Below are positions 1 through 64,000 of a stretch of 64,000 nt of DNA, in pieces. The notes under the pieces were generated by a model. It saw only the letters and a program-made list of their open reading frames with translations. It was not told the origin of the DNA and made no database searches. Origin of the DNA: a virus. Lineage: Duplodnaviria > Heunggongvirae > Uroviricota > Caudoviricetes. The position numbers and the translations under genes were made by a program. Numbering within the stretch: the stretch's first letter is position 1; each line of letters opens with the position of its first letter. Location of the stretch: IMG/VR virus record IMGVR_UViG_3300028648_000132; one strand, written 5' to 3'.

Positions 1-167
1 GAACCGGATGTCCAGACGGTTTGGGCGCGGGCGTAGCCGCCGCCGGTCGACTCGTTGGAGGGTGTCTGTGAGGTTCCGGGTGCGCCGGTCGCGCACCCAA
101 ACCAGTTGCCTAGTGCCTTCCAGGCGTCGGCGAGGGATTGCCGCGTCTGGGGTACTTGAATTGCCAT
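1..167 (-). CDS. hypothetical tail-region protein, N-terminal fragment; the gene continues past the window start
   Basis: ATG at 167..165 is preceded by a GGAGA RBS that overlaps the stop of the upstream minor tail gene. The frame stays open to position 1 (MAIQVPQTRQSLADAWKALGNWFGC...). Confidence 0.45.
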   Translation of the reverse strand, partial: MAIQVPQTRQSLADAWKALGNWFGCATGAPGTSQTPSNESTGGGYARAQTVWTSG

Positions 168-175
168 GTGGTCTC

Positions 176-1309
176 CTATTGCCTTGCGTAGAAGTGGGCT
201 TCGCCGCGGGCACCCGCGTTGCCGTTGCTGAATGCGCCGCCGCCCTTGCCACCCGAGCCGGGGGCGACGCCGTCGCCGGTGCCGCCGGTGTAGGTCTGGC
301 CGTTGAGGGAGACGTCGCGGTTGGAGTTGGCGTTTCCGCCGCCGACGGGGTCGCCGGACTGTGTGCCGACGCCGCCGCGTCCCGTTGCGCCAGGTGCGGT
401 GACGAGGGTGGAGCCGTTGACGATGCCGGTTGTGGGGCCACCGTTGCCGCCGTTACCTCCCCCGGTGCCCGCTGTGCCGCCGACACCGATGGAGCCGGTG
501 ATTTGTGTCGCCGTCCATGGGAAATGGACGCCGCGTTCCCAGGTTCCGTACACCCATTGGCCGCCGTCGCCGCCCTGTGCAGGGGTAAAGGAGAATTGGG
601 CGCCGCCACCGCCACCCCCACCGGGCAGGTAGGCATAGTCGATGTACCGGCACCAGTACGGGATGTTGTAGGTGTAGGACCCGGTCGCCGTGATGTCGGT
701 GCGTACCGGGGACATCGCCGGGAACGCCGCCCCGCACTGGAGCGTGCCGGTTGCGGCGAATGCCGCACCTAGTTGGTACTTCTGGGCTACTTGGACAGCC
801 AGCGTGCCTGCACCGGCGAGGGCCGCGCCCAGGGCGTACGCCTGCGCTACCTGTGCGGCCAAGGTACCCCCGCCGCCGAATGTGGCGCTTCGGGTGAACT
901 GTTGGAGTAGTTGTGCCGACAGCGTGCCTGCACCAGCGAGTTGCGCCAGACGGTCCAGGCGCACCCGTGCATCTACTGACATGCTGCCGGTGCCAGCCAA
1001 GGCGGCCGTACGTTGGTACAGCTGTCGGACGTCGGCCGCCAGTGCGCCTGCCCCGTTGTATCCCGCTGTAATGCCGTATATCTGGGAGACCTGGGCGTTG
1101 AGGGTGCCCGCTCCCGCCATATCGGCACCGACGGTGTACACCTGCGCAACGTCGACGGCCATGGTGCCCTCGGCGCTCAGGGCGGCCGTTCTATCGGGTA
1201 TCCAGAACCAGCCAGTGACCGGATCTTGCTGCTGCGTTTGTGGTGGTTCTTTCCACCAACCCAGTTGCGGCTCTGATGATTCCGGTTGCGGGTTGGTGGT
1301 CCAACTCAT
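176..1309 (-). CDS. minor tail protein, glycine-rich, with internal tandem ~20-aa repeats
   Basis: 377-aa ORF with long poly-Gly/GNGG stretches and six consecutive repeats of the form GAGTLxAQVxQxYxLGAAxA. It sits at the distal end of the tail gene block, and its TAG stop at 176-178 overlaps the next gene's RBS. Confidence 0.7.
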   Translation of the reverse strand: MSWTTNPQPESSEPQLGWWKEPPQTQQQDPVTGWFWIPDRTAALSAEGTMAVDVAQVYTVGADMAGAGTLNAQVSQIYGITAGYNGAGALAADVRQLYQRTAALAGTGSMSVDARVRLDRLAQLAGAGTLSAQLLQQFTRSATFGGGGTLAAQVAQAYALGAALAGAGTLAVQVAQKYQLGAAFAATGTLQCGAAFPAMSPVRTDITATGSYTYNIPYWCRYIDYAYLPGGGGGGGAQFSFTPAQGGDGGQWVYGTWERGVHFPWTATQITGSIGVGGTAGTGGGNGGNGGPTTGIVNGSTLVTAPGATGRGGVGTQSGDPVGGGNANSNRDVSLNGQTYTGGTGDGVAPGSGGKGGGAFSNGNAGARGEAHFYARQ

Positions 1310-1474
1310 CTACGGACCGGCGAATCCTATGCAGGAGACCATCTGACCGTCTGCGTCGTTGGTGCCGGTGATTTGTATCCAGTTGGGTGGGTTGGTTTTC
1401 CCGTCGGCGTCCAGGCCGCCGCGCACGGCGGTGAAGGTGATGCCGGGCAGTTCAGGCATGGTGAATGTAGTCAT
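1310..1474 (-). CDS. small hypothetical protein (54 aa), not in the ORF track
   Basis: ATG at 1474 with an AGAGAGAGG RBS 22 nt after the upstream stop. Its TAG stop abuts the ATG of the following gene. Sequence: MTTFTMPELPGITFTAVRGGLDADGKTNPPNWIQITGTNDADGQMVSCIGFAGP. Confidence 0.4.
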   Translation of the reverse strand: MTTFTMPELPGITFTAVRGGLDADGKTNPPNWIQITGTNDADGQMVSCIGFAGP

Positions 1475-1496
1475 CGCTGATGCCTCTCTCTGGTGG

Positions 1497-4013
1497 TTAT
1501 GCGATGCGGCGGCCGTCGAATGTGGCTATGCCGGATAGCGCTGTGATGCTTCGTGAGACAACGGTTTCCGAGCCGGTTGAGCCGTTGGACCGTATGTCGT
1601 AGTCGACCGCGATGAATCCTGGCTGCACGACATCTCCCGCCACCAGCGGGATTTCGAAGGCGCAACCCGACGGGATAGCGCCGGTGATGCGGGTGCCGTT
1701 CTTGTACACCACCCAGTAGGGCACGGATGTGCCCTTGGCGGTGACCGATCGGTAGGTGGTGTTGATGCGGTAGAGGCCGGTGGTGGTGATTTCGATGCGG
1801 GCTGTGCCCAGGTCGTCGAGGGTGACGTCGGTGGTGTAGTCGTTGAATGTGAAGAAACCGGACGGGAACGCACCGGAAGAATAGGGGCCGTAGGTGACGT
1901 CGGCGGTGCTATCTCGTCTGATGCTCCACGAATTTGACATCGAGAATCCTGCTCCCGCAGAGGTGTAATCGGACATCGCGAACGCGGCGACCCGGTAGGA
2001 GTCGTAGGTGAAAAACGGGCTCGCCCGCTGCACGCTGAACATCGAATACCGGTATGCCGCACCGATGCTGATGGTGTTGCCCGCGTCGGTGGCGGAGAGG
2101 ACCTGTCGGCCGTTGACGCGCACGAAGTAGTTGGTGCCCGCGCAGCGGATCTCGATGCGCGCGCCCTGCTTGACCGCCGAGAGCCCCGTCTGGAGCGTTA
2201 GGGGTGCGCTGAACGACCAGCTGGTACCCGAGCGGGTGAACTTGCCGATGCGGATCTCGCCCTCTTTGGCCAGGCAGTAGGCGCCCTGTGTGCGGCCCGA
2301 GTCGCATCGGATATAGACACCGGAGTAGTAGTTGCCATTTTGGGTGTCGCCCAACACAAATGACGCTGACTGGCCATCGGTGGCGTAGGTGTAGTTCGGG
2401 CTGGCGAAGAAGTACCCGTCGGAGTTGCCGTTCTTGACGCCCGCGTACCCCGAGTCCCCGCGAATAGTCACGTCTCCGGGGTTGGGTCCGGTGGTCCAGT
2501 CTGTCGAGTTCAGTGCGGCGCCGTCGGCGCCGGAGAAGGTGAAGCTGTAGCTGTTGCCGCCGCCGGTGTTCTGCTCGGTTTCCTGCTCCTGCAACGTGGT
2601 TTGCGCCGCGATTGCGCTCTTGAGTGCGTCGCGCGAGAGGCCGAGCAGCGATAGCAGTGATTCCTTGGCCTGGTTGATCTGCTCGCCGATGGTTCCCGTT
2701 GTGCTCGTGCCTGTTCCGTCGGCGCCAGTTTTGACGCCGGTCAGCATGTCGCCGAGGTTGCTGACCAGATCGTTGACCCGGCCCATGTCGAAATTGCCGA
2801 CCACGTCGCCCGCGTTCAGTGTCCCGCCAGCGGTGAGCTTCTGAGTCTTGTTGTTGCTCAGCCCGAACCAGTCCTTGACGGCCTGGATGGTCGAGTTGAT
2901 GGGTGTGACCACAAGCCCGCCGAAGATGTCCCGTATCTGGTTCAGCTGGGCGTTGAGGTCGGGGAGATCGGTGACCTTGGTCTGCGGGAGTAGCGGGATG
3001 TTGCCTAGGCCGAGCAAGCCCAGTATCTCTGCTGCGTCGATCTTGCCGTCAGCAGTGATTGCGGCGAGACGGTTTTGGATGTCGCCGATTTCGGCGTTGA
3101 CCTGACCGGCGACGGTGTCGAAGAACTCCTTGAAGCGGTCCAGTCCGACCTTGTGCGCCAGCTCCTCCAGGGCATTGCCAATGTCGGTGCCGAACTGCTC
3201 CAGCTGGGTGACAAGATCCTGCACGTAGTCCTGCGGGAGCTTCCCGGTCTTCCAGGTATCGGCGTCGTCGAACCACACGGCGCCTGCGGTGACGTCGCCG
3301 GTCACTAGGAGCGTGGTGCGGACTTCGTCGACGCCAGTGTCGGGCACGGTGTAGGTGCCGTGCAGCTCCACCCATCCGCTGCTGTCGGCCGCCGTCGGCT
3401 GGTGCTGGGCAACGACTGTCGACGAAACAGGGTTACCCGCCAGGTACGAGGTGACGATCAGCCGGATGGGGTTGGTGCCAGCACCAGCGGTAAGGCCCTG
3501 CCAGCGGGTGAATACCTCCAGTTCCAGGTGCTGCTTCTTGGCCACCGGTATGGCGTTGGAGTGCAGGTATTTTGCGACCCCTGCCATGACGGCCTTGACC
3601 GATCCCAATGGGCTGGTGCGGCCGATGGTGCCGTCCCACAACCAGTCCGGGTTGTCGACGACCGCGGCGTCGGTGTCGAAGCCGCCGTTGAGTAGCAGGT
3701 TCGGGAACCACTCGCCGATCTGTGACAGGGGGATGAGCGGCAGCAGTCCGGGCTTGATCCACGACAGGACGTTCGCAATGCCCTTCTTCAGCTCGTCCAG
3801 CCACTCGATGATCTCGGGGATGGGGTTGGTGGCTATACCCAGCAGGGAGTCGATGAGCCGTTGGAGTTCCTTCTGGATCATCACCGGCAGCTGCTTGAGG
3901 ACATCGCCGAGGTTGTTGATGGTCTTCTTGAGCGCCGGGTCCTGGGCGAGTTGGTTGGTCGGGTCGTATTCCGTCTTGAAGTTCTGTGGGACCAGATCGA
4001 CTGACCGAGGCAT
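1497..4013 (-). CDS. minor tail protein (838 aa)
   Basis: Start chosen at MPRSVDLVPQNFK (ATG at 4013), which overlaps the TAA of the upstream gene (TAATG). The upstream 68 codons of the track ORF are Arg/His-rich junk. Large beta-rich C-terminus typical of actinophage minor tail proteins. Confidence 0.7.
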   Translation of the reverse strand: MPRSVDLVPQNFKTEYDPTNQLAQDPALKKTINNLGDVLKQLPVMIQKELQRLIDSLLGIATNPIPEIIEWLDELKKGIANVLSWIKPGLLPLIPLSQIGEWFPNLLLNGGFDTDAAVVDNPDWLWDGTIGRTSPLGSVKAVMAGVAKYLHSNAIPVAKKQHLELEVFTRWQGLTAGAGTNPIRLIVTSYLAGNPVSSTVVAQHQPTAADSSGWVELHGTYTVPDTGVDEVRTTLLVTGDVTAGAVWFDDADTWKTGKLPQDYVQDLVTQLEQFGTDIGNALEELAHKVGLDRFKEFFDTVAGQVNAEIGDIQNRLAAITADGKIDAAEILGLLGLGNIPLLPQTKVTDLPDLNAQLNQIRDIFGGLVVTPINSTIQAVKDWFGLSNNKTQKLTAGGTLNAGDVVGNFDMGRVNDLVSNLGDMLTGVKTGADGTGTSTTGTIGEQINQAKESLLSLLGLSRDALKSAIAAQTTLQEQETEQNTGGGNSYSFTFSGADGAALNSTDWTTGPNPGDVTIRGDSGYAGVKNGNSDGYFFASPNYTYATDGQSASFVLGDTQNGNYYSGVYIRCDSGRTQGAYCLAKEGEIRIGKFTRSGTSWSFSAPLTLQTGLSAVKQGARIEIRCAGTNYFVRVNGRQVLSATDAGNTISIGAAYRYSMFSVQRASPFFTYDSYRVAAFAMSDYTSAGAGFSMSNSWSIRRDSTADVTYGPYSSGAFPSGFFTFNDYTTDVTLDDLGTARIEITTTGLYRINTTYRSVTAKGTSVPYWVVYKNGTRITGAIPSGCAFEIPLVAGDVVQPGFIAVDYDIRSNGSTGSETVVSRSITALSGIATFDGRRIA

Positions 4014-5416
4014 TAGACCGGCATGACCTCGACGTAAAGCTGGGCGTTGGCCTTGTCGAACAGGTAGGCACCGGCCAGGCCATCGTTGTAGAGGTTGACG
4101 TAGACGGTTCCCTGGTTGCCGGTGTGGTTGGGCGGCACCAGGGCGTAGGTGTTGTCCGGCGTGATGGCCATGGTGGGGTCGGACGGTGTCGACGCGTGCG
4201 GCGACATGTGCGCCCACTGGGACGTGTTACCGAAGCCGCGGGCAATGAGTTGGCCGGAGGTGGGGTGACCCAGTCGGACCTCGCAGCCGATGATGAGCGG
4301 GTCCTGGTCCAGCTCCACACCGGTCGCCTTGATCTTGCCGAACACAATCGGCTTCCACGGGAATGGTTGCGCAGGAATGGCAAAGGACCCGATGGGTGCC
4401 CGGGTGGAGAAGCCCTGGAAGTTGGTGAACGCGGCCTCGGGCACGGTGAACGGCCTGGGCAGGATCGATCCAATGGACATGGGCCGCCACTTACCGGATG
4501 CCCCGATGTTCTCGTCGAAGCCCAGGACCTGGAGGTGCTGCGGCGGTGTGGACATGTCGACGTCCGGGGCCTGCCCGAGGCTGGCGGCAGGACCTTGCGG
4601 GCCGCGCGGCACCTTCAAGTACAGGCGGCAGGACGGCGCGTACGGGGAGCCGGTCTGGTGAACGTATGAGTCCTGGGCGCCCTCTGGTGGGAGAAGCTCA
4701 ACGCTCCAACTGATCTGAGGCACCGGCCCCGGCGGGCCTTCCGATCCCATCATCAGGATGCGGTACTCGGTGCCGAACCAGATGTAGGCGCGAGACCCGA
4801 TGAGGTTGGTGACGCCCTCCTGCTCTGTGGTCACGACCACGGACGGGCTGGTGCCGCCGGTGGGTGTACCGGTCATCTGCGGCTGCCCGATGCCTGCTTT
4901 GGAACCGGCGAAGGTCACGGTGTATGGGCCGCCGGGGTTACCGACAACCTCGACGTCGCCAGTCGAGACATTGGGCAGAGCAACCAGTGCGTCCTCGAAG
5001 GCCTGGGCGGTGGCGTTACCGGCGATAGATGCGGTCGGCTGGCCGTCGTACGCGAGGGTGAAGGAGGTGGGGCCACCGTTGAGCGTCACCGTCTGTACCT
5101 CGTTGACGGTGGCGTAGTGGTTCATGATCCAGTACTTGCCGATGTCCTCGTCGATGTCCTGGAGGTTGGTCGGCAGGTCCTCCGGGTCGTCGATCAAGGA
5201 CTTCTGGAGGCGTAGCGCGAAGGCGTTGGTACCGGCCGGACCCTGCGGCCCCATGAGAGCGGGAACCACCAAAGTCGCCTGATCGCCTTGGATTTCCATG
5301 GTGACCGCGTACTGGTCCGGTGTCGCACCGTCGGACACCACGGCATAGATGTGGGTGTTGGTCAGCAGCGACTTGAGGTACACCATCAGGCCGATGGGTG
5401 GTACCGGTGCAGTCAT
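4013..5416 (-). CDS. minor tail protein with a short collagen-like G-x-y stretch
   Basis: 467 aa. Strong AAGGAGGA RBS upstream of the ATG at 5416. Contains the motif MGPQGPAGTNAF. Located between other minor tail proteins. Confidence 0.75.
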   Translation of the reverse strand: MTAPVPPIGLMVYLKSLLTNTHIYAVVSDGATPDQYAVTMEIQGDQATLVVPALMGPQGPAGTNAFALRLQKSLIDDPEDLPTNLQDIDEDIGKYWIMNHYATVNEVQTVTLNGGPTSFTLAYDGQPTASIAGNATAQAFEDALVALPNVSTGDVEVVGNPGGPYTVTFAGSKAGIGQPQMTGTPTGGTSPSVVVTTEQEGVTNLIGSRAYIWFGTEYRILMMGSEGPPGPVPQISWSVELLPPEGAQDSYVHQTGSPYAPSCRLYLKVPRGPQGPAASLGQAPDVDMSTPPQHLQVLGFDENIGASGKWRPMSIGSILPRPFTVPEAAFTNFQGFSTRAPIGSFAIPAQPFPWKPIVFGKIKATGVELDQDPLIIGCEVRLGHPTSGQLIARGFGNTSQWAHMSPHASTPSDPTMAITPDNTYALVPPNHTGNQGTVYVNLYNDGLAGAYLFDKANAQLYVEVMPV

Positions 5417-6025
5417 CTAGTCCTCCTTGGGACGGGGTGCGTCGGTGTAGCGGACCTCTGCCTTCGTGCGCCATTCGGCGGTAACGACCGGCCCCTCGCC
5501 GTCACGGCGGGCAGCTAGGCCGCGGACGTCGGGTGGGCGGAGTCGGTCGTCGCTGTAATCGCCTGGCTGTAGGTCGCGTTCGGCGTCGTCGGGGGCGTTG
5601 ACGTCCACCCATGTGCACGCGTTCTCATAGATGCCTGGTCCATGCATGCGGCGCTTCTTGATGTGCGCGGTGGCAGTGCGGCGGAATCCGTAAAGCACTG
5701 CGGTCCAGGCGATTGCGAGGATGGTGGCGGACATGTGGTTGAGGTCGTGGACGCGCCCGTTTTGGTCGACCGGGTACTCCATGACCTCCAGCAGCTCCAG
5801 GTATGCGCGCTGTATCTCGCGCATTTCCGCGACCTTCGCGGCCTGCTCGATGTCCAGGCCGGCATCGAGGCCGACCTGCATATCTGGTGTGAGGTCGGCA
5901 ATTTCGGCGTCATCTGCCGCCGCACAGACGGCGAGGTCGCGCGGGGACAGGGCGGCGTCGGCCACTGGAGGGGGCACCTGGTCTGCCGGTACGCGGTGGG
6001 CCTTGCCCGGCCGGTCGGCGGCCAT
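5417..6025 (-). CDS. hypothetical tail-region protein
   Basis: ATG at 6025 overlaps the stop of the upstream gene (TGATG). The track ORF's first 15 codons start at a TTG and are probably not translated. Confidence 0.5.
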   Translation of the reverse strand: MAADRPGKAHRVPADQVPPPVADAALSPRDLAVCAAADDAEIADLTPDMQVGLDAGLDIEQAAKVAEMREIQRAYLELLEVMEYPVDQNGRVHDLNHMSATILAIAWTAVLYGFRRTATAHIKKRRMHGPGIYENACTWVDVNAPDDAERDLQPGDYSDDRLRPPDVRGLAARRDGEGPVVTAEWRTKAEVRYTDAPRPKED

Positions 6026-7860
6026 CAGAAGATGGTTCCTTCGCCAAGGAATTGGGACAGGGTCGTCCAAACGGCCTGCAATGCACGAAGACCCCGCGCT
6101 GCGGGGTCTTCTTTGTCGCTGTCGTCGCCGATCGCCAGTTGCACTGTGACCGGCTCATTTCGGGACCACGTTCGCTTTATGGCGGTGATCTGGTCGACGA
6201 AGATGATGCCGCCCTGCTCGAACCCGGCCCGGTCGCCCAGGCCGATGTCGATGTCTATGGCGTGGGGTCGACCATTGACGACCTTGACCGTAAAGCCCTG
6301 CCAGGCGCGGGTTTTGAAGTGTCCAACGCGCATGGTGACGACGCCAGACAGTGTGTAGGCGGTGCCGCCGCCCTTCTCGAAATGCTCCTGCCAGGCCATG
6401 TCGCCGGTCCAGAGCGCGCGCCGCGGATCGGTGAAGCGCATCCAAGCCAGCAAAGTATTGTCCAGCTGCCCTTGATAGAGGTTGTCCAAACCTTCGGTGC
6501 CTGGCTGCTGGTAGGCGCCTATTGCATAGTTGATCACCTGCGCTAGTTGCGACAGCGCATATCTGATAGCAAATGTCTGGGCTTGGTTAACAATCTGCGG
6601 GCTACGGGAGCCCGTCATCACCGTTTTGACCGGCCCCTTATGTTGTCGCCGCTCTGACTCGATGATCCCGCTGAATTGGCCGTCGTACCAGATGGTTTTC
6701 GGCTTCTCCGGTGCAACGCCCAGCAGCTTCCGGAACACCGGATCGGTCTCGCCATCACCGTCCTCATCGAGGTTGATGAGGGTTTCGGTGATCATGTCGT
6801 CCAACGTGGCGCCGATGAGGTTGATGACACCGTCGGCCGCCGTTCCGGTCGGGCCGGTCACCCCCGACTTGTCCTCGATGGCGAAGACGATGCAGTTGCG
6901 GTGCGGCCGGGTGACATCGTTGACCGCCTCCTCAGCGACGGTGCCCCGCACCAGGTCTACGAGTTCGGTGTGTGGGGAGTCCTTGTCTTCCTTGAGCCAG
7001 GTGTAGGCGCGGAAGTCGCATCCCGCGTCCTTCAACATGTCGTTCATCGCCGCGTGCCAGTCCGTCCATGCCGCGCCGACGACAGAGAGGCGGGACTGGT
7101 CCAGGAGCGGGTTGACGAAGGCGACTTGGAGCGGCCAAGACAGTGGGTCGAGTCCACTGATGCCGCCGTTGAGCCAGCCGAAGGGGTTGAAGACATTGGT
7201 CGGGATGGACAGGAGCGGGAAGAACAGCCGCGCCAGGTTGATGAACATGGACGCGGACAGGATGGTGCGGGTATTGCCTGGTAGCACCCACATTTTCGGC
7301 AGCTGGACCTCGGGAGGAAACACGGGGTTGGCGGCGAAAAGCAGGTTTTTCGCATGCTGCCGGTTGCTGATGGCCTCCAGCTCCAGCGTGTGGACGCCGG
7401 ACGAGTCACGCTTGGCGTTGATGCCGGTGACCTTCCCGCCCCACCGGGTACGCCAGGTGGCCTGTGTGGGGATGGGGTCGACGACTAGGTGCAGGTCCTC
7501 GTGGATTTTGGTCTGTTGGAGGATGAAGTCTGTGAGCCAGTTGTCGTACCGCAGTACAACATTGGCCTGACCGGAGTCCGAGTGCATCTCCTCGACGGAC
7601 GCCAGCCGCTCGCCCGCAATCTGGGCGATAGGGTCCATGTTCTTGTCGAAGAGGCGCAGCATGGGTCGCTGGCGTGCCGCGCCTTCGATGGCGTCGCGTC
7701 GGCCGCGCAAGTACTTGTAGGCCGACATGGGGTCGGTGGCCGGGTCCGGCTTCGTGGGCCGATTCAACGTGTCTACGAGGGCGTCGTTGAGCCACCGGGT
7801 GAACTCCAGTGGCGCTGTTACTAATCCGTGCTGTACGCCATCTAGGAGTGCGCTAGTCAC
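6025..7860 (-). CDS. minor tail protein (611 aa)
   Basis: GTG start at 7860 immediately follows the upstream stop and has an AAGAGG RBS. Large protein in the tail block downstream of the tape measure. Confidence 0.7.
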   Translation of the reverse strand: MTSALLDGVQHGLVTAPLEFTRWLNDALVDTLNRPTKPDPATDPMSAYKYLRGRRDAIEGAARQRPMLRLFDKNMDPIAQIAGERLASVEEMHSDSGQANVVLRYDNWLTDFILQQTKIHEDLHLVVDPIPTQATWRTRWGGKVTGINAKRDSSGVHTLELEAISNRQHAKNLLFAANPVFPPEVQLPKMWVLPGNTRTILSASMFINLARLFFPLLSIPTNVFNPFGWLNGGISGLDPLSWPLQVAFVNPLLDQSRLSVVGAAWTDWHAAMNDMLKDAGCDFRAYTWLKEDKDSPHTELVDLVRGTVAEEAVNDVTRPHRNCIVFAIEDKSGVTGPTGTAADGVINLIGATLDDMITETLINLDEDGDGETDPVFRKLLGVAPEKPKTIWYDGQFSGIIESERRQHKGPVKTVMTGSRSPQIVNQAQTFAIRYALSQLAQVINYAIGAYQQPGTEGLDNLYQGQLDNTLLAWMRFTDPRRALWTGDMAWQEHFEKGGGTAYTLSGVVTMRVGHFKTRAWQGFTVKVVNGRPHAIDIDIGLGDRAGFEQGGIIFVDQITAIKRTWSRNEPVTVQLAIGDDSDKEDPAARGLRALQAVWTTLSQFLGEGTIF

Positions 7861-8874
7861 CTACCGAGACCTCTTATAGCGTTGCGGCAGTATCGCGGTG
7901 ACCTTTGCGTGGGGGTCGCTGTGCTTGACCCTGATCTGTGCGACATGCCTGGATGGGACTGATGCCTGGAACCGCTTGTCGAACCGCTTCCACACCGGCT
8001 CACCGGTCGCTGCCAGGTCGTGGAGCAGGAAGTCCAATATCTTTGAGCGCCTGGCGATCTGGTAGAAGATGTTGTCGACCGGGTCGTTGGACGCTGTGAG
8101 AGTCCGTTCCCTCGGGTCGGTGTCGACGAGGACGTATCCGTCCGACGGCGCGATGAGCGGCAGCTCGACCATGCGTCCGCTGTCGCCGTCCTCGACCCAG
8201 CAGCGTCCGGGCGGGACGATGAACTGGGTGAAGGACTCCAGATCGCCGCGGTTGGGCAATACGATGACGCCTTCTCCGTTGCCGCCGAATTGTGCTGCGG
8301 TGGCAGGGTTGTTCTGCCATGTGGCCCAGATGGATGGCTTGCTGTAGTACGGCTTTTGCGCCAGCCACTTCATCGGCCACTTGGCGAAGTTGTTGCCGAA
8401 GGCGACGGGGTCCCGCTTCTGGCTGCCGCCTATGGTCTGGGCGGGCCGCACCCTGATCCAGCGCCACCCGGAGAAGCGGGTGTATATGCCGAGCCAGCCG
8501 TCGCGGTTCTCATCCTGGCCGCGGAACCAGCGGTCCTCGGCCATGCGGTACTGGAAGTTGTTGAACGGTGCGCCCTTACCGCCGATGGATACGGTGAAGT
8601 TGATTTCGCGTTTGAGGATGTTGGCCCGCTCGACGGTGGCCCCTAGCTCGTAGGCGCCTTCGGTCAGCAGCAGTTCGAATGGCCAGTGATGCTCGCCCTC
8701 GATGTCCTCGGACAGCTGGACGCCCTGGCGTCCGGCGTTGATGCCGCCGTACATGTCCGTGAAGTCCCCGTCGGGGGATATGTAGACGATGCGTGTGTCT
8801 AGGCCCTGTAGGGCCTTCGGCAGCTTGTCCCATTGGTCGTAGGCGGGGATCTCGGACTGCCGGATGAACTTCAC
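7861..8874 (-). CDS. minor tail protein (possible distal tail protein)
   Basis: 337 aa. GTG start overlaps the tape-measure stop (GTGA). It is the first gene after the tape measure, the usual position of a Dit-like protein. Confidence 0.6.
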   Translation of the reverse strand: MKFIRQSEIPAYDQWDKLPKALQGLDTRIVYISPDGDFTDMYGGINAGRQGVQLSEDIEGEHHWPFELLLTEGAYELGATVERANILKREINFTVSIGGKGAPFNNFQYRMAEDRWFRGQDENRDGWLGIYTRFSGWRWIRVRPAQTIGGSQKRDPVAFGNNFAKWPMKWLAQKPYYSKPSIWATWQNNPATAAQFGGNGEGVIVLPNRGDLESFTQFIVPPGRCWVEDGDSGRMVELPLIAPSDGYVLVDTDPRERTLTASNDPVDNIFYQIARRSKILDFLLHDLAATGEPVWKRFDKRFQASVPSRHVAQIRVKHSDPHAKVTAILPQRYKRSR

Positions 8875-11800
8875 GGCTTCGGCAGTCCCGTCATCCGGGT
8901 GTTCATCCGGTCGGGCGGCTTGACCAGTCCCCCTGGGTCGTTGATGGTGACGGGGCCGTAGAACGCGGCGCCGGTGGCGCTGTTGTTGTTGCTGTTCTGG
9001 TTGGTCGTGTAGTTGTTGTTGCCGGGGTTCTGGCTGTTGGGCAGGAAGTCTCCGACCTGCGGCAGTGCTGCTTGTAGTGCGTCACCGACGACGCCCATGC
9101 CGCCGTCGCCGAAGTTGAAGTCGCCGAGTCCGCCGTCACCGGGGCCGGGTGCGCCGCCAAGGCCGTGACGGTTGTTGCGCATGGCCTGGGTGCCCATGGG
9201 GTTCTGCTGCTGTTGCTGCGGTCCGCCGAATGCGTTCTTGAGCATTCCGCCAATGGCGTTGGCGCCGCCGGTGAACAGTTTGAAGATTCCCCAGTCCATG
9301 GGGTTGGAGAAGATGGAGCCGTCGAGGCCGAACATCTCCATGGCGCCGGACATCATGTCTTTGGCGAAGCTCTTGCCGTCCGGCCCGCTGCCGGGCTGCT
9401 GACCGTTCTGGCCGCCGCGCCCACGCGTGTCAGCGTCGTTGACCTGTTCCTGCTTCGTGGACAGGTCATCGAGGGCGTCCTTGTGTTCGCGCTGCGCCCT
9501 GGTCAACCGCTCCTCGGCTGCCGCCTGCTCGGACGGCTTCACGTTCTTCTTGCTCTGGAGTTCGTCGAGCTTTCGCTGCGCCTGCTCGACGTCGAACTGC
9601 TTGTCCTGCACCTTCTGCTCCGCATCGCGCAGCTGGCGGCGTTGCGCGGGGGACGCACCCCCGCCGCCCCCACCGGAGCCGTAGCCGCCTGCCCCACCGC
9701 CGCCACCGCCGGAGCCGTACATGCTGTAGCCGCCGCCTGCTGCCCCACTAGGCCAGCCGTCGGGATACATGGCGTTGACGGGGATGTACGCCTGGTTAGT
9801 GAACTGGGGGTCGTCTGCACCTGCGGCCCCCGCACCGACCGTGAACTTGCCGACCTTGCCACCAGATTCGGCGTTACGGCCATCAGGAAGGGTCACGGCC
9901 ATATGGCCGCCACCGGGGCCGCCGTTCTTCCACCCGACACGCAGGGTGCCAGCGGGACCGCGGCCCATGACTGCGCCGCGAGCGGCCAGCCAGTCCCCGG
10001 CGTTAGCCGTCGCCATGCGCTCGCCGTATGGGGGTTGACCGACGGCGGCGTTGACAAGGACAGAGGCTGCGCCGGAACAGTCGGTACCGGACGGGCCGTG
10101 GCCGCCCCGCACGTAGGGTGCGCCCGCCATGTCGTTGGCTGCGTCCTCGATTGAGATGGGGCCGCCGCCCGCGTATCCGGGTATGCCGGTCATGATGCGC
10201 AGGAAGTTGGCCGACGGTACCCAACCGCGGTTCATGGCATTGATCAGCGGCATGTTGTCCCGGGTGGACTGTGCGGTGTTGATCGACTCCTTGTTCGATA
10301 CCTTGATGAATTGTCCTGCTGCACCACCCATTACGCGGGCAAGGATGGAATCACTGGTGCCTGTTCCCTGGCCGCTGATGACTCCCCGGCCGTCGACGTG
10401 TCCGCCAGAGGCGCGGCCTGGGACCTGCCCGGCGAGGGTGGCCGCGTTGAACACGCCCTGCAATCCGGGCGGCAAGATCGCGCCGAGCGAGTTGGCCAGC
10501 TTGAGATCAATGGGCAGAGTTGCGGTCGTATTGTTGACCTTGTACACCAGGTCGTTGAAACGCTTCTGCGCCTCATCGGTTGCAGCAGTGACCTTTACGA
10601 TGCCACCAGGCAGTTGAGTGACGGTGTACCCGAGTTCTTCGAGCTTCTTTTTGGTCTCGTCGTACTTCGCCGGGTCGACCTTGAGGTCGATGGACTTGTT
10701 GTTCGGCACCGAGACGATGGCGGCGCCAAGGTCCTTGAACCTTGCGACGCCCACGTCGGTCGCCTTCCACAAGCCGTACTGTGCTTGTGCCATGTCCCGC
10801 AACGACTGTGCGCCCTTGTCTGTCTCGCGGCGCTGCTCGTTGACGTTCTGAGTCAGCGTGATAAGCGACTCATTGGCGTCGGGCATCGCGTCGATAATCT
10901 GTTGCAGTCCAACGAGGTTCTGGTCACCCGGGTTGGCTGCGCGGTACTTGGCGATCTTGCCGTTGACGGTGTCCCAGCCGTTGCCCTCCTTGATGAGGGC
11001 GTTGTACAGCTCATCGGAGGAGACGCCCATGGCCTGGTACTGCTGCTGGATTACGTTCCAGTCCAGCTTGGTGCCGCCGGACCCGGTGATGGAAACCTTG
11101 TCCAGGCCCTCTCGGACGCCCTTGTCCAGCGCCAGCTTTTTGATGATGTCGTATGCCTGTGCGTTGCCGGTGCCAGTTGCGGCGTCCACCAACATGTTTG
11201 GGTCGATGCCGAGGCCCTTGGCCCGCCCGATGTCGGTTGTCTTGTACGGGTCTTCCTTGCCGAATCGTTCGGCGGCCTTGCGGCGGGTCTCATCGGTGAC
11301 GCGACCGCTGTCCTGGTCCAGGGTGGCGCGTAGTTCCTCCTCAGCCTGCTTCTGCTCCTGCGCCTTCTGGGCCGCCTTCTGGTGGGCGTCGGCGATCATT
11401 CCCATAGCGAGGCCGACACCGGCGGCGGCGACGCCCCACGGGCCGCCGAGCATGGACAGGACGCCGGACCCGGCGAGCTTCATGCCGGTCATCGCTGCGC
11501 CAGCTGTCCCCGCGGTGCGGGAGAAGAACAGGGACCGGTCGGCGGCCTGGTTGTAGCTGTCCTTCATCTGTGTTGCCCAGCCGCGTTGCGCGCGTGTCGA
11601 TTCGCCAGCTGTGCGGGTCGTGTTCTCCATGGCCTGTTGCGCCTGCGTAGCAGGGGTGCGCCACCCGGCAAAGGCGGTGCCCCATGCCTGGGTGGCCTTG
11701 GCGGCAACCTGTAGGGCGGGTCCGGCCAGCTTCGACTTGAGGTAGAGGGCGGTGAGGACAGCGACGAGGCCGGTGGTGAGCCACTGGTTGTTGCCGAGGA

Positions 11801-13577
11801 TGTCGGCCACAAGTTTCAGCGGCGGCTCCAGCGCCTGCATGGCGAAACCTAGGGCGCGCCAACCTGCTACAGCGGTTGCACCGGCGCCCATTGCGATGGC
11901 CTTGGATGCGGCGGCTAGCGAGGGCGTCAGGTCCTTGGCGGCGCTGGAGATGTCGCGCCAGCCCTGCCGGATCTGGTCGACCGCGGTACCGCTGCCGCCA
12001 CCGCCGGTCCTGAGGTCACGCATCGCGTCGGCGGCCTTGTCCAGCCAGCCAGTCATCCCCCTACCGGCTGACTGCAAAGTCGGCGAAACCAGGTCGTACA
12101 GAGCCAGCTTCGCGCTCTCGGCGGTGTTCTTGAGTCCCTCGACAACCCCCGGTAGGCCCTGCATCTGCGCGGCGGCCATCTCGCTGGCACCACCGGCGCG
12201 GCCGACAGCCCGGAACATCTCGTCGAACATCTGGACGCCGCCACCGGCTGCGACCATGGCCGCGCGCATCGCGTCAGAGCCAAACAAGATGTTGGTGTCG
12301 GCCTGGAACTGCTCTTCGGTCATCCTCTTTGACGCTGCGGCAACCTGTTCCAGCATGGAGCGGTAGCCGACGAACTTGCCGGTGGTGTCGTACAGGGTCA
12401 ACCCCAGGCTTTCGATAGCGCCCTGTGCGGGGTTGCCCTGGTCAGTGATGGCCTGGAGGGAGGTCTTGATGAGGGTGCCTGCATCGGAGCCGCGGATACC
12501 GGCGTTGGCCAGAAGTCCGAGGGCAGTAATCGTGTCCTGGGCGGTCAGCCCGAAGCCGTGAGCGACGGCACCGGCCTGCTGAAGACCGAGGGCGAAGTCG
12601 CCGATGTCGCCGGTGGATGCGTTGGCGACGTTGGCCAACATGTCAGCCATATTGGCCGCCTGGTTGGCGTCCATTCCGAAGGCGTGAAGGGCATTGGCCT
12701 GAATCTTGGCTGCCTCTGCTGCGGATACCTGTGCGGCGGTTGCTAATTGCAGGGTGCCGCGAGCCGCGGACATGGACTGGTCGACGTCGAAGCCGCCCTT
12801 GGCGAGTTCGGTCATGGCCTGGGCTGCGTCGGAGGCCGACACACCGGCGAGCTGAGTGTCAGCGCCCAGCTCGCGGGCGCGCCGAGAAACGGCCGCCATC
12901 TGCTCAGGTAGTGCGCGGGTGACGCCCTGCATGGTGTTGAGCGCCGAATCGAACGAAAGGCCCGTGTCGACAACGCTTTTGACGGCAGCGATGAATCCGC
13001 CGCCTGCGGCCAGTGCGGCGCCGGTGTTGAGGGCGCGCTGGAAGCCCTGCGCGAAGCGGGCGCCGGAGTCCGACCCGTACGCCTCGGCCCGCATGATCAG
13101 CCCCGCACCGAACGGCATCTTGACCTGACTGGACGCCTGCGACTGCGCCTTCTGAGCACGCTCCAAGTCCCGGGTGACGCGGGTCAGGTTCTGTGTCGAC
13201 ACCTCCTGTGCGCGCCGCGCCCGCGCCACACCCTCCTCAGCAGTAGCCCGCTGAGTGGCTGTGGCCCTGCCCTTCTCGTTGAGTTCGTTGAGTCGTGTCT
13301 GGGCGACGGTGAGGCGTCCCGTGGCGTCCGCGTCTGCCTTCTTCGCGGTCGCCAGTGCCTTCTCGGCACGTTCGACCTGGCGGAGTGCGTCGACCGCCGA
13401 CTTGCCGCTGGCGGCAAGGTTGCGGGCCATGTCGGCACCCATGGTGCGGGTGGCACGGCCGAAGCGGCGTTCCGCGTCGCGGCCGATGCGTTCGACGCCC
13501 GCGGCAAGGCCCGACGCCTCGGGCATCAGGGGCACCCATACTTGCGCCAGTTCAACGGCGGCGACTGCTGGACTCAA
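8871..13577 (-). CDS. tail tape measure protein (1568 aa)
   Basis: Very long protein with an Ala/Gln-rich coiled-coil N-terminus and internal Gly-rich segments. TTG start at 13577 with an AAAGGAG RBS, overlapping the stop of the chaperone T frame. Contains an embedded Cys-His peptidase-like motif (GPSGTDCSGA...GGGHMAV). Confidence 0.9.
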   Translation of the reverse strand: MSPAVAAVELAQVWVPLMPEASGLAAGVERIGRDAERRFGRATRTMGADMARNLAASGKSAVDALRQVERAEKALATAKKADADATGRLTVAQTRLNELNEKGRATATQRATAEEGVARARRAQEVSTQNLTRVTRDLERAQKAQSQASSQVKMPFGAGLIMRAEAYGSDSGARFAQGFQRALNTGAALAAGGGFIAAVKSVVDTGLSFDSALNTMQGVTRALPEQMAAVSRRARELGADTQLAGVSASDAAQAMTELAKGGFDVDQSMSAARGTLQLATAAQVSAAEAAKIQANALHAFGMDANQAANMADMLANVANASTGDIGDFALGLQQAGAVAHGFGLTAQDTITALGLLANAGIRGSDAGTLIKTSLQAITDQGNPAQGAIESLGLTLYDTTGKFVGYRSMLEQVAAASKRMTEEQFQADTNILFGSDAMRAAMVAAGGGVQMFDEMFRAVGRAGGASEMAAAQMQGLPGVVEGLKNTAESAKLALYDLVSPTLQSAGRGMTGWLDKAADAMRDLRTGGGGSGTAVDQIRQGWRDISSAAKDLTPSLAAASKAIAMGAGATAVAGWRALGFAMQALEPPLKLVADILGNNQWLTTGLVAVLTALYLKSKLAGPALQVAAKATQAWGTAFAGWRTPATQAQQAMENTTRTAGESTRAQRGWATQMKDSYNQAADRSLFFSRTAGTAGAAMTGMKLAGSGVLSMLGGPWGVAAAGVGLAMGMIADAHQKAAQKAQEQKQAEEELRATLDQDSGRVTDETRRKAAERFGKEDPYKTTDIGRAKGLGIDPNMLVDAATGTGNAQAYDIIKKLALDKGVREGLDKVSITGSGGTKLDWNVIQQQYQAMGVSSDELYNALIKEGNGWDTVNGKIAKYRAANPGDQNLVGLQQIIDAMPDANESLITLTQNVNEQRRETDKGAQSLRDMAQAQYGLWKATDVGVARFKDLGAAIVSVPNNKSIDLKVDPAKYDETKKKLEELGYTVTQLPGGIVKVTAATDEAQKRFNDLVYKVNNTTATLPIDLKLANSLGAILPPGLQGVFNAATLAGQVPGRASGGHVDGRGVISGQGTGTSDSILARVMGGAAGQFIKVSNKESINTAQSTRDNMPLINAMNRGWVPSANFLRIMTGIPGYAGGGPISIEDAANDMAGAPYVRGGHGPSGTDCSGAASVLVNAAVGQPPYGERMATANAGDWLAARGAVMGRGPAGTLRVGWKNGGPGGGHMAVTLPDGRNAESGGKVGKFTVGAGAAGADDPQFTNQAYIPVNAMYPDGWPSGAAGGGYSMYGSGGGGGGAGGYGSGGGGGGASPAQRRQLRDAEQKVQDKQFDVEQAQRKLDELQSKKNVKPSEQAAAEERLTRAQREHKDALDDLSTKQEQVNDADTRGRGGQNGQQPGSGPDGKSFAKDMMSGAMEMFGLDGSIFSNPMDWGIFKLFTGGANAIGGMLKNAFGGPQQQQQNPMGTQAMRNNRHGLGGAPGPGDGGLGDFNFGDGGMGVVGDALQAALPQVGDFLPNSQNPGNNNYTTNQNSNNNSATGAAFYGPVTINDPGGLVKPPDRMNTRMTGLPKP

Positions 13578-14068
13578 CCGGTTACTCCTTTCTTCATTCC
13601 GATGACGCGACCGGGCGACTCGCCCAGCGCGTAGTTGGCTGCGCGTAGTCGCTCGAATTCCTCAAGTGACATCTCGTCGCAGGTGAGTAGCCCTGGCGGC
13701 GGTGGTCCTACCGGCCGTTCTGGCTGCGGCACAGGGGCGTTGGGGTCGACGCCCTCACGGGCGATGCGCTGGGGCATGGTGACCAGGCCCGCATGCTGCT
13801 CCATCTGGGCAGCGAGCAGGTGAGACTCCCGGGTCCACCCGCCGTGGATGGCGTGGTAGACCGCAGTGCCGGGGGGTGCGGCCAGCACGATGGACCCGAG
13901 CTTGGCGACAGGCAGCCGCCGGTCGTCGAAATCTGAGTCCTTGTCTAGCGATATGAGGTCGCGCTCGACCGCGTGCCAGTGCTGGCCGATGGCCCGGGTG
14001 AGCGCACCTATTCCCCCGCGGTCAGTTTCGAGTCGGCGAACCAGGCGTCGAACACGGCCTTGTACTCG
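13574..14068 (-). CDS. tail assembly chaperone, -1 frame extension (T part of a G-T frameshift product)
   Basis: The frame -1 relative to the upstream chaperone is open from the UGA at ~14069 through the chaperone stop to 13574. It ends by overlapping the tape-measure start. This is the canonical position of the G-T programmed-frameshift pair. Confidence 0.5.
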   Translation of the reverse strand, partial: RVQGRVRRLVRRLETDRGGIGALTRAIGQHWHAVERDLISLDKDSDFDDRRLPVAKLGSIVLAAPPGTAVYHAIHGGWTRESHLLAAQMEQHAGLVTMPQRIAREGVDPNAPVPQPERPVGPPPPGLLTCDEMSLEEFERLRAANYALGESPGRVIGMKKGVTG

Positions 14069-14406
14069 TCATCGTCGAGGCCGACGATGCGGACCTGGAT
14101 TTCCTTGGGCACCCCTGCCCAGTCCATCCACTCGAACGCCTGGAAGGTCTCGTCCAGTTGATATAGCGCCCACCAGAATTGGCGGGTAGGTGGGGTGATC
14201 TCCGAGTACTTCGGAAACTGCACGACATACCCGTCGCTGGTCGTGAATTCGAACAGGGCTGTGCCGTCGGGGTACGGAGAAGGTGCCCCCGCCGAAGCGG
14301 GGGCCTCCTTCGTCTCGTCCACCGGTGCGTCGGCCGCCGCTGGTGCGGTTGCCTTCTTCGCCCCCGTCTTGCGGGGCGATGCCTTGCGCGCGGTGGTGGT
14401 GCTCAA
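14008..14406 (-). CDS. tail assembly chaperone (G)
   Basis: 132 aa between the major tail subunit and the tape measure. Acidic C-terminus (FEFTTSDGYVVQFPKY...DDDEYKAVFDAWF). ATG overlaps the major tail stop (ATGA). Confidence 0.75.
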   Translation of the reverse strand: MSTTTARKASPRKTGAKKATAPAAADAPVDETKEAPASAGAPSPYPDGTALFEFTTSDGYVVQFPKYSEITPPTRQFWWALYQLDETFQAFEWMDWAGVPKEIQVRIVGLDDDEYKAVFDAWFADSKLTAGE

Positions 14407-14984
14407 ATCGTCACCACGCCGTCGTTCCAGTACTGGTAACCGTGGTTACCGTCGGCGTCAGGGAACGGCTTGAGCGTGCACTCGTAGGCCGCCAGTTCCG
14501 AATGCGTCCACTTGATGGGCGCGACGGCGGTGATACGACCGATCGGGATGACCAGGCGCATGGAGATCAGGTTGTAGAAGCCGTCGAAAACCCAGGCGCC
14601 TGTGTCCAGGAGCTTGGCGTTCAGTTCGGCCTTGATCTCGGTGCCGGACGTGGTGCTGGCGGGGGTGACGGTGACGTTGGATGCACCGTGCACGGCCTTC
14701 TGCACGTCGACGTTGTTGACCTGGAGCAGCTTGAACTTGATTTCCAGGCCGTACTTTTCCTGGAGCACCGCGACCAGGTCGCCACCCCAGTTGTACTCTT
14801 CCTGGTTCGACCGGTCCTCGGTGCGTTCCAGGCCGTCCTTGCCGACGTGGCCAAGGTTGTTGAAGGCCACGGCGGGGGCGCCGATAGCGGTGGTCGGCAA
14901 GGTGGTGCCGACCGGTGCACGCAGGACGCCGCCGGTGACCCGCGGGGACGGGGCGGCCAGCTCCAGCACATTGTTGAGAGCCAT
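14403..14984 (-). CDS. major tail protein
   Basis: 193 aa with a GAGAGGA RBS, immediately upstream of the chaperone/tape-measure genes. Beta-rich sequence of the size and position typical for a siphovirus major tail subunit. Confidence 0.75.
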   Translation of the reverse strand: MALNNVLELAAPSPRVTGGVLRAPVGTTLPTTAIGAPAVAFNNLGHVGKDGLERTEDRSNQEEYNWGGDLVAVLQEKYGLEIKFKLLQVNNVDVQKAVHGASNVTVTPASTTSGTEIKAELNAKLLDTGAWVFDGFYNLISMRLVIPIGRITAVAPIKWTHSELAAYECTLKPFPDADGNHGYQYWNDGVVTI

Positions 14985-15060
14985 GCGGGGCTTTCCTCTC
15001 GTGATATGCGAAAGGCCGCCCCGGATGGGACGGCCTGATCTCCCGCGCGGGGGCGGTGAG

Positions 15061-15498
15061 TTATGGGGTGATGGGTGAGCCGATGGGCTGGCCCTGGACG
15101 CGCCAGGTGACCATCGACCGGTACCGGGGTGTCGCCACGTTCGGGTCCTTCGACTCGTGCGTCAGGCTCGTGGCGCGTGCCCAGACGACGTACCAGGTGT
15201 CGATGGTGAGGCCGGTTGCGGCGTCCATGAGTGCTGTCGCGGTCCGCGAGATGTTGGACGCTTCAACCTCATCCGGGTGATAGCCGAACAGAATGAGGTC
15301 TAGGTCCCATTCGAGGAGGTTGGCTCGGGAGCCGCCGCCGAACTCGACTCGCAGGAACCCGTCGGGCAGCGTCGTGTCGGTGCGGGTGGGCGGCAGTTTA
15401 GAGCCGACTGGAACCGTCAGGGCGGGTTGGGGTGTCAGGTACGTGACGGCCAGGGCCACCATGTCGGCGGGCAGCATGGCCGGATACAGGGCGGGCAT
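15061..15498 (-). CDS. head-to-tail joining protein (tail terminator-like)
   Basis: 145 aa. ATG overlaps the upstream stop. Lies in the connector block between the capsid and major tail genes. Confidence 0.5.
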   Translation of the reverse strand: MPALYPAMLPADMVALAVTYLTPQPALTVPVGSKLPPTRTDTTLPDGFLRVEFGGGSRANLLEWDLDLILFGYHPDEVEASNISRTATALMDAATGLTIDTWYVVWARATSLTHESKDPNVATPRYRSMVTWRVQGQPIGSPITP

Positions 15499-15803
15499 CA
15501 GCGGCCCCGTAATCCTGCGATCAGCTTGAGGAGACGCGCGTTGGCCGCGTCGTCTCGGCGGGCTGCATAGGATGCGGCGACGATGAAGATACGTGGACGC
15601 TGCGTTTTTGGATCACGTTGCACGACAATGTCGTAGCCGTCCGGCAGTCCCTCGGCGGCCTGGCGCGCTATCTGCTCGACGTATGCTCCGTACGCGTGCC
15701 GGATCTTGCGGAAGCCAGCCATGTTGTACTTGATGCGTACGGCCACTAGCCAACCCGCTTGAGAGAGATTTCGCCGCCGAACATCCGCGAGTACTTCCGC
15801 CAT
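15498..15803 (-). CDS. head-to-tail joining protein (neck/tail completion-like)
   Basis: 101 aa in the connector block. Overlaps the upstream gene by 58 nt; an alternative start is Met28 at 15722. Confidence 0.45.
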   Translation of the reverse strand: MAEVLADVRRRNLSQAGWLVAVRIKYNMAGFRKIRHAYGAYVEQIARQAAEGLPDGYDIVVQRDPKTQRPRIFIVAASYAARRDDAANARLLKLIAGLRGR

Positions 15804-16123
15804 GGCCCGTTACGCCAGTCACCGTCCGCTCCCATACCGACGACATCGAAGCGGGCGCCGTGGATGTCGACCTGATCCTGGGTTTTGTAGACGCTCGGGT
15901 CCTTCACCAACATCGTCAACTCGGCGATGTGCCGGGCCACGTACTCCGGCGCCACCGGCTCGACTCTGTCGGCGGCGCGTTCACCGCGGGGGTAGAACGC
16001 CATTGCCCGCCGGGGTGTCGGGGTCTGTGCCACGCCGCCAACGGTGTTGCCGTGCAGGTTCTTACCCGTTGTCGCGCTGTACGGGTAGTGCGCGATGTCG
16101 TAGGGCTCGGGGATGATGCTCAC
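15746..16123 (-). CDS. head-to-tail joining protein (head closure-like)
   Basis: GTG at 16123 overlaps the stop of the upstream adaptor (GTGA). The upstream 137 codons of the track ORF are Arg-rich artefact. Confidence 0.45.
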   Translation of the reverse strand: MSIIPEPYDIAHYPYSATTGKNLHGNTVGGVAQTPTPRRAMAFYPRGERAADRVEPVAPEYVARHIAELTMLVKDPSVYKTQDQVDIHGARFDVVGMGADGDWRNGPWRKYSRMFGGEISLKRVG

Positions 16124-16674
16124 GCGATGGCCTGGATGCGGTAGTCCGCCAGCCGGGACCGGTGGTCGTCGTTGAGCGACAGGCCCGCCGTGCCCTTGAA
16201 TTTGATGCGGAACGGGCCGCCGGTGGCCTCGGTCGCTACCGATGACGGCAGCTCGATGCCGCTGGAGGCCAACTCCAGGATTACCGCCTTCACGGCCAGC
16301 GGTACCTCCGGGTAGCCGTGGGTGAAAGTGACTTCGGCGTAGCGGGGGGACGGCAGTCCGAACACTGGCCAGTACCGGCCGCGCGGCCAGGTGGTGCGGG
16401 TTCGGGTAATGAATCCCGCCTCGTCCCAGTCGTATTCGTCTGGTTCGAGTACCTGGCCGTCGACCTTCACGGACTCGACATCGGTGACGTGCAGGGAGTG
16501 CAGCATGATGATGCCGCGCTCCCCTATCTCGCATCGCCGGTCGACCTCGCGACGCGACGGTGCGATGTGCCAGTCGCAGTAGTCCCGCACCGCCGATTCA
16601 GCGGCGTCTAGGAACCACTGCGGGTCACCGGCCTCGAACTTGCCGAGGTCAGTTGTCGTTACCAGGTCCGCCAT
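16120..16674 (-). CDS. head-tail adaptor/connector protein
   Basis: 184 aa, the first connector gene after the capsid region, with the size and order typical of HK97-like phages. Confidence 0.5.
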   Translation of the reverse strand: MADLVTTTDLGKFEAGDPQWFLDAAESAVRDYCDWHIAPSRREVDRRCEIGERGIIMLHSLHVTDVESVKVDGQVLEPDEYDWDEAGFITRTRTTWPRGRYWPVFGLPSPRYAEVTFTHGYPEVPLAVKAVILELASSGIELPSSVATEATGGPFRIKFKGTAGLSLNDDHRSRLADYRIQAIA

Positions 16675-16999
16675 TAGCGGCCTTGGTCTCCTCGGTCTTC
16701 ACCTGTGCCGGTGCAGATTCCGCCTTCGCAGGGGCCTTGGCGGGAGCAGGCTTGGCGGGCTTGGCGGATGCGTTCTCGGATGCGGGCGGGGTTGCCTTCT
16801 CCGGTGCCGCTGCGGCGGCCTTGTTTTCCACCGGCGAGATGACCTCGACGACGTCGGCGTCATCGCCGGGTTCGGTGCGCCACTCGGCGAGCTTGGCGTC
16901 GATGGCGGCGGTGTCTTCGCCGAGGCACGCCAGTAGCTCGCGCTTCGTCTCCAATGCGGCGACGGTGTCGGCGACGGCGTCACGCTTCTTTACTGCCAT
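16649..16999 (-). CDS. hypothetical protein with an Ala/Pro/Lys-rich C-terminal tail
   Basis: GAGGAG RBS before the ATG at 16999. 116 aa with the low-complexity C-terminus AKPAKPAPAKAPAKAES. Lies just downstream of the capsid gene. Confidence 0.5.
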   Translation of the reverse strand: MAVKKRDAVADTVAALETKRELLACLGEDTAAIDAKLAEWRTEPGDDADVVEVISPVENKAAAAAPEKATPPASENASAKPAKPAPAKAPAKAESAPAQVKTEETKAANGGPGNDN

Positions 17000-17043
17000 G
17001 GGATTTCAGCTCCTCTGTTGTTGTCGTGTCGGGGTGCTTGGCG

Positions 17044-17077
17044 CACCCACCGCCCCGGGGTTACGGGGCGGTGGGTG
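17044..17077 (-). terminator. GC-rich stem-loop (14-bp stem) just downstream of the capsid gene; no U-tract
   Basis: Perfect inverted repeat CACCCACCGCCCCG / CGGGGCGGTGGGTG, 14-48 nt after the capsid stop at 17091. Likely an mRNA-stabilising hairpin rather than a terminator. Confidence 0.4.
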
Positions 17078-17090
17078 GCCTAGCGGTGGG

Positions 17091-18470
17091 TCAGAAAGCG
17101 GGCGGGGTCAGTCCGCCGATCTCGACCACGGACTGCGGGTAGCGCCCGGCGGTGAAGGCCAGGTAGCCGTACACCTGGAGGCACACCGTCAGGTTCTTCG
17201 CGCCCGGCTCCGGCAGAGTGCGGGTACGGATACCCGACTCGAACAGCAGCAGGTCCGCGGAGCGCTGCACGTAGACAACGTCCTCGTTGGTGCCGGTGCC
17301 GTATGCGGTGCCGATGTTGGGGTCGGTCACCACGGGCAGGCCCTGGAGCTGGCCGACCACCTGCTGGGACGCAACGGCGTCCAGGGTGGCCACGGCGTTC
17401 TGCGGCGCGTTGGCCGCGGGCAGAACGAGCGGACGCTGGTCTCCGTCCAGCGACGCGGTGAGCCAGCCCCAACGGCGGGGGTGCATCACGATGTGCGTCG
17501 GCGGCAGGAACCGGCTGGTGTGGACCCGTTGGATGGCGTCGGCGATGGCCGCGTAGAACGAGGCCACGGTCAGCGCGGTGATGGCGATGGTGCCGATGCC
17601 CGGGGTGTTGTGAACACCCAGGACGTGGCCGCCGCTGCCGGACCCAGCCAGGGTCTCCAGGTCCAGCTTGGTGCCGAAGTCGGCAATCAGATCCTGGAAG
17701 ACCACCTCGTCGAAGTTGACGGGCGACTGGTCCAGCAGCTGGATTGCGACGTCCTGCTGACCGGCGACGGTCCGCACCTTGGCCTCGATGAAGTTGTCAT
17801 CGAGGTCCTGCTCGGTGACGGCCGCATTGTCGGCGGACTGGACAGCAGTAGCGGTCCCCGCGGTGACCTTGGGGATGTTGATGCTGTCGGTGCCACCAGG
17901 CAGCGGCTGCGACGTGACCAGGTTGGCGTAGGCGCGGCCAGCGCGCGCCAGGGGCACGTACTGGTTGACCAGCCAGGCCGGGGGCACGAAGTAGCCGCCG
18001 TTGCCGTCGGTGCGGTCCAGGTCGCGGTACTCGGAGTCGCTGGCGACGTCCTGGGCGTGACGCTGGAGCCGTTCCAGGCTCTTGCCGTTGGGGTCCATGT
18101 TCCGCTGGACCCGCATGAGGTCCTGGAGGTAGGACCGGCCGTTGCCCTTGACGTAGGCGGCTGCCTCCTTGACCGACTCGACCCGGGCCTGTGCGCGACG
18201 GACCTTGGCGGCCTCGTCGCTCAGCTTGCCGGACCGCTCGATTTCGTCGGACAGCTCCTGGATGCGCTCGTTGTAGCCCGCGATCTCGCCCTGCTTGGCC
18301 TTGATCTCGGCGGACTTGGCGCGGAACTCGACGTCTTCCTCAGGGGTGAGGTCCTGGCGAGCCTCTTCCTTGACGATGTCGGTGATGGCCGTCCGCTTCG
18401 CGAGCAGGGTTTCCAGCTCGGACTCGGCCTTGGCACGCAGCTCCATGAGCCGCTTGAGACGTTCCTCCAT
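17091..18470 (-). CDS. major capsid protein (HK97 fold) with an N-terminal scaffold-like coiled-coil domain
   Basis: 459 aa from MEERLKRLMELRAK. The N-terminal ~150 aa is coiled coil (a delta-domain analogue), followed by a capsid-like body. There is no separate scaffold gene, and the gene follows the protease as in HK97. Confidence 0.8.
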   Translation of the reverse strand: MEERLKRLMELRAKAESELETLLAKRTAITDIVKEEARQDLTPEEDVEFRAKSAEIKAKQGEIAGYNERIQELSDEIERSGKLSDEAAKVRRAQARVESVKEAAAYVKGNGRSYLQDLMRVQRNMDPNGKSLERLQRHAQDVASDSEYRDLDRTDGNGGYFVPPAWLVNQYVPLARAGRAYANLVTSQPLPGGTDSINIPKVTAGTATAVQSADNAAVTEQDLDDNFIEAKVRTVAGQQDVAIQLLDQSPVNFDEVVFQDLIADFGTKLDLETLAGSGSGGHVLGVHNTPGIGTIAITALTVASFYAAIADAIQRVHTSRFLPPTHIVMHPRRWGWLTASLDGDQRPLVLPAANAPQNAVATLDAVASQQVVGQLQGLPVVTDPNIGTAYGTGTNEDVVYVQRSADLLLFESGIRTRTLPEPGAKNLTVCLQVYGYLAFTAGRYPQSVVEIGGLTPPAF

Positions 18471-18584
18471 GGAGGTTCGTTCCTTTCGTGGATGCCCTTG
18501 GGGGCGTTTGGATTTGCAATGGGGGCGGCCCGAGCGGGGCACCGGCGGCCCCGAGCGGGGGCGGGCCGTTCGACCCGGCGCACG

Positions 18585-18611
18585 AAAAAGGCCCCCGGGG
18601 TGTCGGGGGCC
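18585..18611 (-). terminator. intrinsic terminator between the protease and capsid genes (minus-strand orientation)
   Basis: 8-bp GC stem GGCCCCCG / CGGGGGCC with a 6-nt loop, followed on the minus strand by UUUUU. Confidence 0.5.
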
Positions 18612-18663
18612 TTGCGGTTGGTGCGTCGGGCGGAATTTGTGGGGCGCCTAGTGGCGCCGGGTG

Positions 18664-19548
18664 TTACTGGTCGATGACTGCAAGCGCGTCGTTGAGGGAC
18701 AGCACGGAGCCATCCTCGGACGCAAAGCCCTGGCGAGCCATGGCCTCTCGTAGCGACATGCCCTTAGCGGCATCGTCATCGGATCGAGATTGCATGATCT
18801 GGGCTGCGGCAGCCGCGGCGTCTGCGGCCATGCGGGCAGTGTCATGGGCCGCCTGTACGGCGGCAACCTTGTCGATGCTGCCAAGGGAGTTCAGGACAGC
18901 GCGTGCTCGGCGGAGAAGTTCCCCGTCGGAACGGATTTCAGCGAGCGCGCCGGGGTCGCAGTCGGCCAGGAACGCGAGGGCCTGGTCGACTGATTTGAGT
19001 TCGGCGCTGGTGGTGGGGTTGGCACCGAAGTTGACCACGGACACATCTCCCTTGTGTAGCGAGACCTCGGTGATGGTGCGAAGGGCGTAGTTGTCCTCCG
19101 GGAAGTCCTCGGTGCACTCCCACTTCTGGCCCTTCACGCGGAACGCGAAGGACATCTCGTCCATGTCCTTGCGGCGCATCTTCGGCTCCAGCCGTTGCAC
19201 GTCGGGATCGGACCGGTCGAGCTGGGCCGTGACCTTGAGGCCGTGCCGGTCGACGCCGAGCTGGAGGGTGTCGGACTTGGTGCGCGCCAGCGGCATGCCC
19301 TCGTGGTTGATGAGCAGGTGCAGGTCCGGCTTCTCACGGAGGGTGTTGGTGAAAGCGGCCTTGTCCAGCTGCTCGATCCAGCCGCCAGCGTCGGGGCCGC
19401 CGTACATCTCGTACGGCTCGAAGGTCGACGCGTACCCGGTGAGGGTGATGGTGTCGCTGTCCTCGCGGACTTCGAACGACGACGTCCGGCGGTGCTCCCA
19501 GACGTCCTTGCGATTGTCGCGGTCGGCGCGAATGGTGTTGGTGGTCAT
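18664..19548 (-). CDS. prohead (capsid maturation) protease, HK97 family
   Basis: 294 aa containing HLLINHEGMPLARTKSDTLQL, which is typical of the S78/HK97 protease family. ATG overlaps the portal stop. Lies between the portal and capsid genes. Confidence 0.8.
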   Translation of the reverse strand: MTTNTIRADRDNRKDVWEHRRTSSFEVREDSDTITLTGYASTFEPYEMYGGPDAGGWIEQLDKAAFTNTLREKPDLHLLINHEGMPLARTKSDTLQLGVDRHGLKVTAQLDRSDPDVQRLEPKMRRKDMDEMSFAFRVKGQKWECTEDFPEDNYALRTITEVSLHKGDVSVVNFGANPTTSAELKSVDQALAFLADCDPGALAEIRSDGELLRRARAVLNSLGSIDKVAAVQAAHDTARMAADAAAAAAQIMQSRSDDDAAKGMSLREAMARQGFASEDGSVLSLNDALAVIDQ

Positions 19549-20852
19549 TGGTCCTCCTGTCCCGTGCCTTCTTCGTCCTCATCGGGTTCGTCGGCCGGTT
19601 CTTCTTCGGGGGTCTCGTCGTCCTCTGGTTCTGGCTCCGCCGCGGATGTCCCGGGTGGGTCCGGGGGTGTCCAGCCGAGGGGCGCCATGTTGGTGGGTTG
19701 CAGCCGGATGTCGCCGCCCTCCACGGGTTCCATGTCCTCGCGTTCGCGGATGTCGTTGACGCTGTAGACACCGGCGTCACGACCGGCCTTGTAGGACGTC
19801 CACAGGGACTTGATGTCGCCGCGGAGCAGGTCGTTGACGTCGAACTTCACGAAGACACCGCGCGGTAGCAGTGTCGACAGCTGCTGCTCGATGCAGGTGA
19901 GCCAGGGGCGCAGGGTGTACCGGACGAAGCCGGTGGACTGCTGCTCGATGCCGGTACCCCATGACGTCGTCTTCTCGGTGTCGCCGATCATGTGGGGCGG
20001 GATACGGAACAGCATGGCAATCTCGCCTCGCTGGTACTTACGGGTTTCCAGGAATTGGGACTCGTTGGGAGATATGGCGATTGGGCGCCACTTCACCCCG
20101 CCCGACAAGATGGCGGGGCGGCGACGGCCGCCGTGGCTGGCGATCCATTGCTGTTGCAGGTTCTTGGTTGCCGTCGCGTCTAGGACGAGGTCTGTCTCAA
20201 GGACCGAGCTGGGGTTGGCTGAGTCGCGGAAGTAGTTGAGGCCGTAGCGTTCTGCGGCAAGGGCGATGCCCACGGCTGCTGCTGCGCGCTGCACGGGGGA
20301 CAGCCCGAGGGCCGCTCCGGCGATGGGGTAGCGCTTGATGTGGAGGATGTCGGAGCGGTTGACCTTGCTGCCTTCAACGTAATAGTTGGGGTTAGGCCAC
20401 CGATCTTTGTCAGGCATCTCCACCGTGATGCAGTCGGGATGGACGGGCATAACACCGCGGGGCCGGTCATCGGGTCCGCGGGATGTTATGTAGCCGTAGC
20501 CATTTCCAGTTACAGCCAGTGCTTCAACCAGCATCCATACCCAGTCGAAGACCGTGTTTTCGACGTACGGCTGCTGGACAATAACGGGTTGGGGATCGAG
20601 GGCAACCTTGGTCTTGCCCTGGCGCCGGTACGCAACTAGCGGCAAGGCGGCGATGGTGTCGGCGAGAAGCGTTACGCAGGCGGTGAATGCGGCGACCTGC
20701 ATCTCGCGGGTACCGGTAGGGGTCATGGACCCGTACCCGTACATGCCATTCATCGCGGCGTCTTCGGCCGGGGTGGGCACGAACGACGAGCTGGTGATGG
20801 CCCGCTCCTCCACCGCGGGTGCACCGGTGAAGATGCGGGACAGGAAGCTCAC
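19545..20852 (-). CDS. portal protein
   Basis: 435 aa with an acidic C-terminal tail, directly downstream of the terminase genes. Conserved portal core (FRIPPHMIGD). GTG start overlaps the upstream stop. Confidence 0.85.
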   Translation of the reverse strand: MSFLSRIFTGAPAVEERAITSSSFVPTPAEDAAMNGMYGYGSMTPTGTREMQVAAFTACVTLLADTIAALPLVAYRRQGKTKVALDPQPVIVQQPYVENTVFDWVWMLVEALAVTGNGYGYITSRGPDDRPRGVMPVHPDCITVEMPDKDRWPNPNYYVEGSKVNRSDILHIKRYPIAGAALGLSPVQRAAAAVGIALAAERYGLNYFRDSANPSSVLETDLVLDATATKNLQQQWIASHGGRRRPAILSGGVKWRPIAISPNESQFLETRKYQRGEIAMLFRIPPHMIGDTEKTTSWGTGIEQQSTGFVRYTLRPWLTCIEQQLSTLLPRGVFVKFDVNDLLRGDIKSLWTSYKAGRDAGVYSVNDIREREDMEPVEGGDIRLQPTNMAPLGWTPPDPPGTSAAEPEPEDDETPEEEPADEPDEDEEGTGQEDQ

Positions 20853-21022
20853 TGCTCAGTCCGCCGCTCACGGCCAGGAGGCGGGTCTATTGCCAAACCT
20901 ATTGCTACACAACCTATTCCAGTGACAATTAGCCCCGCCGGGGGGTAAATTACCCACACGCCAGCGACAATCGCGAAGATTCCTAGCAGCTCAACGAGCG
21001 TTGCTACAGCAAACCTGATCAC
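20849..21022 (-). CDS. small membrane protein (57 aa, two TM helices), not in the ORF track
   Basis: GTG overlaps the TerL stop (GTGA), and its TGA overlaps the portal GTG (GTGA). Hydrophobic sequence VIRFAVATLVELLGIFAIVAGVWVIYPPAGLIVTGIGCVAIGLAI.... Confidence 0.45.
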   Translation of the reverse strand: MIRFAVATLVELLGIFAIVAGVWVIYPPAGLIVTGIGCVAIGLAIDPPPGRERRTEQ

Positions 21023-22629
21023 TCAAACTCCCCTCGTTCCCATCGCGCGATCTCCTCGTCGTCGGGCCATTCATGGATTTCAGGTACCGGGTCGGGTACC
21101 GGTATCCCTTTGGATTCGGCCCACGCCGCGGCGGCGCAGGCAACTAGCGGTGACGCATCGACCGGGCTTCCCTTGCGGTCGAATACCCATGCGTCGCCTA
21201 GTGATTTCGCTGCGGCGGATGCGGCGGCTGTGTCGAGCGCTGCTTGCGGCCGGTGCTTGATTCCGCGTTGCACGAGGCCGTCGTAGAAGTCGCCACATGC
21301 CTTAGCGAGGTCTGGGCCGCCCCACTCCAGCACCGGGATTTCGGCCTTTTCCATGCCCTCGATCAGCCCGGAGGCTGGCGCACCGCGTACCTGTACAGCC
21401 ACCGCGACGAACTTTCCGGCGCGTGTGGAGTCGGTGAACCACGGGATGATCCAGTCGGTTCCGCGTCCGGCCTTCACGACCTCGACGTGCAGAAGGCCAT
21501 CCGCGCGGCGCGCCGCGATGGCGATATATGCGCGCGAGCGTTGGAAGTTGACGTCTACGGCAGCCCACACAGGCGCCCCCTCAGCCCTGCGTGAGTCCGG
21601 GTCCATCGTTTCCGCCCAGTGCTCGGGCTCGATGATTCCGGGCAACAAGGTGTCGACCCATTGGCATAGGTGCTCGGTTTTGAATCCGGCGATGTCGCCG
21701 CGCTTCGCCTCGTACTTGGCGGCCAGGGACTCCTCGTCGTGGCCCGGCAGCCAGCCGAGGGCTGGGTTGGCCATGGGCCACACCGACCGGTTACTCGGCT
21801 CGGCGTCGTCCGGTGCTGACCACTCGAAGAGGCCGGTGCTGGTGCCGTCGGTGTCCCGCCGGTAGATGTCCTCTAGGCAGCCCTGCCGGACGGAACGAAG
21901 CACCATGGAGCGCGTGTCACCGGCGTTGGAGGCACAGACCACCTGGCTGTTCGGCCGGGCAGTAGTGGTCGGGACTATGGCATCCCAGGCCAGCCAGTCG
22001 TGGTGCTCGCGCAGCTCGTCCAGCTGCGCGAGATCGACGGAGAAGGAACGGCCGCCCTTGCGGTTTGCGGCGACCGCGCGCCATGACCGGCGGCCGGTCA
22101 GCAGCATTCGGTGCTTGCCGTTCGTCTGTACGTGCTTGACGAATTCCCGCTTGAGGGCTGGGCATTCGTCGACGTTGATGACAACTTCGCCCAGCGTCGC
22201 CTCGGCGTACTCCAGGCCCTGCGCGGCGATCAGAACCGTCTTGGCCGCCGGTGGCTTCCCGGCCATCGGGTGGCCGGTCTTATTGAGGTACAGGCGCCAG
22301 AGGCCGAGGCCGCGCAGCCACTGGGTTTTGCCGTTCTGGCGGGCGATCAAAATGCAGACGGTGCGGAACCTGAATCCGGTTCCGTTGGCGCCCTTCTCCA
22401 GGGCGTGGATGTAGAGCCACTTCTGGTACGGCAGAAGTTCCCAGTTGACGACGTTTTCGAGGAAGTCGATGCAGCCGAAACCCCACGAGGTAGCGGGGTT
22501 TAGACCACACCCGCATTCGCAGGTTTCGGGGAGGTCGGGGTCGCAGTGGTCAGCTAGGGGTGGGGTGAACAGCCTGGGGACTGTGTGTCCCCTAAGCGTT
22601 CTGTCGAGAACGCCACTGGTCGAGGTCAC
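21019..22629 (-). CDS. terminase large subunit
   Basis: 536 aa. ATPase Walker A-like motif ARQNGKTQWL, followed by an acidic nuclease-fold C-terminal half. The N-terminus carries a Cys cluster. Confidence 0.9.
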   Translation of the reverse strand: MTSTSGVLDRTLRGHTVPRLFTPPLADHCDPDLPETCECGCGLNPATSWGFGCIDFLENVVNWELLPYQKWLYIHALEKGANGTGFRFRTVCILIARQNGKTQWLRGLGLWRLYLNKTGHPMAGKPPAAKTVLIAAQGLEYAEATLGEVVINVDECPALKREFVKHVQTNGKHRMLLTGRRSWRAVAANRKGGRSFSVDLAQLDELREHHDWLAWDAIVPTTTARPNSQVVCASNAGDTRSMVLRSVRQGCLEDIYRRDTDGTSTGLFEWSAPDDAEPSNRSVWPMANPALGWLPGHDEESLAAKYEAKRGDIAGFKTEHLCQWVDTLLPGIIEPEHWAETMDPDSRRAEGAPVWAAVDVNFQRSRAYIAIAARRADGLLHVEVVKAGRGTDWIIPWFTDSTRAGKFVAVAVQVRGAPASGLIEGMEKAEIPVLEWGGPDLAKACGDFYDGLVQRGIKHRPQAALDTAAASAAAKSLGDAWVFDRKGSPVDASPLVACAAAAWAESKGIPVPDPVPEIHEWPDDEEIARWERGEFE

Positions 22630-23044
22630 TCACGTTGTCACCGGTGGCGTCGCCGCTGCCCTCGGTGCTCTCGTCGTCTTCGTTGCCGTCGGGGTCCGGC
22701 GGGTCTCCGCCGCCGACCCGGCTTCCGGCGGCTGGCTCAAGCCCGAATAGCCGGGCCTCCTGCTGGGCGACGCGGCGGCAGTGTTCCGCGGATCGGGTGT
22801 CACCGGCGACAGCGCGCGGGTAGTGGGCGGCCCACAGTGCCTCCAGCCGCTCCAGGTAGACGTCGAATGCCTTGTCGCGGAGCAGGTCGCGCCGCTCTGA
22901 CTTCGCCATCTCGCGGCGCACCGCCTTGTGGCAGGCGGCCAGGGTGTTGTAGCCGCAGGCCTCCTGGATGGCGCGGAAGGACTTACCGGCGATGAACAGC
23001 CGTACCGCCTTCATGTCCCGTTCCAGGCGTTCGGCGGCGCGCAC
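22592..23044 (-). CDS. putative terminase small subunit (HTH)
   Basis: 150 aa immediately upstream of TerL, with an HTH (KSFRAIQEACGYNTLAACHKAV) and an acidic C-terminus. Confidence 0.5.
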   Translation of the reverse strand: MRAAERLERDMKAVRLFIAGKSFRAIQEACGYNTLAACHKAVRREMAKSERRDLLRDKAFDVYLERLEALWAAHYPRAVAGDTRSAEHCRRVAQQEARLFGLEPAAGSRVGGGDPPDPDGNEDDESTEGSGDATGDNVSDLDQWRSRQNA

Positions 23045-24501
23045 TAGTCGCGGCCGTCCTCATCGGCCGGGGGGTCGATGACCATCTGGACCTCGCCGCA
23101 CCGGCGGGCGGCCCGTTTCCGGTCGCCCTTCACCAACACGAGGATGTCCTGGTGGGTCCGTCCCAGCGAGCGGCCCTGCGTGAACTGCTTGGCGGCCGTG
23201 AATCGGTTGGAGCCAACCGCCTGCACGAGCACGGCGTCGTTGGCCAGCTTCATATCGGCCTCCCCGGCAGCGCGCTGCACGAGTGCCCGCATGTCCCTCA
23301 GGTCTCCGCGCTTGTCGCGGACGGACCCGACGACCAGGCAGGCGAAGGAGTCGTCGATGAGCACGCGCGCCACCTCCCCGATGGTCTCGATGAACGCCTG
23401 GTCGAATTCGGCCGTCGACATGGCGGATAGGTCCGCTGGGTCCTTGGAGTACTGCTCCAGGTCGTAGTACGGAGGGCAGCCGATCATCATGTCGAAGGAG
23501 TCAGCGGCGAAGGACTTGAGCAGCTCCCGGGAGTCGCCCTGCACCCATTCCGGCCGCGGGCCGGGGTTGTACAGGTTCGGCTCGACCGCCGCCCACTGCT
23601 CGTCGTTCTCTGCGATCTGGTCTGCCGACAGGTCTATGCCGCGGTACCGGCGGCCGATTGCGGACGACACGATGCCGCGGACGCTGCCACCGGCCCACGG
23701 GTCGATCACCGCGGCGCCGGGCGGGGAGAACCAGGTCACCAGCAGCTCCGCCAGCACGGGGTCGAACACCGAGACGTGACCGCCCTCGTACTGCTTGAGC
23801 TGGTCGCCGTATCGCTCGATGATCTCGTCGTCGGCCAGGGTCCGGCCTAGCTTGGCCTCGGCGGTGTTCTTGACCTGGTACCAGTTCTTGTAGACCGTCT
23901 GGGCTGCCTGGTAGGCCATCTGTCCGGCGACCGCGCGGCCCTCGACCGACGCGATGCCGAGGGCCTTCCACGCCCTGCCCCGGTCACGCCACTGCCCCTG
24001 CCGGGAGTCCAGCACCGACAGCGGAGGCACACCGAACCGCTCGGCCAGCGTCGCCTTGGCGCCCTCGGTGTCCCCCTCGCCCGGGTTCAACTCGGCCGCC
24101 AGCTCCTCCAAGTCGGCCGCCGAGTACCCGGTGCCGTCCAGCTCATCCAGGCCCTCAAGGAGCGCCAACAGTTCGGCAGTGTCGTAGTCACCGAGGTCGG
24201 ACAAACGGTTGTCGGCCGCGACGATGGCCTTGGCCTGCTGCTCGGACACATCCAGCAACGTGGCGCTGATCGTGTCCCAGCCCAGCTTGCGGGCGGCCAG
24301 CAGGGTGTGGTTGCCCGCCAGCACCTCCATGGGCCGTCCGGTCTTAGTCCCTGCGTTGACGACAATGGGCCGGTACTGGCCGTGCCGGGACAGCGACCGG
24401 ACGATGGCGTCAACCTGGCCCCGGCGCGGATTGCCGGCAAAAGTCCTCAGGTCCGTCACAGCAAACACTCGGACGACCAGGTCCTCGGGGGTCATCGCCA
24501 T
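23044..24501 (-). CDS. DNA methyltransferase fused to an N-terminal ParB-like nuclease domain
   Basis: AdoMet-binding motif I DPWAGGSVRG and catalytic motif CPPYY, consistent with an N6A/N4C-type MTase. N-terminal ParB-like region (RPIVVN...AGNHTLLAARKLGW). Start taken at Met18 (MAMTPEDL). Confidence 0.75.
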   Translation of the reverse strand: MAMTPEDLVVRVFAVTDLRTFAGNPRRGQVDAIVRSLSRHGQYRPIVVNAGTKTGRPMEVLAGNHTLLAARKLGWDTISATLLDVSEQQAKAIVAADNRLSDLGDYDTAELLALLEGLDELDGTGYSAADLEELAAELNPGEGDTEGAKATLAERFGVPPLSVLDSRQGQWRDRGRAWKALGIASVEGRAVAGQMAYQAAQTVYKNWYQVKNTAEAKLGRTLADDEIIERYGDQLKQYEGGHVSVFDPVLAELLVTWFSPPGAAVIDPWAGGSVRGIVSSAIGRRYRGIDLSADQIAENDEQWAAVEPNLYNPGPRPEWVQGDSRELLKSFAADSFDMMIGCPPYYDLEQYSKDPADLSAMSTAEFDQAFIETIGEVARVLIDDSFACLVVGSVRDKRGDLRDMRALVQRAAGEADMKLANDAVLVQAVGSNRFTAAKQFTQGRSLGRTHQDILVLVKGDRKRAARRCGEVQMVIDPPADEDGRD

Positions 24502-24680
24502 GTGGATTCCGTCAACTTTCGTCGGGGGGGGAGGACACAAGCCGGGCGGCATGGGCCTCGGCTAGGCGTTTGAAGTTTCGGAGCCCCCTTACCCCTCTGG
24601 TTGGCCCTGAGACGGCCGTTCGTGGGGTCGCCGGTGTCATAGGTCCTCTGTGGCACAGGGGCGTACAGGGCGTTTCAGCG

Positions 24681-25433
24681 TTACCACTGCTCTGAGGGCA
24701 TACCGATGTCGATGTGGGCGTCGTCGGTGCCGCGTTTGAGGTTGCAGTCGCGGTGGGAGGGCCGGAGGTTGTTGACGTCCATGGCCAGCTCGGGGCGTTC
24801 CTTGACTGGTGCGGCGTGGTCGGCGTTGAAGACATCGGGGTGGTAGGGGTCGGTGATGGTGTAGTCGATGGGGCGGTGGCAGATCCAGCAGGGTGCGCCG
24901 GTGGTGCCGTCGTCGTTGGTGTGGTGGGCGCAGGCGGTGCGGAAGTCGGCGACGAGCTTGCGGTAGGCGCGGGAGCGTGGGCGTCCGTCTGCGTCCAGGC
25001 CGGGTACGGCGGCGGGGTCCACGGGTGTGGTGGGTGCTTCGTCGTGGGTCTCGTACCAGTGGCGTGCTGCCTGCTGGATGTTGTGGGGCCGCTGCTGCTG
25101 GGCGCGGGCGAGCACAACGTCCTTGCCGGGGTTGATGGTTACGACCTCTGCGCCCAGCGCCCGGTACTTGGTGAGCAGGGCCTCGCTGGGTGTGGAGTGG
25201 ATGACGTACACGTCGGTGGTGGCGATCAGCAGTACCGCGGTGTCTATGGCTGCCTGCCGGGCTGCCTTCGTTACGGCCTTCACGTGCTCGGGGTGGCTGT
25301 GGGGGTCACCGCTGGGCGGGGTGAGGACGTTGGCGATGGCGTCGTAGTCGATGGTGATGTCGCCGGGCTGGGCGTTGGCCTGCACCCACGTTGACTTGCC
25401 TGCGGCGGGTGGACCGGTCACCACGTACAGCAC
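24681..25433 (-). CDS. P-loop kinase-like NTPase fused to an HNH endonuclease domain
   Basis: Walker A GPPAAGKST at the N-terminus. C-terminal HNH motifs CWICHRPIDYT...ADHAAPV...HRDCNLKRG. Confidence 0.7.
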   Translation of the reverse strand: MLYVVTGPPAAGKSTWVQANAQPGDITIDYDAIANVLTPPSGDPHSHPEHVKAVTKAARQAAIDTAVLLIATTDVYVIHSTPSEALLTKYRALGAEVVTINPGKDVVLARAQQQRPHNIQQAARHWYETHDEAPTTPVDPAAVPGLDADGRPRSRAYRKLVADFRTACAHHTNDDGTTGAPCWICHRPIDYTITDPYHPDVFNADHAAPVKERPELAMDVNNLRPSHRDCNLKRGTDDAHIDIGMPSEQW

Positions 25434-25581
25434 TAGACGCCCTCAGATAGGAGTGGTGTGTGGGTGTGCGCGTGGTCGTTGAAGTTCCCTGTGACGGTGA
25501 TCTGGCTGCATGTGGCGCAGTGCAGTACCGCGCCGTTAGTGCACGGGTACCAGACCCATGGGCCTGGGCAGCCGGTCAGCA

Positions 25582-25836
25582 TCAGCGCAACCACCGGAGC
25601 AGGCGCAGCAGTGGCCGCTTCCAGCGGGGCGCCGTGAGGTACCGCACGGTGTCGTGTAGCTCAGTGATGAGCTTGTGGGCGCGGGTGATCGGGTCCTGGC
25701 CGGGTGCAGGGCAGGTGGGTGGTTGTAAGTCAGGTGTAAGTCCGTCGGTGACGTGGACCCATGAATATTTCTTGCCGCTGATGTGGTCGATGTAGACGAC
25801 GCCGTTGATGACGACGCCTACGCGCTGGCCGGTCAT
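25582..25836 (-). CDS. hypothetical protein
   Basis: 84-aa ORF in an operon of co-directional genes. Its stop overlaps the start of the downstream gene. Confidence 0.4.
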   Translation of the reverse strand: MTGQRVGVVINGVVYIDHISGKKYSWVHVTDGLTPDLQPPTCPAPGQDPITRAHKLITELHDTVRYLTAPRWKRPLLRLLRWLR

Positions 25837-26267
25837 CAGTGGAGGCCTACGGGCTTGTGGCCGCGGACGTCGGCGTCACCGGGGCAGCCAGTGCACAAGG
25901 CGTCAGGGCCGCCGAGCCATTCGGGTGCCGGGTGCTCGCACTTGCCGTCGGCGTGGGCGGGGTGGCCGCAGTACCCGCACGGGGGGCTACTGGTGTCGGC
26001 CTCGGGTCGCTCCACGGTCGCCACGAACTCGTAGAACGTGTACTCAGCCAGCGGTCGGTCGAGGCGTTCGGCGGCGAGGTAGGCGCCAGTCCTCGGGTCT
26101 GTCGGCAGGGCGTCAACCGGGACTGTCGACTCGGTGAAGTCGACGACGGTGAGGCCGTCAGCCGCCGCGGTGGTCTCGAATGACTCGCGGGAGTGCCAGC
26201 GCACCTGATCCAGGTCCATGTCGGGAAGTACCGGGATGACGGCGCGGAGCTGGCGCTGATTGCTCAC
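25836..26267 (-). CDS. hypothetical Cys/His-rich protein
   Basis: 143 aa with C-terminal CGYCGH...CEHP...CTGC clusters. Confidence 0.45.
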   Translation of the reverse strand: MSNQRQLRAVIPVLPDMDLDQVRWHSRESFETTAAADGLTVVDFTESTVPVDALPTDPRTGAYLAAERLDRPLAEYTFYEFVATVERPEADTSSPPCGYCGHPAHADGKCEHPAPEWLGGPDALCTGCPGDADVRGHKPVGLH

Positions 26268-26704
26268 CAGAACAACCGATCATCGGCGCGCGGCGCGTGA
26301 TAGATACGGGCGGGCGGCCCGTACAGCAGCTCGCGCGGTACCGGTACGTCATCGAACACGTAGGTGTCCACGCGCAGGCGGGGCGAGCACGTGGAGCCAA
26401 TCGAGCGGAAGTGGACACGGCCGCCGGAGCGGTGCCGGACGGACGGATCACCATTCCGTCGAGACACCCGGTCGAGTACGTCCACCCCAGGCACAAGGTG
26501 CTCATCCAGCAGACGGCGGAAGGTGTCGGTGGCCACGGTCCAATCGAACGCCTCATACAGGACGGTGCGACCGCGACGAATCTCACCGGCAACGAGGTCG
26601 AGCAGGACGTGCGTCTTGCCGTGCATGCGGTCACCGCTGACCGTGACCACAGTGACCTTCGGGCCAGCAACGGCATCCTGGTGGACCTGCTCCGCAGTGG
26701 TCAC
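26264..26704 (-). CDS. small P-loop NTPase
   Basis: Walker A-like GDRMHGKT and Walker B-like TYVFDDV. Confidence 0.45.
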   Translation of the reverse strand: MTTAEQVHQDAVAGPKVTVVTVSGDRMHGKTHVLLDLVAGEIRRGRTVLYEAFDWTVATDTFRRLLDEHLVPGVDVLDRVSRRNGDPSVRHRSGGRVHFRSIGSTCSPRLRVDTYVFDDVPVPRELLYGPPARIYHAPRADDRLFW

Positions 26705-26982
26705 GCGTGGCGGTCCTGGATGACGGTCTGGTGGGCGTTGGCGATCGGCTCCCGCGAGACCTCACGGGCGATGGCTGCGTTGCCCCACATCAGGACTTCC
26801 TCCAGCTTGGTCAACGCGAGGGACTTCTCGCGGCCCGGCGGGAGGATGGTGTCTAGGTCGTGGGCCAGTTCCCGGCACTTGCCGCGGATGGTCTCGTGGC
26901 TGGTGACCTGCTCAGGGTCGGGTCGGTGGTAGTTGAACCGGTGGTCGATGTCTGCGTGGCTGGTGGGGGTGCTGTGGAACAT
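26701..26982 (-). CDS. hypothetical protein
   Basis: Start at MFHSTPTSH with an AAGGAGA RBS; an alternative start is 27018. The upstream ~225 codons of the track ORF are Arg/Pro/Ser junk. Confidence 0.45.
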   Translation of the reverse strand: MFHSTPTSHADIDHRFNYHRPDPEQVTSHETIRGKCRELAHDLDTILPPGREKSLALTKLEEVLMWGNAAIAREVSREPIANAHQTVIQDRHA

Positions 26983-27077
26983 GGCTGGGTCTCCTTGGAG
27001 CCATAGGTTGCAGGTCATGGTCAGACCTGCCTCGTTGATCACTGCTCGCAGCAGCGGGTCGTGGAGGGCGGGTTGGG

Positions 27078-27449
27078 TCAGCACAGGTAGCACTTCTTCT
27101 TGGTGTGGTCGTGCTGGCGTCGGTGGCAGCCGGGGCATGTGCCGCCGAGCTGCTGGCCGCAGTGCCCGCACACCTCGGGGGCGCGCGGTGCCGGTGCGGC
27201 AGGGGTGGGCAGTGTGAGGAGCAGGGTGTAGAAGGTCAGCGGCTGGGACGCCGGATATGCCATGCCTGCGGCGGTGGCCACGACGTCGGGGGTGAGGAGG
27301 TCGGGGTCGGTGGTGATCACCACGGGCTTGCAGCGGCGGCCCTTGCGGGACTGCCCCGGTGTGATGATCTGCCAGCCGGTCAGGTCCAGTAGGTCGGCCA
27401 GCCGCTCGCCGTCCTCGCGGCTGCGGGCGACTACGACACCGGCGCGCAT
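27078..27449 (-). CDS. zinc-ribbon protein
   Basis: ATG at 27449 overlaps the upstream stop (ATGA). C-terminal CGHCG...CPGC motif. Confidence 0.45.
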   Translation of the reverse strand: MRAGVVVARSREDGERLADLLDLTGWQIITPGQSRKGRRCKPVVITTDPDLLTPDVVATAAGMAYPASQPLTFYTLLLTLPTPAAPAPRAPEVCGHCGQQLGGTCPGCHRRQHDHTKKKCYLC

Positions 27450-27931
27450 CAGACGGGCGCCGGGTGGTTCTGGAACCAGCCCTCGTACTGCTGCGGCGTG
27501 AGGAACGGATACCGCTGCACCGTGGTGAGGTTGACCGTCCCACCACCGGTGGTGGGGGCGACGATGGCGAAGTTCCGCCATGACCGGTCACCGCGGTTGA
27601 ACACGATGTTGGAGAAGCTGATGTCGATGTACAGCGGCTGATCCCACGCCAGGAGCGGGGTGTTGGCGATGAGCTTGACGTTGACCGTGCCATCCAGCTG
27701 CTTCAACCGGCCTTCGTCGAGGCGGGCCGTGAAGGTGTCGAGCGCGAAGTCGGTGGGGCGTGGGTTGTACTCGGCGGCGCGGAACGCCCAGCCGGACGGC
27801 ACCCGGTACCGGAACAGGATGGTGCCGGTGACGGGCCGAATATCCGGCTCGTTGTCCGGGTCGGTCTGGCGGTCGGTGACACCTGCCCAGGTGTCGTAGC
27901 TGACCGTGAACGACTCTGGCAGAGCGCTCAC
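27449..27931 (-). CDS. hypothetical protein
   Basis: 160-aa ORF without an Arg-rich artefact, in an overlapping operon arrangement. Confidence 0.5.
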   Translation of the reverse strand: MSALPESFTVSYDTWAGVTDRQTDPDNEPDIRPVTGTILFRYRVPSGWAFRAAEYNPRPTDFALDTFTARLDEGRLKQLDGTVNVKLIANTPLLAWDQPLYIDISFSNIVFNRGDRSWRNFAIVAPTTGGGTVNLTTVQRYPFLTPQQYEGWFQNHPAPV

Positions 27932-28275
27932 TTGCCCTTGGCGCCCTTACCGGTGTCCGCCGCGGTGTCGTCCTCGCCGCCGGTAGCGGTGTACGCCTCG
28001 CCGGTGTGCACGGTCTCCAGCACCTCAGGGTCCTGGTTGGTGACGTCGCCTAGGTGGGCGTCCGGCGCGACGATGAAGGACTCCGGCGCCACGTCGTCGA
28101 GGCTGATGACGCCGTCCATGACGGTGCCGGTCGGGATGGCGGGGTCAGTGCGATGCCCGGACTCGATGGCGGCCAGGGTTACCGTGCCTTCCGCGGTGGT
28201 GTCGATGGTGTATTCGTCGACGTCCTGCAAGTAGATGACGCGGTCGTTGAAGCGGATCTCAAGGCGTGCGGCCAT
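27928..28275 (-). CDS. hypothetical acidic protein
   Basis: 115 aa, tightly overlapping its neighbours. Confidence 0.5.
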   Translation of the reverse strand: MAARLEIRFNDRVIYLQDVDEYTIDTTAEGTVTLAAIESGHRTDPAIPTGTVMDGVISLDDVAPESFIVAPDAHLGDVTNQDPEVLETVHTGEAYTATGGEDDTAADTGKGAKGK

Positions 28276-28603
28276 CAGGGTCTCCTAGGTTGGGGAAGAG
28301 GGACTTGAAGGGGATGGACGGGAGACCGCGTAGGCGTGAAAGCAGCTCAGTCACAATGGTTTTAGCGAGTTCGTCGAGCTTGTTGAGGCCAGTGCGGTCC
28401 AGGATTGCGCGGGTAACGGCGTCGGCGATCACGGGCAGCTTGTCGTCCAGCTCGCCGATTCGGGCGAAGACGCGGTCGAGTACTCGGTCAATGAGCTTGT
28501 CCAGCAGCCGGTCGACGAGTGTGTTTGATGGACGTTGACCGGGCAGGATCGAAGGATCGTCCATGCGTGTATCTCCCTGATTAGGAACGTGTTTGGGGTG
28601 CAC
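28259..28603 (-). CDS. hypothetical protein
   Basis: 114 aa. First gene after a 415-bp non-coding region; an alternative start is Met14 at 28564. Confidence 0.45.
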   Translation of the reverse strand: MHPKHVPNQGDTRMDDPSILPGQRPSNTLVDRLLDKLIDRVLDRVFARIGELDDKLPVIADAVTRAILDRTGLNKLDELAKTIVTELLSRLRGLPSIPFKSLFPNLGDPDGRTP

Positions 28604-28896
28604 CGGGCCTAGTTACCCGTTCGGCCGTGACGCGATAGCTGCCCAGCTTGTTCCACGCGAGGGCAAATGGCGGCCCGGTGCACCGGCCTTGGGGCTTCCC
28701 GCCAGCGCGGCGCAGCGCGCCCTCACCCCCAAGGAGTTGGGGCGTCCTGGGCGTCGGAGTACCACCCGCCCGACAGGCCGGGCGGCGATGTGGTGGCGTA
28801 CCTGGTGACCCTGGCGCCGGGCATGCGGCGAACCTGGGGTCGCGCGCTTACCGGCAGTATCAGCGGTACCGGGTTGACGCGGCGCGGGGGCGGGAA

Positions 28897-28938
28897 GCGG
28901 ATAAACGAAACGCCCCCGGGGTGAGGTCCGGGGGCGTT
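28897..28938 (-). terminator. strong intrinsic terminator (11-bp stem) in a 415-bp intergenic region
   Basis: AACGCCCCCGG-GGTGAGGT-CCGGGGGCGTT, followed on the minus strand by a UUCGUUUAU tract. Confidence 0.5.
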
Positions 28939-29018
28939 CAAGGCACAGCGGTGCCAACGACATATGTATAACACGTGATACGGGCGCAGGCCCGTACGCA
29001 GGTCAGACGGTGTGTCGG

Positions 29019-29405
29019 TCAGCCGGTATATGGGAATCCCCGCCACAGCCGGGCGCACTGGCGGTTGATCTCAAGCTGGGTCTGTTCGGCGGAGCGGGCC
29101 GCCCGCCAGAGCACGTCGCCGAAGAACTGGATCACGTCGGCAGGGACAGGTGTTTCCCGGTAAGTGTGGAGCAGCTGATCGAGCGACGCTGTCATGGCGT
29201 CGAGGCTGCTGACCCCGACTGACTCGGCGATGCGTTCAAGCTGACCGAACGCCTGGTAGTCGGGGTCTCTGCGGACCTCGGCCTCAAGCTGGAGCACCCG
29301 CTCCGCGGCCTCGTGCAACTCCCCTGCATTCCATGTCAGCGCCATGTCAACATGGTGCCAGACTGTGTCCGAGGCGTCTCCGGGCCGCGAGGAACGTCTC
29401 CACAA
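29019..29405 (-). CDS. hypothetical protein
   Basis: Helical protein of 128 or 108 aa (alternative start Met21 at 29345), directly downstream of the membrane protein gene. Confidence 0.45.
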   Translation of the reverse strand: MWRRSSRPGDASDTVWHHVDMALTWNAGELHEAAERVLQLEAEVRRDPDYQAFGQLERIAESVGVSSLDAMTASLDQLLHTYRETPVPADVIQFFGDVLWRAARSAEQTQLEINRQCARLWRGFPYTG

Positions 29406-29426
29406 CTAGGGGCCTACACGGTAGAG

Positions 29427-30020
29427 CTATCGCCCGTCGTCGGGGTCGGTCGGCTGCCCCGGTAGCTCCCGTAGTCGTTTGTCTAGCTCCAGTGCTTCCC
29501 GCTGGTTCCTGATGTCCTCGGCCATGATGCGCACAGCCCGTTCGCGCCTGGCGAGGTCGGCGTCCTTTTGCTCCTGCTCCAGTTGGAACTCGGCGCGGTC
29601 GTTGGCAATCGTCTTCTCCCTGAGTGCTTCCTGCGCCAGCAGCTTGGCGGTGTGCCCGTCGGTCAGATCGAACGACAACCGACTCAGCCTGTGGCCCATC
29701 CACATCGCGTAGCTGCCGAATACGGCCGACGCGCTGAAAACGGCAGGGTTGAGGCCAAGGACCAGGGTCGCTATACCACCAACAACGACGGCCGCTGCGC
29801 CAAGGAGAAACAGAGCCGTCGATAAGCCCCGGGTTAAACGTGAGTGCTGCGCTAGCTGCTTCGCAACCTCGTGGAACGCGCCCACGGAGATGGTGGCAGC
29901 CAGCCCGCCCCCAAACGTTGCCAGGAGGAGCACCTGTAGCCAGGACGGCATCCCAAGCTCGGAGTTCCCGCCCTGGCCGTCTGCCAGTAGAACCGTGACG
30001 CTCTCCAACCCGGCGTACAT
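29427..30020 (-). CDS. membrane protein with 3-4 TM helices and a C-terminal coiled coil
   Basis: 197 aa. Hydrophobic segments LQVLLLATFGGGLAATISVGAF and TALFLLGAAAVVVGGIATLVLGL, followed by charged coiled coil EQEQKDADLARRERAV. Confidence 0.55.
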   Translation of the reverse strand: MYAGLESVTVLLADGQGGNSELGMPSWLQVLLLATFGGGLAATISVGAFHEVAKQLAQHSRLTRGLSTALFLLGAAAVVVGGIATLVLGLNPAVFSASAVFGSYAMWMGHRLSRLSFDLTDGHTAKLLAQEALREKTIANDRAEFQLEQEQKDADLARRERAVRIMAEDIRNQREALELDKRLRELPGQPTDPDDGR

Positions 30021-30026
30021 CAGGAT

Positions 30027-30326
30027 CTATCGGGGCCTGTTTAGGGCTTCGTCGACCATCTGCCTGAGGTCAGGGCTGGGCGGTTCGACCGCCTCGATTC
30101 TCTCCAAGTCACGGGGCGCATAGGTGAACCAGCGCGGTGTCCTCGGGGTGGGGTTGGGCGGCACCAGCGGATTGTCAATAAGTTGTTGCTTGGTGCCGTT
30201 GGGGTCATGGACTAGCAGGCTCCCGTCCGCGAGTATTAGCCACTGCGCCCCGGTGCCGAACTGGTCGTATATCGGGTTGTCGTAGCGGTAGACCTTGATC
30301 CCGATGTAAGCCTCAGTCATGGCCAC
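30027..30326 (-). CDS. hypothetical protein
   Basis: Compact 99-aa ORF. Confidence 0.45.
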   Translation of the reverse strand: MAMTEAYIGIKVYRYDNPIYDQFGTGAQWLILADGSLLVHDPNGTKQQLIDNPLVPPNPTPRTPRWFTYAPRDLERIEAVEPPSPDLRQMVDEALNRPR

Positions 30327-30344
30327 AACCTACCGGGGAAACGC

Positions 30345-31100
30345 CTAGCTCGGCTGTTCGGCTGCTAAATGCATTGCGAGGAGCGCGGCGGCGACGGTGG
30401 GTGCATCGTCGGCGGCAAGGGGTGTGGGTATGCCGGACAGCGCGAGCCGGTTGCCACGCGGGGTGCGGTCCAAACGGACGGCGCCGTCCGCCCACGGCTG
30501 GCCGCCCAGCGGCACCCGGACCGACTCGGACCCGTACTCGTCCAGCCCCACCTCCGGCAGCTCCACTAGCAGACAGCCAGCCGCCTGGAGAAGCGACGGG
30601 AGGACCGCCGCTATGCGGGCCGCGACCTGCTCCGGCGTATAGACCAGTGTGGTGGGGTGGGTATCGCCTAGGCGGGTTTGCGTGGTGCCAAGCAGGTTGG
30701 GTACACCCGCAATGGCCTGGCTGATCTTTGCCTCAATACGGCGTGCCATGTCCACTGTCCTATCAGCTGCCACCGACAGAGGGATCGCGCGCCGACCAGC
30801 GCGTGGTGCCGGTGCAGCGTTGATGGCGTTGATCGCTGCGGCGGCGACCTGGTCCATATCCAGCTCTATCGCGGTCATGTCGATAACCGACCGGTCGCGG
30901 TCGACATGCCCGAATCGTTCAGCCTGCCGCTCCAGCTCCACCCAGATCCCGTCCCGCACCCGGGCGACCTCGTCAGCCATCGGCGCGGCCATGTCGAGTA
31001 CTGATGTAACGATCTGCATAGTCGTCATATCCTTCGCGTGGCCTGTAGGTGTAGCCACCCATCGGTGAGTCTTCTGCGCGAGGGTCGGCCACGCGAACAC
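30345..31100 (-). CDS. hypothetical protein
   Basis: 251 aa by the track; the start is probably internal (Met25 at 31028). Ala-rich. Confidence 0.45.
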   Translation of the reverse strand: MFAWPTLAQKTHRWVATPTGHAKDMTTMQIVTSVLDMAAPMADEVARVRDGIWVELERQAERFGHVDRDRSVIDMTAIELDMDQVAAAAINAINAAPAPRAGRRAIPLSVAADRTVDMARRIEAKISQAIAGVPNLLGTTQTRLGDTHPTTLVYTPEQVAARIAAVLPSLLQAAGCLLVELPEVGLDEYGSESVRVPLGGQPWADGAVRLDRTPRGNRLALSGIPTPLAADDAPTVAAALLAMHLAAEQPS

Positions 31101-31160
31101 CCGATATGTGCATCCATGGCGCTGGGTCAGAACCCTTGGTTTGGCCCTCCTCAGGGTTGG

Positions 31161-31607
31161 CTACGTCCATGGGTTGTCGTACCTCCAGTTGTGCATGTCT
31201 TCGCCGGGGTGGACGTGGTCGCCCCGGCGGGTTATCTGCTGCCATTCCAACGGGATACGAAGGAGTGGGGGTCGTCCGATGAGTAGGTCCAATGCCTTCA
31301 AACGTTGTGGCACAACACGTGTCGGTGGGTAGAAGTTGATGTTGTTCGGGTCGGTCAGCACCACGTTGTAGGCGGACGGCCAGACGTCTTGTGTGTAGCC
31401 GTCGCGCAGCTCGATAGTGAGGTAGAAGCCCCTGCTAAAGCCCTTGTTGTCGAAGTCGACGTGTTGCACCACGTTGACCAAGCCGCGCTCCTCCGCAGTC
31501 CTGCTGCTACGGATATTGGGACCGAGGCGCCACCAGCAGTCGGCGGGGCCGGGCAGTCGACGCGCGATCACCGACCGCGGCGCGGGGGCGGGCAGGTTGT
31601 CGGTCAC
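31161..31607 (-). CDS. hypothetical protein
   Basis: GTG at 31607 overlaps the upstream stop (GTGA). The upstream Arg-rich part of the track ORF is artefact. Confidence 0.45.
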   Translation of the reverse strand: MTDNLPAPAPRSVIARRLPGPADCWWRLGPNIRSSRTAEERGLVNVVQHVDFDNKGFSRGFYLTIELRDGYTQDVWPSAYNVVLTDPNNINFYPPTRVVPQRLKALDLLIGRPPLLRIPLEWQQITRRGDHVHPGEDMHNWRYDNPWT

Positions 31608-32344
31608 CGATGCCCCAACCCTGCGAAGCGTAGATGCAGTTGAACGGCACCGCCTTTGATACGGAACCATGCGAAAACCCCGTAGGTGGGGTGGGTGAAC
31701 AACTCCACATAGCTGTCCGCCAGGTCCGGAATCGAGGTATGGAGCAGACGTACGCCAGGACGCGCACCGTACACGGCTGCGCACGGGACGACGTGCGTCA
31801 GATACTGGCCGCCGACCCGTATCCGAAGCCAGAGCATGTCTGTTTCATGGCTATAAGACGACTCACACCTGATGTCGACCGTCCGGTGGTGGCTCGGACG
31901 GAGCCGGTACACCTCGGGTGTCTCAACTGCTCGGTACTCGGCGGGCACCAACTCAGCGATAACGAGCGTGAAATATGTTGGGAGGGGGCGATCATCTAAT
32001 AGGTGCGGTGGCTCGGACGACTCCGCTGGGCTGTCGATACGGAAACGACCCAGCGGGACGCTGCGATCCGCACGAATACCAAAGCCACCGAACGTCCGTG
32101 ACGGCTCGCCTTCATAGTGGCTGGCGTACACGTCCCCGGGTCGGCGGTCGGTGTCGGTTACCGCGCTGGCTTTCAGCCCGGTAGCGCCGGGGCAGCCGTT
32201 GGTCGCTAATCCGTGCCACCCGTTGCCGCATTTGGGGCAGGTGTCCTGGTTGATGTTGTGGTCGTACCCCGAGGATTCCTGCTCCAGCTGCTCGTCGACG
32301 AGCGCGGCTATCGCGTCGACGACATCGGCCTCCGGGTTCCTCAC
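31604..32344 (-). CDS. hypothetical protein with a CPKCG zinc knuckle
   Basis: GTG at 32344 overlaps the upstream stop (GTGA). 246 aa. Confidence 0.45.
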   Translation of the reverse strand: MRNPEADVVDAIAALVDEQLEQESSGYDHNINQDTCPKCGNGWHGLATNGCPGATGLKASAVTDTDRRPGDVYASHYEGEPSRTFGGFGIRADRSVPLGRFRIDSPAESSEPPHLLDDRPLPTYFTLVIAELVPAEYRAVETPEVYRLRPSHHRTVDIRCESSYSHETDMLWLRIRVGGQYLTHVVPCAAVYGARPGVRLLHTSIPDLADSYVELFTHPTYGVFAWFRIKGGAVQLHLRFAGLGHR

Positions 32345-32649
32345 CGGTGCGCTGCCTCCCAGGCGCGGAACCGCTCCCACATGGCCATCGCCGGGAGGTC
32401 GCGCGGGTAGGTGGGCTCGCCGTCGAAGATGTGCAGCGCGGTGTAGCCGGGCGCGAAGTGGGTGAGGCCGGTCTGGCTGAACACACCGCCGCCGTAGGCG
32501 TCGCCCTCGATCTCCCACTCAACGACCGGGCGGGCGTCTGGTCCCACGATGACGATGCGCTCGATGACCGTGGTGTCGGCGATGCGGTGAGCCAGTTGCA
32601 CCAGACGCCACGCCAGCCACCGGTGGAGACCTATCTCCCGAATCACCAC
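32341..32649 (-). CDS. hypothetical protein
   Basis: 102-aa ORF. Confidence 0.45.
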   Translation of the reverse strand: MVIREIGLHRWLAWRLVQLAHRIADTTVIERIVIVGPDARPVVEWEIEGDAYGGGVFSQTGLTHFAPGYTALHIFDGEPTYPRDLPAMAMWERFRAWEAAHR

Positions 32650-33074
32650 GGCCTCTCCCTGGCCAGTCCGGCTAAGTGGGCGGCCGCAGCAGCGATAGCA
32701 TCGAAGGCATCGGCGGCCGTGCCGATGTCGACTTTGCCGACGGAATCCTTAAGGTGCTTAACGTTTCGGCGCATCACAGCCTTCGCCCCGGCCGCCACCG
32801 CCCGCGGGTCGTCGGCACGGAACACGTAGGCGGCCGAGGAGTCCCATCGCCCGCGGGACCAGCGTTCGTAATGATCTTCGCGCTGACGGTAGTCGGAGCG
32901 ATGCACGCGCTCGAGTTCCGCACCGTTTGTATCGGCGATGACGATGTCGCGGGCCAGTACGCGGCTCACAACACCCACCTGTACTACGTCAGCGTGGTGG
33001 CGGTTGGATGTCACTACGACGACGTTGGCGCCCACCATCATCCAGCCAGGCAAGCCGTCGGCGGCATTCGTCAT
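32643..33074 (-). CDS. hypothetical protein
   Basis: ATG at 33074 overlaps the upstream stop (ATGA). 143 aa. Confidence 0.45.
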   Translation of the reverse strand: MTNAADGLPGWMMVGANVVVVTSNRHHADVVQVGVVSRVLARDIVIADTNGAELERVHRSDYRQREDHYERWSRGRWDSSAAYVFRADDPRAVAAGAKAVMRRNVKHLKDSVGKVDIGTAADAFDAIAAAAAHLAGLARERPW

Positions 33075-33463
33075 GGTGCGACCACGGTGATGATGGGCTT
33101 GCCGGGCATCATGTCGGCTAGCTCGGTCAACGGGTTGATGCGCTTGTGCGCGTCCCCGCCCAACGGTGTGACGGCCAGTTCGGCCCCGTGCACCTTTTCC
33201 AGGTTGGCCAGGCAGGTCATGTAGGCGTCTGCATCTGGCAGTTCGGGTACGTCGACGTCGGCCAGTTGGGGGTGTTGCGCCAGCAGTGCTGGCTTGCATT
33301 CGCCTGCGGCGCGGGGCAATTGGTGGGTGAAGAGGTTGTCGCCGGTCATGTAGTTGAGGAGTTGGTAGATATCGCCGATGTCAGCTACCAGGAACACGTC
33401 TGTGGTGACGGTCAGGATGGCGCCCAGGCCGAAGGTGCGCGGGGTGGGTGCGGTCACGGTCAT
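33071..33463 (-). CDS. hypothetical protein
   Basis: 130-aa ORF with no extension artefact. Confidence 0.5.
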   Translation of the reverse strand: MTVTAPTPRTFGLGAILTVTTDVFLVADIGDIYQLLNYMTGDNLFTHQLPRAAGECKPALLAQHPQLADVDVPELPDADAYMTCLANLEKVHGAELAVTPLGGDAHKRINPLTELADMMPGKPIITVVAP

Positions 33464-33793
33464 CTAGTCTTCTCCGGCGGCGTTGGGGGCCTTGATGTTT
33501 GGCCAGTAGATGACGGTGCGGCGGCCCATGCTGTCGGTGTAGGTGGGCAGCGACCAAATACGGTCGACGAGATCTGCGACGTCATCGTCGGCGCCTGCCA
33601 GGACGTAGGCCAGCTCTGCGGTGACCGCGGGGGTGAGGTTGGAGTCGTCCAGGACGACGGCCAGGCATTCCTTGCCGTACATGCCTCGCCCGCTGTAGTC
33701 CGTTCGGACAGTGGGTAATTCGCCGTCGCCAGCGTAGTTGTTGAGGCTGTCCTCGAAGGAGGTCAGCTGCTCGGCGGTCAGGGTCTCGTTCAT
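33464..33793 (-). CDS. hypothetical protein
   Basis: 109 aa. Its ATG lies 11 nt downstream of an AT-rich GTATAG-N4-CTATAC palindrome. Confidence 0.5.
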   Translation of the reverse strand: MNETLTAEQLTSFEDSLNNYAGDGELPTVRTDYSGRGMYGKECLAVVLDDSNLTPAVTAELAYVLAGADDDVADLVDRIWSLPTYTDSMGRRTVIYWPNIKAPNAAGED

Positions 33794-33803
33794 GAGATAA
33801 ACT

Positions 33804-33819
33804 GTATAGTTAGCTATAC
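33804..33819. promoter_or_regulatory. 16-bp palindrome GTATAGTTAGCTATAC (operator and/or -10 element) immediately 5' of the gene 33464-33793
   Basis: AT-rich dyad in a 68% GC genome. It shares the core AGCTATAC with three other sites (36836, 37257, 37305). Confidence 0.4.
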
Positions 33820-33832
33820 GTTATGTCGAGCG

Positions 33833-33946
33833 TTAGTCGGCGCGGATAACCGCGATGATCACGGCCGTCATGCAGAGCACCGCGACGACAAGGACGACCG
33901 CGGCGGGCCAGCCGTTCAGGCTCTGGAGTGGGGTGTTGAAATCCAT
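33833..33946 (-). CDS. small membrane peptide (37 aa)
   Basis: MDFNTPLQSLNGWPAAVVLVVAVLCMTAVIIAVIRAD, a single TM helix. The upstream part of the track ORF is artefact. Confidence 0.35.
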   Translation of the reverse strand: MDFNTPLQSLNGWPAAVVLVVAVLCMTAVIIAVIRAD

Positions 33947-33963
33947 TGCGGCGTCTGCCTTCC

Positions 33964-34194
33964 TTACCTGGTGACGTGTTGGGCGGTTGGGGTGCGGCCG
34001 TCGAGAATTTTCTGGATCAGGCCCGGGCTGCACGTCACCGCTGCGGCCAGCGTGGCGTAGGTCCACTTCTCTCGTTCGGTGGTCCACAGCTCGCGAACTA
34101 GCCGGTCCCGTTCGTACCGGTGTTGTTCGCCGACGCGGGAGGCATCACGCTGCAACCGGTGATGCTCCCGCGCCTGCTGTGCCCTTGGGTCCAC
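33964..34194 (-). CDS. small putative DNA-binding protein
   Basis: 76 aa with an HTH-like stretch (KWTYATLAAAVTCSPGLIQKIL), immediately downstream of the Ro60-like gene. Confidence 0.4.
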   Translation of the reverse strand: MDPRAQQAREHHRLQRDASRVGEQHRYERDRLVRELWTTEREKWTYATLAAAVTCSPGLIQKILDGRTPTAQHVTR

Positions 34195-34200
34195 GCGTTC

Positions 34201-35916
34201 CTACAGTCCGGCCGAGAAGTCCGAGATCAACTGCGGGACAGCCGAGTCGAAACCAGACACGTCGAGCTGGCCGGGGTCGGCGGGGTCGGCGATGGTGAAG
34301 CGGGTTGCCGTCATGCCGACAACGATCAGGCGGGCGTTGATGCCCATCTTGTTGCGGTAGTCGCGGAGCGCCTGGTGCGGGTGGACGTCGCCGAACCAGG
34401 TCTCGTTGTCGGTGATGACCACGAACGTGTCGAACTCGCGCTTGGACTGCTGCGCCCACAGCATCGGGAGTGCGCAGTCTGTGGCGCCGAAGCTGAGTCC
34501 GGCGGTGTACCGGCACACGTCGTCGAGGCGACGGCGCGGTGTGATGTCCAGCGGGGTGAGTAGGTGCTGGGACCGGTAGCCGTAGCCCGAGCGCGCGGCC
34601 TGTCGGCCGTCGGTGAAGCCGACGACTTCGTGGTCCGGCTCGACGTTGGCGGTGACGAGCGCGAGCGCGGCTGCGGCCTCGCGGCATGTCAGCGGCATAC
34701 CCGAGATCGCGGCGCCCATGGAGCCGGACACGTCCAGCGCCAGCAGGGTGCGCATGCCCGACGGCTCCACCGCGCCGTAGGCGTTGTAGAACGCAGCGTC
34801 CAGGGCATCCACGACCTTGCGTTCCGGCGTCCAGGTGGAGTCGCCGCGCGCCGAACGCCCGGACGCATAGGTGCGCTGTGCGATCAGGACGTTGACCGGG
34901 TGGACGCGGCCCTTTCGTAGACGGTCGGCGTCCTGGAGCTGAGCAACGACACGATCCAGATATTCACCATGCAGGACCCCATGCCGGGTCAGCCGCGGCA
35001 GTTGGCGCATCAAAGCCGTCTGCGGCAGACCATGCTCAATCAGCGCTTCCCACACAGCCGTGAAGTTGAGCGCGACGTCTGGCAACGCTTCCCAGGGAAG
35101 GCCGTTGCCACGTCGAATGATGCTCACCCATTCCTTGGGTTGGGTGGCGCGCTGGGCGTCCTCGAAGTCCTCGATGATCGCCAGGGGGTGGTCGACCGCC
35201 AGATCGACATTCGGCAGCTTGGGCCGGGAGGCGTTGCGCTCCCCTGCCTTCAACTGCTCGGCGGTGAGGGGCTGAACCTTGCCGATGTAGTCGTTCAGGC
35301 CCTTGCCGACTGCCCAGTTGAAGGCGAGGCGGCGGGCCGGGTCCGCCGTGGCGGGGCCGGACAGGCGTAGGAGGTCCCGGTGCATCCAGCCTTCGCGCTG
35401 CCGGTACTTGACCAGCTGGTAGGCGAGACGGTCGACGGGCTTGTCGAGGTACCAGCCGCCGACGGCGCGCTGCATGGCGCGGCCCCACCCGCGGAACTGC
35501 TCCATGTACTTGACGAACGTGTACAGCTGGGTGCCGGTGCGGGCGACCGTGGGCAGGGCTGCCGCGGCGGCGCGGCGGCCGTCGACGTCCTCTGCTGCTG
35601 CGGCGATAGCGAGGGCGAACAGGGCCGGGTTCTGTCGGGGCGCGCGTCCGGCCACCGATACCTCGACGATGTGCTGGACGAGGTGGACCGGGTCGGCCGC
35701 TGCTGCGCGGAACACCACCGCCGCGGTGTCCTTAGTCAGGTCGGCGGCGTTGGTGTAGTAGGTGCCGCCGTCGGTGCCGAGGGTGAGGAAGCGGTGCAGC
35801 AGCGTCTCGTCGTCGATGGTGAAGGTGTAGCCACCGGCGGAGTTCTTCACCTGCCGGGGGTCCGCCTGCTGCGACTGCGGCGTCTTACGGGTTCCGATAG
35901 TGGTGAGAACGTCCAC
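34201..35916 (-). CDS. rsr: Ro60/Rsr-like ribonucleoprotein (TROVE domain plus C-terminal vWA domain)
   Basis: 571 aa. C-terminal vWA domain with the MIDAS motif LALDVSGSMGAA, and a long helical TROVE-like N-terminal region. GTG start with an AAGGAGA RBS. Immediately adjacent to tRNA-like ncRNA modules, the arrangement described for rsr/Y RNA loci. Confidence 0.8.
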   Translation of the reverse strand: MDVLTTIGTRKTPQSQQADPRQVKNSAGGYTFTIDDETLLHRFLTLGTDGGTYYTNAADLTKDTAAVVFRAAAADPVHLVQHIVEVSVAGRAPRQNPALFALAIAAAAEDVDGRRAAAAALPTVARTGTQLYTFVKYMEQFRGWGRAMQRAVGGWYLDKPVDRLAYQLVKYRQREGWMHRDLLRLSGPATADPARRLAFNWAVGKGLNDYIGKVQPLTAEQLKAGERNASRPKLPNVDLAVDHPLAIIEDFEDAQRATQPKEWVSIIRRGNGLPWEALPDVALNFTAVWEALIEHGLPQTALMRQLPRLTRHGVLHGEYLDRVVAQLQDADRLRKGRVHPVNVLIAQRTYASGRSARGDSTWTPERKVVDALDAAFYNAYGAVEPSGMRTLLALDVSGSMGAAISGMPLTCREAAAALALVTANVEPDHEVVGFTDGRQAARSGYGYRSQHLLTPLDITPRRRLDDVCRYTAGLSFGATDCALPMLWAQQSKREFDTFVVITDNETWFGDVHPHQALRDYRNKMGINARLIVVGMTATRFTIADPADPGQLDVSGFDSAVPQLISDFSAGL

Positions 35917-35947
35917 CGTGCATCTCCTTGGTAGGGGTGCGGGCGGC

Positions 35948-36030
35948 GCGAACGTGTGTGGGGCTGCCGGGGTTTGTCATCCATGTGAGGGAGGGGTTAA
36001 CCGACTGCGATCCTGCTCGTGCCACCCGTG
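35948..36030 (-). ncRNA. degenerate Y-RNA-like stem (module 0), without a tRNA-like domain
   Basis: Carries the conserved 5'-strand motif variant AGGATCGCAGTCGGTTAAC and a 3'-strand CACACACGUUCG that pair over a short internal loop. Lies between rsr and module 1. Confidence 0.3.
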
Positions 36031-36048
36031 AGGGGCTATTGGGCGGGT

Positions 36049-36168
36049 GATGTGAACGTGTGTGTGCTGACCGGGATTTCGCTTTTACACCCGCACTAGG
36101 TGCGGGCGACAGGGATTGAACCTGCATTACCAATTGAGTGATAACCGACCGAGCGTCCTGTTCACATC
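36049..36168 (-). ncRNA. Y-RNA-like (YrlA-like) ncRNA module 1 with a tRNA-like domain
   Basis: 9-bp closing helix GAUGUGAAC / GUUCACAUC. Conserved motif GUGAACAGGACGCUCGGUCGGUUAUC, a D-loop-like CAAUUGGUAAUG, T-arm GCAGG-UUCAAUC-CCUGU, and a closed acceptor-like hairpin CCCGCAC-CUA-GUGCGGG. Confidence 0.5.
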
Positions 36169-36217
36169 GGGTTGTCTGTCGTGCGCGTAGGTGGTGTGGG
36201 CGTGTGGGGTGCCGACC

Positions 36218-36332
36218 GGCGTATGTGGACAATTGCCTCTACCAATTGGGCTACACCCCGCGAGCGAGGTGGTGGGGCTCGAACCCACACCTGACTGTTT
36301 TGGTAACCGACCTGCGTCCTGTCCACACCGCC
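36218..36332 (-). ncRNA. Y-RNA-like ncRNA module 2 (permuted tRNA-like)
   Basis: Conserved motif, then T-arm GUGGG-UUCGAGC-CCCAC, an acceptor-like hairpin CACCUCG/CGGGGUG closed by a short loop, then UA plus a D-arm-like GCCCAAUUGGUAGAGGC. Closing helix GGCGGUGUGGAC / GUCCACAUACGCC. Confidence 0.5.
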
Positions 36333-36363
36333 TGCGCGCGTGCGTCTGCTGGTGTCTTGAGGT

Positions 36364-36497
36364 GGTGTGAGCGTGTGGGTGTCGTCCGGGTTTTAGCGCT
36401 CTAGGCCGCTGAGCTACAACCACTTTCGTGGCTGGCGGGATTCGAACCCGCGTCTCTCTCATGAAAGGAGATAACCGAACGAAGTCCTGTTCACACC
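36364..36497 (-). ncRNA. Y-RNA-like ncRNA module 3 (permuted tRNA-like; best preserved)
   Basis: Conserved motif, an anticodon-like hairpin UCUCC-UUUCAUG-AGAGA, T-arm GCGGG-UUCGAAU-CCCGC, acceptor 3' strand CAGCCAC, a GAAA loop, acceptor 5' strand GUGGUUG, then UA and a canonical D-arm GCUC-AGCGGCCUA-GAGC. Closing helix GGUGUGAAC / GCUCACACC. Confidence 0.55.
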
Positions 36498-36510
36498 GTG
36501 CTACGTATGG

Positions 36511-36665
36511 AGTTGTGTTGGGTGATGGGGCGAACGTGTGTGTGCTGACCGGGTTTAAGCGCTCTACCAACTGAGCTACAGCCGGGGGTTGGCTGGCGGG
36601 ACTCGAACCCGCGACCTCTCCATTAGCAAGTGGTAACCGATCTGCGTCCTGCTCGCACCATCTGG
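36511..36665 (-). ncRNA. Y-RNA-like ncRNA module 4 (permuted tRNA-like)
   Basis: Conserved motif, T-arm GCGGG-UUCGAGU-CCCGC, an acceptor-like hairpin CAGCC-AACCCCC-GGCUG, then UA and a canonical D-arm GCUC-AGUUGGUA-GAGC. Closing helix GAUGGUGCGAGC / GUUCGCCCCAUC. Confidence 0.5.
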
Positions 36666-36687
36666 TGTTTATGTTGTGGTTTGGGGG

Positions 36688-36808
36688 CGACGTGAACGTG
36701 GTTGGCGCTGGACGGGTTTGGCTCCATTTCCCCGCTTGGCTCGGGGCGTTCTAACTTGAACTACGGGGCGTGGCCCCGAGATAACCGACCTGCATCCTGT
36801 TCACGTCG
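36688..36808 (-). ncRNA. Y-RNA-like ncRNA module 5 (divergent internal hairpins)
   Basis: Perfect 10-bp closing helix CGACGUGAAC / GUUCACGUCG. Carries the conserved motif, but internally has GC hairpins (CUCGGGGC...GCCCCGAG) instead of a clear T/D pair. Confidence 0.4.
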
Positions 36809-36835
36809 TCCGTTGTTTTGTTGTCTGAAAACGAA

Positions 36836-36853
36836 GCTATACCGCGGTATAGC
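36836..36853. promoter_or_regulatory. perfect 18-bp palindrome GCTATACCGCGGTATAGC between the secreted-protein gene and the ncRNA array
   Basis: A hairpin/operator candidate containing the AGCTATAC core. It is followed on the minus strand by a U-rich stretch (UAUAGCUUCGUUUUCAG), so it could act as a terminator for the upstream gene and/or as a promoter/operator for the array. Confidence 0.4.
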
Positions 36854-36907
36854 GGTGCGGCAACAGGATTCCGGGGTGGCTGTATAGCCGCTCGGTAGCC
36901 GCGACCA

Positions 36908-37246
36908 TCACTTTCCGGCGCCAGCGCCTCCGCTCGCCGAGGACCCACCGCTACCTGCGGACCCGCTACCAGCGCTGTTGCCTCCACTTTCACCCGCGCC
37001 TGGACTTGCCGGACCTGTAGGTGGATGGTGTTGGCCCTCAGGGCATTCCGGGTCCTCTGGGGGTTTGTATCCGCCGCCACCTGCTGGGGTGAAGGGTGCG
37101 GGTCGGGCACCCAGGCATGTCTTGGCGTCTGTCGCGGCGTACAGGCAACGCTCTGGGAATGCGGAGGCCGTTGTAGTTGGGAGTGCCGTGAGGGCGGCGA
37201 TGGCGGTAGCAATGAAGGCAATGCGTTTTGCACTAAGGCTTTTCAT
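36908..37246 (-). CDS. small secreted protein (signal peptide, Gly/Ser/Pro-rich)
   Basis: Start at MKSLSAKRIAFIATAIAALTALPTTTASA, a predicted signal peptide. 112 aa. The upstream 111 codons of the track ORF are artefact. Sits next to a divergent promoter region. Confidence 0.55.
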   Translation of the reverse strand: MKSLSAKRIAFIATAIAALTALPTTTASAFPERCLYAATDAKTCLGARPAPFTPAGGGGYKPPEDPECPEGQHHPPTGPASPGAGESGGNSAGSGSAGSGGSSASGGAGAGK

Positions 37247-37256
37247 GACTCGAAAC

Positions 37257-37320
37257 GTATATAGAGCTATACACATAAGCAAGGCTGTTACGGCTTGTTC
37301 TTTCGTATAGTGAGCTATAC
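37257..37320. promoter_or_regulatory. divergent promoter/operator region with two GTATA(T/G)-N4-CTATAC palindromes
   Basis: GTATATAGAGCTATAC at 37257-37272 and GTATAGTGAGCTATAC at 37305-37320, with the shared 10-mer GAGCTATACA. Both lie between the minus-strand secreted-protein gene and the plus-strand island. TATAGT/TATAGC are -10-like. Confidence 0.4.
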
Positions 37321-37330
37321 ATTCTGAGTC

Positions 37331-37582
37331 ATGGCAAGAGTGACACTCACAGCGAAAGCGCGGATGCGCGCCAACAAGCGCCGCGTCATGTCGGCACTCC
37401 GCAACGCCGGTATGCCGCTCCTGGTCGACAACCGCGACGGCATCTGGCGCCTCTATTTCATCGGCACCGACGACACCGGTGTCGAGCTGGAGCTGATCCT
37501 GGTCCCACACGCCACCCAGGACTGGACCTGGGTATGTATCCACGCCATGCCCACCAAGTACCGGAAAGGAGGGGCACAATGA
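37331..37582 (+). CDS. putative BrnT-like (DUF4258-like) toxin
   Basis: 83 aa. N-terminal LTAKARMRANKRRVMSALRNAG resembles the HAxeRMxeRgIs opening of DUF4258/BrnT toxins. First gene of the plus-strand island; its stop overlaps the next ATG (ATGA). Confidence 0.4.
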   Translation: MARVTLTAKARMRANKRRVMSALRNAGMPLLVDNRDGIWRLYFIGTDDTGVELELILVPHATQDWTWVCIHAMPTKYRKGGAQ

Positions 37583-37773
37583 CCCTCATGAGCAGTCACA
37601 GCGAAGCCGACCTCAAGCGCCTCACCTTCGGCGATGACCTGGTCGTCGACGACATCGACCTCGACAAGGACGAGTTCCTTGTCGGCGACGGCGTCCGGCT
37701 GACCAACGACGCGGCAGACAAGATGGCCGATGAGACTTTGGCCGAGGTCCGACGCCAGAACATCCGACCGTGA
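37579..37773 (+). CDS. putative BrnA-like (DUF4415-like) antitoxin
   Basis: 64 aa from MTLMSSHSEADLKRLTFGDDLVVDDIDLDKDEF. The DDIDLDKDEF segment resembles BrnA N-terminal motifs. Translationally coupled to the upstream gene. Confidence 0.35.
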   Translation: MTLMSSHSEADLKRLTFGDDLVVDDIDLDKDEFLVGDGVRLTNDAADKMADETLAEVRRQNIRP

Positions 37774-38105
37774 CCGGCCCTGACGTCGCTGCACCGCGGG
37801 ACATCGTTGCCGACAGCCTCGGTGGTGGATGGCCACAGGCAGATGCTGCACTGGACGCGCTCGACCGCGCCGGATATGCCGTAGTAGCCAAGGTGTGGGT
37901 CGCGCAACTCGAACTGATCGAGCACCGCGGCGGTTGGATCGGCGTCTACGTCACCCCAGAAGGCGCCGCCGCGGCCCTGGTCAAGTGGGCGCGCGGTGTT
38001 GGCGTCCCGATCGAGCACTACGACCCTGCGACCGGGTCAGAAATACTGGACGAACACCCCGAGATAGAAACGTACGGCGTCTCATATGTGGAGGTGGAGC
38101 GATGA
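37770..38105 (+). CDS. hypothetical protein
   Basis: 111-aa ORF in the plus-strand island. Confidence 0.45.
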   Translation: MTGPDVAAPRDIVADSLGGGWPQADAALDALDRAGYAVVAKVWVAQLELIEHRGGWIGVYVTPEGAAAALVKWARGVGVPIEHYDPATGSEILDEHPEIETYGVSYVEVER

Positions 38106-38410
38106 AGTGGACCTGCGAGCGGCCCGGCCGCTGGACCGGCACCGACGGCGCCAACACCGCCACCGCCATACGCATGCGCGAAGGCATGATCGGCTGCAAC
38201 GAATGGATGTGGGTCACTAAGGTCAACGGCGAGCACATCACCAATGCGGATGGGCTCCGCGAGGCGAAGCGGGCTGTGTCCGAGCGACTTAGCGGCACAA
38301 ACCTACATGCCGCGCGACGAGCCGCTGCCGAGCAAGGCGCGGCAATCGGTGAACGTCAACGACTAGGGCTGGCGCCAACCCGTGCGGAGATCACCCGTGC
38401 AGAATCGTGA
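38102..38410 (+). CDS. hypothetical protein
   Basis: ATG at 38102 overlaps the previous stop (ATGA). The upstream 91 codons of the track ORF are Arg-rich artefact. Confidence 0.45.
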   Translation: MKWTCERPGRWTGTDGANTATAIRMREGMIGCNEWMWVTKVNGEHITNADGLREAKRAVSERLSGTNLHAARRAAAEQGAAIGERQRLGLAPTRAEITRAES

Positions 38411-38600
38411 ACTCATAGAGCAGGCCGTGAGCGAATACGGGTGGGCAACTGAGAAACCCACCATCTACGCGCCGATGTTGTACAAGTACACCAAGGCAGG
38501 CCGCCATCCGGTGCTGGTTATCTACGACATCCACGGCGATCTGGACGGCGAGATGATTGTGACGGCCGACGAAATCGTGGCTGAACTGTCCAGCAACTAA
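38397..38600 (+). CDS. hypothetical protein
   Basis: GTG start at 38397 (VQNRELIEQAVSEYGW...). Its end converges on the stop of the minus-strand early operon at 38597. Confidence 0.4.
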   Translation: MQNRELIEQAVSEYGWATEKPTIYAPMLYKYTKAGRHPVLVIYDIHGDLDGEMIVTADEIVAELSSN

Positions 38601-39031
38601 ACGTCATCCGGCGGCCAGTAGATACGGGCGTCCAACCGCTGCTGCTCCTCGGGGGTTGTGGGTGCTGGCGGGTCGTTGTTCCGCATGTAGCGCTCCCACG
38701 CGGAACGGCGGCGAGTCTCGGCGTGGTGCTTCTCAGCGGCCTTCCGGGCGGCGCGTAGGTCGTTGCCGCAGTAGAGGTCCCGGGATGACGTAATAGCGTC
38801 CCAGTCGGTCGACCCTGGCGCGTATTCAGTGATCCAGCAGCGTTTGACTATCTCGGTGGTGGTGTTGGTCGGCGGGTCCCAGAGGGTGTACCCGGTTGTT
38901 CGCGGCAACAGGGTGTAGGTCCCGCCGACTTCGTCGCGGTGGTGGGCGACCCACAACCAGCGGCCCTTGTGCCAACGGTCCTCGACTCGTTTCCATGCCA
39001 GGGTGACGTCGACGAAGGCGATGCCGGTCAT
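38597..39031 (-). CDS. hypothetical protein
   Basis: ATG at 39031 overlaps the upstream stop (ATGA). 144 aa. Last gene of the early operon. Confidence 0.45.
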   Translation of the reverse strand: MTGIAFVDVTLAWKRVEDRWHKGRWLWVAHHRDEVGGTYTLLPRTTGYTLWDPPTNTTTEIVKRCWITEYAPGSTDWDAITSSRDLYCGNDLRAARKAAEKHHAETRRRSAWERYMRNNDPPAPTTPEEQQRLDARIYWPPDDV

Positions 39032-39372
39032 GCTGTTCCGCCACTTTGGGGTATCTCGATGGCCGACGCCACCATGTACTTGACCTCTGCCATGTGCCGC
39101 TCGAACCGTTCGCGCTGGGCTTTCTCGTAGGGGCGTTCTACGCGTTGGGTTGGCCAGTCGGGCTCCATGATGCGGCGTTGGGCCTCGGCTTCGGCGGCCT
39201 CCATGACGCCGGTGATCCACCTGCCGTCGTTGATCAATGGCCGGGCGTCGGCGGGCAGCGTCTCCACCGTGTCGCGGCCATTGGTGGACGGTTCGCATTT
39301 GTAGAAGCCGCCCCAGTTGTCGAGCTGCCAGAAGATCTGGCCTGACGGGGTGGCCCATAGTTCCCAGATCAT
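39028..39372 (-). CDS. hypothetical protein
   Basis: 114-aa ORF. Confidence 0.45.
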   Translation of the reverse strand: MIWELWATPSGQIFWQLDNWGGFYKCEPSTNGRDTVETLPADARPLINDGRWITGVMEAAEAEAQRRIMEPDWPTQRVERPYEKAQRERFERHMAEVKYMVASAIEIPQSGGTA

Positions 39373-39794
39373 GCGCTGGTGCCTCCCTGTCGGCGGACGC
39401 GTTGACGGGTCAGGTAGGACAGCACGTCGGCGACGTTGTATTCCGGTTTGCCTTCCTGCCCTGCCCGTTCGGTTATGCCGTCACCCAGTCCTTTTCGGCG
39501 CCTGTATGCCCAGTTTCGGACCTGGTGCTCGGTGAGTTGGACGATGTGGGCGAGGTGGATGACGAGGTCGGCGGCCGACAACCACGCCTCCTGGTCGACA
39601 GGGGCGACAGATGGCACCGCCCAGTAGACGCCGAGGTCTTGCCAGTACCTGTCACGTTCTATGAGGGCCTGCATTGGGTCGATGATGCGTCCGGCCGCGA
39701 CGTCTTCAAGGAGCTGGCGGTAGGACAGGGCGACACGTTTCGCCTTGTCCTCGCGGCTGTCGCCGGTCCACTTCCAAACCTTCTGATCAGTCAT
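39369..39794 (-). CDS. HTH DNA-binding protein (MerR/Xis-like)
   Basis: 141 aa with an HTH stretch LAHIVQLTEHQVRNWAYRRR. Confidence 0.45.
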   Translation of the reverse strand: MTDQKVWKWTGDSREDKAKRVALSYRQLLEDVAAGRIIDPMQALIERDRYWQDLGVYWAVPSVAPVDQEAWLSAADLVIHLAHIVQLTEHQVRNWAYRRRKGLGDGITERAGQEGKPEYNVADVLSYLTRQRVRRQGGTSA

Positions 39795-39877
39795 AGTCGT
39801 GCCCTATCGCTGGGCTGCGGCACACGTGGTGTGTCCCGTCTCTGGGTTCCATGGAAGCAGGTGCCGGGTACGCGGTT

Positions 39878-40198
39878 TCATGCGTCGCTGCTCCGTCCGC
39901 CGAAGGTCAGCAGGATGCCAGCCATGGTGAGCCAGTCGTGCGCTGTCTCGCCGTCGTTGATGCGGTTGAGCATTTGGTCGACCAGCATCAGGCACAGGCG
40001 TCGGCGGGCCGGGTAGGTAACCCAGCGTTGGCGCGGGAACTGCGGTACCTGCGTGACGGTGTCGGCGCATACCAGCGCGGTGTCGACGGTGTACTTGGTT
40101 GGCGGGGACAGCATGTCCAGCCAGTCGGAGAAGTCTGGCATAGCTGGGATGCTGGCGGCCACGGCCTCGGCGTACCGGCGGTAGACCCGGGTCTCCAT
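39878..40198 (-). CDS. hypothetical protein
   Basis: Start at METRVYRRYAE. The upstream part of the track ORF is artefact. Confidence 0.4.
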   Translation of the reverse strand: METRVYRRYAEAVAASIPAMPDFSDWLDMLSPPTKYTVDTALVCADTVTQVPQFPRQRWVTYPARRRLCLMLVDQMLNRINDGETAHDWLTMAGILLTFGGRSSDA

Positions 40199-40227
40199 AA
40201 CGTGCAGGTCCTCCACCGCGGCGCCGG

Positions 40228-40584
40228 TCACGTGGTCCGCCCGGCGCTGACGACCTTGTGCCGGGTGATGCTGCGGTAGTCCCACGACCCCGGCTCCAGC
40301 CCTGAATACCACGCCTGGGCGGTGCTCTCGTCACCGAACACCACTTGCAGCCGGGAGCCGCCCTGGAGGGCGGTGCCGCCGCCCTGGTACCCCAACCAGA
40401 CCTCCTGCGTGGTGCCCTGGTTGGCAGCGAACCGGAGGAAGGCGGCGTAACAGGTGGCGCACCACCAGTACTTCTCACCCTTGGCGCCTGCGTGCGCGCC
40501 GCGCTCATAGTCCCGGGAACTGGTGGACTCGGACCCGCACCGGTCGCATTTGTAGATCGTGCTGACGACCGTCTGGACACCCAT
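40228..40584 (-). CDS. zinc-ribbon protein
   Basis: 118 aa with CDRCGS...CATC. Confidence 0.45.
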   Translation of the reverse strand: MGVQTVVSTIYKCDRCGSESTSSRDYERGAHAGAKGEKYWWCATCYAAFLRFAANQGTTQEVWLGYQGGGTALQGGSRLQVVFGDESTAQAWYSGLEPGSWDYRSITRHKVVSAGRTT

Positions 40585-41621
40585 CAGTTGCCGCCCGACG
40601 GTGTGGTCTGCCGCTGCTCGGGTGTCTGGTGCGGTACCAGCCCGTCGTTGAGGATCGTGGTCACCTTGTCCACGACCAGCCGTCCGGCGCCTGCCTCGTC
40701 CAGCAGTGGCTCGTCGGCGACACGCTGGACCATCTCGTTAATGCCGTCGAGGCGCCAGTATGCCTCGGCTAGTAGGTGTTTGAGTTGGTCGAGTAGTTGC
40801 ATGTTCTTCTCCCGTTCTTCGAGTTCGCGCATGAGGTCGATGACGCCACGCTGGAGCCAGGGGTATTCCCGTTCCCCGTATGTCCGGCCGCAGGTGGTGC
40901 AGTCGTATTGGCTGGTGCCGTCCCAGCGGCCGACGGTGTATGCGCCGCACTGCTGGCCGTCCCGTTTGACCGCGGGGCAGGGCATGGCGGAGTGGTGTCG
41001 GAGACGGGGTAGGCCGAGGGCCTGATAGACGTTGCGGGACAGCTCGATTAGTTGGAGGGCTATGTCGATGCCGTCGCGGTCTACGAGGTGGCGGGGTTGC
41101 CCGTGCTGGGGATGCCAGCCCTCGTCGCCGTCGGGTACGCGGCCCCAGACGAGCATGGGTTGGGCGGGCTGGGCTAGGAGTACGTCCAGGTTTTCGCTGA
41201 CGACGGCGACGGAGCGGGCGACTACCTGGCGTTGGTGGACGGTGAAGCCCTGGCGGCCGTGGCGCTGCCTGCCGGTCAGGTTCATCGCGTGCTCCACCAT
41301 TTCCGCGGCCCGGTCGGCGGTCTCGACGATGTCGCGTTGGAGTGCGTCGCGTTGGGTGTTGAGGTTGATGGCTGCGGTGGCGGTCATGGTGACACGAGCG
41401 CGGTCGACGTACACACGTTCGCCGATGCCCTCGTGGAGCCGGTCCCAGTCCCGGGGTAGTCCGTTCACGGCGTACCGGAGGCGGGTTAGGCAGCCGCCGC
41501 AGACCACACCGTCGGCAATGAGTTGGCCGGAGGGTGCGTCGTCTTCGTCGACGACGGTTGACCAGTCGTGATTGATGCATCGGTGTCCGAACGCGCAGCG
41601 GTGCGGATCACGTTGCGTCAC
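40584..41621 (-). CDS. hypothetical Cys-rich protein (346 aa)
   Basis: GTG at 41621 overlaps the upstream stop (GTGA). Multiple CxxC pairs. Confidence 0.45.
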   Translation of the reverse strand: MTQRDPHRCAFGHRCINHDWSTVVDEDDAPSGQLIADGVVCGGCLTRLRYAVNGLPRDWDRLHEGIGERVYVDRARVTMTATAAINLNTQRDALQRDIVETADRAAEMVEHAMNLTGRQRHGRQGFTVHQRQVVARSVAVVSENLDVLLAQPAQPMLVWGRVPDGDEGWHPQHGQPRHLVDRDGIDIALQLIELSRNVYQALGLPRLRHHSAMPCPAVKRDGQQCGAYTVGRWDGTSQYDCTTCGRTYGEREYPWLQRGVIDLMRELEEREKNMQLLDQLKHLLAEAYWRLDGINEMVQRVADEPLLDEAGAGRLVVDKVTTILNDGLVPHQTPEQRQTTPSGGN

Positions 41622-41944
41622 AGGGTTACTCCTATCAGGCAGTCGAGGTGGATGTAGTCGTGGTTGGGCACAAGGACGTTTGGCACGGGTGGCCCGGTCA
41701 GGACGGGTATGCATCGTTGGTCGTCGTCGATCTGCTGGCCGCACCTGAGACAGGCTGTCGCGGGCAGCTCCTGGCCTGGTTCAAGGAACCAGATGCGGCC
41801 CTGGTGTTTGATCCAGCGGCGCCCGCACCCCGGGCACGTCCAGCCGTAGCCTTGCAACACCATGGCCACGTCCGGGGTGTACTGGCCGCAACCGCACAGG
41901 ACGGGTGCGCCTGCGCTGCTCACTGCGCCTCGTCCTGTTCCCAT
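41618..41944 (-). CDS. zinc-ribbon protein
   Basis: Start at MGTGRGAVSS (an alternative start is 41862). Motifs CGCG...CPGCG...CLRCG. Confidence 0.4.
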   Translation of the reverse strand: MGTGRGAVSSAGAPVLCGCGQYTPDVAMVLQGYGWTCPGCGRRWIKHQGRIWFLEPGQELPATACLRCGQQIDDDQRCIPVLTGPPVPNVLVPNHDYIHLDCLIGVTL

Positions 41945-42372
41945 GAATTGCGGCACGTGATGCAGGTGCGGAGGACGTACCTGCGGTGCGGGAACTCGGC
42001 GGTTAGCGGGCTGTCCCACCACGTCTCGTATTCGGGTATCTCGACCTGGTGCGCTGCCTGGGTGTCGCATTGGGTGCAGGTGTCGAAGGCATGGAATTGC
42101 AGAGCGATTCGGTATGGGTGGGTCTTGCGTGCGAACCAGTGGCCGTCGTTGTCGCGGGCTTTCGGCGGCCATACGGCGATCTCCACTATGGTGCCGGTGA
42201 CGTTGAAGGGCAGGTCCAGGATGTCGCCGGGGTGCAGGGTGTCGGTCAGCCTGGCGCGGACCAAGTCGTCGTGTGCGAGGTTCAGGCGGAAGGGTATTGG
42301 CCACTTCTTACCGTTGCGGTGCAACGTAACTGGGGTGGTCGGATCGTCCAGACGAACGGTCTGATAGGTCAC
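41920..42372 (-). CDS. hypothetical protein with a C-terminal zinc ribbon
   Basis: GTG at 42372 overlaps the upstream stop (GTGA). Confidence 0.45.
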   Translation of the reverse strand: MTYQTVRLDDPTTPVTLHRNGKKWPIPFRLNLAHDDLVRARLTDTLHPGDILDLPFNVTGTIVEIAVWPPKARDNDGHWFARKTHPYRIALQFHAFDTCTQCDTQAAHQVEIPEYETWWDSPLTAEFPHRRYVLRTCITCRNSWEQDEAQ

Positions 42373-42980
42373 TGCTGCCTCCAAGTCTGTCCACACTCCG
42401 TGCACTCCCGGGTAACCGAGCCGGGGTCCTGGGTGCATGGCTGTATGTAGTGGGTGTTGATGAATCCGCAACGGGGGCAGGCGCATTGTGCGGCGAACTC
42501 AGATACGCGGTAGGTGTCGGGTCGGGTCGGTTTGGCTATCTCGGGTGCGCCTAGGACCTTGTATCCCTGGCCGAGCCAGAGGTATGCAACCTCGCTCGTG
42601 CGGTCCCACCACCACTTGCCGATGTGGTCGGTGGCGGCGTTGACCATGCTGGGCAACTCGTCGTAGGAGTCGACCTCGCCGAACATGTACAGGGGCTGGC
42701 CAGTACCGGAGCGGGCAAGTAGTGCACGCCGTAGCGGGTTCGGTTCGACTCCGACCCAGCGCTGGCCGCCGATGTTCACGTCGCCGACGATGGTGTGTGC
42801 GGCGATGCTGCCGCGGCTGGCCTGCACCGTGATGGTCCCGCCAGCCTGGATCGCGACGGAATTGTCTCCGGAGATCTGGATCTGGTTGCCACGTCGGCGC
42901 AGTCCGAGCGTCAACAGGTATGCGGTGAATCCGCCACTAGCCGCAAGGAATAGCGCCATGGCCTCAAGAAGCACGCTCAC
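42369..42980 (-). CDS. membrane-anchored protein with a C-terminal zinc ribbon
   Basis: GTG at 42980 overlaps the upstream stop. N-terminal TM helix VLLEAMALFLAASGGFTAYLLTLGL. C-terminal CACPRCG...CTECG. Confidence 0.45.
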   Translation of the reverse strand: MSVLLEAMALFLAASGGFTAYLLTLGLRRRGNQIQISGDNSVAIQAGGTITVQASRGSIAAHTIVGDVNIGGQRWVGVEPNPLRRALLARSGTGQPLYMFGEVDSYDELPSMVNAATDHIGKWWWDRTSEVAYLWLGQGYKVLGAPEIAKPTRPDTYRVSEFAAQCACPRCGFINTHYIQPCTQDPGSVTRECTECGQTWRQQ

Positions 42981-43294
42981 GACGCCAACCCCCGCGGCCG
43001 GTTGTTGATGCGCGCTAGCTCCATGCCCTGTCGCTCCAGTTCCTCCCGCTCTGCCGCGCGCAGGTACGCGCTCTGCAACTGGAGGACGACGTGCCGGATG
43101 GCGTCCTGCTGGGTGTCGACGCAGGCGATGGGGTGCTGCTCCCACGGCCGCCATATGCACCATTGCGGCGACGCGGCGAGCACGTCGTCAGGTCGCGCGG
43201 ACCAGTCGCGACGCTGCCAGGGTGTCTGTTCACCGTCCTGTGCTTTGCGTATGCGCCAACGCTTTAGCTGCTCCGGAGTCCACTCACGGTGCAT
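42977..43294 (-). CDS. hypothetical protein
   Basis: Start at MHREWTPEQLKRW. The upstream Ser/Thr/Arg-rich 114 codons are artefact. Confidence 0.4.
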   Translation of the reverse strand: MHREWTPEQLKRWRIRKAQDGEQTPWQRRDWSARPDDVLAASPQWCIWRPWEQHPIACVDTQQDAIRHVVLQLQSAYLRAAEREELERQGMELARINNRPRGLAS

Positions 43295-43688
43295 TGAAAA
43301 CCTCCTCGTATTTGCGTACGTCGCGGACGATGTGTGATGGCTTGACCACCGGCGCCTGGCACGTAGAGCACATGGGTATGACGCCAGCACGAGTAGCGGC
43401 AACCATGCGGTCGCGCACCTCCCACTGGGCCGCCATCCACAGCGCCCGTGCGCAATTCGTGCACAACAGGAACACCTCGTTGCCGAACTCGTCCGCCTCC
43501 TCGCCGTCGCAGTTGTCCAGGACGTGTATCGAGACGACCGCGGTGACCGGCCGCCTGCACATGTGTTGTGGGTGCTGGCAGGTGGGGCGGCGGCCGACGA
43601 ACTGGTCGTTGAGCCCGACCAGCTGGGCATCGACAAGGGCCGCGATCTGCTCGTCGGTGAGCCGACCGTCGGTCATGGCCACTGCCAC
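43284..43688 (-). CDS. hypothetical Cys-rich protein
   Basis: 134 aa with motifs CQHPQHMC and CTNC...CSTC. Confidence 0.45.
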   Translation of the reverse strand: MAVAMTDGRLTDEQIAALVDAQLVGLNDQFVGRRPTCQHPQHMCRRPVTAVVSIHVLDNCDGEEADEFGNEVFLLCTNCARALWMAAQWEVRDRMVAATRAGVIPMCSTCQAPVVKPSHIVRDVRKYEEVFNAP

Positions 43689-43885
43689 CCGCCAATCGCC
43701 CTGAATGCCTCGTGCAGGTGCCAGGACGCCGACTTGAGCAGGTCCTGCGCTTCCTTGTCTCCGATGGCAACAGTGGCCCGCTTCATGTCGATCTCAGCGA
43801 GGGTGATCTGCCGGAGCATGTTGTGCCGCGCGTACTCGTGGAAGATCTCTGGCTGATGGGTCGTCGTGTGCTCACTGGCGTTCAT
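43673..43885 (-). CDS. hypothetical protein
   Basis: 70-aa ORF. Confidence 0.4.
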   Translation of the reverse strand: MNASEHTTTHQPEIFHEYARHNMLRQITLAEIDMKRATVAIGDKEAQDLLKSASWHLHEAFRAIGGWQWP

Positions 43886-44826
43886 CCGGCCGCCTTCTGG
43901 TCGTCGGTGGGTCGTGGGACGAGCTGTAGGGGTTTACGGCACGTGCAGGGCAGGACGCCGGAACCGTCGTCGGCCTCGATCCAGCCGCCGCCCTGGCAGC
44001 GGGTGCACGCCTCGCGGCGGGCCAGTGCTTCGGCTCGGTCTGCCTTCTGGCGGTCCGCGGCGTCGCTGGCGGCGGCCTCGGATGCCAGCCGGGCTGTCAT
44101 GCAGTCGCGGCAGTTTGGGGGATGTGGGTCGTTGATGTGCTTGGGGCAGCGGGTGGGCGCCTCCCCAACGTAACCACCTACCCAAGGTGACCCCTTCCCC
44201 CTCCCCTTCCCCTTCCCCCTAGTGATCCCGATGCCATCGGAATGGCATTCCAATGGCACATCGGATTGCGGTGGGTTTTCGATGCCATCGGGGTCGGTTT
44301 CAGATGGCATCGAAATGCCATCGAGGTCACTGTCTGTGGGCGTTGGGTCGTCGTCCGGCCTTGGGTCTGTCGGGGTGCCGTCTGGACCCGGGCCAGATGG
44401 GTCGATCTGGTTGGCGACGTTCACCGCATCGGTACGACGGGTGCGCCGCAACTCGGCCGCCAGCACCACACGTAGGACCGGGGATTCGACGGCCTGGGCG
44501 CATTTCAGGGCGTTCGCGAATAGGTACTTGTGTTTGAGGACGCCGTCGTTGCGTATGTACGAGCGGACCAACAGTTCCTCGGTGTCCTCGTCGTAGGCCA
44601 CATAGAGGTGCTCGGCGAGTTCGTTTGTAGCGCGGCGTACATCGGCGACGCTGGTGTGGTCGCAGCCCTTCGCCCACTTGCTTAGTTGCAGCGGCAGGAC
44701 ACCGGCATTGTTCACATTCGGCTGCGACAGCAGGAGCATATACATGCGCTGCGCCTCCACGGATCGCTGCTGAAAGTCTTTGTCCCGCCATATGATTGTC
44801 AGAATCCGACCATGGTCGCGCGGCAC
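43882..44826 (-). CDS. putative replication initiator/organiser protein carrying internal iterons
   Basis: GTG at 44826 with an AAGGAGA RBS. N-terminal wHTH-like domain (ILTIIWRDKDFQQRSVEAQRMYMLLL). Low-complexity linker encoded by a repeat cluster. C-terminal Cys-rich domain. Confidence 0.45.
   Translation of the reverse strand: MPRDHGRILTIIWRDKDFQQRSVEAQRMYMLLLSQPNVNNAGVLPLQLSKWAKGCDHTSVADVRRATNELAEHLYVAYDEDTEELLVRSYIRNDGVLKHKYLFANALKCAQAVESPVLRVVLAAELRRTRRTDAVNVANQIDPSGPGPDGTPTDPRPDDDPTPTDSDLDGISMPSETDPDGIENPPQSDVPLECHSDGIGITRGKGKGRGKGSPWVGGYVGEAPTRCPKHINDPHPPNCRDCMTARLASEAAASDAADRQKADRAEALARREACTRCQGGGWIEADDGSGVLPCTCRKPLQLVPRPTDDQKAAG
44191..44324. repeat. iteron-like repeat cluster (about six copies of RATGSCATY on an ~11-bp register) plus a (CCCCTT)n hexanucleotide repeat, lying within the initiator-like coding sequence
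   Basis: GATGCCATC at 44230 and 44281, GATGGCATC at 44303, and AATGCCATC / AATGGCATT / AATGGCACA at 44314 / 44241 / 44252. Spacings are 11, 11, 29, 22 and 11 bp. CCCCTT appears five times at 44191-44220. Confidence 0.5.
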
Positions 44827-44828
44827 AG

Positions 44829-45212
44829 CTATGTCTCCTTCTGGTTGGCTAGTTCTAGTAGGACGTCCGCGTGGCAGGAGGCGTCGAGTCGACACCAGCA
44901 GCAGAGGTCGTGGCCGCGGAGAAGTGGCACCAGATCCTCCACGCGTTTCATGGAGCCAAGTAGCCAGTGGCGGTATAGGCGCACTGCGTAGTTACTCGCC
45001 CACTCGTGTGTCCCGGTGCCCTGAAAGAACTTTCCGGGTCCTGCGACGGTCCAGACACGTACACGGCGGGCACCCAGTAGGTCCGGCTCTGTCCCGGCGC
45101 ACACGACCTTGAACGGGTTGCCCCATCGCGATGGCCGGGCAACTACTATCGCGCCTTCCGGTTTCCGCCACCCTGCGCTACGCCGCAACTGGATACGTTG
45201 GGGCATGCTCAC
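44829..45212 (-). CDS. DUF4326-like phage protein
   Basis: 127 aa with GWRKPEGAIVVARPSRWGNPF, a signature common in small phage proteins of this family. Confidence 0.5.
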   Translation of the reverse strand: MSMPQRIQLRRSAGWRKPEGAIVVARPSRWGNPFKVVCAGTEPDLLGARRVRVWTVAGPGKFFQGTGTHEWASNYAVRLYRHWLLGSMKRVEDLVPLLRGHDLCCWCRLDASCHADVLLELANQKET

Positions 45213-45955
45213 CAGCCGAACTCCGTGGGCACGTACACCTGGGTCTGCGACCGGATGAAGCCAGTGTCTAAAGGCGGCTGGTCGGACTCCGTGACGCGTA
45301 TCAGGAGGCGCCAGCCGCGGGTCTCAGCCGGGGTAGCGGTGTGGATGTTCCACCAGTCCCACGACATCCATTGCGCCAGTGGAGCGTCCAGGAAGTCGTC
45401 GTTACCCATTCGTGGTGCTGCCGCGTTCACCTTCTGAGTCAGCTCGCGGTACAGGCCGGAGTCCCCACTGTGCTCCAGGCCGACGACGTACGGGTGCCGC
45501 ATGAACCGTGTGGGGCAGTCGTTCCCGATATGGACGGTGTGGAACCGGGGCCGGTAGCCCCGCGCCTCCAGGAGAGCTTGGTGCGCCAGCGATGGAGCCC
45601 CGGTGTTGGACGCGCTGGCCGACATAAGGCTGGCTTCGCCGGGATTGTCTGCGTTACGCCGCGGTACGCCGTCGGTGTGCCAGCCGGGTATCGCCGGGAT
45701 GAACCCGGGCAGCAGCAGCGACACCTTCGTGTCGACGTGCACGTGTGTGTGATCGCCGACAATGGGCGCCCGCTCCAGGCACCGCCGGACAGCGGGGCCG
45801 CCGAACAGGACGGCGTTCTGGAGGCTGGCGCGTTCCAGGTTGGGGGTTGCCGGTATGCACTTGAGGTCGGCGTAGTCGAAGAAGTCGACGACCGGACCTG
45901 GTTGCACGGGGCGGGAGTTGAATGTGTACGACGCGGTCACTGGGTCACGGCCCAT
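45209..45955 (-). CDS. hypothetical protein (possible metal-dependent enzyme; HVHVD...H pattern)
   Basis: 248-aa ORF. Confidence 0.45.
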   Translation of the reverse strand: MGRDPVTASYTFNSRPVQPGPVVDFFDYADLKCIPATPNLERASLQNAVLFGGPAVRRCLERAPIVGDHTHVHVDTKVSLLLPGFIPAIPGWHTDGVPRRNADNPGEASLMSASASNTGAPSLAHQALLEARGYRPRFHTVHIGNDCPTRFMRHPYVVGLEHSGDSGLYRELTQKVNAAAPRMGNDDFLDAPLAQWMSWDWWNIHTATPAETRGWRLLIRVTESDQPPLDTGFIRSQTQVYVPTEFGW

Positions 45956-46353
45956 TCCACGGGATGGACGGTCCAGCTGAAACCTGGCAGCTCCGTGCTG
46001 CTGTCTACCTCCAGTTGCGCGTCACTGGGGGGTTGAATCACTAACCAGGTCAATCGCTTCTCGGCGGCCGAGTAGTAGCGGCGGGCCAGGCGTCCGTCTG
46101 TGTGGACGGCCACGCTGCCCTCGGCGTAGCCCAGGCGCTTGACGTTGAGGGCGCGGAGCAACCCGACCACTAGGTGTTTGGCGGTGTTGTGCTCCAGCTT
46201 CTTCGGGAAGTCGGGTACCTCCTTCTGTAGCCAAACGATCATGGCAGCCAGCTCGGTGTCGCTAACGGTCACACGGCCGTCTAGATATTCAGGTGGAGCT
46301 TCCGGCGGGGTCTGGACCGGTGCGCCAGTGTCCAATGTCGCGTTGAGGTTCAC
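45937..46353 (-). CDS. hypothetical protein
   Basis: 138-aa ORF. Confidence 0.45.
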   Translation of the reverse strand: MNLNATLDTGAPVQTPPEAPPEYLDGRVTVSDTELAAMIVWLQKEVPDFPKKLEHNTAKHLVVGLLRALNVKRLGYAEGSVAVHTDGRLARRYYSAAEKRLTWLVIQPPSDAQLEVDSSTELPGFSWTVHPVEWAVTQ

Positions 46354-46706
46354 GCTGTCTCCTTGTCATGGGTTGCGTTGCCGGACATGGGCGCCCAGCT
46401 GAGCAGCCCATGGTGGTTGCTGCGGTAGTTGTCGACGGCCGCCTGTGCCCTATCTCGGCTGTAGTCCATGGATGTCCACCACTCGACGTCGTGCCAGACG
46501 TCCCGTAGCGCCTTCATCTGCTCGGACTCCCACGCGGTGAACGCCTCGTTAATGCGGGCGATGAGGGCACGGGTGTCCCGGGCGGCGCGAGTACCCGGAA
46601 AGGACGAGTCGAGGGCGTCAGCCATGTCGTTGAGGGTGGACATATGGCACATGACTTCGTCTAGGTCGTCCGAGTACAGGTAGTTGAAGCTGCCGCCGCT
46701 CACCAC
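46350..46706 (-). CDS. hypothetical protein
   Basis: 118-aa ORF. Confidence 0.45.
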   Translation of the reverse strand: MVSGGSFNYLYSDDLDEVMCHMSTLNDMADALDSSFPGTRAARDTRALIARINEAFTAWESEQMKALRDVWHDVEWWTSMDYSRDRAQAAVDNYRSNHHGLLSWAPMSGNATHDKETA

Positions 46707-46749
46707 TGGGCTCCCAGCTGCTCTAGGTCGGACATGAAGCAGACCATCG

Positions 46750-47667
46750 TCATGCCGCCTTCGCCTCCGGATATTCGCGCGGAAACTGTTCGGGCCACTC
46801 GCTGGGGTCGCCGCCCTTGCGGTCGTTGAGTTTCAGAGCGCGCGCCAGGTGCTCGCCGTACTGCTTCATGTGGAACGCGACACCGGCCGCCTCACATTGG
46901 TCACGGAGCTGCTTGGCCCAGTCGAGGTGCATTGGCCGCGCACCAGGGCCGGACTCACCGCCGACGATCATCCAGTCGATACCGCGGTCGAACTCGTCAC
47001 GGGCGAGCAGCCCGGTAGTCGCAGTGTCGATCAGTCCCAGCAATGGCTCGGCACTGACGAACCGCACAGCGGCCGGTGTGTCGTACAGCGCAGGGAGCCG
47101 AAGCTCTGCCCGCTTCTGGTCCTCGGCGCTCACACCCAGCCACACGTTCGGCAGCGGCCACACAATGTCATCGCCCCGCGGCCATTCCAGGCGCTCCTCA
47201 CTAGCGCGCCGGTTATCGACGGCGTTGCGCACCATCGCTTCCAGGCTCAGCCCTGCCCCGGTGCCGCTGAGGTCGCGGGAGGTCATGATCGAACGCATGC
47301 GTCCATGGCGCTTGGTGAGGAGCTGGAATGTGTGTTGCGGCGCCAAGGCCATGACGGCGTACACCTGCGCAATGAACACGTCAGACACCCTGTCGTGGAA
47401 CAGATCAGACATGCTGTTGACGAAAATACGGCGTTGACGTGTCCACCGGAGCGCCTGGTCTAGTGCAGTCGGGTGAACCGTGAGTCCGAAGCCTGGGCCT
47501 GACGTCCTCGGGTCTCCGTCTGCCTGGTACCGCGGAGATCCCATGGCCTTCAACCGCTTTGCCAAGGTCATGGCGTAGCAGTTGTCGCATCCGGGCGACA
47601 CCTTGTTACATCCGGTTGTCGGATTCCAGGTGGCATCTGTCCATTCGATGCCTGTTTTGTCCCCCAT
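46750..47667 (-). CDS. phage Gp37/Gp68-family (DUF5131) protein
   Basis: Start at MGDKTGIEWTDATWNPTTGCNKVSPGCDNCYA, the hallmark N-terminus of this family. ATG overlaps the upstream stop. Confidence 0.65.
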   Translation of the reverse strand: MGDKTGIEWTDATWNPTTGCNKVSPGCDNCYAMTLAKRLKAMGSPRYQADGDPRTSGPGFGLTVHPTALDQALRWTRQRRIFVNSMSDLFHDRVSDVFIAQVYAVMALAPQHTFQLLTKRHGRMRSIMTSRDLSGTGAGLSLEAMVRNAVDNRRASEERLEWPRGDDIVWPLPNVWLGVSAEDQKRAELRLPALYDTPAAVRFVSAEPLLGLIDTATTGLLARDEFDRGIDWMIVGGESGPGARPMHLDWAKQLRDQCEAAGVAFHMKQYGEHLARALKLNDRKGGDPSEWPEQFPREYPEAKAA

Positions 47668-48281
47668 CAGAACGGCACCTCCGCAGTCCCAGCCTCCATC
47701 AGGCGCAGCTTGTTGAGCATTTGCCAGTTCCACCGGGCGTCGGAAAGAGCGTCGTGGGCGGTATCAGGTTTCGGCACAGTGCCGCCGCTGACGCCGAGGC
47801 GGTCCATCTCCTGCTTGAGGTCCAGGGTGTACATGGGCATGAACCGCGGGTGGTGAATCATCCGGCCCCATAGCTGGCACAGGGCCACGTGGTCGTAGGC
47901 GCCGTAGTACGCCCAGAGCACTGGCAGCTCATCAACGGCGACGGCCTCGTCTCGGTCGGCGAGGTCGCCGACGATGAGCTGGCGAACCTCGTTGGCAATT
48001 ACCCACTTTGGTTTGACCAGCGGGGAGCGCATGTCGATGCCGCCCCACGACCAGCCGGTATCGCCGAATCCTTGACGCTTCTTCACCTGCCCGGTGGAGT
48101 GTGTGGGCAGGTGACGTACGACGTTGTCCATCAGCCAGTCGTCCTTGCGGATACGGTCCCAATCGGCCTCGCTGTTGACGGCGTAGTACTCGCGGCCGTC
48201 TTCGCACACGATGCCGATTGAGATCAGGTCGATGGTGCGACCGTCTTCCAGGAACTCGGTGTCGTAGCAGTAAATGGTCAT
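47667..48281 (-). CDS. DnaQ-like 3'-5' exonuclease (DEDDh)
   Basis: Start at MTIYCYDTEF, with Exo I (DTE) and Exo III (HDALSDA) motifs. The upstream 100 codons are artefact. Confidence 0.65.
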   Translation of the reverse strand: MTIYCYDTEFLEDGRTIDLISIGIVCEDGREYYAVNSEADWDRIRKDDWLMDNVVRHLPTHSTGQVKKRQGFGDTGWSWGGIDMRSPLVKPKWVIANEVRQLIVGDLADRDEAVAVDELPVLWAYYGAYDHVALCQLWGRMIHHPRFMPMYTLDLKQEMDRLGVSGGTVPKPDTAHDALSDARWNWQMLNKLRLMEAGTAEVPF

Positions 48282-48490
48282 CACTCGCTCGTTTCTGCGG
48301 GGTTTTCGGCCCATGGCTGGTAGTGCTCGGGGCAGCGGATGCCGCCTTGGCCGCCCAAGTCGATGGCGATCATGGCGGGGGTGGTGCAGTCGGTTATCCC
48401 GCACGGTCCGAGGTCGCTGTCGGCGACGATGAAGGTGATGCCGTCCCCGGATTGGTATGTGCCGGTGCGGATGTTGACGGTGTTGGCCAT
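48281..48490 (-). CDS. hypothetical protein
   Basis: Start at MANTVNIRTGTYQ (69 aa). ATGA-type overlaps on both sides. Confidence 0.4.
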   Translation of the reverse strand: MANTVNIRTGTYQSGDGITFIVADSDLGPCGITDCTTPAMIAIDLGGQGGIRCPEHYQPWAENPAETSE

Positions 48491-48693
48491 CAGGTGCCCG
48501 TTTCGACTGGGTGCAGTTCGTCGCGCTTGTACCAGCGGAACGCATCGGGAACCCGCTTGGCGGCGTCGGGGTGGTCGGCATCGGCTAGCAGGTAGTACTC
48601 GCCCTCGGCCCCGACACGAGGCGCGACATGGACGCGGTAGACCTTCTTGCCCCCTCTGATTCGCACCAACCTGTTGCGGGGTATTCGCTTCAT
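48490..48693 (-). CDS. hypothetical protein
   Basis: Start at MKRIPRNRLVRIRGG. ATG overlaps the upstream stop. Confidence 0.4.
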   Translation of the reverse strand: MKRIPRNRLVRIRGGKKVYRVHVAPRVGAEGEYYLLADADHPDAAKRVPDAFRWYKRDELHPVETGT

Positions 48694-49010
48694 CGTGGTG
48701 TCCTTCGGGGGTGTGCAACTTCGGTGTGTTGCAGGTCGCGGTAGCACCAGGGTTGGCCGGACTCGCGGTGGTACCAGTGACCGCCGTTGTGCATGTGTTG
48801 ATAGATGGCTTCGCCACACTCGTCGCAGACCGGCTCGGCATCCGGGTCTAATTCGGCGGGCTCGTCCGTCTCGAATTCGCGGGCGGTGTTGAGGTGGCCG
48901 AGCGGGCAGTGGAATGGCGACCCGCCAAGCCACAGCGGCACACCAAAATACGTGTCGCATTGGTCGCAAATAACCGCCGTCAGAACGATCTTCACCTTGA
49001 TCTGTGGCAT
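48690..49010 (-). CDS. zinc-finger protein
   Basis: Start at MPQIKVKIVLTAVICDQCD. Motifs CDQCD...CPLGH...CDECG. Confidence 0.4.
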   Translation of the reverse strand: MPQIKVKIVLTAVICDQCDTYFGVPLWLGGSPFHCPLGHLNTAREFETDEPAELDPDAEPVCDECGEAIYQHMHNGGHWYHRESGQPWCYRDLQHTEVAHPRRTPR

Positions 49011-49477
49011 CAGTCTTCCTCCGGTCGTACTTCGACGGATGGGGTGACGTCGTGGCCAGTGCCCTTGTGGTGGCCGTCGGCCCATAGGTCGCGGTCGTCC
49101 TCGGTGCCAAACGGGAGATTCATATCGACGCACTCCTGGCAGGTGGCGAGGTAGTACACCGCGGGGCGGCCAGGGAATACCGTTGGCAGGTTGACCTTTA
49201 CGGCAGTAGCGGAGGCCAGGCGCTCCCCGTCAGCGTCCAGAGGCAGGGCCATGTACCCCACTCCATCGTCGCGCAGGGTCGCCTCCACGACGTACTGCTC
49301 GCTGACGTAAGCGCGGTGACCTTGCAGCGAGATGTGGCGGACGGCAAACGCTTCCGCTTGAACCTTGCCTACGTCGGTGCCTGGGAACGCCCAAGTTTGA
49401 CCGTCGCTGTCACCAGGTCCGGGCGGGCATACGGTGCACACGACGGCCCATTGCCGTTGTGTATCAATGATCTTCAT
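49010..49477 (-). CDS. hypothetical protein
   Basis: Start at MKIIDTQRQWAVVCTVCPPG. ATGA overlap with the upstream gene. Confidence 0.4.
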   Translation of the reverse strand: MKIIDTQRQWAVVCTVCPPGPGDSDGQTWAFPGTDVGKVQAEAFAVRHISLQGHRAYVSEQYVVEATLRDDGVGYMALPLDADGERLASATAVKVNLPTVFPGRPAVYYLATCQECVDMNLPFGTEDDRDLWADGHHKGTGHDVTPSVEVRPEED

Positions 49478-50442
49478 CGGTCCACATCGCTGTTGTGTTC
49501 GCTGTGCACGTGCTCGATGGCCTTGTTGGGGTCCGCGGTCCGCCAGTCGGGCCAGGTGCGCTGCTCGTTCCTGGTCTGCTTCGCAAGGATCGCGTCGATG
49601 ATCTGTTGCGGTTCCCACCCAGCGCGCCAGGCTCCGTCGAAGGCCAGGATGATGACGTCTACCCATTCGGAGATGTCGTCGGGGGCGTCCCGTATCTCGT
49701 TCAGCTCTTTGCCGATGTGGTCCAAGACGCCGTTGGTTCGGGCACCCGGGCCGAAGGTTGCGAGGCTGAATGCACGCTGTCGTGCCAGGTGTGCTGCGTC
49801 TATTACGCGGGTGGGTGACGTGCTCGGTCGCTGCTGTTCGTCCACCGTTGTGGGCTCACCGCAACCAGCCGCCCCGAACTCGTCCCATGGGATAAACCGG
49901 TCTACTTCGAATACCTCGCCCCGGTGGACGCGCATACGGTCTATGGCGTTGTCGACGTTGGTTTCGTCCGCGCGGTCCTTGCACCAGAACCCCCAGAGGC
50001 GTACCCGCCGCCCTGTCACGATGAGCGTCCAGCACGGGAGCTTGCGCTGATCGCGGCGCGCGAGGAACTGATTTGAGTGCGTCGCGGCCGGTACCAACTC
50101 CACGCGGTGTCGCCATGTGCCGGGCCGGAAGGCCAGCGGCCGGTCACCCCAGAACAGGCGCCACGGCTCCGGGGCGGACCGGACGGACCGACCCTCCTCA
50201 GTGACCTCCACGTACTGCCCCCACAACATCAGGGAGACGAACCACCAGGGGTGGTCGTGCAGGGCGCGGTCATCGTCGTCACGCAGGAACTTGTGGAGGT
50301 AGATGTTGAGCCACCGGTTGCGAGGGATTACGTACCAGCGCAATAGGTACGGCGCCTCGCCTTCGGCGCCGATTGGTTGGTGCGGTTCCAGGCGCAACCA
50401 CTTGCGGAGCCAGTGGTGGTTGTTGGGGCCGGTGGCGGTCAT
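49474..50442 (-). CDS. two-domain protein with a C-terminal MazG-like nucleotide pyrophosphohydrolase domain
   Basis: C-terminal GWEPQQIIDAILAKQTRNEQRTWPDW is typical of phage MazG-like/DUF550 proteins. Start at Met34, overlapping the upstream stop. Confidence 0.5.
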   Translation of the reverse strand: MTATGPNNHHWLRKWLRLEPHQPIGAEGEAPYLLRWYVIPRNRWLNIYLHKFLRDDDDRALHDHPWWFVSLMLWGQYVEVTEEGRSVRSAPEPWRLFWGDRPLAFRPGTWRHRVELVPAATHSNQFLARRDQRKLPCWTLIVTGRRVRLWGFWCKDRADETNVDNAIDRMRVHRGEVFEVDRFIPWDEFGAAGCGEPTTVDEQQRPSTSPTRVIDAAHLARQRAFSLATFGPGARTNGVLDHIGKELNEIRDAPDDISEWVDVIILAFDGAWRAGWEPQQIIDAILAKQTRNEQRTWPDWRTADPNKAIEHVHSEHNSDVDR

Positions 50443-50804
50443 CGCTTCTCCCCCGCCCCAACAACCCGTAGGTGTGTTGAAACCTGCGGTGTGACACCGT
50501 CCCAGCGGCACCATTGGCGCGCGCACGGCTGGCATACCCATAGCGGGTTACGTCCGTCGCTCTTGACGCGGTACACGCCCTGGCAGGTAGCGCACCGCAC
50601 CGCGGCCCCGAGGTATTCGGCGCTGGGCTGGACGACTTCTGTGTCCTGGGTGACGGTGGCCCGCATGCCGGTGATCGCGTCGGCCAGTGCTTCGGTATCA
50701 ACGCTCTGGACGTATGTCTCGACTCGGTTGGCTACTCCACGGAGGAGTCGGTTGGCGAGACCAGACGCTGCCTTCACCACACGTTCAATATCGTTGGTGG
50801 TCAA
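50439..50804 (-). CDS. hypothetical protein with a C-terminal zinc ribbon
   Basis: TTG at 50804 overlaps the upstream stop (TTGA). Motif CATCQ...CQPC. Confidence 0.4.
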   Translation of the reverse strand: MTTNDIERVVKAASGLANRLLRGVANRVETYVQSVDTEALADAITGMRATVTQDTEVVQPSAEYLGAAVRCATCQGVYRVKSDGRNPLWVCQPCARQWCRWDGVTPQVSTHLRVVGAGEKR

Positions 50805-51097
50805 TGCTTCTTCCCCTTGTGTCGGCGCTGGCGCCGGTTGCCGTCCGGGTGTGCCAACGGGATCTCGTCGCGCTGGTGGGCGCGTTGTGGTTGTGGGCGT
50901 GGGATAGACCGGAAGGTGACCTTTGTCTGGTCGGCCTCGGGGTCGTAGATCGCGGCCACGGGTGTGTAGAGGGCGCCGAACATGTCCGGTCCCCATCGCT
51001 GGTTGACACTCATGACGTGGTCGGCGATGTCGCCCCGGTAGTTGAGGGTGTTTCGTTTGGCGGTGGGGAACATGTCGGCCTGGGTGAGGGTGGCCAT
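50801..51097 (-). CDS. hypothetical protein
   Basis: 98-aa ORF. Confidence 0.45.
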   Translation of the reverse strand: MATLTQADMFPTAKRNTLNYRGDIADHVMSVNQRWGPDMFGALYTPVAAIYDPEADQTKVTFRSIPRPQPQRAHQRDEIPLAHPDGNRRQRRHKGKKH

Positions 51098-51375
51098 CAG
51101 GGCTCCTTGGCTGGGTCTAGGGCTTCAACGACCGGGTGGATGACCTGAGACGGGTCGAGGGTGATCGCGATTTCTGCTGTTATGGGCGAGAATTCAGCCG
51201 CGTCCACTGTCACCCCGACCTTGACGGTGATCTGGTCGCGCGCCAGCTTCGCCGGACGGTTGGCCCGGTATCCGGCGATGCGCAGGCCGTTGACGACCTT
51301 GAGTCCGTCGTCACCCATGCGCCAGCCGCGGGACGCCTCCAAGATCAGGTAGCCGGTGGCGGTGTGTGTGGTCAC
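51097..51375 (-). CDS. hypothetical protein
   Basis: GTG at 51375 overlaps the upstream stop (GTGA). 92 aa. Confidence 0.4.
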   Translation of the reverse strand: MTTHTATGYLILEASRGWRMGDDGLKVVNGLRIAGYRANRPAKLARDQITVKVGVTVDAAEFSPITAEIAITLDPSQVIHPVVEALDPAKEP

Positions 51376-51773
51376 CCGGCCGCCGCCTTCTCCTTGGCGG
51401 CCTGCTCCGCGGCCTTGATGTTGACCGCGTTCTCGATGATTGGGTCCATGTACGTGTACGCGTCCCCGGGCAACACGCTTACCTTCACCGTTTCGCCACG
51501 CACCTTCTGGACTGCATTCGCCCAGCGCCGCAACTTGGCGGTGTCGGCCAGCTGCTCCAACGAGGGGCAGGTGTTGTCGAGCCAGCTGTGCTGGTCGCGG
51601 AGGAACTTGCCGCACACGTCCTTCGCCCGCGGTATCTGATGCAGGAAGATCCGGTTGCCGGTCATGTGCGACAACAGGTCCTGCACCTGCACCACGGTGC
51701 AGATGGCGCCTTCGGGGAGTCCGTTGGTGACGGCTAACACCGCCACCAACGGGAACTCCTTCCTCCTGCTCAC
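51372..51773 (-). CDS. hypothetical protein
   Basis: GTG at 51773 overlaps the upstream stop. An internal AGGAGGAAGGAG sequence followed by TTG/GTG near 51746 is an alternative start. Confidence 0.4.
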   Translation of the reverse strand: MSRRKEFPLVAVLAVTNGLPEGAICTVVQVQDLLSHMTGNRIFLHQIPRAKDVCGKFLRDQHSWLDNTCPSLEQLADTAKLRRWANAVQKVRGETVKVSVLPGDAYTYMDPIIENAVNIKAAEQAAKEKAAAG

Positions 51774-52594
51774 AGCTCGCGGATCGTGTCGGGCGCGGGA
51801 CCGAACACGGACTTGATGACGGCCAGCTTCGCCACCTCGGCGTCGAACGCTGCGTCCTTGACGTCCCCGGCGCGGTCGAGCTTGTAGCCGAGAAGCAAGC
51901 CGTCCTGGCCGATGCGGAACCGCAGGCGCGCGGTGAGGTCGTACACGTCGCCGCGCTCGTAGACCGGGATGCGGAGGGTGAAGTGCTCGGGCACCTCGAT
52001 ATGTCCGCCCTTGCCGCCAGCGGTCGCGGTGGCCTCCTCCTTGTACTGGAACTGCACCTCGCCGGACTGGGTGCGGTGGCCGGACTGGAACTCGACCTTG
52101 CGCTTCGTCTGGAAGTTCTGCACGACCTCCATCAGGTCCGCCGCCGGTGGCGACGTGATGGAGGCTAGGCCGTCCTCGATGTGCTCGGCGAACGCAATCT
52201 GGTTGAGCAGCTTGCCGTCGGCTGCCGCCCAGTGGTTCCACTCGCGGGACAGCTGGAGCGCCACCACGATGCGGTGGTCACGCCAGCCCTTGTCGTTCAG
52301 TACCGCGGTGATGCGGCTGGGGCCGCGGTCGGCGTACGCGACGGCGTCGAGTTGCAGAGTGCCGTCGCTCAGCTTGTTGAAGCTGTCGACGTCCAGGACG
52401 GTGGTGGTGCCGCGGTCGCGGCGTGGGTTCGGCAGATACCGCTCCAGCGAGTCGAAATCGCGGTGTTCGTCGGAGTTGGTGACGTACGACAGGATGTGCT
52501 CGGTGTCGGGCACTACCTGCTCGGTGCGGTGCCGCTCCGCCGCGTTGGTGAGTTCGGCGACAGCGTCTGCCTCGGTGCGGATTTCGTCGGTCAT
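51770..52594 (-). CDS. hypothetical protein (possibly DUF2303-like)
   Basis: 274 aa, upstream of the recombination genes. Confidence 0.45.
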   Translation of the reverse strand: MTDEIRTEADAVAELTNAAERHRTEQVVPDTEHILSYVTNSDEHRDFDSLERYLPNPRRDRGTTTVLDVDSFNKLSDGTLQLDAVAYADRGPSRITAVLNDKGWRDHRIVVALQLSREWNHWAAADGKLLNQIAFAEHIEDGLASITSPPAADLMEVVQNFQTKRKVEFQSGHRTQSGEVQFQYKEEATATAGGKGGHIEVPEHFTLRIPVYERGDVYDLTARLRFRIGQDGLLLGYKLDRAGDVKDAAFDAEVAKLAVIKSVFGPAPDTIREL

Positions 52595-52597
52595 GGG

Positions 52598-52963
52598 TCA
52601 GGCTTCCTTTCGGATGTTCGTGGTGCTCTCGGCGACCGATTTCATGGACTCGAACTGGAGTTGCGCTGGGTCGGTGCGGGTGACGTTGCCCTCGCGGTCG
52701 ACGAACCACAGGGACACCTGGCGGTCGGCCTGCGGCGCCTTGACATTCACGTCGTCCTTGATGACCAACATGGAGGTGTTGGCCTGCTCAGAAACGCTGA
52801 GCTTCAACGTGAGTGACCCGGCCTTGCCGGTCGCTCGGACGGCGGCAACAACTTCCCTGAGCCCTTCGGACAGCTCGTCGTGTACGCGGCCCTTCTGTAG
52901 TTCCCGCAGGAAGTCAGCGAACGGGCGTACCCGGTCCTCGTCCTCGGGGGCTGGAGTGGTCAT
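52598..52963 (-). CDS. hypothetical protein
   Basis: Start at MTTPAPEDEDRVRPFADFL (121 aa). Confidence 0.45.
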   Translation of the reverse strand: MTTPAPEDEDRVRPFADFLRELQKGRVHDELSEGLREVVAAVRATGKAGSLTLKLSVSEQANTSMLVIKDDVNVKAPQADRQVSLWFVDREGNVTRTDPAQLQFESMKSVAESTTNIRKEA

Positions 52964-52989
52964 ATGGGCGGTGTTCCTTTCGTGGGGTG

Positions 52990-53877
52990 TTACTTGGTGG
53001 GTGCGGGGATGGTGGCGAGGGCGCCGGTGCCGGGCCAGCAGCCCCACGGCGACATGCCCTTGTCCAGTGCCTTTGTGATGCAGTTCTGCACAATCACGTT
53101 GGGGTCGTTGGACACTGACGAGGAGAGGATGCGGTTGGCTTCGGCCTGCTCGGTGGCCGTCTTCTTCGCCTGCTCGGCCTTCGCAGTGTTCGCACGCTCC
53201 GCGTTCAGCTCGTTGATACGGGCCTCGGTGCCGTCGTCGTAATCGATGGTGGGGACGGCGACGTCCAGGATGTCGACCTGGTCACCTACCAGGGCGCGCA
53301 GCTTCTCGGACGCATCCTTGGCGAACGCCTCCAGCGGTAGTCCGTTGGCCCACTTGGTTGCCAGCGGGTCGAGCTTCGAGAACACGTCGTTGAGAGAGAC
53401 CTGGAGGTTGCGGGTGATCAGGTTTGTGCGGACGTTGTCGAACGACCGGTACTGCACGTACAGCTCGTCGGCGGCGTCCTGTTTGATCTGCCAGCGCACA
53501 GATACGTCAGCGTCCGCGGTGGACGAGTTGCCCAGACGGACCTTGATGCGGCCGGTGCCCTCGTATTTGTCGATCTGGACTGCTGCGTCCATCTCATCGA
53601 CCGTCGCCCACGGCTTCTTCCAGTGCAGACCGTTGGACAGGGTGTCGCCGGACGGCTTGCCGAATACCGTCTCGATACCGACCTTGCGGGTACCAACGAC
53701 GGTGAAAGAGCCGATCACGAGGACGAAGACGGCGATAGCCAAGGCGATACCGCCAATGAACAGTGTCACTACGGGGCCATCAGCACGCCGGTTGAATCGG
53801 CGGCCGACAAGCCCGCCTAGTAGCAGCAGTATCGCAATACTGCCGAAGATCAGGAATGTTACGAATTCCCAGGACAT
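52990..53877 (-). CDS. SPFH/band-7 (prohibitin/HflK-like) domain membrane protein
   Basis: Start at MSWEFVTFLIFGSIAILLLLGGLV with an AAGGAGA RBS. Two TM helices, then an SPFH-like core (VGTRKVGIETVFGKPSGDTLSNGLHWKKPWATVDEMDAAVQ) and a coiled-coil tail. Confidence 0.65.
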   Translation of the reverse strand: MSWEFVTFLIFGSIAILLLLGGLVGRRFNRRADGPVVTLFIGGIALAIAVFVLVIGSFTVVGTRKVGIETVFGKPSGDTLSNGLHWKKPWATVDEMDAAVQIDKYEGTGRIKVRLGNSSTADADVSVRWQIKQDAADELYVQYRSFDNVRTNLITRNLQVSLNDVFSKLDPLATKWANGLPLEAFAKDASEKLRALVGDQVDILDVAVPTIDYDDGTEARINELNAERANTAKAEQAKKTATEQAEANRILSSSVSNDPNVIVQNCITKALDKGMSPWGCWPGTGALATIPAPTK

Positions 53878-53881
53878 TTGG

Positions 53882-55090
53882 TTAGTTCTCCTTGTTGTTG
53901 AGTGCGGAGATGATGTCTGCCGCTTCTGACTCGGACAGGTCATTGATGTCCGAGATTTCCCTGCCGATGACCGACCAGAGGTAGGTGTACGTTTCGACAG
54001 CGGATTCCTTGAGGCGGAACGAGTACTTGGCATTGGCGAGAAGGCCGCGGACAGTACCGATGTCCTTCTTCGTTGCCAGGTAATCGCCGCGGCTGTTGAC
54101 CTCTGCTGGGTCACCCTCGCCGGGTGTTCCGCTGCCGGACGGCGGGATGGGGTCACCGCCGTCCGGCGCGGGGACCTCCTCGGCCGCGGGTTCTGTAGCA
54201 CCCGCACCCTGTTCCGAGTGCGTCACAGTTTGTGCCAGATCGCCGGTGGTCGTTGCCGCGGGGTCCGTCTTGGGAGTGGCCTTTGTTTCCGTTGCACGGG
54301 CGGTGATTTCGTCCTGGGTGGACTGTGACGCGGGCGGGAATATCTCGCGCTTGTCCATGCCGTCGCGGGTGATGGAGGTGTATGTGATCCCCATCTGGGC
54401 GATGTCTCCGGCGTCCCAGGCGCCGCGCTTCTTCCCGATCCTGGCCTCCATCTGGGCCTCGGTGACGCCGAGTTCCTGACGGAACTTGCCGACCATGGTT
54501 TCGATGCGGTCCTTGAGGGGGACGCCTTCGCCCTTCACCAACGTGTTGCGGCACAGGTCCTGCGCCATCTCGGTGAACCACTTCGGCAGCACCGACGAAA
54601 TGCACTCGCGTACAGCGCGAGCACCGGCGTTGTTGTTGTTGTTCGTGATGTCGCCGAGGTCGTTTAGCTCCTCGCGGCGCCCCTGCTTCATGCGGGCGTG
54701 CGGCACAATGAACGTGCGCGTGGAGCGCGTGTTGGTCTGGACGTCCCAGGCGAACGCCTGGATCTCGGACTCAGCTTTGAGGTCGTCGCGGTGCAGCTCG
54801 TTGACGCCGTATTGCACGTTGCCCCACAGCCGGGCCAGCTCACGCATCAGGTGCACGGAGGGGCCGGTGCCGCGGCTGGGCACCTGGTAGAACGCCTGTA
54901 CCGCCATGGCCATGCGGCTGCACGCGTCCCGCATTTCCGCCTCTGCGCGCTGGAGGTCACGGGGAATCTGTTGCGCCACAATGACTGCTGACTGAACCTC
55001 GGCGACCGCGCGGGACTGTTCCACCGATGTGGCTTGGCTGATCGCAGTGCGGGGTGCGGCGGCGACGGGCTGGTACTGCGTGACGGTCAT
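53882..55090 (-). CDS. recT: RecT-family single-strand annealing protein
   Basis: 402 aa. N-terminal core GPSVHLMRELARLWGNVQYGVNELHRDDLKAESEIQAFAWDV resembles RecT. Adjacent to a YqaJ-type exonuclease gene. Confidence 0.65.
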   Translation of the reverse strand: MTVTQYQPVAAAPRTAISQATSVEQSRAVAEVQSAVIVAQQIPRDLQRAEAEMRDACSRMAMAVQAFYQVPSRGTGPSVHLMRELARLWGNVQYGVNELHRDDLKAESEIQAFAWDVQTNTRSTRTFIVPHARMKQGRREELNDLGDITNNNNNAGARAVRECISSVLPKWFTEMAQDLCRNTLVKGEGVPLKDRIETMVGKFRQELGVTEAQMEARIGKKRGAWDAGDIAQMGITYTSITRDGMDKREIFPPASQSTQDEITARATETKATPKTDPAATTTGDLAQTVTHSEQGAGATEPAAEEVPAPDGGDPIPPSGSGTPGEGDPAEVNSRGDYLATKKDIGTVRGLLANAKYSFRLKESAVETYTYLWSVIGREISDINDLSESEAADIISALNNKEN

Positions 55091-55986
55091 TAGTCAAGGT
55101 CTCCTTCTTGCTGGTAGATGGCGTAGCTGGGCAGGGATATGGAATTGATGTCCTGGCCGTAGTCCGGCCAGTGGTCGTTGGCGACGCATTGCGCGTAGAG
55201 GTCGATGGCCTTGCGGTTGCGTCGTCGGCCGAGATCTATTGCGGCTGGGTCTAGTTCGTTGACCGACACGAGGTAGGGCGGGCTCTTCGACTGGACGATG
55301 AACACGAAAGCGGCATCGTCAGCTATCTCGCATGCCGCTAGCCCGTCGAGGTACCAGGGCGCCTGCATGTGGTACCCGTATTCGGCTGCTGCCTTGGCGA
55401 AGTGACCCGGGTGCGCCGATGTCGAGGTCTTGTAGTCGACAACCACCAGGCGGTGGCGGCCCGGATTGGGTAGCCAGTCGGGCCGGAAACGCAGTCGCAC
55501 GCCAGTTTCAGGGTCGTGCCAGTACCCGGACAGCTCAGGTGTTCCGTCTGCCAGCAAGATGCGGGCAATGGGGTGCTCGCGAACCTTCGCGGCCATGGCC
55601 TTTGCCTCTGCGACATCGTCGATGTGCATCGGTATCTGGCCGTTAGCGCGGGCCTCCTTCGCCGCCTCCTTCCACATGGTGGTTGACGTCGGCGAGTCGG
55701 ACACCTTGCCGTCTTTCGTCAACCCGTGTTCCTTCGGGTCTAGCGCGACGATCTCCCCGCCCTCGCCGAGGACGTATAGGTGGGCGGCGTGGCCGAAGTC
55801 GTACTCCTTCTTAGGTTTCCGCGGCTGGTCCTGGTAGTGGCGGAATATCGCCGGGCATGCCGGTGCCAGAAGCGCGCGGGCACCGGAGGAGGACAGGCTG
55901 CCGCGGTCTGCGTGGTACGCCTCGTCGGGGATACCGGCATACATGCCGTCCACGGCGGGGATCAGCTTGGTGACGGCGGCGGTCAT
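55090..55986 (-). CDS. YqaJ/lambda-exonuclease-like (RecE-like) PD-(D/E)XK exonuclease
   Basis: Start at MTAAVTKLIPAVDGMYAGIPDEAYHAD, overlapping the upstream stop (ATGA). DxK motif VVVDYKTSTS. Confidence 0.65.
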   Translation of the reverse strand: MTAAVTKLIPAVDGMYAGIPDEAYHADRGSLSSSGARALLAPACPAIFRHYQDQPRKPKKEYDFGHAAHLYVLGEGGEIVALDPKEHGLTKDGKVSDSPTSTTMWKEAAKEARANGQIPMHIDDVAEAKAMAAKVREHPIARILLADGTPELSGYWHDPETGVRLRFRPDWLPNPGRHRLVVVDYKTSTSAHPGHFAKAAAEYGYHMQAPWYLDGLAACEIADDAAFVFIVQSKSPPYLVSVNELDPAAIDLGRRRNRKAIDLYAQCVANDHWPDYGQDINSISLPSYAIYQQEGDLD

Positions 55987-56333
55987 GCGTTGCGACCTTT
56001 CGGTAGGTAGTTGTCGTGCAGGTAGATGTCGTGCAGAGGCAGCGCGATGGGGGTGTCGTAGACGTCCTGGCCGTGGGTGAGGGTGAGTCCCACTGCTTCG
56101 GCGTCCGCCGGGTTGGTGGTGACCCAGTGGTGGCAGTCGCGGCACAGGTGGACGATGTTGGCCGGATGCCATCGGCCGCCCTGTGATCGGTTGCGGCGGT
56201 GGTGCATATCGGTGCCGTGTTCCTTGCCGCACCACTCGCACCAGCCCATTGACCGGCCGCCGACGTGGTCCCGGGTTAGGGCCTCTGTCCAGTCGGTGAT
56301 GTACGGCTCTGACCAGATGTCGTCGGCGGTCAC
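55983..56333 (-). CDS. HNH endonuclease
   Basis: GTG at 56333 overlaps the upstream stop (GTGA). Motifs CEWCGKEHGTDMHHRRNRSQGGRWHPANIVHLCRDCHHW. Confidence 0.55.
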   Translation of the reverse strand: MTADDIWSEPYITDWTEALTRDHVGGRSMGWCEWCGKEHGTDMHHRRNRSQGGRWHPANIVHLCRDCHHWVTTNPADAEAVGLTLTHGQDVYDTPIALPLHDIYLHDNYLPKGRNA

Positions 56334-56518
56334 GCCGCACTCCGCCGTTCCCAAAGGTGTTTGACGCGTCGGGTCCACGGCTCGCACAGGTCGAACTTCT
56401 CGTGGGACATGGGGCAACGCGCAATGCCGTGAGGGTCGCGGTGGAGCAGCACATTGCCGTTCCGTGTGCTGTACACGGTTGCTCCGCAGACTGGGCACCT
56501 GCGGCGCCGTGTACTCAT
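56330..56518 (-). CDS. zinc-ribbon protein
   Basis: 62 aa with CPVCG...CPMSH. Confidence 0.4.
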   Translation of the reverse strand: MSTRRRRCPVCGATVYSTRNGNVLLHRDPHGIARCPMSHEKFDLCEPWTRRVKHLWERRSAA

Positions 56519-56730
56519 TCGTCGCCACCAGGCGCCTCACGAAGCACTTTGTCTCGCACCCACTTACGTGCCGCCGCGCGGGCTGCGGCGGTAGTTGGGA
56601 ACGGCCCGGGGTGGAAGTGCACGTTGCCCTTGTTGGAGAACCAGCGCCAGCTCCAACCACTACCGTCGGTGCGTTCCTGGGTAGTAATGGCGCCGGGTAG
56701 CGGCTGGGACTTCTTACGTGCTGTGCTCAC
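56515..56730 (-). CDS. hypothetical protein
   Basis: GTG at 56730 overlaps the upstream stop (GTGA). 71 aa. Confidence 0.35.
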   Translation of the reverse strand: MSTARKKSQPLPGAITTQERTDGSGWSWRWFSNKGNVHFHPGPFPTTAAARAAARKWVRDKVLREAPGGDE

Positions 56731-57515
56731 GCTGCCACCACTCCCTTCTTGCGTAGCCGCTTGAGCCGTGCCTCGACGGATTCTGTTGTGACGCCCATGC
56801 GTTCGGCGATCTGGTCGTTGGTCAGACCGAGATCCGCGTAGTCGCGGTAAAGATCGATCCACACCACGGCGCCGTCCCGCGTATGAGGAGTTGCATCCGG
56901 GTCATCTATCTCCTCGTCGCACCAAGCGACCGGCGGTGCCCACCCATTGCGCACCGCCACACGACGTGCGACGTCGGACGGGCCAGGCAGCTCCTGTAGC
57001 TCGCGGTACAGTGCGTCGACCTCGCGGGCGCGGCTGACCGTGACCCGCTTGGTGAACCCCGTCGCTACTTTGGACAGGCCGCCCACGTCGATGCCCAGGC
57101 GTATCGACAGGTGCTGTTGCGACCACCCAATGGCTGCCAGTGCGAGGACTCGGCGGCGCGTTCCTGTCGCGTCGATCCGTGCCCCTGCTGCCATCTGCGG
57201 CCCAAATGGGCATACGGGTATCGGGATGGCGAGCACCGCGGCGCGGGTGGTTCGTTTCACCAGACGTTGGTCTTCCTGAGTCAGGAAGTCGATGGCCCGA
57301 TGGGTCACCCCGGCAAGCTCTGCGATGCGGGATATACCGACACCGGCCGCCATGAGGGCGAGAATGCGGGTCCGGGTGTCATCCGCCGGTACGTGCAGTG
57401 GGCTCCAACGACCGTTGGAGACAGCGAGTCGCCGGTACTTGGCGTAGTGGGTGGGGCACAGTCCGCGGGCCTGTACCAACTCGGTGCAGTTCGGGCGGGT
57501 GCATTCCTTCCTCAT
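56727..57515 (-). CDS. multi-HTH DNA-binding protein with an N-terminal Cys4 finger
   Basis: Start at MRKECTRPNCTELVQARGLCPTHYAKY (ATGA overlap). Several HTH-like segments, including the sigma-70 region 4-like IAERMGVTTESVEARLKRLRKKG. Confidence 0.5.
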   Translation of the reverse strand: MRKECTRPNCTELVQARGLCPTHYAKYRRLAVSNGRWSPLHVPADDTRTRILALMAAGVGISRIAELAGVTHRAIDFLTQEDQRLVKRTTRAAVLAIPIPVCPFGPQMAAGARIDATGTRRRVLALAAIGWSQQHLSIRLGIDVGGLSKVATGFTKRVTVSRAREVDALYRELQELPGPSDVARRVAVRNGWAPPVAWCDEEIDDPDATPHTRDGAVVWIDLYRDYADLGLTNDQIAERMGVTTESVEARLKRLRKKGVVAA

Positions 57516-57766
57516 GACGCACGGTTCCTGCGACGCGCTTTGCGGGCCGCGCGGTTCCGGCGTCGCCGACGCTGGACCTCCTCCGCAGGCACTGTTCCGG
57601 CGTAGGTGTTGGACTGCCGTTGCAGCCCCAGGAAGGTGGCGTATGCGAGGGTGTTGGTCTTGGCGGCTGCCTGCACCCGTAGCCGCTCCATGGGAGACAG
57701 CTCGCTCTTTGCGGTCTCGATGTTCTTGCGCTCCAGCTCGTGGTGTCGTGCGACGGGGTCGTTCAT
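57512..57766 (-). CDS. hypothetical protein
   Basis: Start at MNDPVARHHELERKNIETAK (84 aa). The upstream part is artefact. Confidence 0.4.
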   Translation of the reverse strand: MNDPVARHHELERKNIETAKSELSPMERLRVQAAAKTNTLAYATFLGLQRQSNTYAGTVPAEEVQRRRRRNRAARKARRRNRAS

Positions 57767-58389
57767 TGGTCCTTCCCGGGGTAGAGGCGGCGGAAGCACT
57801 CGACGGTCGCGCGGGCGTCTCCCAGCGCGGTGTGCTCGGCCTCGTTGGTGACGCCGAGTAGTTGGCACACCCCGGCGAGGCCGGGTATGTCGTCGGGTGC
57901 GATGTTGAGAGTGCCTGCGGCGTAGGCGCATACGTCTGCGAGACGGTGATGCCATGGCGCCTCCACACGAGTGCTGCCACCGGGTAGCCGCGGCTCCTGC
58001 TGGAGCAGCCACTCGTAACCGATCAGCAGCATGTCGGCGTCAAACCGGGGGTTTGCGCCTGCCAGGGTCTGCCCTTGTAGCAGCTCGAAAACGTCTTGGT
58101 AGCAGCGGATTGACGTGTCGCGGTCAAGCTGGTCCTTGTACAGGCCCTGCTCGTAGTACATGTTGATCCGCATGGCTTCCCGGTCTGCCTTGCCCAGCTC
58201 ATCTCCGGTAATGAAGGGCACGAAGCGGATTTCGCGGCCGGTCTTGAGGTTCACGGCCGCTACCTCGACTGGAAGGTGGACATTCCGGTCCAGTCCGGTT
58301 GTTTCCAGGTCGACGACCCACACGTCGCGGCTCACGCAGTCCTCCAGCGGGATGCCTTGGTATATAGGTCGATGAGTGGCTGATGCCAT
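57763..58389 (-). CDS. DnaQ-like 3'-5' exonuclease (DEDDh)
   Basis: 208 aa. Exo I VVDLETTGL and Exo III HTALGDARAT motifs. Confidence 0.65.
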   Translation of the reverse strand: MASATHRPIYQGIPLEDCVSRDVWVVDLETTGLDRNVHLPVEVAAVNLKTGREIRFVPFITGDELGKADREAMRINMYYEQGLYKDQLDRDTSIRCYQDVFELLQGQTLAGANPRFDADMLLIGYEWLLQQEPRLPGGSTRVEAPWHHRLADVCAYAAGTLNIAPDDIPGLAGVCQLLGVTNEAEHTALGDARATVECFRRLYPGKDQ

Positions 58390-58631
58390 GGGCAGTAGGC
58401 GGATACGGAGAGGGCGATGACCCGTCCGGCGGCCTGGTCGGTGAACCCCCGTTGGTTGAGCGCGAGCCCGATGCTGTTGATGCCGTGGAAGGTTGGGTCG
58501 GCGCCTACAACGACGCAGACTGCGCCGCCGATGTCATTGGCGACGTCGTTGACCCTGTCGGCCGACGCAGGCGCGGCGGTCGCTAGCGCCAGCCCGGCAG
58601 CCATGGCGACGGTAGGAAGTAGGCGCATCAT
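58332..58631 (-). CDS. small secreted protein (DUF732-like)
   Basis: Signal peptide MMRLLPTVAMAAGLALATAAPASA, then a conserved Cys pair. An alternative start is Met10. Confidence 0.45.
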   Translation of the reverse strand: MMRLLPTVAMAAGLALATAAPASADRVNDVANDIGGAVCVVVGADPTFHGINSIGLALNQRGFTDQAAGRVIALSVSAYCPWHQPLIDLYTKASRWRTA

Positions 58632-59242
58632 GCTGCGGCCTCCACCAGCGCCGCGAGATTACGCACGCGGGGAACGCGGTCCTTGTAGATGTCTGGATAC
58701 TCTTCGGCCCGACGCAGATAGCTATCGAGCGCGCCTCGGAATCCCTCGCGCTCTTCGGCGGTGAGTACCGACCACTCGTCCGGCAGGGCCACGGCGGCGT
58801 CGCCATAGATCGCGCTGCTTCCGAGGTTGCCCCCGGGGTCTGTGATCACAGTCAAACTGGCCCGGCGGTCGTAGAAGGCGGCCTTGTAGAAGACGTTGAC
58901 GCGTTCTACGCCGCGGTCGTCGACGATGGTTGAGTGCATGGCGTGTTCGCTGCCCTTGCGTGACCACCCCTCCGGGAGGGTGGCGTGGACGAACAGCGAG
59001 TCACTCTCGACACTTTCGCCGCGTTGGAATCCCCACTGTTCCAGAACATCCCAACCATTGATGTCGAGCAATTCGTCGCCCTCGCCTGACCACACCCGCC
59101 CGGCGTCGGCAGGGAGGAGGTCGGACTTGAGGAGCTGCTGTTGCCCGGACCGCTCCATACCCTCGATGTAATTGGAGGTGTTGCCGTCCAAGCAGCCAGC
59201 TAGGTGCTCGATGGGGTGGCGTTTCGAGGTGTTCTCAATCAT
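58628..59242 (-). CDS. hypothetical protein
   Basis: 204-aa ORF. Confidence 0.45.
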   Translation of the reverse strand: MIENTSKRHPIEHLAGCLDGNTSNYIEGMERSGQQQLLKSDLLPADAGRVWSGEGDELLDINGWDVLEQWGFQRGESVESDSLFVHATLPEGWSRKGSEHAMHSTIVDDRGVERVNVFYKAAFYDRRASLTVITDPGGNLGSSAIYGDAAVALPDEWSVLTAEEREGFRGALDSYLRRAEEYPDIYKDRVPRVRNLAALVEAAA

Positions 59243-59388
59243 GCTGCTGCACCCCAGATTTCGGCCGGGTCGCCGTGCTTGGCGGCTAGCTCGTCCCAGA
59301 TTGGGTTAGGACTTAGGGGCGTCGGCGGCGGTGTCGGTTGGACACCGAATAGTGCGCGGCGCCACCACTTGGTTTCGCGTACGGGCAT
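59239..59388 (-). CDS. small hypothetical protein (49 aa), not in the ORF track
   Basis: AAGGAGA RBS before the ATG at 59388. Its TGA overlaps the downstream ATG (ATGA). Sequence: MPVRETKWWRRALFGVQPTPPPTPLSPNPIWDELAAKHGDPAEIWGAAA. Confidence 0.4.
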   Translation of the reverse strand: MPVRETKWWRRALFGVQPTPPPTPLSPNPIWDELAAKHGDPAEIWGAAA

Positions 59389-59419
59389 GGTCGTCTCCTT
59401 GTGCTGGGTAGGTGGCTGT

Positions 59420-59776
59420 TCAGGTGAGTGCTAGTTGTTGACTGCCGCCGAGGCGGTAGTGCATTTCCGCGACCCCGTCGGGCGTTAGGTAAATCTGTTT
59501 GGGGCGTTCTTTGGTTTGTCCTGTGGGCGTTTGGTATCCGCCTCCGTCATGGAGTGCGAGGTACCCGAGGGTCACGGACTCGGCGTAGGCGATCCAGCGG
59601 TGGTCACGGCCGCGGAATATCCATTCCTCGCGGGCCATGGCGTCGAATAGTTGGTCGCGGCCGACGGCGATTGCAGGGTCGAGAGATAGGAGGCGCGCAG
59701 CCTCGGCGACTGTTTGGTCACCCGTGATGTCCGTGAGATGCATTGGCAGCTCTGGCCGTTGATGGATGCGCGCCAT
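59420..59776 (-). CDS. antirepressor-like protein (KilAC/ANT-like domain)
   Basis: Start at MARIHQRPELPMHL. Core DQLFDAMAREEWIFRG...LTPDGVAEMHYRLGG resembles ANT/KilA-C domains. Confidence 0.45.
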   Translation of the reverse strand: MARIHQRPELPMHLTDITGDQTVAEAARLLSLDPAIAVGRDQLFDAMAREEWIFRGRDHRWIAYAESVTLGYLALHDGGGYQTPTGQTKERPKQIYLTPDGVAEMHYRLGGSQQLALT

Positions 59777-59780
59777 GCCA

Positions 59781-59876
59781 TCACCGGGCCGCCATGACGT
59801 TGACCGTGAGGACGGCGCCGAGAAATGCGCCGAACAGCAGCATCCAGAACAGCGGGACCACAACCTCGCGGATCAT
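59781..59876 (-). CDS. small hydrophobic peptide (31 aa), not in the ORF track
   Basis: GGAGG RBS, ATG at 59876 (MIREVVVPLFWMLLFGAFLGAVLTVNVMAAR), a single TM helix. Confidence 0.3.
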   Translation of the reverse strand: MIREVVVPLFWMLLFGAFLGAVLTVNVMAAR

Positions 59877-60155
59877 CTACTTCGCCTCCAAGGTCCGCAG
59901 GGCGTCAATCAGCCGCGCTACGAGCGTGAGTACCCGGCGTGCCGACTGGAGGTCTGCGGTGTTGATATCGCCCCAGTCGACGCCGAGATCTCGCCTGGCA
60001 GTGGCGGTTAGGTCCACCTTGATATGCGCCGGGAGCATGTGTGTGGGGTGCACGATGCGTGCGACAACATCCATGGTGGGCCGGGGCCGGACGCTCGACT
60101 CTGTGCCATCGGTCGCCCAGTTGCCGCCTCCTCCGCACAACGGAACGGCGGTCAT
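59877..60155 (-). CDS. hypothetical protein
   Basis: 92 aa. ATG overlaps the upstream stop. Confidence 0.45.
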   Translation of the reverse strand: MTAVPLCGGGGNWATDGTESSVRPRPTMDVVARIVHPTHMLPAHIKVDLTATARRDLGVDWGDINTADLQSARRVLTLVARLIDALRTLEAK

Positions 60156-61015
60156 CGGAGTACTTCCTGTGTTGGTGCGCCGACGAGCTGCGGGAAGTTG
60201 GTCTTGTTCCAGCCTCCCTTGGGCTGCTGCAACCGGGCCACGTGGTGGTCGGATAGCCAGTGGTTGAAGGCGGCGACGAAATAGCCGATGGCCTCGGCGT
60301 CGGGCATATTGAAACCCTCGCCACGGATGCGGTCGAACCTGTTGCGCAGTGCAAGGATTGGCGAGCCGATTTCGAGGCCGACGCCGTCGAGGGTGCGTTG
60401 GAAGAATTCGGATGTGACCTCCACGCCGTGGATGCGGCCGATGCCCGCGTAGACGGCCATGATGAGTCCGCGGCGCGCCTTGATGCGCGTGTAGTGGGTG
60501 CCGCGCCTAATCAACTCAAAGGTGTCGGGGTTGGCGAGGGTCCACTCGACAATCTCAGAGCTAGTGACCGAGCCTGTGGCGCGGTCGGTGTAAAACCAGC
60601 CGCGCTCCCAGATGATCAGCGTCTTGACGGCTGATGCGTCGGACTTGGAGGCGGTGATGCCGGACAGGTTGAGTTGGTCGCTGGGTGACCGTTTGGTGCC
60701 CTGGTCCATGGTGATCTGGGTTTCGGGCGGCAGGTTGCGGACTACGACCGAGTCGACGGACACACCGCACAAGGAGATGGCGTGGAGGCGGTGCTGACCG
60801 TCCAGCAGGGCGCCCTCGGTATCGAATTTGATTGCCTCGCCGTTCATCTGCCAACGGCCTGCCTCCATGTCGGCGGCCAGCTGGATGACCTTGCGCTCGT
60901 TGAGGGGGCGGTTGTGGGTGTTGAACTTGAGGTACGCGTCGGCGGTTGGGCCGTCGATGGTTTCGATGTCCGTCGTGATGGCCGGTGGCCGGTGCAGCGG
61001 TATAGCATTCGACAT
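60152..61015 (-). CDS. ParB-like nuclease domain protein
   Basis: Start at MSNAIPLHRPPAITTD. Motif KFDTEGALLDGQHRLHA (ParB N-terminal DGQHR). Confidence 0.6.
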   Translation of the reverse strand: MSNAIPLHRPPAITTDIETIDGPTADAYLKFNTHNRPLNERKVIQLAADMEAGRWQMNGEAIKFDTEGALLDGQHRLHAISLCGVSVDSVVVRNLPPETQITMDQGTKRSPSDQLNLSGITASKSDASAVKTLIIWERGWFYTDRATGSVTSSEIVEWTLANPDTFELIRRGTHYTRIKARRGLIMAVYAGIGRIHGVEVTSEFFQRTLDGVGLEIGSPILALRNRFDRIRGEGFNMPDAEAIGYFVAAFNHWLSDHHVARLQQPKGGWNKTNFPQLVGAPTQEVLR

Positions 61016-61035
61016 GAAGCAACTCCTTGTTGTGG

Positions 61036-61950
61036 TTACGAGGGGAACTTCTCGATGACGCGTTGCAGCGCGTCTCGTGCGCGGACCAGGTCGCTCTTGC
61101 GTAGGGCGAGTTGGTCCGCGTTCTTGTCGAAGCGGTCGTCGGCCGCCAGTGCCTCTACCCGCTTCACCGCCTTCGTGACTGCCGTGGTGGCGTCGTCGAA
61201 GGAGTCTGTGATCGGTTTCCGGCGCGCTGGGGCTGGCGCTGGCTCGGGTTCCGGTTCTGCCGCGACGGGTTCTGTCAGGTCGTCGCAGTAGCGGTGGATG
61301 TCGTCGAACTCGTCGAAGCGTTCGTGGTCTTCCTGGGTGGCGTTGTCGTACAGCTCGATGCGGGCGCCGCAGGGGCATACGGCGAACGAGGTGAGGGTCG
61401 GCTGTACGCCGTCGGTCACGGGTGCGTTGTGCACGACTGAGTACCCGTCGCCGGAGATAAGTAGCGACGGGGTCAGTGGTGGCCCGGAGGCCGTCCCGCC
61501 GTGTGGCAAGTGGGCGGACTCCGGGTGGTCTTCGGTTGTGGGGAGGTCTGGCACGACGGCCAGGTGAGGGCGGACAGGCTGGGTGGACGCGTACGTCTTG
61601 CCGTCGGTGCCCATGACAGCCGCAGGTGCGGCAGATGCCGCGCCTGACAGGTCGCGGCGGACGGTGCGGTCATCGACTCCTATTGCGGAGCCGATTGCGC
61701 GTGTTGATAGGCCGAGGTCGCGCAGGGACTGCACTACCTCGCCGCGGGTCTCGCGGGGCAGCTTGAACCAGGTGGACCCGAACTCGCGTTCGCAGTAGAC
61801 GTCCCAGGTCGGGTATCCGAGAACTGCCCAGGCGCGGTCGGTGTAGGCCTTGGCGATGAGGTCCCAGGCCCGGTCAATTGTGGTGCGGATGCGCTCGGTG
61901 AGGTCACGAGCGGCCGAGGGGGACATGGCGGTGGCTGCGATGGTGCTCAT
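61036..61950 (-). CDS. HTH DNA-binding protein
   Basis: Start at MSTIAATAMSPSAARDL (ATGA overlap). HTH segment LRDLGLSTRAIGSAIGVDDRTVRRDL. Confidence 0.5.
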   Translation of the reverse strand: MSTIAATAMSPSAARDLTERIRTTIDRAWDLIAKAYTDRAWAVLGYPTWDVYCEREFGSTWFKLPRETRGEVVQSLRDLGLSTRAIGSAIGVDDRTVRRDLSGAASAAPAAVMGTDGKTYASTQPVRPHLAVVPDLPTTEDHPESAHLPHGGTASGPPLTPSLLISGDGYSVVHNAPVTDGVQPTLTSFAVCPCGARIELYDNATQEDHERFDEFDDIHRYCDDLTEPVAAEPEPEPAPAPARRKPITDSFDDATTAVTKAVKRVEALAADDRFDKNADQLALRKSDLVRARDALQRVIEKFPS

Positions 61951-62180
61951 GACGCGGCCTGTGCGTAGTCGTTGAGGTCGCGGGTGGCCTGGCGGGCCTG
62001 GGCGTAGAGGCGGACGGCCTGGTGGTCGAGCAGGTAGGTCTTGCCGACGAGTCGGGCGGGGATACGGCCGGAAACGGCGAGCGCCTGGAGAGTCCGTTTG
62101 GAGACGTTGTATGTAGTCGCGGCCTTGGTGACGGTGATCTCGTCTGGCTGCTCGGGTATCTCGGCGGTGGGTGCGGCCAT
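61947..62180 (-). CDS. Cro/excisionase-like HTH protein (first gene of the leftward early operon)
   Basis: Xis/MerR-type HTH TTYNVSKRTLQALAVSGRIPARLVGKTYLL. Start taken at the ATG at 62180; the track start at 62216 is a TTG. Divergent from the repressor gene across a 162-bp operator region. Confidence 0.55.
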   Translation of the reverse strand: MAAPTAEIPEQPDEITVTKAATTYNVSKRTLQALAVSGRIPARLVGKTYLLDHQAVRLYAQARQATRDLNDYAQAAS

Positions 62181-62342
62181 ACGCCCATCTTGCGCATATT
62201 CGCATAGTGCGCGCAAGCGCCTGCATTGAAGTTTTCGCAGTTAGGGAACTTATTGGCCTTTAGCAGCAATCAGCCGGTGTTTGCGGATTGGGCTATTTCG
62301 TACCACCTTGCGAGTGTGCGCGTACGCGCATAGCATGCGCAT
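62181..62342. promoter_or_regulatory. divergent immunity control region with operator-like dyads
   Basis: Two related dyads: CGCATAGTGCGCGC (~62201-62215) and CGCATAGCATGCGC (~62326-62340). Also a perfect 14-bp palindrome TGCGCGTACGCGCA at 62317-62330 and recurring GCGCATA heptamers, one of which overlaps the repressor start codon. Confidence 0.45.
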
Positions 62343-62645
62343 ATGACCGTTGCATACGAAACCGGGACTATCCCCCCAATGCGTCTGCGATACCGCCTAC
62401 AGATCGCACGGGAAGAAGCCCAACTAGATCAAAGGCAACTGGCCGACATGATGGGCGTCGGCCGGTCGGTAATTGGCAATTGCGAAAAGGGTCGGACCGT
62501 CCCTAAAAAGATCGTCCTCAACGCCTGGGCATTGGCCTGTGGAGTGCCAGTAAGTTGGCTAGCCGAGGGCGAAGGTGAGCAGCCGCCGGAGGGCGACGGG
62601 CCGTCTGTGGTGCGCCCGAAGGGATTCGAACCCCTAACCTTCTGA
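62343..62645 (+). CDS. immunity repressor (XRE-family HTH), prophage form with its C-terminus encoded across attR inside host tRNA-Arg
   Basis: 100 aa with the HTH LDQRQLADMMGVGRSVIGNCEKGRTV. Transcribed divergently from the cro-like gene. The last ~12 codons (VVRPKGFEPLTF*) are read from the tRNA-Arg gene. Confidence 0.6.
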   Translation: MTVAYETGTIPPMRLRYRLQIAREEAQLDQRQLADMMGVGRSVIGNCEKGRTVPKKIVLNAWALACGVPVSWLAEGEGEQPPEGDGPSVVRPKGFEPLTF

Positions 62646-62683
62646 TCCGTAGTCAGATGCTCTATCCGTTGAGCTACGGGCGC
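62608..62683 (-). tRNA. tRNA-Arg (anticodon ACG), CCA encoded; integration site (attR overlaps its 3' end)
   Basis: Cloverleaf: GCGCCCG-UA-GCUC-AACGGAUA-GAGC-A-UCUGA-CUACGGA-UCAGA-AGGUU-AGGGG-UUCGAAU-CCCUU-CGGGCGC-A-CCA. Confidence 0.9.
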
Positions 62684-62730
62684 TTACTATTCAATTGTTG
62701 CAGGTCAACAGGTTTGGCCTGCAGACCGAC

Positions 62731-62819
62731 GCGGAGGCGAGAGGATTTGAACCTCCGGTCCCCCGTAAAGGGGACAACTCATTAGCAGTGAGTCCCATTC
62801 GGCCGCTCTGGCACGCCTC
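62731..62819 (-). tRNA. tRNA-Ser (anticodon GCU), type II with a long variable arm
   Basis: GGAGGCG acceptor, D-arm GCCAGAGCGGCCGAAUGGGAC, anticodon loop CUGCUAA, and a long variable arm before the T-arm GGAGG-UUCAAAU-CCUCU. Coordinates are approximate to +/-1 nt. Confidence 0.85.
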
Positions 62820-62956
62820 CTGAACTTCCTGAGCGGGACTCCGGACCCATAAAAATGGATCCCGAACCGCCGAGGGCACAGAGTACAGGGCCGCGCGCCC
62901 CAAAGGCAAAGCCGTTGGTCGTCATCGGGCCCCACGTGCCCCGATAGTCTGGTCAC

Positions 62957-64000
62957 GTGCCCGCACGACTTCGCCCCGAACTGACCGAACTACCGGCCTA
63001 CACACCGGGCCGAAACGTCCCCGGCGCCATCAAGCTCGCCAGTAATGAGACCGTGCAGGAGCCGCTGCCGAGCGTGCGGGCCGCCCTCGCCGAGGCGGGG
63101 TCGCTGATCAATCGGTACCCCGATAATGGCTACGCCGAGCTGCGCTCGCACCTGGCCAAGCACGTCGACATGCCGCCCGAGCACATCGCGGTGGGGTGCG
63201 GGTCGGTGAGCCTATGCCAGCAGCTGGTCCAGATCACCGCAACGGTGGGCGACGAGGTGCTGTTCGGCTGGCGGTCCTTTGAGACCTATCCGTTGGTGGT
63301 GCGGGTCGCGGGGGCGACTCCGGTGCAGGTACCGCTGGTCGACCACACCTATGACCTCGCCGCCATGGCGGCCGCCGTAACCGACGTCACCCGGCTGATC
63401 TTCGTCTGCAACCCCAACAACCCGACCGGCACCGTGGTGCGGCCCGCCGAACTGCGGCGGTTCGTCGAGTCGGTGCCGCCGCATATCCTGATCGCGATCG
63501 ACGAGGCCTACGTCGAGTACGTACGCGAGGACTTCACCGACAGCCTCGCACTGGTGCGTGAGCACCCCAATGTCGTTGTCTTACGCACCTTCTCAAAGGC
63601 ATACGGCCTGGCGGGGCTGCGAGTCGGCTACGCGGTCGGCGATCCCGATGTGATCACCACACTGGGCAAGGTGTACGTACCGTTCAGCGCGTCGAGCCTG
63701 GCGCAAGCTGCCGCGGTGGCTTCCCTCGGCGCCGCCGAAGAGCTGCTCGCGCGCACCAATGACGTTGTCACCGAACGCGCCCGGGTGACCAGTGCGCTGC
63801 GGGAAGCCGGCTATCAGGTGCCGCCGTCGCAGGCGAACTTCGTGTGGTTGCCGCTGGGCGAGCGCTCCACCGAATTCGCGCAAGCCTCCGCCGAGGCCCG
63901 AATCATTGTGCGCCCCTTTGGAACCGATGGCGTCCGGGTGACCATCGGAGCACCGATGGAAAACGACGCGTTCCTGAAGTTCTCGCGCGCCTGGCGCTAG
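62957..64000 (+). CDS. hisC: histidinol-phosphate / aromatic amino-acid aminotransferase (class II PLP), host gene
   Basis: 347 aa with a GTG start. The PLP-lysine motif FSKAYGLAGLRVGY and NPNNPTG are typical of the HisC family. The synteny with tRNA-Arg and tRNA-Ser resembles the mycobacterial hisC2/pat locus. Confidence 0.85.
   Translation: MPARLRPELTELPAYTPGRNVPGAIKLASNETVQEPLPSVRAALAEAGSLINRYPDNGYAELRSHLAKHVDMPPEHIAVGCGSVSLCQQLVQITATVGDEVLFGWRSFETYPLVVRVAGATPVQVPLVDHTYDLAAMAAAVTDVTRLIFVCNPNNPTGTVVRPAELRRFVESVPPHILIAIDEAYVEYVREDFTDSLALVREHPNVVVLRTFSKAYGLAGLRVGYAVGDPDVITTLGKVYVPFSASSLAQAAAVASLGAAEELLARTNDVVTERARVTSALREAGYQVPPSQANFVWLPLGERSTEFAQASAEARIIVRPFGTDGVRVTIGAPMENDAFLKFSRAWR

Follow-up and report, generated by a model that had tools for sequence, protein, structure and literature searches.

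A probable array of six tandem YrlA/YrlB-family Y RNA genes with a covarying closing stem upstream of a prophage rsr gene

The region directly upstream of rsr in the 64-kb stretch of DNA analysed here (the window) very probably consists of six tandem YrlA/YrlB-family Y RNA genes, which lie on the minus strand as the leader of rsr in a Cluster MabK-type M. abscessus prophage and share a stem predicted to serve as the dock for Rsr. This reading is carried by the sequence features of the array, the covarying helices of its repeated stem, its exclusive position upstream of rsr, and its homology to Rsr-bound RNAs of M. smegmatis. The RNA-protein partnership itself is known, but the six-module array is unusually large and so far undescribed: a 6-7-module array in MabK-type prophages finds no mention in the papers searched.

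The modules were recognized from a conserved 27-28-nt motif, present in six copies on the minus (RNA) strand (35996-36812), with G(A/G/T)TAACCGA starting at 35996, 36140, 36302, 36470, 36632, and 36780. The original prediction was right about the repeat and its six copies; its positions were off by 0-2 nt, and that of a copy called degenerate by ~7 nt. The predicted N5 spacer fits the copy at 36140 only, which is also the single match to the literal N5 pattern with three mismatches allowed; four copies have an N4 spacer, and the last copy (36780) ends in CACG rather than CACA. With the spacer relaxed from N5 to N4-7 for counting, TAACCGA-N4-7-TCCTG occurs seven times in the window compared with 0.00 expected (100 shuffles), and six of the seven occurrences fall in the array. 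The remaining match (42413-42431) is attributed to chance, because it is located in coding sequence (a 264-aa ORF, ...QDPGSVT...), scores ~0 bits with the structural model even when filters are disabled, and lacks a 3' partner. R1, a covariance model of the closing stem whose seed includes module 6 but no M. smegmatis sequence, returns exactly six matches in the window, each of them minus-strand, with no further match at E values up to 10. The motif was checked as a possible generic repeat across the 64-kb window, which contains no further structural copy.

In each module, the conserved 5' and 3' strands form two helices, P1 and P2, with an asymmetric internal loop between them and UUAYC thereafter, the 5' and 3' ends of all six modules thus pairing into a long stem of the YrlA/YrlB type. 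The motif represents the 5' strand of this bipartite stem, in which P1 is the outer and P2 the inner helix (..GGUCGG / CCGGUC..), and the internal loop reads A-G-G-A-Y on the 5' side and C-A-C-A-C on the 3' side. P1 contains 9-13 standard pairs per 14 positions and P2 6-8 per 8, and folding and pair counts identify complementary 3' partners in 6/6 modules. The 3' strand predicted 100-140 nt downstream is present, the distance being approximate only; counted from UUAYC, the 3' strand starts after 64-82 nt in modules 1-5 and after 25 nt in module 6. The modules measure 135-153 nt, module 6 being 95 nt long, and are spaced by 8-18 nt. Single-sequence MFE folds contain P1 in 6/6 modules and P2 in 4/6, P2 being absent from the lone folds of modules 4 and 5.

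Covariation supports both P1 and P2. In alignment A1, a MAFFT alignment of 18 minimal modules built independently of any structure, pairing holds in 83.2% of cells compared with 32-40% when the partners are slid, and 12 pairs change on both sides (e.g., 11-103, CG:10/UA:8; 10-104, GC:10/AU:6). RNAalifold predicts the same P1 and P2 when the helices are not supplied. For 101 distinct homologous modules, 82.6% of cells are paired compared with 30-41% after sliding, changes on both sides are seen in 18 of 22 pairs, and 0/500 shuffles reach the observed value by any measure, with the limit that alignment A2 was fitted to the covariance model and is biased toward structure, a bias of which A1 is free. 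Together with the RNAalifold prediction, these alignments bear out the claim that conserved strands around a variable interior close a helix in each module. U-G pairs in P2, found at one position in 86 of the 101 modules, establish that the minus strand is the transcribed one. Both strands of the stem are conserved within this clade, and the least variable nucleotides lie in unpaired stretches or where helices end (NGGA, UCGG-UUAYC, CACG), with G19 G20 A21 and C203 A204 C205 G206 among the invariant alignment positions.

The interiors enclosed by these stems differ from module to module (all on the minus strand). Module 1 (36680-36814; R1 40.0 bits, E 1.7e-6; fold) is Y RNA-like and has no match to Rfam YrlA. 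Its 5' strand (36780-36812; P1 CGGACGACGUGAAC, loop AGGAUG, P2 CAGGUCGG, UUAUC) and 3' strand (36684-36715; P2 CCGUCCAG, loop CGCCAACCAC, P1 GUUCACGUCGCCCC) pair at 12/14 positions of P1 and 6/8 of P2, enclosing a 64-nt interior (36716-36779) with three hairpins, one acceptor-like, one D-arm-like (GUUC-AAGUUA-GAAC), and one more, and no T arm. The YrlA-type module 2 (36518-36666; R1 47.6 bits) matches Rfam YrlA over the full model; its 79-nt interior (36553-36631) comprises a V arm, which is the nearest counterpart to the V arm of M. smegmatis YrlA, a T arm, a 5-bp acceptor-like hairpin, and a D arm, between a 5' strand at 36632-36664 (P1 CAGAUGGUGCGAGC, loop AGGACG, P2 CAGAUCGG, UUACC) and a 3' strand at 36522-36552 (P2 CCGGUCAG, loop CACACACAC, P1 GUUCGCCCCAUCAC), with 11/14 pairs in P1 and 7/8 in P2. 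Module 3 (36355-36505; R1 45.7 bits; fold), likewise YrlA-type, matches Rfam YrlA over the T-AS-D core. Its 80-nt interior (36390-36469) holds V and T arms, a 7-bp acceptor-like stem closed by GAAA, and a D arm, and its strands (5', 36470-36503, P1 ..GGUGUGAAC, loop AGGACU, P2 UCGUUCGG, UUAUC; 3', 36359-36389, P2 CCGGACGA, loop CACCCACAC, P1 GCUCACACCACCUC) form 10/14 and 8/8 pairs. Module 4 (36184-36336; R1 43.4 bits), the third of YrlA type, has an 82-nt interior (36220-36301) with a T arm, a 7-bp acceptor-like stem carrying a CUCG loop, and a D arm; here, P1 and P2 contain 11/14 and 7/8 pairs between the 5' strand (36302-36334; P1 CAGGCGGUGUGGAC, loop AGGACG, P2 CAGGUCGG, UUACC) and the 3' strand (36188-36219; P2 CCGGUCGG, loop CACCCCACAC, P1 GCCCACACCACCUA).

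Module 5 (36040-36175; R1 40.5 bits; fold) is partly tRNA-like and has an orthologous module in a related locus (L035). A V arm, a T arm (CAGG-UUCAAUC-CCUG), and an 8-bp acceptor-like hairpin occupy its 65-nt interior (36075-36139), the D arm being lost, and its 5' strand (36140-36173; P1 ..GAUGUGAAC, loop AGGACG, P2 CUCGGUCGG, UUAUC) pairs with the 3' strand (36044-36074; P2 CCGGUCAG, loop CACACACAC, P1 GUUCACAUCACCCG) at 9/14 positions of P1, the nine pairs being contiguous, and 8/8 of P2. The minimal module 6 (35936-36030; R1 68.6 bits, its own sequence being in the seed) adjoins rsr, in the position of M. smegmatis YrlB. As originally described, it has the stem without tRNA-like arms: a 25-nt interior (35971-35995) lies between the 5' strand (35996-36028; P1 CGGGUGGCACGAGC, loop AGGAUC, P2 GCAGUCGG, UUAAC) and the 3' strand (35940-35970; P2 CCGGCAGC, loop CCCACACAC, P1 GUUCGCGCCGCCCG), with 13/14 and 7/8 pairs. 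Thus, the tRNA-like domain ordered V, T, acceptor-like hairpin, and D, a feature of YrlA only, is found in modules 2-4; it is partial in modules 5 and 1 and absent from the YrlB-like module 6.

The same-strand neighbor of the array is rsr (34201-35916, minus strand), which starts with GTG and encodes a Ro60 ortholog of 571 aa (Pfam TROVE 1.2e-46, vWA_Ro60 5.6e-64); the array ends ~20 nt upstream of it, and its homologs in prophiGD43A-5 and prophiT37-1 are annotated 'Ro-like RNA binding protein'. In 50 related loci, R1 finds 140 matches (2-7 modules per locus), all 140 of them 5' of rsr on the same strand, and a minimal module adjoins rsr in nearly all loci. The link to RNAs of known partnership is provided by M. 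smegmatis, whose YrlA and YrlB genes lie upstream of rsr; the two RNAs arise by processing of a single precursor and co-immunoprecipitate with Rsr (Chen et al. 2014, RNA 20:1715; PMC4201824). In this locus (L052), R1 matches 2194-2339 (146 nt, 61 bits), corresponding to YrlA, and 2344-2467 (54.6 bits), corresponding to YrlB, and the matches contain the published probe targets of both RNAs. YrlA and YrlB have in common only 19 identical nucleotides of the 5' strand (GCCGGACGUCGAUCGGUUA) and a 3' strand that is nearly the same in both. The YrlA 5' probe target differs by 2-3 mismatches from the module of close relatives that corresponds in type to module 2, and an ungapped search for the YrlB probe target gives nothing within 7 mismatches.

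Upstream of module 1, a promoter-like element (36836-36863, minus strand) is composed of TTGCCG (36863-36858), 16 nt, and TATAGC (36841-36836), a -10-like hexamer without the usual final T. We infer that it is the array promoter, the transcription start being uncertain. It overlaps the inverted repeat CTATACCGCGGTATAG (36852-36837, minus strand), the arms of which covary across diverged loci; in these loci, the conserved form ahead of the first module is TTGNNN-16/17 nt-TACAGT. A generic scan labels the hairpin at 36853-36836 'terminator-like', and the element does resemble a hairpin followed by a T-rich tail. A simple terminator is doubtful, since the -35/-10-like pair and the covarying repeat are kept in loci without the T-tail.

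No terminator-like site was found on the minus strand inside the array or between the array and rsr, and the rsr Shine-Dalgarno sequence (AAGGAG, 35929-35924, minus strand) is located ~10 nt past the end of the module 6 P1 helix (35940). Both features, as well as the minimal module beside rsr in nearly every locus, would suit a leader acting in cis, in which the array, or at least module 6, mediates feedback of Rsr on the translation or stability of its own mRNA instead of supplying independent RNAs that act in trans. Although compatible with the Y RNA reading, such a role appears quite unlikely as the explanation of the array, as the rsr-proximal YrlB of M. smegmatis accumulates as a separate Rsr-bound RNA and the modules other than module 6, five in number, lie well away from the ribosome-binding site.

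Returning to the Y RNA reading, the closing stem as a putative Rsr recognition element is indirectly but strongly supported by the neighboring Ro60 ortholog, the R1 matches to YrlA and YrlB, and the presence of GNCGAAN0-1G in distant relatives. In all six modules, this Ro-contact motif is literally absent near the 5' end, and the homologous position reads [G/A]CAGGA[C/U]N, with A for C at position 3 and G for A at position 5. The validated M. smegmatis RNAs deviate at the contact motif too (GCCGGACG), while GCCGAAGG (GC|CGAAGG), i.e., GNCGAAN0-1G, stands at this position in the most distant relatives aligned with them. Compared with the consensus Ro-binding element of bacterial Y RNAs, the window motif therefore agrees in position and departs in literal sequence, and it reads as a clade-specific variant of the Ro-contact sequence whose position is conserved. 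In the published animal Ro60 structure, the protein contacts chiefly the 5' strand. Because of these contacts, and because the least variable nucleotides lie outside the helices or at their ends, the conserved element originally termed a recognition helix is better read as a putative recognition stem with an internal loop. Homology of this stem to YrlA and YrlB suggests that the prophage RNAs bind Rsr.

Alternatively, the stems could be chiefly processing signals, i.e., double-stranded cutting sites (e.g., for RNase III) that free the tRNA-like interiors from a polycistronic precursor, with Rsr binding secondary or absent. The long terminal helices and short spacers between modules fit this proposal, as does the single precursor yielding M. 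smegmatis YrlA and YrlB; we nevertheless consider it highly improbable. The least variable positions are unpaired or sequence-specific, which cutting of a duplex does not need, the GNCGAA-type loop and UUAYC are kept in Ro-bound RNAs from bacteria to animals, and module 6, like many minimal homologs, has no cargo interior and hence nothing to release.

Rfam YrlA (RF02553) scores modules 2, 3, and 4 at 43, 28.9, and 28.5 bits, the best of these (module 2) lying below the gathering threshold of 69 bits; validated M. smegmatis YrlA, at 45.1 bits, is below 69 as well, so this threshold fails to separate members in this clade. At gathering thresholds, the Rfam scan gives no YrlA match and a tRNA match only (36427-36585; 36.9 bits, gathering 29), which combines the module 2 D arm with the module 3 T arm over a gap of 100 nt and is a register artefact. 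ARAGORN finds no tRNA in the array, no module forms a canonical tRNA cloverleaf, and the arms are ordered T, acceptor, D, as in YrlA and unlike in tRNA. A decayed phage tRNA cluster or a generic dispersed repeat unrelated to Rsr is hence barely credible: the tRNA match and the tRNA-Thr annotated inside the array of the relative prophiGD43A-5 would speak for the former against the artefact, the ARAGORN result, and the arm order, and the latter is at odds with a covarying stem that occurs upstream of rsr only (50 loci) and has no other copies in the window.

For an array of Y RNA genes, we infer a mechanism of co-transcription, processing, Rsr binding by each RNA, and recruitment of effectors. 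A single transcript would start from the conserved promoter ~20 nt upstream of module 1, run through the six modules into rsr, and be cut between modules into separate stem-closed RNAs; discrete small RNAs are consistent with the M. smegmatis precedent and the lack of internal terminators. The stem of each RNA would bind Rsr as the predicted docking site for the prophage Ro ring, and the interiors may act as effector modules, i.e., full tRNA mimics (modules 2-4), partial mimics (modules 1 and 5), or none (module 6). Each interior might gate the Ro cavity and/or tether a partner of its own (e.g., PNPase or tRNA-handling enzymes). Y RNAs are known as adaptors of Ro60 rings. A bolder and rather unlikely extension is a private prophage Ro system, in which one Rsr ring is served by six or seven swappable adaptor RNAs leading to different host partners and the change from CCGGA to CAGGA represents a co-evolved recognition code separating prophage RNPs from host Rsr and Y RNA; the CAGGA loop occurs in every module type, clade-wide. 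The tRNA-mimic modules might also serve as decoys for tRNA-targeting nucleases in phage-host conflict.

The locus offers, in prophages of a pathogen of clinical importance, six natural variants that have a common predicted docking stem and lie beside a single Ro gene. The loop variants CAGGA, CCGGA, and CGAAG track the lineage of the Ro protein, providing a natural test of Ro recognition, and R1 detects Y RNAs of mycobacteria and phages, minimal YrlB-like RNAs among them, that Rfam YrlA scores below threshold. Annotation errors in public phage records are also flagged, namely the 'tRNA-Thr' in prophiGD43A-5 and, in a Bixzunavirus, the small 'hypothetical protein' genes ahead of the Ro gene.

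Among known systems, M. smegmatis YrlA/YrlB and the array are alike in the bipartite stem, the location upstream of rsr on the same strand, and the order of tRNA-like module(s) first and a minimal module adjoining rsr. Moreover, the V arm of module 2 is nearly identical to that of M. smegmatis YrlA, and the 7-bp acceptor-like stem of YrlA recurs in modules 3 and 4. The two differ in module number (six, in some relatives seven, compared with two), in the loop (C|AGGA in all window modules, C|CGGA in M. smegmatis), and in P1, which often has A-U in the window at the position of an A.C mismatch conserved in M. smegmatis. YrlB has a T arm and module 6 has none, the tRNA-like domains of modules 1 and 5 are incomplete, and the window locus is on a prophage, whereas the M. 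smegmatis locus is chromosomal. The layout of Rfam YrlA recurs in the array, with a terminal helix of 6 bp, an internal loop of 5 nt on the 5' side and more on the 3' side, another helix (7-9 bp), YUAY, and the V, T, acceptor, and D arms in turn; the T- and D-arm sequences match, but the stem sequences are so divergent that cmscan mis-registers or skips the stems. Across bacteria, published conservation is confined to the 5' strand, whereas here it extends to both.

In Salmonella, YrlA and YrlB lie downstream of rsr in an RtcR-controlled rsr-yrlBA-rtcBA operon, whereas the window array is upstream; the annotation of the closest prophage has no rtcB or rtcR near the locus. M. smegmatis YrlB weakly matches the model of nematode stem-bulge RNAs (sbRNA, RF01656) through its 5' strand at 24 bits (E 0.011), below the gathering score of 38, and the window modules match neither the Rfam Y_RNA nor the sbRNA model. 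Animal Y RNAs are transcribed from separate Pol III genes rather than polycistronically and their loops are not tRNA-like, yet their UUA(U/C)C loop motif is also present in the window motif. A phage precedent is Thermus phage phiLo, which encodes a phage Ro60 together with Yrl1/Yrl2 and for which binding and a complex with host PNPase were shown (NAR 2025, PMC12135203). As compared by their descriptions, the two systems differ in RNA number (two in phiLo, six in the window) and have distant Ro proteins, and both place Y RNA-like genes with a stem-bulge-stem and a CGAA-type motif directly upstream of a phage Ro60.

The minus-strand gene at 34201-35916 of the window (rsr), labelled 'Ro-like RNA binding protein' in the records of prophiGD43A-5 and prophiT37-1, encodes a protein with TROVE and Ro60-vWA domains. 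These two Mycobacterium abscessus prophages, which are 94% identical to window positions 34000-37300, were both assigned to Cluster MabK in a published survey that mentions neither Ro nor an RNA array. The array of Y RNA-like modules (36814 to 35936) occupies approximately 900 nt immediately upstream of rsr on the same strand, where no protein gene is annotated in the relatives. Just upstream of the array, an unannotated minus-strand ORF of 112 aa (36908-37246) has a signal-peptide-like N-terminus (MKSLSAKRIAFIATAIAALTALPTTTASA), a Gly/Ser-rich tail and no Pfam match; in the relatives, a BrnT-like toxin/antitoxin pair lies past this ORF on the opposite strand.

The repeated motif of the original prediction is real, with six copies in the array. 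The window contains seven matches to its core, TAACCGA-N4-7-TCCTG, against 0.00 expected, and six of them lie within the array. The predicted positions were off by 0-2 nt, or by 7 nt for the copy called degenerate, and the literal N5 spacer holds for one copy only, the spacer being 4 nt in four others. The seventh match (42413-42431, plus strand, as for the array copies) was rejected: it falls in a 264-aa minus-strand ORF (42369-43163), scores approximately 0 bits with the structural model and has neither a partner strand nor Y RNA-like structure. R1, a covariance model of the closing stem, picks out exactly six sites across the 64-kb window, each of them on the minus strand, with nothing further up to E = 10; the motif is thus not a generic repeat.

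In the minus-strand RNA, each copy opens on the 5' strand of outer helix P1, followed by A-G-G-A-Y-N, the 5' strand of the inner helix P2 ending in UCGG, and UUAYC; an interior of 64-82 nt (module 6: 25 nt) then leads to the P2 3' strand (CCGG..), CACACAC and the P1 3' strand (GYYCRC..). The predicted complementary 3' strand is present in each of the six modules, forming 9-13 of 14 possible pairs in P1 and 6-8 of 8 in P2, and when modules are folded singly by minimum free energy, P1 forms in every one and P2 in four of the six. The minus strand is identified as the RNA strand by frequent U-G pairing within P2. For comparison, 47 related loci were collected from genomes and viral contigs with the Rsr protein as query and, together with three phage records, gave 50. 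In a structure-blind MAFFT alignment of 18 diverse minimal modules (A1), 83.2% of cells are paired, versus 32-40% after sliding the 3' partners 1-3 columns, and twelve pairs have changed on both sides (e.g., CG:10/UA:8 and GC:10/AU:6/CG:1/UA:1), while a non-canonical A.C is conserved at one P1 position. RNAalifold, with no structure supplied, finds the same two helices and leaves the A.C position unpaired. R1 yields 140 matches in the 50 loci and the window, all of them 5' of rsr and on its strand. Among 101 distinct sequences, 82.6% of cells are paired versus 30-41% when slid, 18 of 22 pairs have changed on both sides and none of 500 shuffles attains the observed values; since these sequences are related and were aligned by fitting to the model, we place the main weight on A1 and RNAalifold. 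At the A.C position (A1 columns 15/99), most homologs retain the mismatch within P1 (GAGC/GCCC); window modules 1, 2, 5 and 6 have A-U there, next to A-U (modules 1 and 5) or G-U (modules 2 and 6), giving GAAC/GUUC or GAGC/GUUC. Outside the window's prophage clade, GCCCRC on the 3' strand hardly varies, a hint that its sequence may matter for more than pairing.

Within the array, the minus strand contains no terminator-like site, the modules are separated by 8-18 nt, and the P1 helix of module 6 ends approximately 10 nt before the rsr Shine-Dalgarno sequence; from such signals we infer how the array may be expressed. A promoter-like pair, TTGCCG-16 nt-TATAGC, lies at 36863-36836 (minus), and diverged loci have TTGNNN-16/17 nt-TACAGT in common upstream of the first module (counterparts in loci L004-L006, L021, L035-L037, L039, L042-L045, L049 and L052). 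In phage-type loci, an inverted repeat with covarying arms overlaps the -10-like hexamer together with the spacer (CTGTAC-N4-GTACAG, with CTATAC-N4-GTATAG as the window's form). A generic scan labels the element terminator-like; a promoter with an operator appears the likelier reading, although the matter is unsettled. For module 6, a role as a cis-regulatory leader of rsr is plausible, and it is compatible with a Y RNA identity.

Per-column counts reveal near-invariant nucleotides in P1 (G14, C17), the 5' loop (G19 G20 A21), P2 and UUAYC (U31 C32 G33 G34 U35 U36 A37, C39) and the 3' strand (C188 C189 G190, C203 A204 C205 G206, C209, C211). If the closing stem were purely a processing signal, the invariant unpaired nucleotides common to Ro ligands across kingdoms would be left unexplained. 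The pentanucleotide UUAYC, which opens the interior on its 5' side, is according to published work conserved among Y RNAs of vertebrates and stem-bulge RNAs of nematodes, and M. smegmatis YrlB weakly matches an sbRNA family through its 5' strand, below threshold. The published Ro-contact motif, GNCGAAN0-1G, is found at the P1/loop junction of the relatives furthest removed, namely Micropruina and a Bixzunavirus phage (GC|CGAAGG); mycobacterial loci, including M. smegmatis, have GC|CGGAYG, and every module of every locus with Rsr at least 74% identical to that of the window has C|AGGA. The window motif occupies the homologous position and departs from the literal consensus at two positions; it is a form of the known contact sequence specific to this clade. 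The loop variant follows the Rsr lineage rather than module type, which would fit co-evolution with Rsr or expansion of the array after the change. In the Bixzunavirus Mycobacterium phage Delylah, two closing-stem matches (4587-4674 and 4860-4951, minus strand; 31.1 and 33.7 bits) lie directly upstream of the Ro gene within 'hypothetical protein' genes 234 and 233, which may be spurious small CDS calls and may cover minimal Y RNAs in which the motif is the canonical GCCGAAGG.

As predicted, the interiors vary while the strands are conserved. Modules 2-4 have the arm order of the bacterial Y RNA YrlA (V, T, acceptor-like hairpin, D), in module 5 the V, T and acceptor-like arms remain and the D arm is lost, module 1 retains acceptor-like and D-like hairpins with one extra hairpin and no T arm, and module 6, correctly described as lacking cargo, has a 25-nt loop only. 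Modules 2, 3 and 4 score 43, 28.9 and 28.5 bits with the Rfam YrlA model, short of its gathering score of 69; the validated M. smegmatis YrlA itself scores 45.1 bits over the tRNA-like core only, and the model misses the stem of this clade. A decayed tRNA cluster or generic repeat is excluded by the arm order, the covariation and the exclusive linkage to rsr. An Rfam tRNA match at 36427-36585 (minus; 36.9 bits, gathering 29) is an artefact of register in tandem YrlA units: it links module 2's D arm with module 3's T arm over a 100-nt 'intron'. Such a match is in keeping with a published proposal that dimeric tRNA transcripts gave rise to YrlA. Likewise, the 'tRNA-Thr(tgt)' of prophiGD43A-5 (gene 51, 8590-8668), a call reproduced by ARAGORN, turns out to be a Y RNA module's 5' half: the V-arm loop CUUGUAA is taken for an anticodon loop, and the middle base varies among homologs (UGU here, UCU for M. 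smegmatis YrlA and UUU for loci L044 and L045). The window counterpart, at about 36588-36666 (5' half of module 2), has an 8-nt V-arm loop and gives no ARAGORN tRNA call.

Copy number is two in chromosomal-type Mycobacterium loci and M. smegmatis, 4-5 at approximately 75% Rsr identity and 5-7 in prophages with 96-97% identical Rsr. Three loci (L031, L032 and L034; about 2238-2396) carry a seventh module, located between their equivalents of modules 2 and 3, with P1 GACC|AGGACG and an 87-nt tRNA-like interior. Module 3 of locus L028 (about 2444-2575) is apparently shortened. This variation in the array suggests gain and loss of modules by recombination between conserved stems.

The feature belongs to a known family, and the motif itself is no new biology. 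As far as the papers searched show, three features are new: MabK-type M. abscessus prophages carry a Y RNA array of 6-7 modules, the Ro-contact loop has a CAGGA variant throughout the clade, and both stem strands are conserved there. Published work portrays bacterial Y RNAs as modular, the 5' and 3' ends forming a stem with the Ro60 site and the remainder an effector module, tRNA-like in YrlA. In modules 3 and 4 the acceptor-like stem is 7 bp long and closed by a tetraloop, the feature that makes M. smegmatis YrlA an RNase P substrate (PMC4201824). M. smegmatis YrlA (about 147 nt) and YrlB are encoded upstream of rsr, derive from one processed precursor and co-immunoprecipitate with Rsr (PMC4201824). 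R1, built without any M. smegmatis sequence, matches that locus (L052) at 2194-2339 (146 nt, 61 bits) and 2344-2467 (54.6 bits), which include the YrlA and YrlB probe targets of that study. The two RNAs share 19 identical nt in the 5' strand (GCCGGACGUCGAUCGGUUA), a near-identical 3' strand and nothing else. This common part corresponds to the predicted motif and its partner, which is the strongest available argument for the stem as the Rsr docking site and supports the recognition role originally proposed; by analogy with the Rsr-bound M. smegmatis RNAs, the closing stem of the prophage modules would dock Rsr in the same way.

What the first reader, a model, noticed from the sequence alone, without database searches (positions are those of the whole stretch)
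36218..36665. Modules 2-4 are circularly permuted tRNA mimics: T-arm, then loop-closed acceptor stem, then D-arm
In modules 2, 3 and 4 the element order on the RNA is T-arm, then acceptor 3' strand, then a short loop, then acceptor 5' strand, then UA, then D-arm. Module 3 reads GCGGG-UUCGAAU-CCCGC, CAGCCAC, GAAA, GUGGUUG, UA, GCUC-AGCGGCCUA-GAGC. Module 4 reads GCGGG-UUCGAGU-CCCGC, CAGCC, AACCCCC, GGCUG, UA, GCUC-AGUUGGUA-GAGC. The T-loop (UUCGAAU) and D-arm (GCUCAGUUGGUAGAGC) are canonical tRNA sequences, but no 5'/3' acceptor ends exist. The ends are instead in the long closing helix at the position where a tRNA would carry its anticodon stem. This explains why the region looks tRNA-rich yet cannot be folded into standard cloverleaves. 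It matches the YrlA-type architecture, in which a tRNA-like elbow is presented on a Ro-binding stem.
Basis: seen in the sequence. Interest (0 to 1): 0.8.

Follow-up and report, generated by a model that had tools for sequence, protein, structure and literature searches.

The report
Prophage Y RNA array mimicking tRNA
Upstream of a prophage Ro60 (Rsr) gene lie six small-RNA genes in a row, three of which fold like a tRNA with its parts in rotated order; this is the already described YrlA class of bacterial Y RNA, here in an unusually large and unannotated array.

Summary
On the minus strand, 35941-36810 holds six tandem units, not five. Each is closed by a long 5'/3' helix with conserved strands (CAGGA...UCGGUUA and CCGG...CACACG). 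The array sits directly upstream of, and on the same strand as, a Ro60/Rsr gene (34201-35916; TROVE and vWA_Ro60 domains).

RNAalifold recovers this fold from 26 homologous units. 95.5% of cells pair, against 35-48% in slid controls, and 19 of 30 pairs show compensatory changes, including all 7 acceptor pairs.

A covariance model built from these units scores the experimentally validated M. smegmatis YrlA at 130 bits, against 142, 135 and 102 bits for U2-U4. It finds 155 further units in 48 rsr loci, all upstream of rsr on its strand.

The YrlA interpretation is therefore supported. The kind is known (Chen et al. 2014; crystal structure 2018; Rfam RF02553).

What is new is modest:
- the array has 6 units here and up to 7 in relatives, in a M. 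abscessus prophage family, against 2 in M. smegmatis and a Bixzunavirus;
- the units carry different caps;
- one unit is mis-annotated as tRNA-Thr in a GenBank relative.

The parts
36836..36863 (-). Promoter-like site, TTGCCG-16 nt-TATAGC, with an embedded palindrome GCTATAC-CGCG-GTATAGC (36836-36853)
   Evidence: A TTGNNN-N15-18-TACAGT pattern lies roughly 10-90 nt upstream of the first unit in 15 of 25 rsr loci inspected. The window variant keeps the palindrome through symmetric changes (CTGTAC...GTACAG becomes CTATAC...GTATAG). The tool's own scan called it terminator-like. Its function is inferred.
36685..36810 (-). It has no T arm.
   Evidence: R1 41.2 bits, E 6e-8. MFE z-score -3.3. Orthologues occur only in near-identical prophages, so there is no covariation to test the cap.
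36523..36662 (-). V hairpin 36614-36634, T arm 36596-36612, 5-bp acceptor hairpin 36579-36595, UA, D arm 36561-36576.
   Evidence: R1 142.3 bits. Rfam YrlA 43 bits, E 7e-8. The MFE fold gives the same architecture. It is orthologous to M. smegmatis YrlA.
36360..36500 (-). V hairpin 36453-36471, T arm 36435-36451, 7-bp acceptor stem closed by GAAA 36417-36434, UA, D arm 36398-36414.
   Evidence: R1 135.5 bits. MFE z-score -3.4 with all arms formed. All 7 acceptor pairs form.
36189..36332 (-). T arm 36272-36288, 7-bp acceptor stem closed by CUCG 36254-36271, UA, D arm 36235-36251. An extra segment after the D arm allows an alternative closing helix.
   Evidence: R1 102.1 bits. A15:U48 replaces G15:C48. 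The MFE uses the alternative helix.
36045..36171 (-). It has no D arm.
   Evidence: R1 76 bits with the D arm deleted. Orthologues in prophages whose Rsr is 75% identical average 95% column identity.
35941..36026 (-). It ends 12 nt before the rsr ribosome-binding site.
   Evidence: R1 43.3 bits, E 2e-8. The same minimal unit lies next to rsr in many actinobacterial phage loci.
34201..35916 (-). rsr, a Ro60 orthologue of 571 aa, with GTG start and AAGGAG ribosome-binding site at 35924-35929
   Evidence: Pfam TROVE 1.2e-46 and vWA_Ro60 5.6e-64. It is 65% identical to M. smegmatis Rsr. It is annotated 'Ro-like RNA binding protein' in MW584167.

Best explanation
The region is a tandem array of six Y RNA genes of the YrlA/YrlB kind. 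They are encoded just upstream of, and probably co-transcribed with, the Ro60 (rsr) gene of a Mycobacterium abscessus prophage of the prophiGD43A-5 family.

Each unit pairs its 5' and 3' ends into a long interrupted helix. The conserved strands of that helix (5' GAGCAGGAYG...RUCGGUUAYC; 3' CCCGGUCAGC...CACACGYYC) form the Rsr-binding module. The distal end of the helix carries a variable cap.

In U2, U3 and U4 the cap is a complete tRNA-like domain in rotated order: V hairpin, T arm, loop-closed acceptor stem, U8-A9 equivalent, D arm. The Ro stem stands where the anticodon stem would be, so the RNA presents a T-loop/D-loop elbow. U5 has only a T arm and an acceptor-like hairpin. U1 has a different three-hairpin cap. 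U6 has almost none.

By homology with characterised systems, Rsr binds the stem of each RNA and the cap recruits or gates a partner. That partner is PNPase in D. radiodurans, Salmonella and Thermus phage phiLo. This would give the phage a set of Ro RNPs that act on structured host or phage RNA. U3 and U4, with 7-bp acceptor stems like M. smegmatis YrlA, are likely to be cut by RNase P in the acceptor loop and to receive CCA.

Shown here: the sequence elements, their covariation-supported fold, the linkage to rsr, and homology to validated YrlA. Inferred: transcription as one precursor, processing, Rsr binding, the effector, and the biological role.
For: Anatomy:
- Six units, all on the minus strand.
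- The MFE folds of U2 and U3 give a closing helix plus V, T, acceptor and D hairpins.

Structure:
- The RNAalifold consensus on a MAFFT alignment of 26 units predicts the terminal helix, the inner helix, the T arm, a 7-bp acceptor stem and the D arm.
- 95.5% of cells pair, against 35-48% when the partner is slid. 19 of 30 pairs show double changes, a value reached by 0 of 500 shuffles. All 7 acceptor pairs and 5 of 7 terminal-helix pairs covary.
- The tertiary Levitt equivalent is C:G in 23 units and U:A in 2.
- The un-permutation test is positive for U2, U3 and U4.

Linkage:
- The rsr gene lies immediately downstream.
- All 155 R1 hits in 48 rsr loci are upstream of rsr and on its strand.

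Family:
- Rfam YrlA is the best family hit for U2, U3 and U4, leaving aside the chimeric tRNA match that overlaps U2 and U3.
- M. smegmatis YrlA and YrlB, which co-immunoprecipitate with Rsr (PMC4201824), score 130.4 and 53.3 bits with R1.
- The published probe sequences match orthologous units at 17 of 17 positions.
- The unit in Bixzunavirus Delylah, the genus I recall ET08 (a published phage YrlA host) belonging to (from memory, not checked), scores 96.8 bits.

Transcription:
- A conserved promoter-like element lies upstream of the first unit.
- No terminator-like site lies within the array on the coding strand.

Literature on YrlA architecture and tertiary contacts: PMC4201824 and bioRxiv 10.1101/312249.
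Against: - No unit reaches Rfam's YrlA gathering score (43 against 69 bits). The validated M. smegmatis YrlA does not either (45.1).
- The published Rsr motif GNCGAAN0-1G is not matched literally. The window units read GCAGGAYG at the equivalent place, where Delylah reads GCCGAAGG and M. smegmatis GCCGGACG.
- There are no expression, processing or binding data for this prophage.
- The U1 cap has no covariation support.
- The MFE of U4 prefers an alternative closing helix.
- The function of the tRNA-like domain is unknown even in the model organisms (PMC4201824, Functional implications section).
Confidence: 0.88

Rival explanations
1. The units are real tRNA genes in an unusual form. They could be circularly permuted, as in the red alga Cyanidioschyzon. 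Alternatively they could be split, or carry an intron, so that the D half of one unit joins the T half of the next.
For: Rfam's tRNA model gives an above-threshold hit at 36427-36585 (36.9 bits against a gathering score of 29) that joins the D half of U2 to the T half of U3. ARAGORN and GenBank call a tRNA-Thr(tgt) in the U2 orthologue of MW584167. The un-permuted elements are recognised as tRNA.
Against: - No unit has an anticodon arm at the junction of its ends. That position holds a helix of about 25 bp with strongly conserved non-tRNA strands, which also occurs in units with no tRNA parts (U6).
- The Rfam hit needs a 100-nt insert and has 2 mismatched acceptor pairs. Cross-unit acceptor pairing is 5, 4 and 5 of 7. 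Within-unit pairing is 7 of 7 in U3, U4 and U5, and it covaries at all 7 pairs.
- The ARAGORN tRNA-Thr has 4 of 7 acceptor pairs and uses the V hairpin as its anticodon arm. It disappears in the window, where that loop has 8 nt.
- The mirror artefact appears when R1 is run over two genuine adjacent tRNAs (62651-62777).
- From general knowledge, not tested here: maturation of permuted tRNA needs the archaeal/eukaryal splicing endonuclease, which bacteria lack.
Confidence: 0.02
2. The region is a decaying remnant of a phage tRNA gene cluster. On this view it consists of pseudogenes scrambled by recombination and has no function of its own.
For: Mycobacteriophages often carry tRNA clusters. Real tRNAs lie just upstream of the Y RNA units in phage Sparky (L019). 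The number of units varies from 5 to 7 among near-identical prophages.
Against: - Compensatory changes keep every helix.
- The same element order and the same flanking strands recur in 155 units from Actinomycetota, Poribacteria, Fimbriimonas and phages, always beside rsr.
- U5 averages 95% column identity across orthologues that include prophages whose Rsr protein is only 75% identical.
- The M. smegmatis homologue is expressed and bound by Rsr (PMC4201824).
Confidence: 0.03
3. The units act mainly in cis, as a structured leader of the rsr mRNA, rather than as free small RNAs. They could be Rsr-binding sites that autoregulate rsr translation or stability, or tRNA-like processing signals for RNase P.
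For: There is a single promoter-like site upstream and no internal terminator-like site. U6 ends 12 nt before the rsr ribosome-binding site, and a minimal unit occupies that position in many loci.
Against: In M. smegmatis both YrlA and the rsr-proximal YrlB are detected as discrete small RNAs bound to Rsr (PMC4201824; locus). This reading does not exclude the main one. A precursor can be both a leader and a source of small RNAs.
Confidence: 0.07

Closest known systems
YrlA of Mycobacterium (Mycolicibacterium) smegmatis (Chen et al. 2014, PMC4201824)
   Same: It has the same closing-stem strands and the same order: V hairpin, T arm, loop-closed 7-bp acceptor stem, UA, D arm. It lies upstream of rsr on the same strand. 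R1 scores it at 130.4 bits, in the range of U2-U4. The V hairpin of U2-type units is nearly identical to that of M. smegmatis YrlA: CCACUUCUAAUGG in the orthologues of related prophages, CCACUUGCUAAUGG (one extra base) in the window's U2.
   Different: M. smegmatis has one YrlA and one YrlB. The window has three full tRNA-like units plus three other units. The host element here is a prophage. The 5'-strand motif reads GCAGGA rather than GCCGGA.
YrlA and YrlB of Salmonella Typhimurium (Rfam RF02553; crystal structure 6CU1, bioRxiv 10.1101/312249)
   Same: The architecture and tertiary-contact nucleotides agree: the UUCGA T loop, the GG of the D loop, the UA linker and the Levitt pair. It is the best Rfam match for U2, U3 and U4.
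   Different: The Salmonella RNA has a short V loop, a shorter acceptor stem and a shorter Ro stem, and lies in the RtcR-controlled rsr-yrlBA-rtcBA operon. The window units score below Rfam's gathering score. No rtcB or rtcA was found next to rsr here: the neighbouring ORFs tested gave no Pfam match, and the related prophage annotates only hypothetical proteins there.
Mycobacteriophage YrlA-like RNAs (ET08 and other Bixzunavirus/cluster C1 phages; Chen et al. 2014)
   Same: These are phage-encoded and lie upstream of a Ro-like gene. The Delylah unit scores 96.8 bits with R1.
   Different: Delylah has two units, one full and one minimal, and they overlap annotated hypothetical CDSs. The window family has 6-7 units with diversified caps.
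Yrl1 and Yrl2 of Thermus phage phiLo (PMC12135203)
   Same: Several Y RNA-like genes lie upstream of a phage Ro60. The complex binds host PNPase, which suggests a similar role here.
   Different: The paper describes no tRNA-like domain (the term does not occur in its text). There are two units, and the host is from a different phylum.
Yrn1 of Deinococcus radiodurans and metazoan Y RNAs
   Same: Each has a Ro-binding stem formed by the 5' and 3' ends and an effector module at the far end. Yrn1 has a T-arm-like hairpin.
   Different: Yrn1 has a different arm order and no full D arm. Metazoan Y RNAs have no tRNA-like domain. The Rfam Y_RNA family gave no match at E up to 10.
Circularly permuted tRNA genes, two-piece (permuted) tmRNA and viral tRNA-like structures
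   Same: All contain tRNA parts out of the usual order or context, with a T-loop/D-loop elbow.
   Different: Those mature to RNAs with free acceptor ends, and with an anticodon or its substitute. Here the ends are locked in a Ro-binding helix. Rfam tmRNA matched only the T arm (17 bits against 47).

Membership tests
YrlA-type bacterial Y RNA | Encoded within about 4 kb of a Ro60/Rsr gene on the same strand | tested here: met
   The array lies 25-894 nt upstream of rsr (34201-35916) on the minus strand. The same holds for 155 of 155 units in 48 loci.
YrlA-type bacterial Y RNA | The 5' and 3' ends pair into a long stem that carries the Ro-binding site | tested here: met
   The terminal helix (7 bp, 5 pairs covarying) and the inner helix (7 bp, 3 covarying) appear in the RNAalifold consensus.
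YrlA-type bacterial Y RNA | GNCGAAN0-1G motif near the 5' end (proposed Rsr contact) | tested here: inconclusive
   The literal motif is absent. The window units read G(A/G)(A/G)CAGGAY at the equivalent internal-loop position. The homologous position reads GCCGGACG in validated M. smegmatis YrlA and GCCGAAGG in Delylah, so this clade has a variant of the motif.
YrlA-type bacterial Y RNA | Element order: V region, T stem-loop, AS stem-loop, UA, D stem-loop | tested here: met
   Met for U2, U3 and U4. U5 lacks the D arm, U1 lacks the T arm and U6 lacks all of them.
YrlA-type bacterial Y RNA | tRNA tertiary-contact nucleotides: T loop UUCRA, D loop GG, A14, and the Levitt pair 15:48 with compensatory G:C or A:U | tested here: met
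   The T loops read UUCGAGU, UUCGAAU and UUCGAGC. The D loops contain GG. The 15:48 pair is G:C in U2 and U3 and A:U in U4. Across 26 units it is C:G in 23, U:A in 2 and unpaired in 1.
YrlA-type bacterial Y RNA | Reaches the Rfam RF02553 gathering score (69 bits) | tested here: not met
   U2 scores 43.0, U3 28.9 and U4 28.5 bits. The cut-off also excludes validated M. smegmatis YrlA (45.1 bits), Delylah (36.1) and every unit in 19 other loci. It therefore says little about actinobacterial members.
YrlA-type bacterial Y RNA | Sequence and structure homology to an experimentally validated member | tested here: met
   R1, built without M. smegmatis, scores its YrlA at 130.4 bits (E 7e-30) and its YrlB at 53.3 bits. 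The published probe sequences match orthologous units at 17 of 17 positions.
YrlA-type bacterial Y RNA | Physically bound by Rsr and modified by TruB and DusA; cleaved by RNase P with CCA addition when the acceptor stem has 7 bp | not testable with these tools
   This needs immunoprecipitation, modification mapping and in vitro cleavage. U3 and U4 have 7 of 7 acceptor pairs and U2 has 5.
Canonical tRNA gene | Acceptor stem formed by the 5' and 3' ends, with an anticodon arm between the D and T arms | tested here: not met
   ARAGORN calls nothing in the array. The only Rfam tRNA hit is a two-unit chimera with a 100-nt insert. The acceptor stems are closed by loops.
Circularly permuted tRNA gene | Joining the ends reconstitutes a complete tRNA with an anticodon arm | tested here: not met
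   The ends form a conserved interrupted helix of about 25 bp. That helix is shared with units that have no tRNA parts. ARAGORN calls a tRNA only when a foreign anticodon arm is supplied.
tmRNA, including two-piece forms | A tRNA-like domain together with a tag reading frame and pseudoknots | tested here: not met
   ARAGORN finds no tmRNA. Rfam tmRNA scores 17.3 bits against 47, covering the T arm only.

The most novel reading that the evidence does not exclude
The expanded array may be more than redundancy. It could be a phage toolkit of distinct tRNA-shaped ligands.

U3 and U4 (and U5) would be cut by RNase P and receive CCA, as M. smegmatis YrlA does. They would then become two-piece, Ro-tethered molecules with tRNA-like acceptor ends. 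Such molecules could serve as decoys or sensors for host factors that target tRNA. Examples are acceptor-end-modifying toxins of abortive-infection systems, CCA-adding or repair enzymes, and tRNA-modifying enzymes. Alternatively they could steer Rsr-PNPase to different RNA classes during infection or lysogeny.

The different V hairpins and acceptor stems would then encode different partner specificities. One V-hairpin type has an anticodon-loop-like CU-NNN-AA loop.
Probability: 0.1. Interest if true: 0.65.

Novelty: new member of a known kind. Interest (0 to 1): 0.3.

Why it matters
The finding assigns a known function class to about 870 bp of unannotated prophage sequence in a clinically important pathogen, Mycobacterium abscessus. 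It also corrects a tRNA-Thr annotation in a deposited prophage genome.

Phage and prophage Ro loci can carry up to six or seven different Y RNAs. The two best-known actinobacterial loci checked here, M. smegmatis and a Bixzunavirus, carry two. Units with graded caps occur side by side: full tRNA mimic, T arm plus acceptor only, and bare stem. That makes the locus a natural dissection series for an open question in the field, namely what the tRNA-like domain of YrlA binds.

The locus does not reveal a new kind of RNA.

Tried and rejected
1. Rfam at gathering thresholds over the whole window gave no YrlA match, only two real tRNAs and the chimeric tRNA hit. The E-value mode was needed.
2. Rfam at gathering thresholds on 19 related loci gave no YrlA match either. 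The cut-off is therefore uninformative for this clade.
3. A seventh anchor match at 42413-42431 got no support from R1 and was treated as chance.
4. The sigma-70 scan found no promoter. A manual pattern search across loci found a conserved TTGNNN-N15-18-TACAGT element.
5. Covariation analysis of U1 failed because all orthologues are nearly identical.
6. I examined whether the ARAGORN tRNA-Thr in the GenBank relative is a true tRNA, and rejected it.
7. I examined cross-unit acceptor pairing as a split-tRNA reading, and rejected it.
8. The supplementary tables of Chen et al. 2014 and the 2020 Annual Review were not available. I therefore could not check whether multi-unit phage arrays were already tabulated there.
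9. Pfam gave no family for the neighbouring ORFs tested, apart from one sub-threshold match in the ORF at 38597-39358. No candidate effector gene was found next to rsr.
Full report
**What is there.** The RNA strand is the minus strand. Reading 36810 down to 35941, the sequence has six tandem units separated by C/A-rich linkers of about 15-30 nt.

- Every unit begins with a 5' strand of the form GxxGUGARCAGGAYGCAGRUCGGUUAYC.
- Every unit ends with a 3' strand of the form AAACCCGGUCAGCACACACACGYYCACAYC.
- The anchor CAGGA-N5-8-CGGTTA occurs seven times in the 64-kb window against 0.08 expected. Six of these lie in the array.
- A 571-aa ORF follows directly on the same strand (34201-35916, GTG start, AAGGAG 8 nt upstream). 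It has TROVE (1e-46) and Ro60-vWA (6e-64) domains, so it is a Ro60/Rsr orthologue.

- Single-sequence MFE folds of U2 and U3 reproduce this arrangement. U3 has a z-score of -3.4.
- ARAGORN finds no tRNA in the array.
- Rfam's tRNA model gives one hit above its gathering score (36427-36585, 36.9 bits). It joins the D half of U2 to the T half of U3 across a 100-nt insert and has two mismatched acceptor pairs.
- Cross-unit acceptor pairing is 5, 4 and 5 of 7. Within-unit pairing is 7 of 7 for U3, U4 and U5.
- The mirror artefact appears when my own model is run over two genuine neighbouring tRNAs at 62651-62777.
- As a direct test of 'circular permutation', I re-ordered the elements of each unit into tRNA order with the anticodon arm of the window's own tRNA-Arg. 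ARAGORN then calls a tRNA for U2, U3 and U4. It calls none for the native order and 0 of 50 when the T and D arms are shuffled.

**Related sequences and covariation.** The window is about 92-95% identical to M. abscessus prophages prophiGD43A-5 and prophiT37-1. There the gene is annotated 'Ro-like RNA binding protein' and the array is unannotated, apart from a 'tRNA-Thr(tgt)'.

- Using the Rsr protein I fetched 47 further loci from viral and genome collections. I later added a Bixzunavirus locus and the M. smegmatis locus.
- A MAFFT alignment of 26 non-identical full units (A2) was folded by RNAalifold without any input from me. It predicts a 7-bp terminal helix, a 7-bp inner helix, a 5-bp T stem, a 7-bp acceptor stem and a 4-bp D stem.
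- On that structure 95.5% of cells form standard pairs, against 35-48% when the partner is slid by 1-3 columns.
- 19 of 30 pairs show changes on both sides, against 5-11 in the slid controls. No shuffle in 500 reaches the observed values.
- All seven acceptor pairs and five of seven terminal-helix pairs covary.
- The equivalent of the tRNA Levitt pair is C48:G15 in 23 units and U48:A15 in the U4 type. This is the compensatory pattern reported for YrlA (PMC4201824).

**Family assignment.** A covariance model built from A2 (R1) finds exactly six units in the window: U2 142 bits, U3 135, U4 102, U5 76, U6 43 and U1 41.

- In the 48 loci then held it finds 155 units, all upstream of rsr and on its strand.
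- Rfam's YrlA family (RF02553) is the best match for U2, U3 and U4 (43, 28.9 and 28.5 bits; E 7e-8 for U2). All are below the gathering score of 69.
- To judge that cut-off I fetched the M. smegmatis rsr locus. Its upstream region contains the published YrlA and YrlB Northern-probe sequences of Chen et al. 2014.
- R1, which was built without M. smegmatis, scores that YrlA at 130.4 bits and that YrlB at 53.3 bits. Rfam's model gives the validated YrlA only 45.1 bits.
- A unit from Bixzunavirus Delylah gets 36.1 bits from Rfam and 96.8 from R1. From memory, not checked here, the published phage ET08 belongs to the same genus.
- None of 19 related loci reaches Rfam's threshold. The Rfam failure therefore reflects a narrow model, not non-membership.
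- The published probe sequences match orthologous units in related prophages at 17 of 17 positions.
- One defining motif, GNCGAAN0-1G, is matched only as a variant. It reads GCAGGAYG here, GCCGGACG in M. smegmatis and GCCGAAGG in Delylah.

**The other units.**

Its alignment with seven orthologues, three of them from prophages whose Rsr is 75% identical, has a mean column identity of 95%.
It sits next to the rsr ribosome-binding site. The same minimal unit occupies that position in many actinobacterial phage loci.
- U1 has three hairpins, one of them D-arm-like after a UA, but no T arm. Its orthologues are too similar to test the fold.

**Number of R1 units per locus**:

| Locus group | Units |
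|---|---|
| M. abscessus prophage family | 6-7 |
| Related prophages | 4-5 |
| Phage Sparky | 2 |
| Bixzunavirus Delylah | 2 |
| M. smegmatis and chromosomal Mycobacterium loci | 2 |
| Some non-actinobacterial genomes (e.g. Fimbriimonas) | up to 4 |

**How it most likely works.** The fold, the linkage to rsr and the homology to YrlA are shown here. The steps below are inferred.

1. One promoter drives the array and rsr. A TTGNNN-N15-18-TACAGT element lies upstream of the first unit in 15 of 25 loci inspected. The window has TTGCCG-16-TATAGC at 36836-36863. No terminator-like site lies inside the array on this strand.
2. The units are released from the precursor at the C/A-rich linkers.
3. Rsr binds the conserved stem of each RNA. 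In M. smegmatis, YrlA and YrlB co-precipitate with Rsr (PMC4201824).
4. The caps of U2, U3 and U4 fold into an L shape with a T-loop/D-loop elbow, as in the Salmonella YrlA crystal structure (bioRxiv 10.1101/312249).
5. U3 and U4 have 7-bp acceptor stems closed by tetraloops, as M. smegmatis YrlA does. That RNA is cut by RNase P and receives CCA, which the authors attribute to the 7-bp stem. The same processing is therefore expected here. U2, with 5 bp, should stay intact.
6. The RNPs recruit an effector. PNPase is the known partner in D. radiodurans and Salmonella, and for Thermus phage phiLo Ro60 (PMC12135203).

What the tRNA-like domain binds is unknown even in the model systems.

**Rival readings.** Genuine permuted or split tRNA genes, decayed tRNA clusters, and a purely cis-acting rsr leader are treated in the rivals section. 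The first two are contradicted by the covariation, by the conserved non-tRNA closing strands shared with cap-less units, and by the strict linkage to rsr. The third is compatible with the main reading.

**Novelty.** The kind is known. YrlA RNAs were described in more than 250 bacteria and 22 phages in 2014, and a crystal structure and an Rfam family exist.

I found no paper describing six- or seven-unit arrays, or the M. abscessus prophage instance. I could not read the 2014 supplementary tables or the 2020 review.

I rate it a new member of a known kind, of modest interest. It is a correct reading by the first stage. It adds an annotation correction and offers a naturally graded set of Y RNA caps that could help find the partner of the tRNA-like domain.

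Noticed in passing
L001 6240-6318 (MW584167.1 26001-26079); window equivalent about 36583-36665 (-): The GenBank record of prophiGD43A-5 annotates a tRNA-Thr(tgt) inside the U2 orthologue. ARAGORN reproduces the call. However, the call has 4 of 7 acceptor pairs, an odd D arm, and uses the V hairpin as its anticodon arm. It is a false positive on a Y RNA.
   Followed up: yes
window 36614-36634 (-) and U2-type units in L001, L011, L012, L017, L018, L020, L030, L052: The V hairpin of U2-type units, including M. smegmatis YrlA, has a CCA/UGG stem and a 7-nt loop CU-NNN-AA. The middle triplet varies between loci (UGU, UCU, UUU), so the loop has the signature of an anticodon loop. The window copy has 8 nt (CUUGCUAA). 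The meaning is unknown.
   Followed up: partly
window 36836-36863 (-); upstream of the first unit in L015, L017-L021, L023, L025, L027-L030, L044: A conserved promoter-like element TTGNNN-N15-18-TACAGT lies upstream of the array. In phage loci it is overlapped by a palindrome CTGTAC-N5-GTACAG. The window has CTATAC-CGCG-GTATAG, which keeps the symmetry through paired changes. This suggests an operator for a dimeric regulator, or a hairpin. The terminator scan also flags it.
   Followed up: partly
window 36222-36234 and 36318-36332 (-), unit U4: U4 carries an extra segment (AAUUGUCCACAUACG) after its D arm. The segment is complementary to U4's own 5' strand GGCGGUGUGGACA. The MFE therefore uses an alternative closing helix in place of the family's terminal helix. 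The insertion is conserved in orthologues (L003, L007). It may be a structural switch.
   Followed up: no
L049 2157-2309 and 2335-2413 (Mycobacterium phage Delylah, MZ388551.1): The two Y RNA units of this Bixzunavirus overlap annotated 'hypothetical protein' CDSs 233 and 234. These CDSs are probably spurious ORF calls over non-coding RNA genes.
   Followed up: partly
window 36908-37246 (-), compared with L001 5128-5561: The slot just upstream of the array varies. The window has a 112-aa ORF with a signal-peptide-like N terminus, four cysteines and a Gly/Ser-rich tail. The 92-95% identical prophage has a BrnT-like toxin/antitoxin pair on the opposite strand there.
   Followed up: no
window 11909-12007 (+): ARAGORN calls a 99-nt tRNA-Ser(gga) here. 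The sequence has no T-loop motif and Rfam does not find it. It is probably a false positive inside coding sequence.
   Followed up: partly
window 62651-62777 (-): R1 gives a weak hit (19.6 bits) that joins the T arm of the real tRNA-Ser(gct) to the D arm of the adjacent real tRNA-Arg(acg). It mirrors the chimeric Rfam tRNA hit in the array and serves as a useful control.
   Followed up: yes
L007, L008, L010 (units at about 2242-2390) and L004 2455-2579: Near-identical M. abscessus prophages differ in unit number. A seventh, 149-nt full unit is present in some, and a truncated unit is present in L004. The array therefore gains and loses units on short time scales.
   Followed up: no
L011-L013 first unit (2233-2410); L018 2659-2804; L020 and L021 about 2755-2897: Some units in related arrays have a D arm of the class II tRNA type (GUGGCAGAGCGGCCGAAUGCA), and some also have a long insertion in the acceptor hairpin. 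Different units in one array may therefore imitate different tRNA classes.
   Followed up: no
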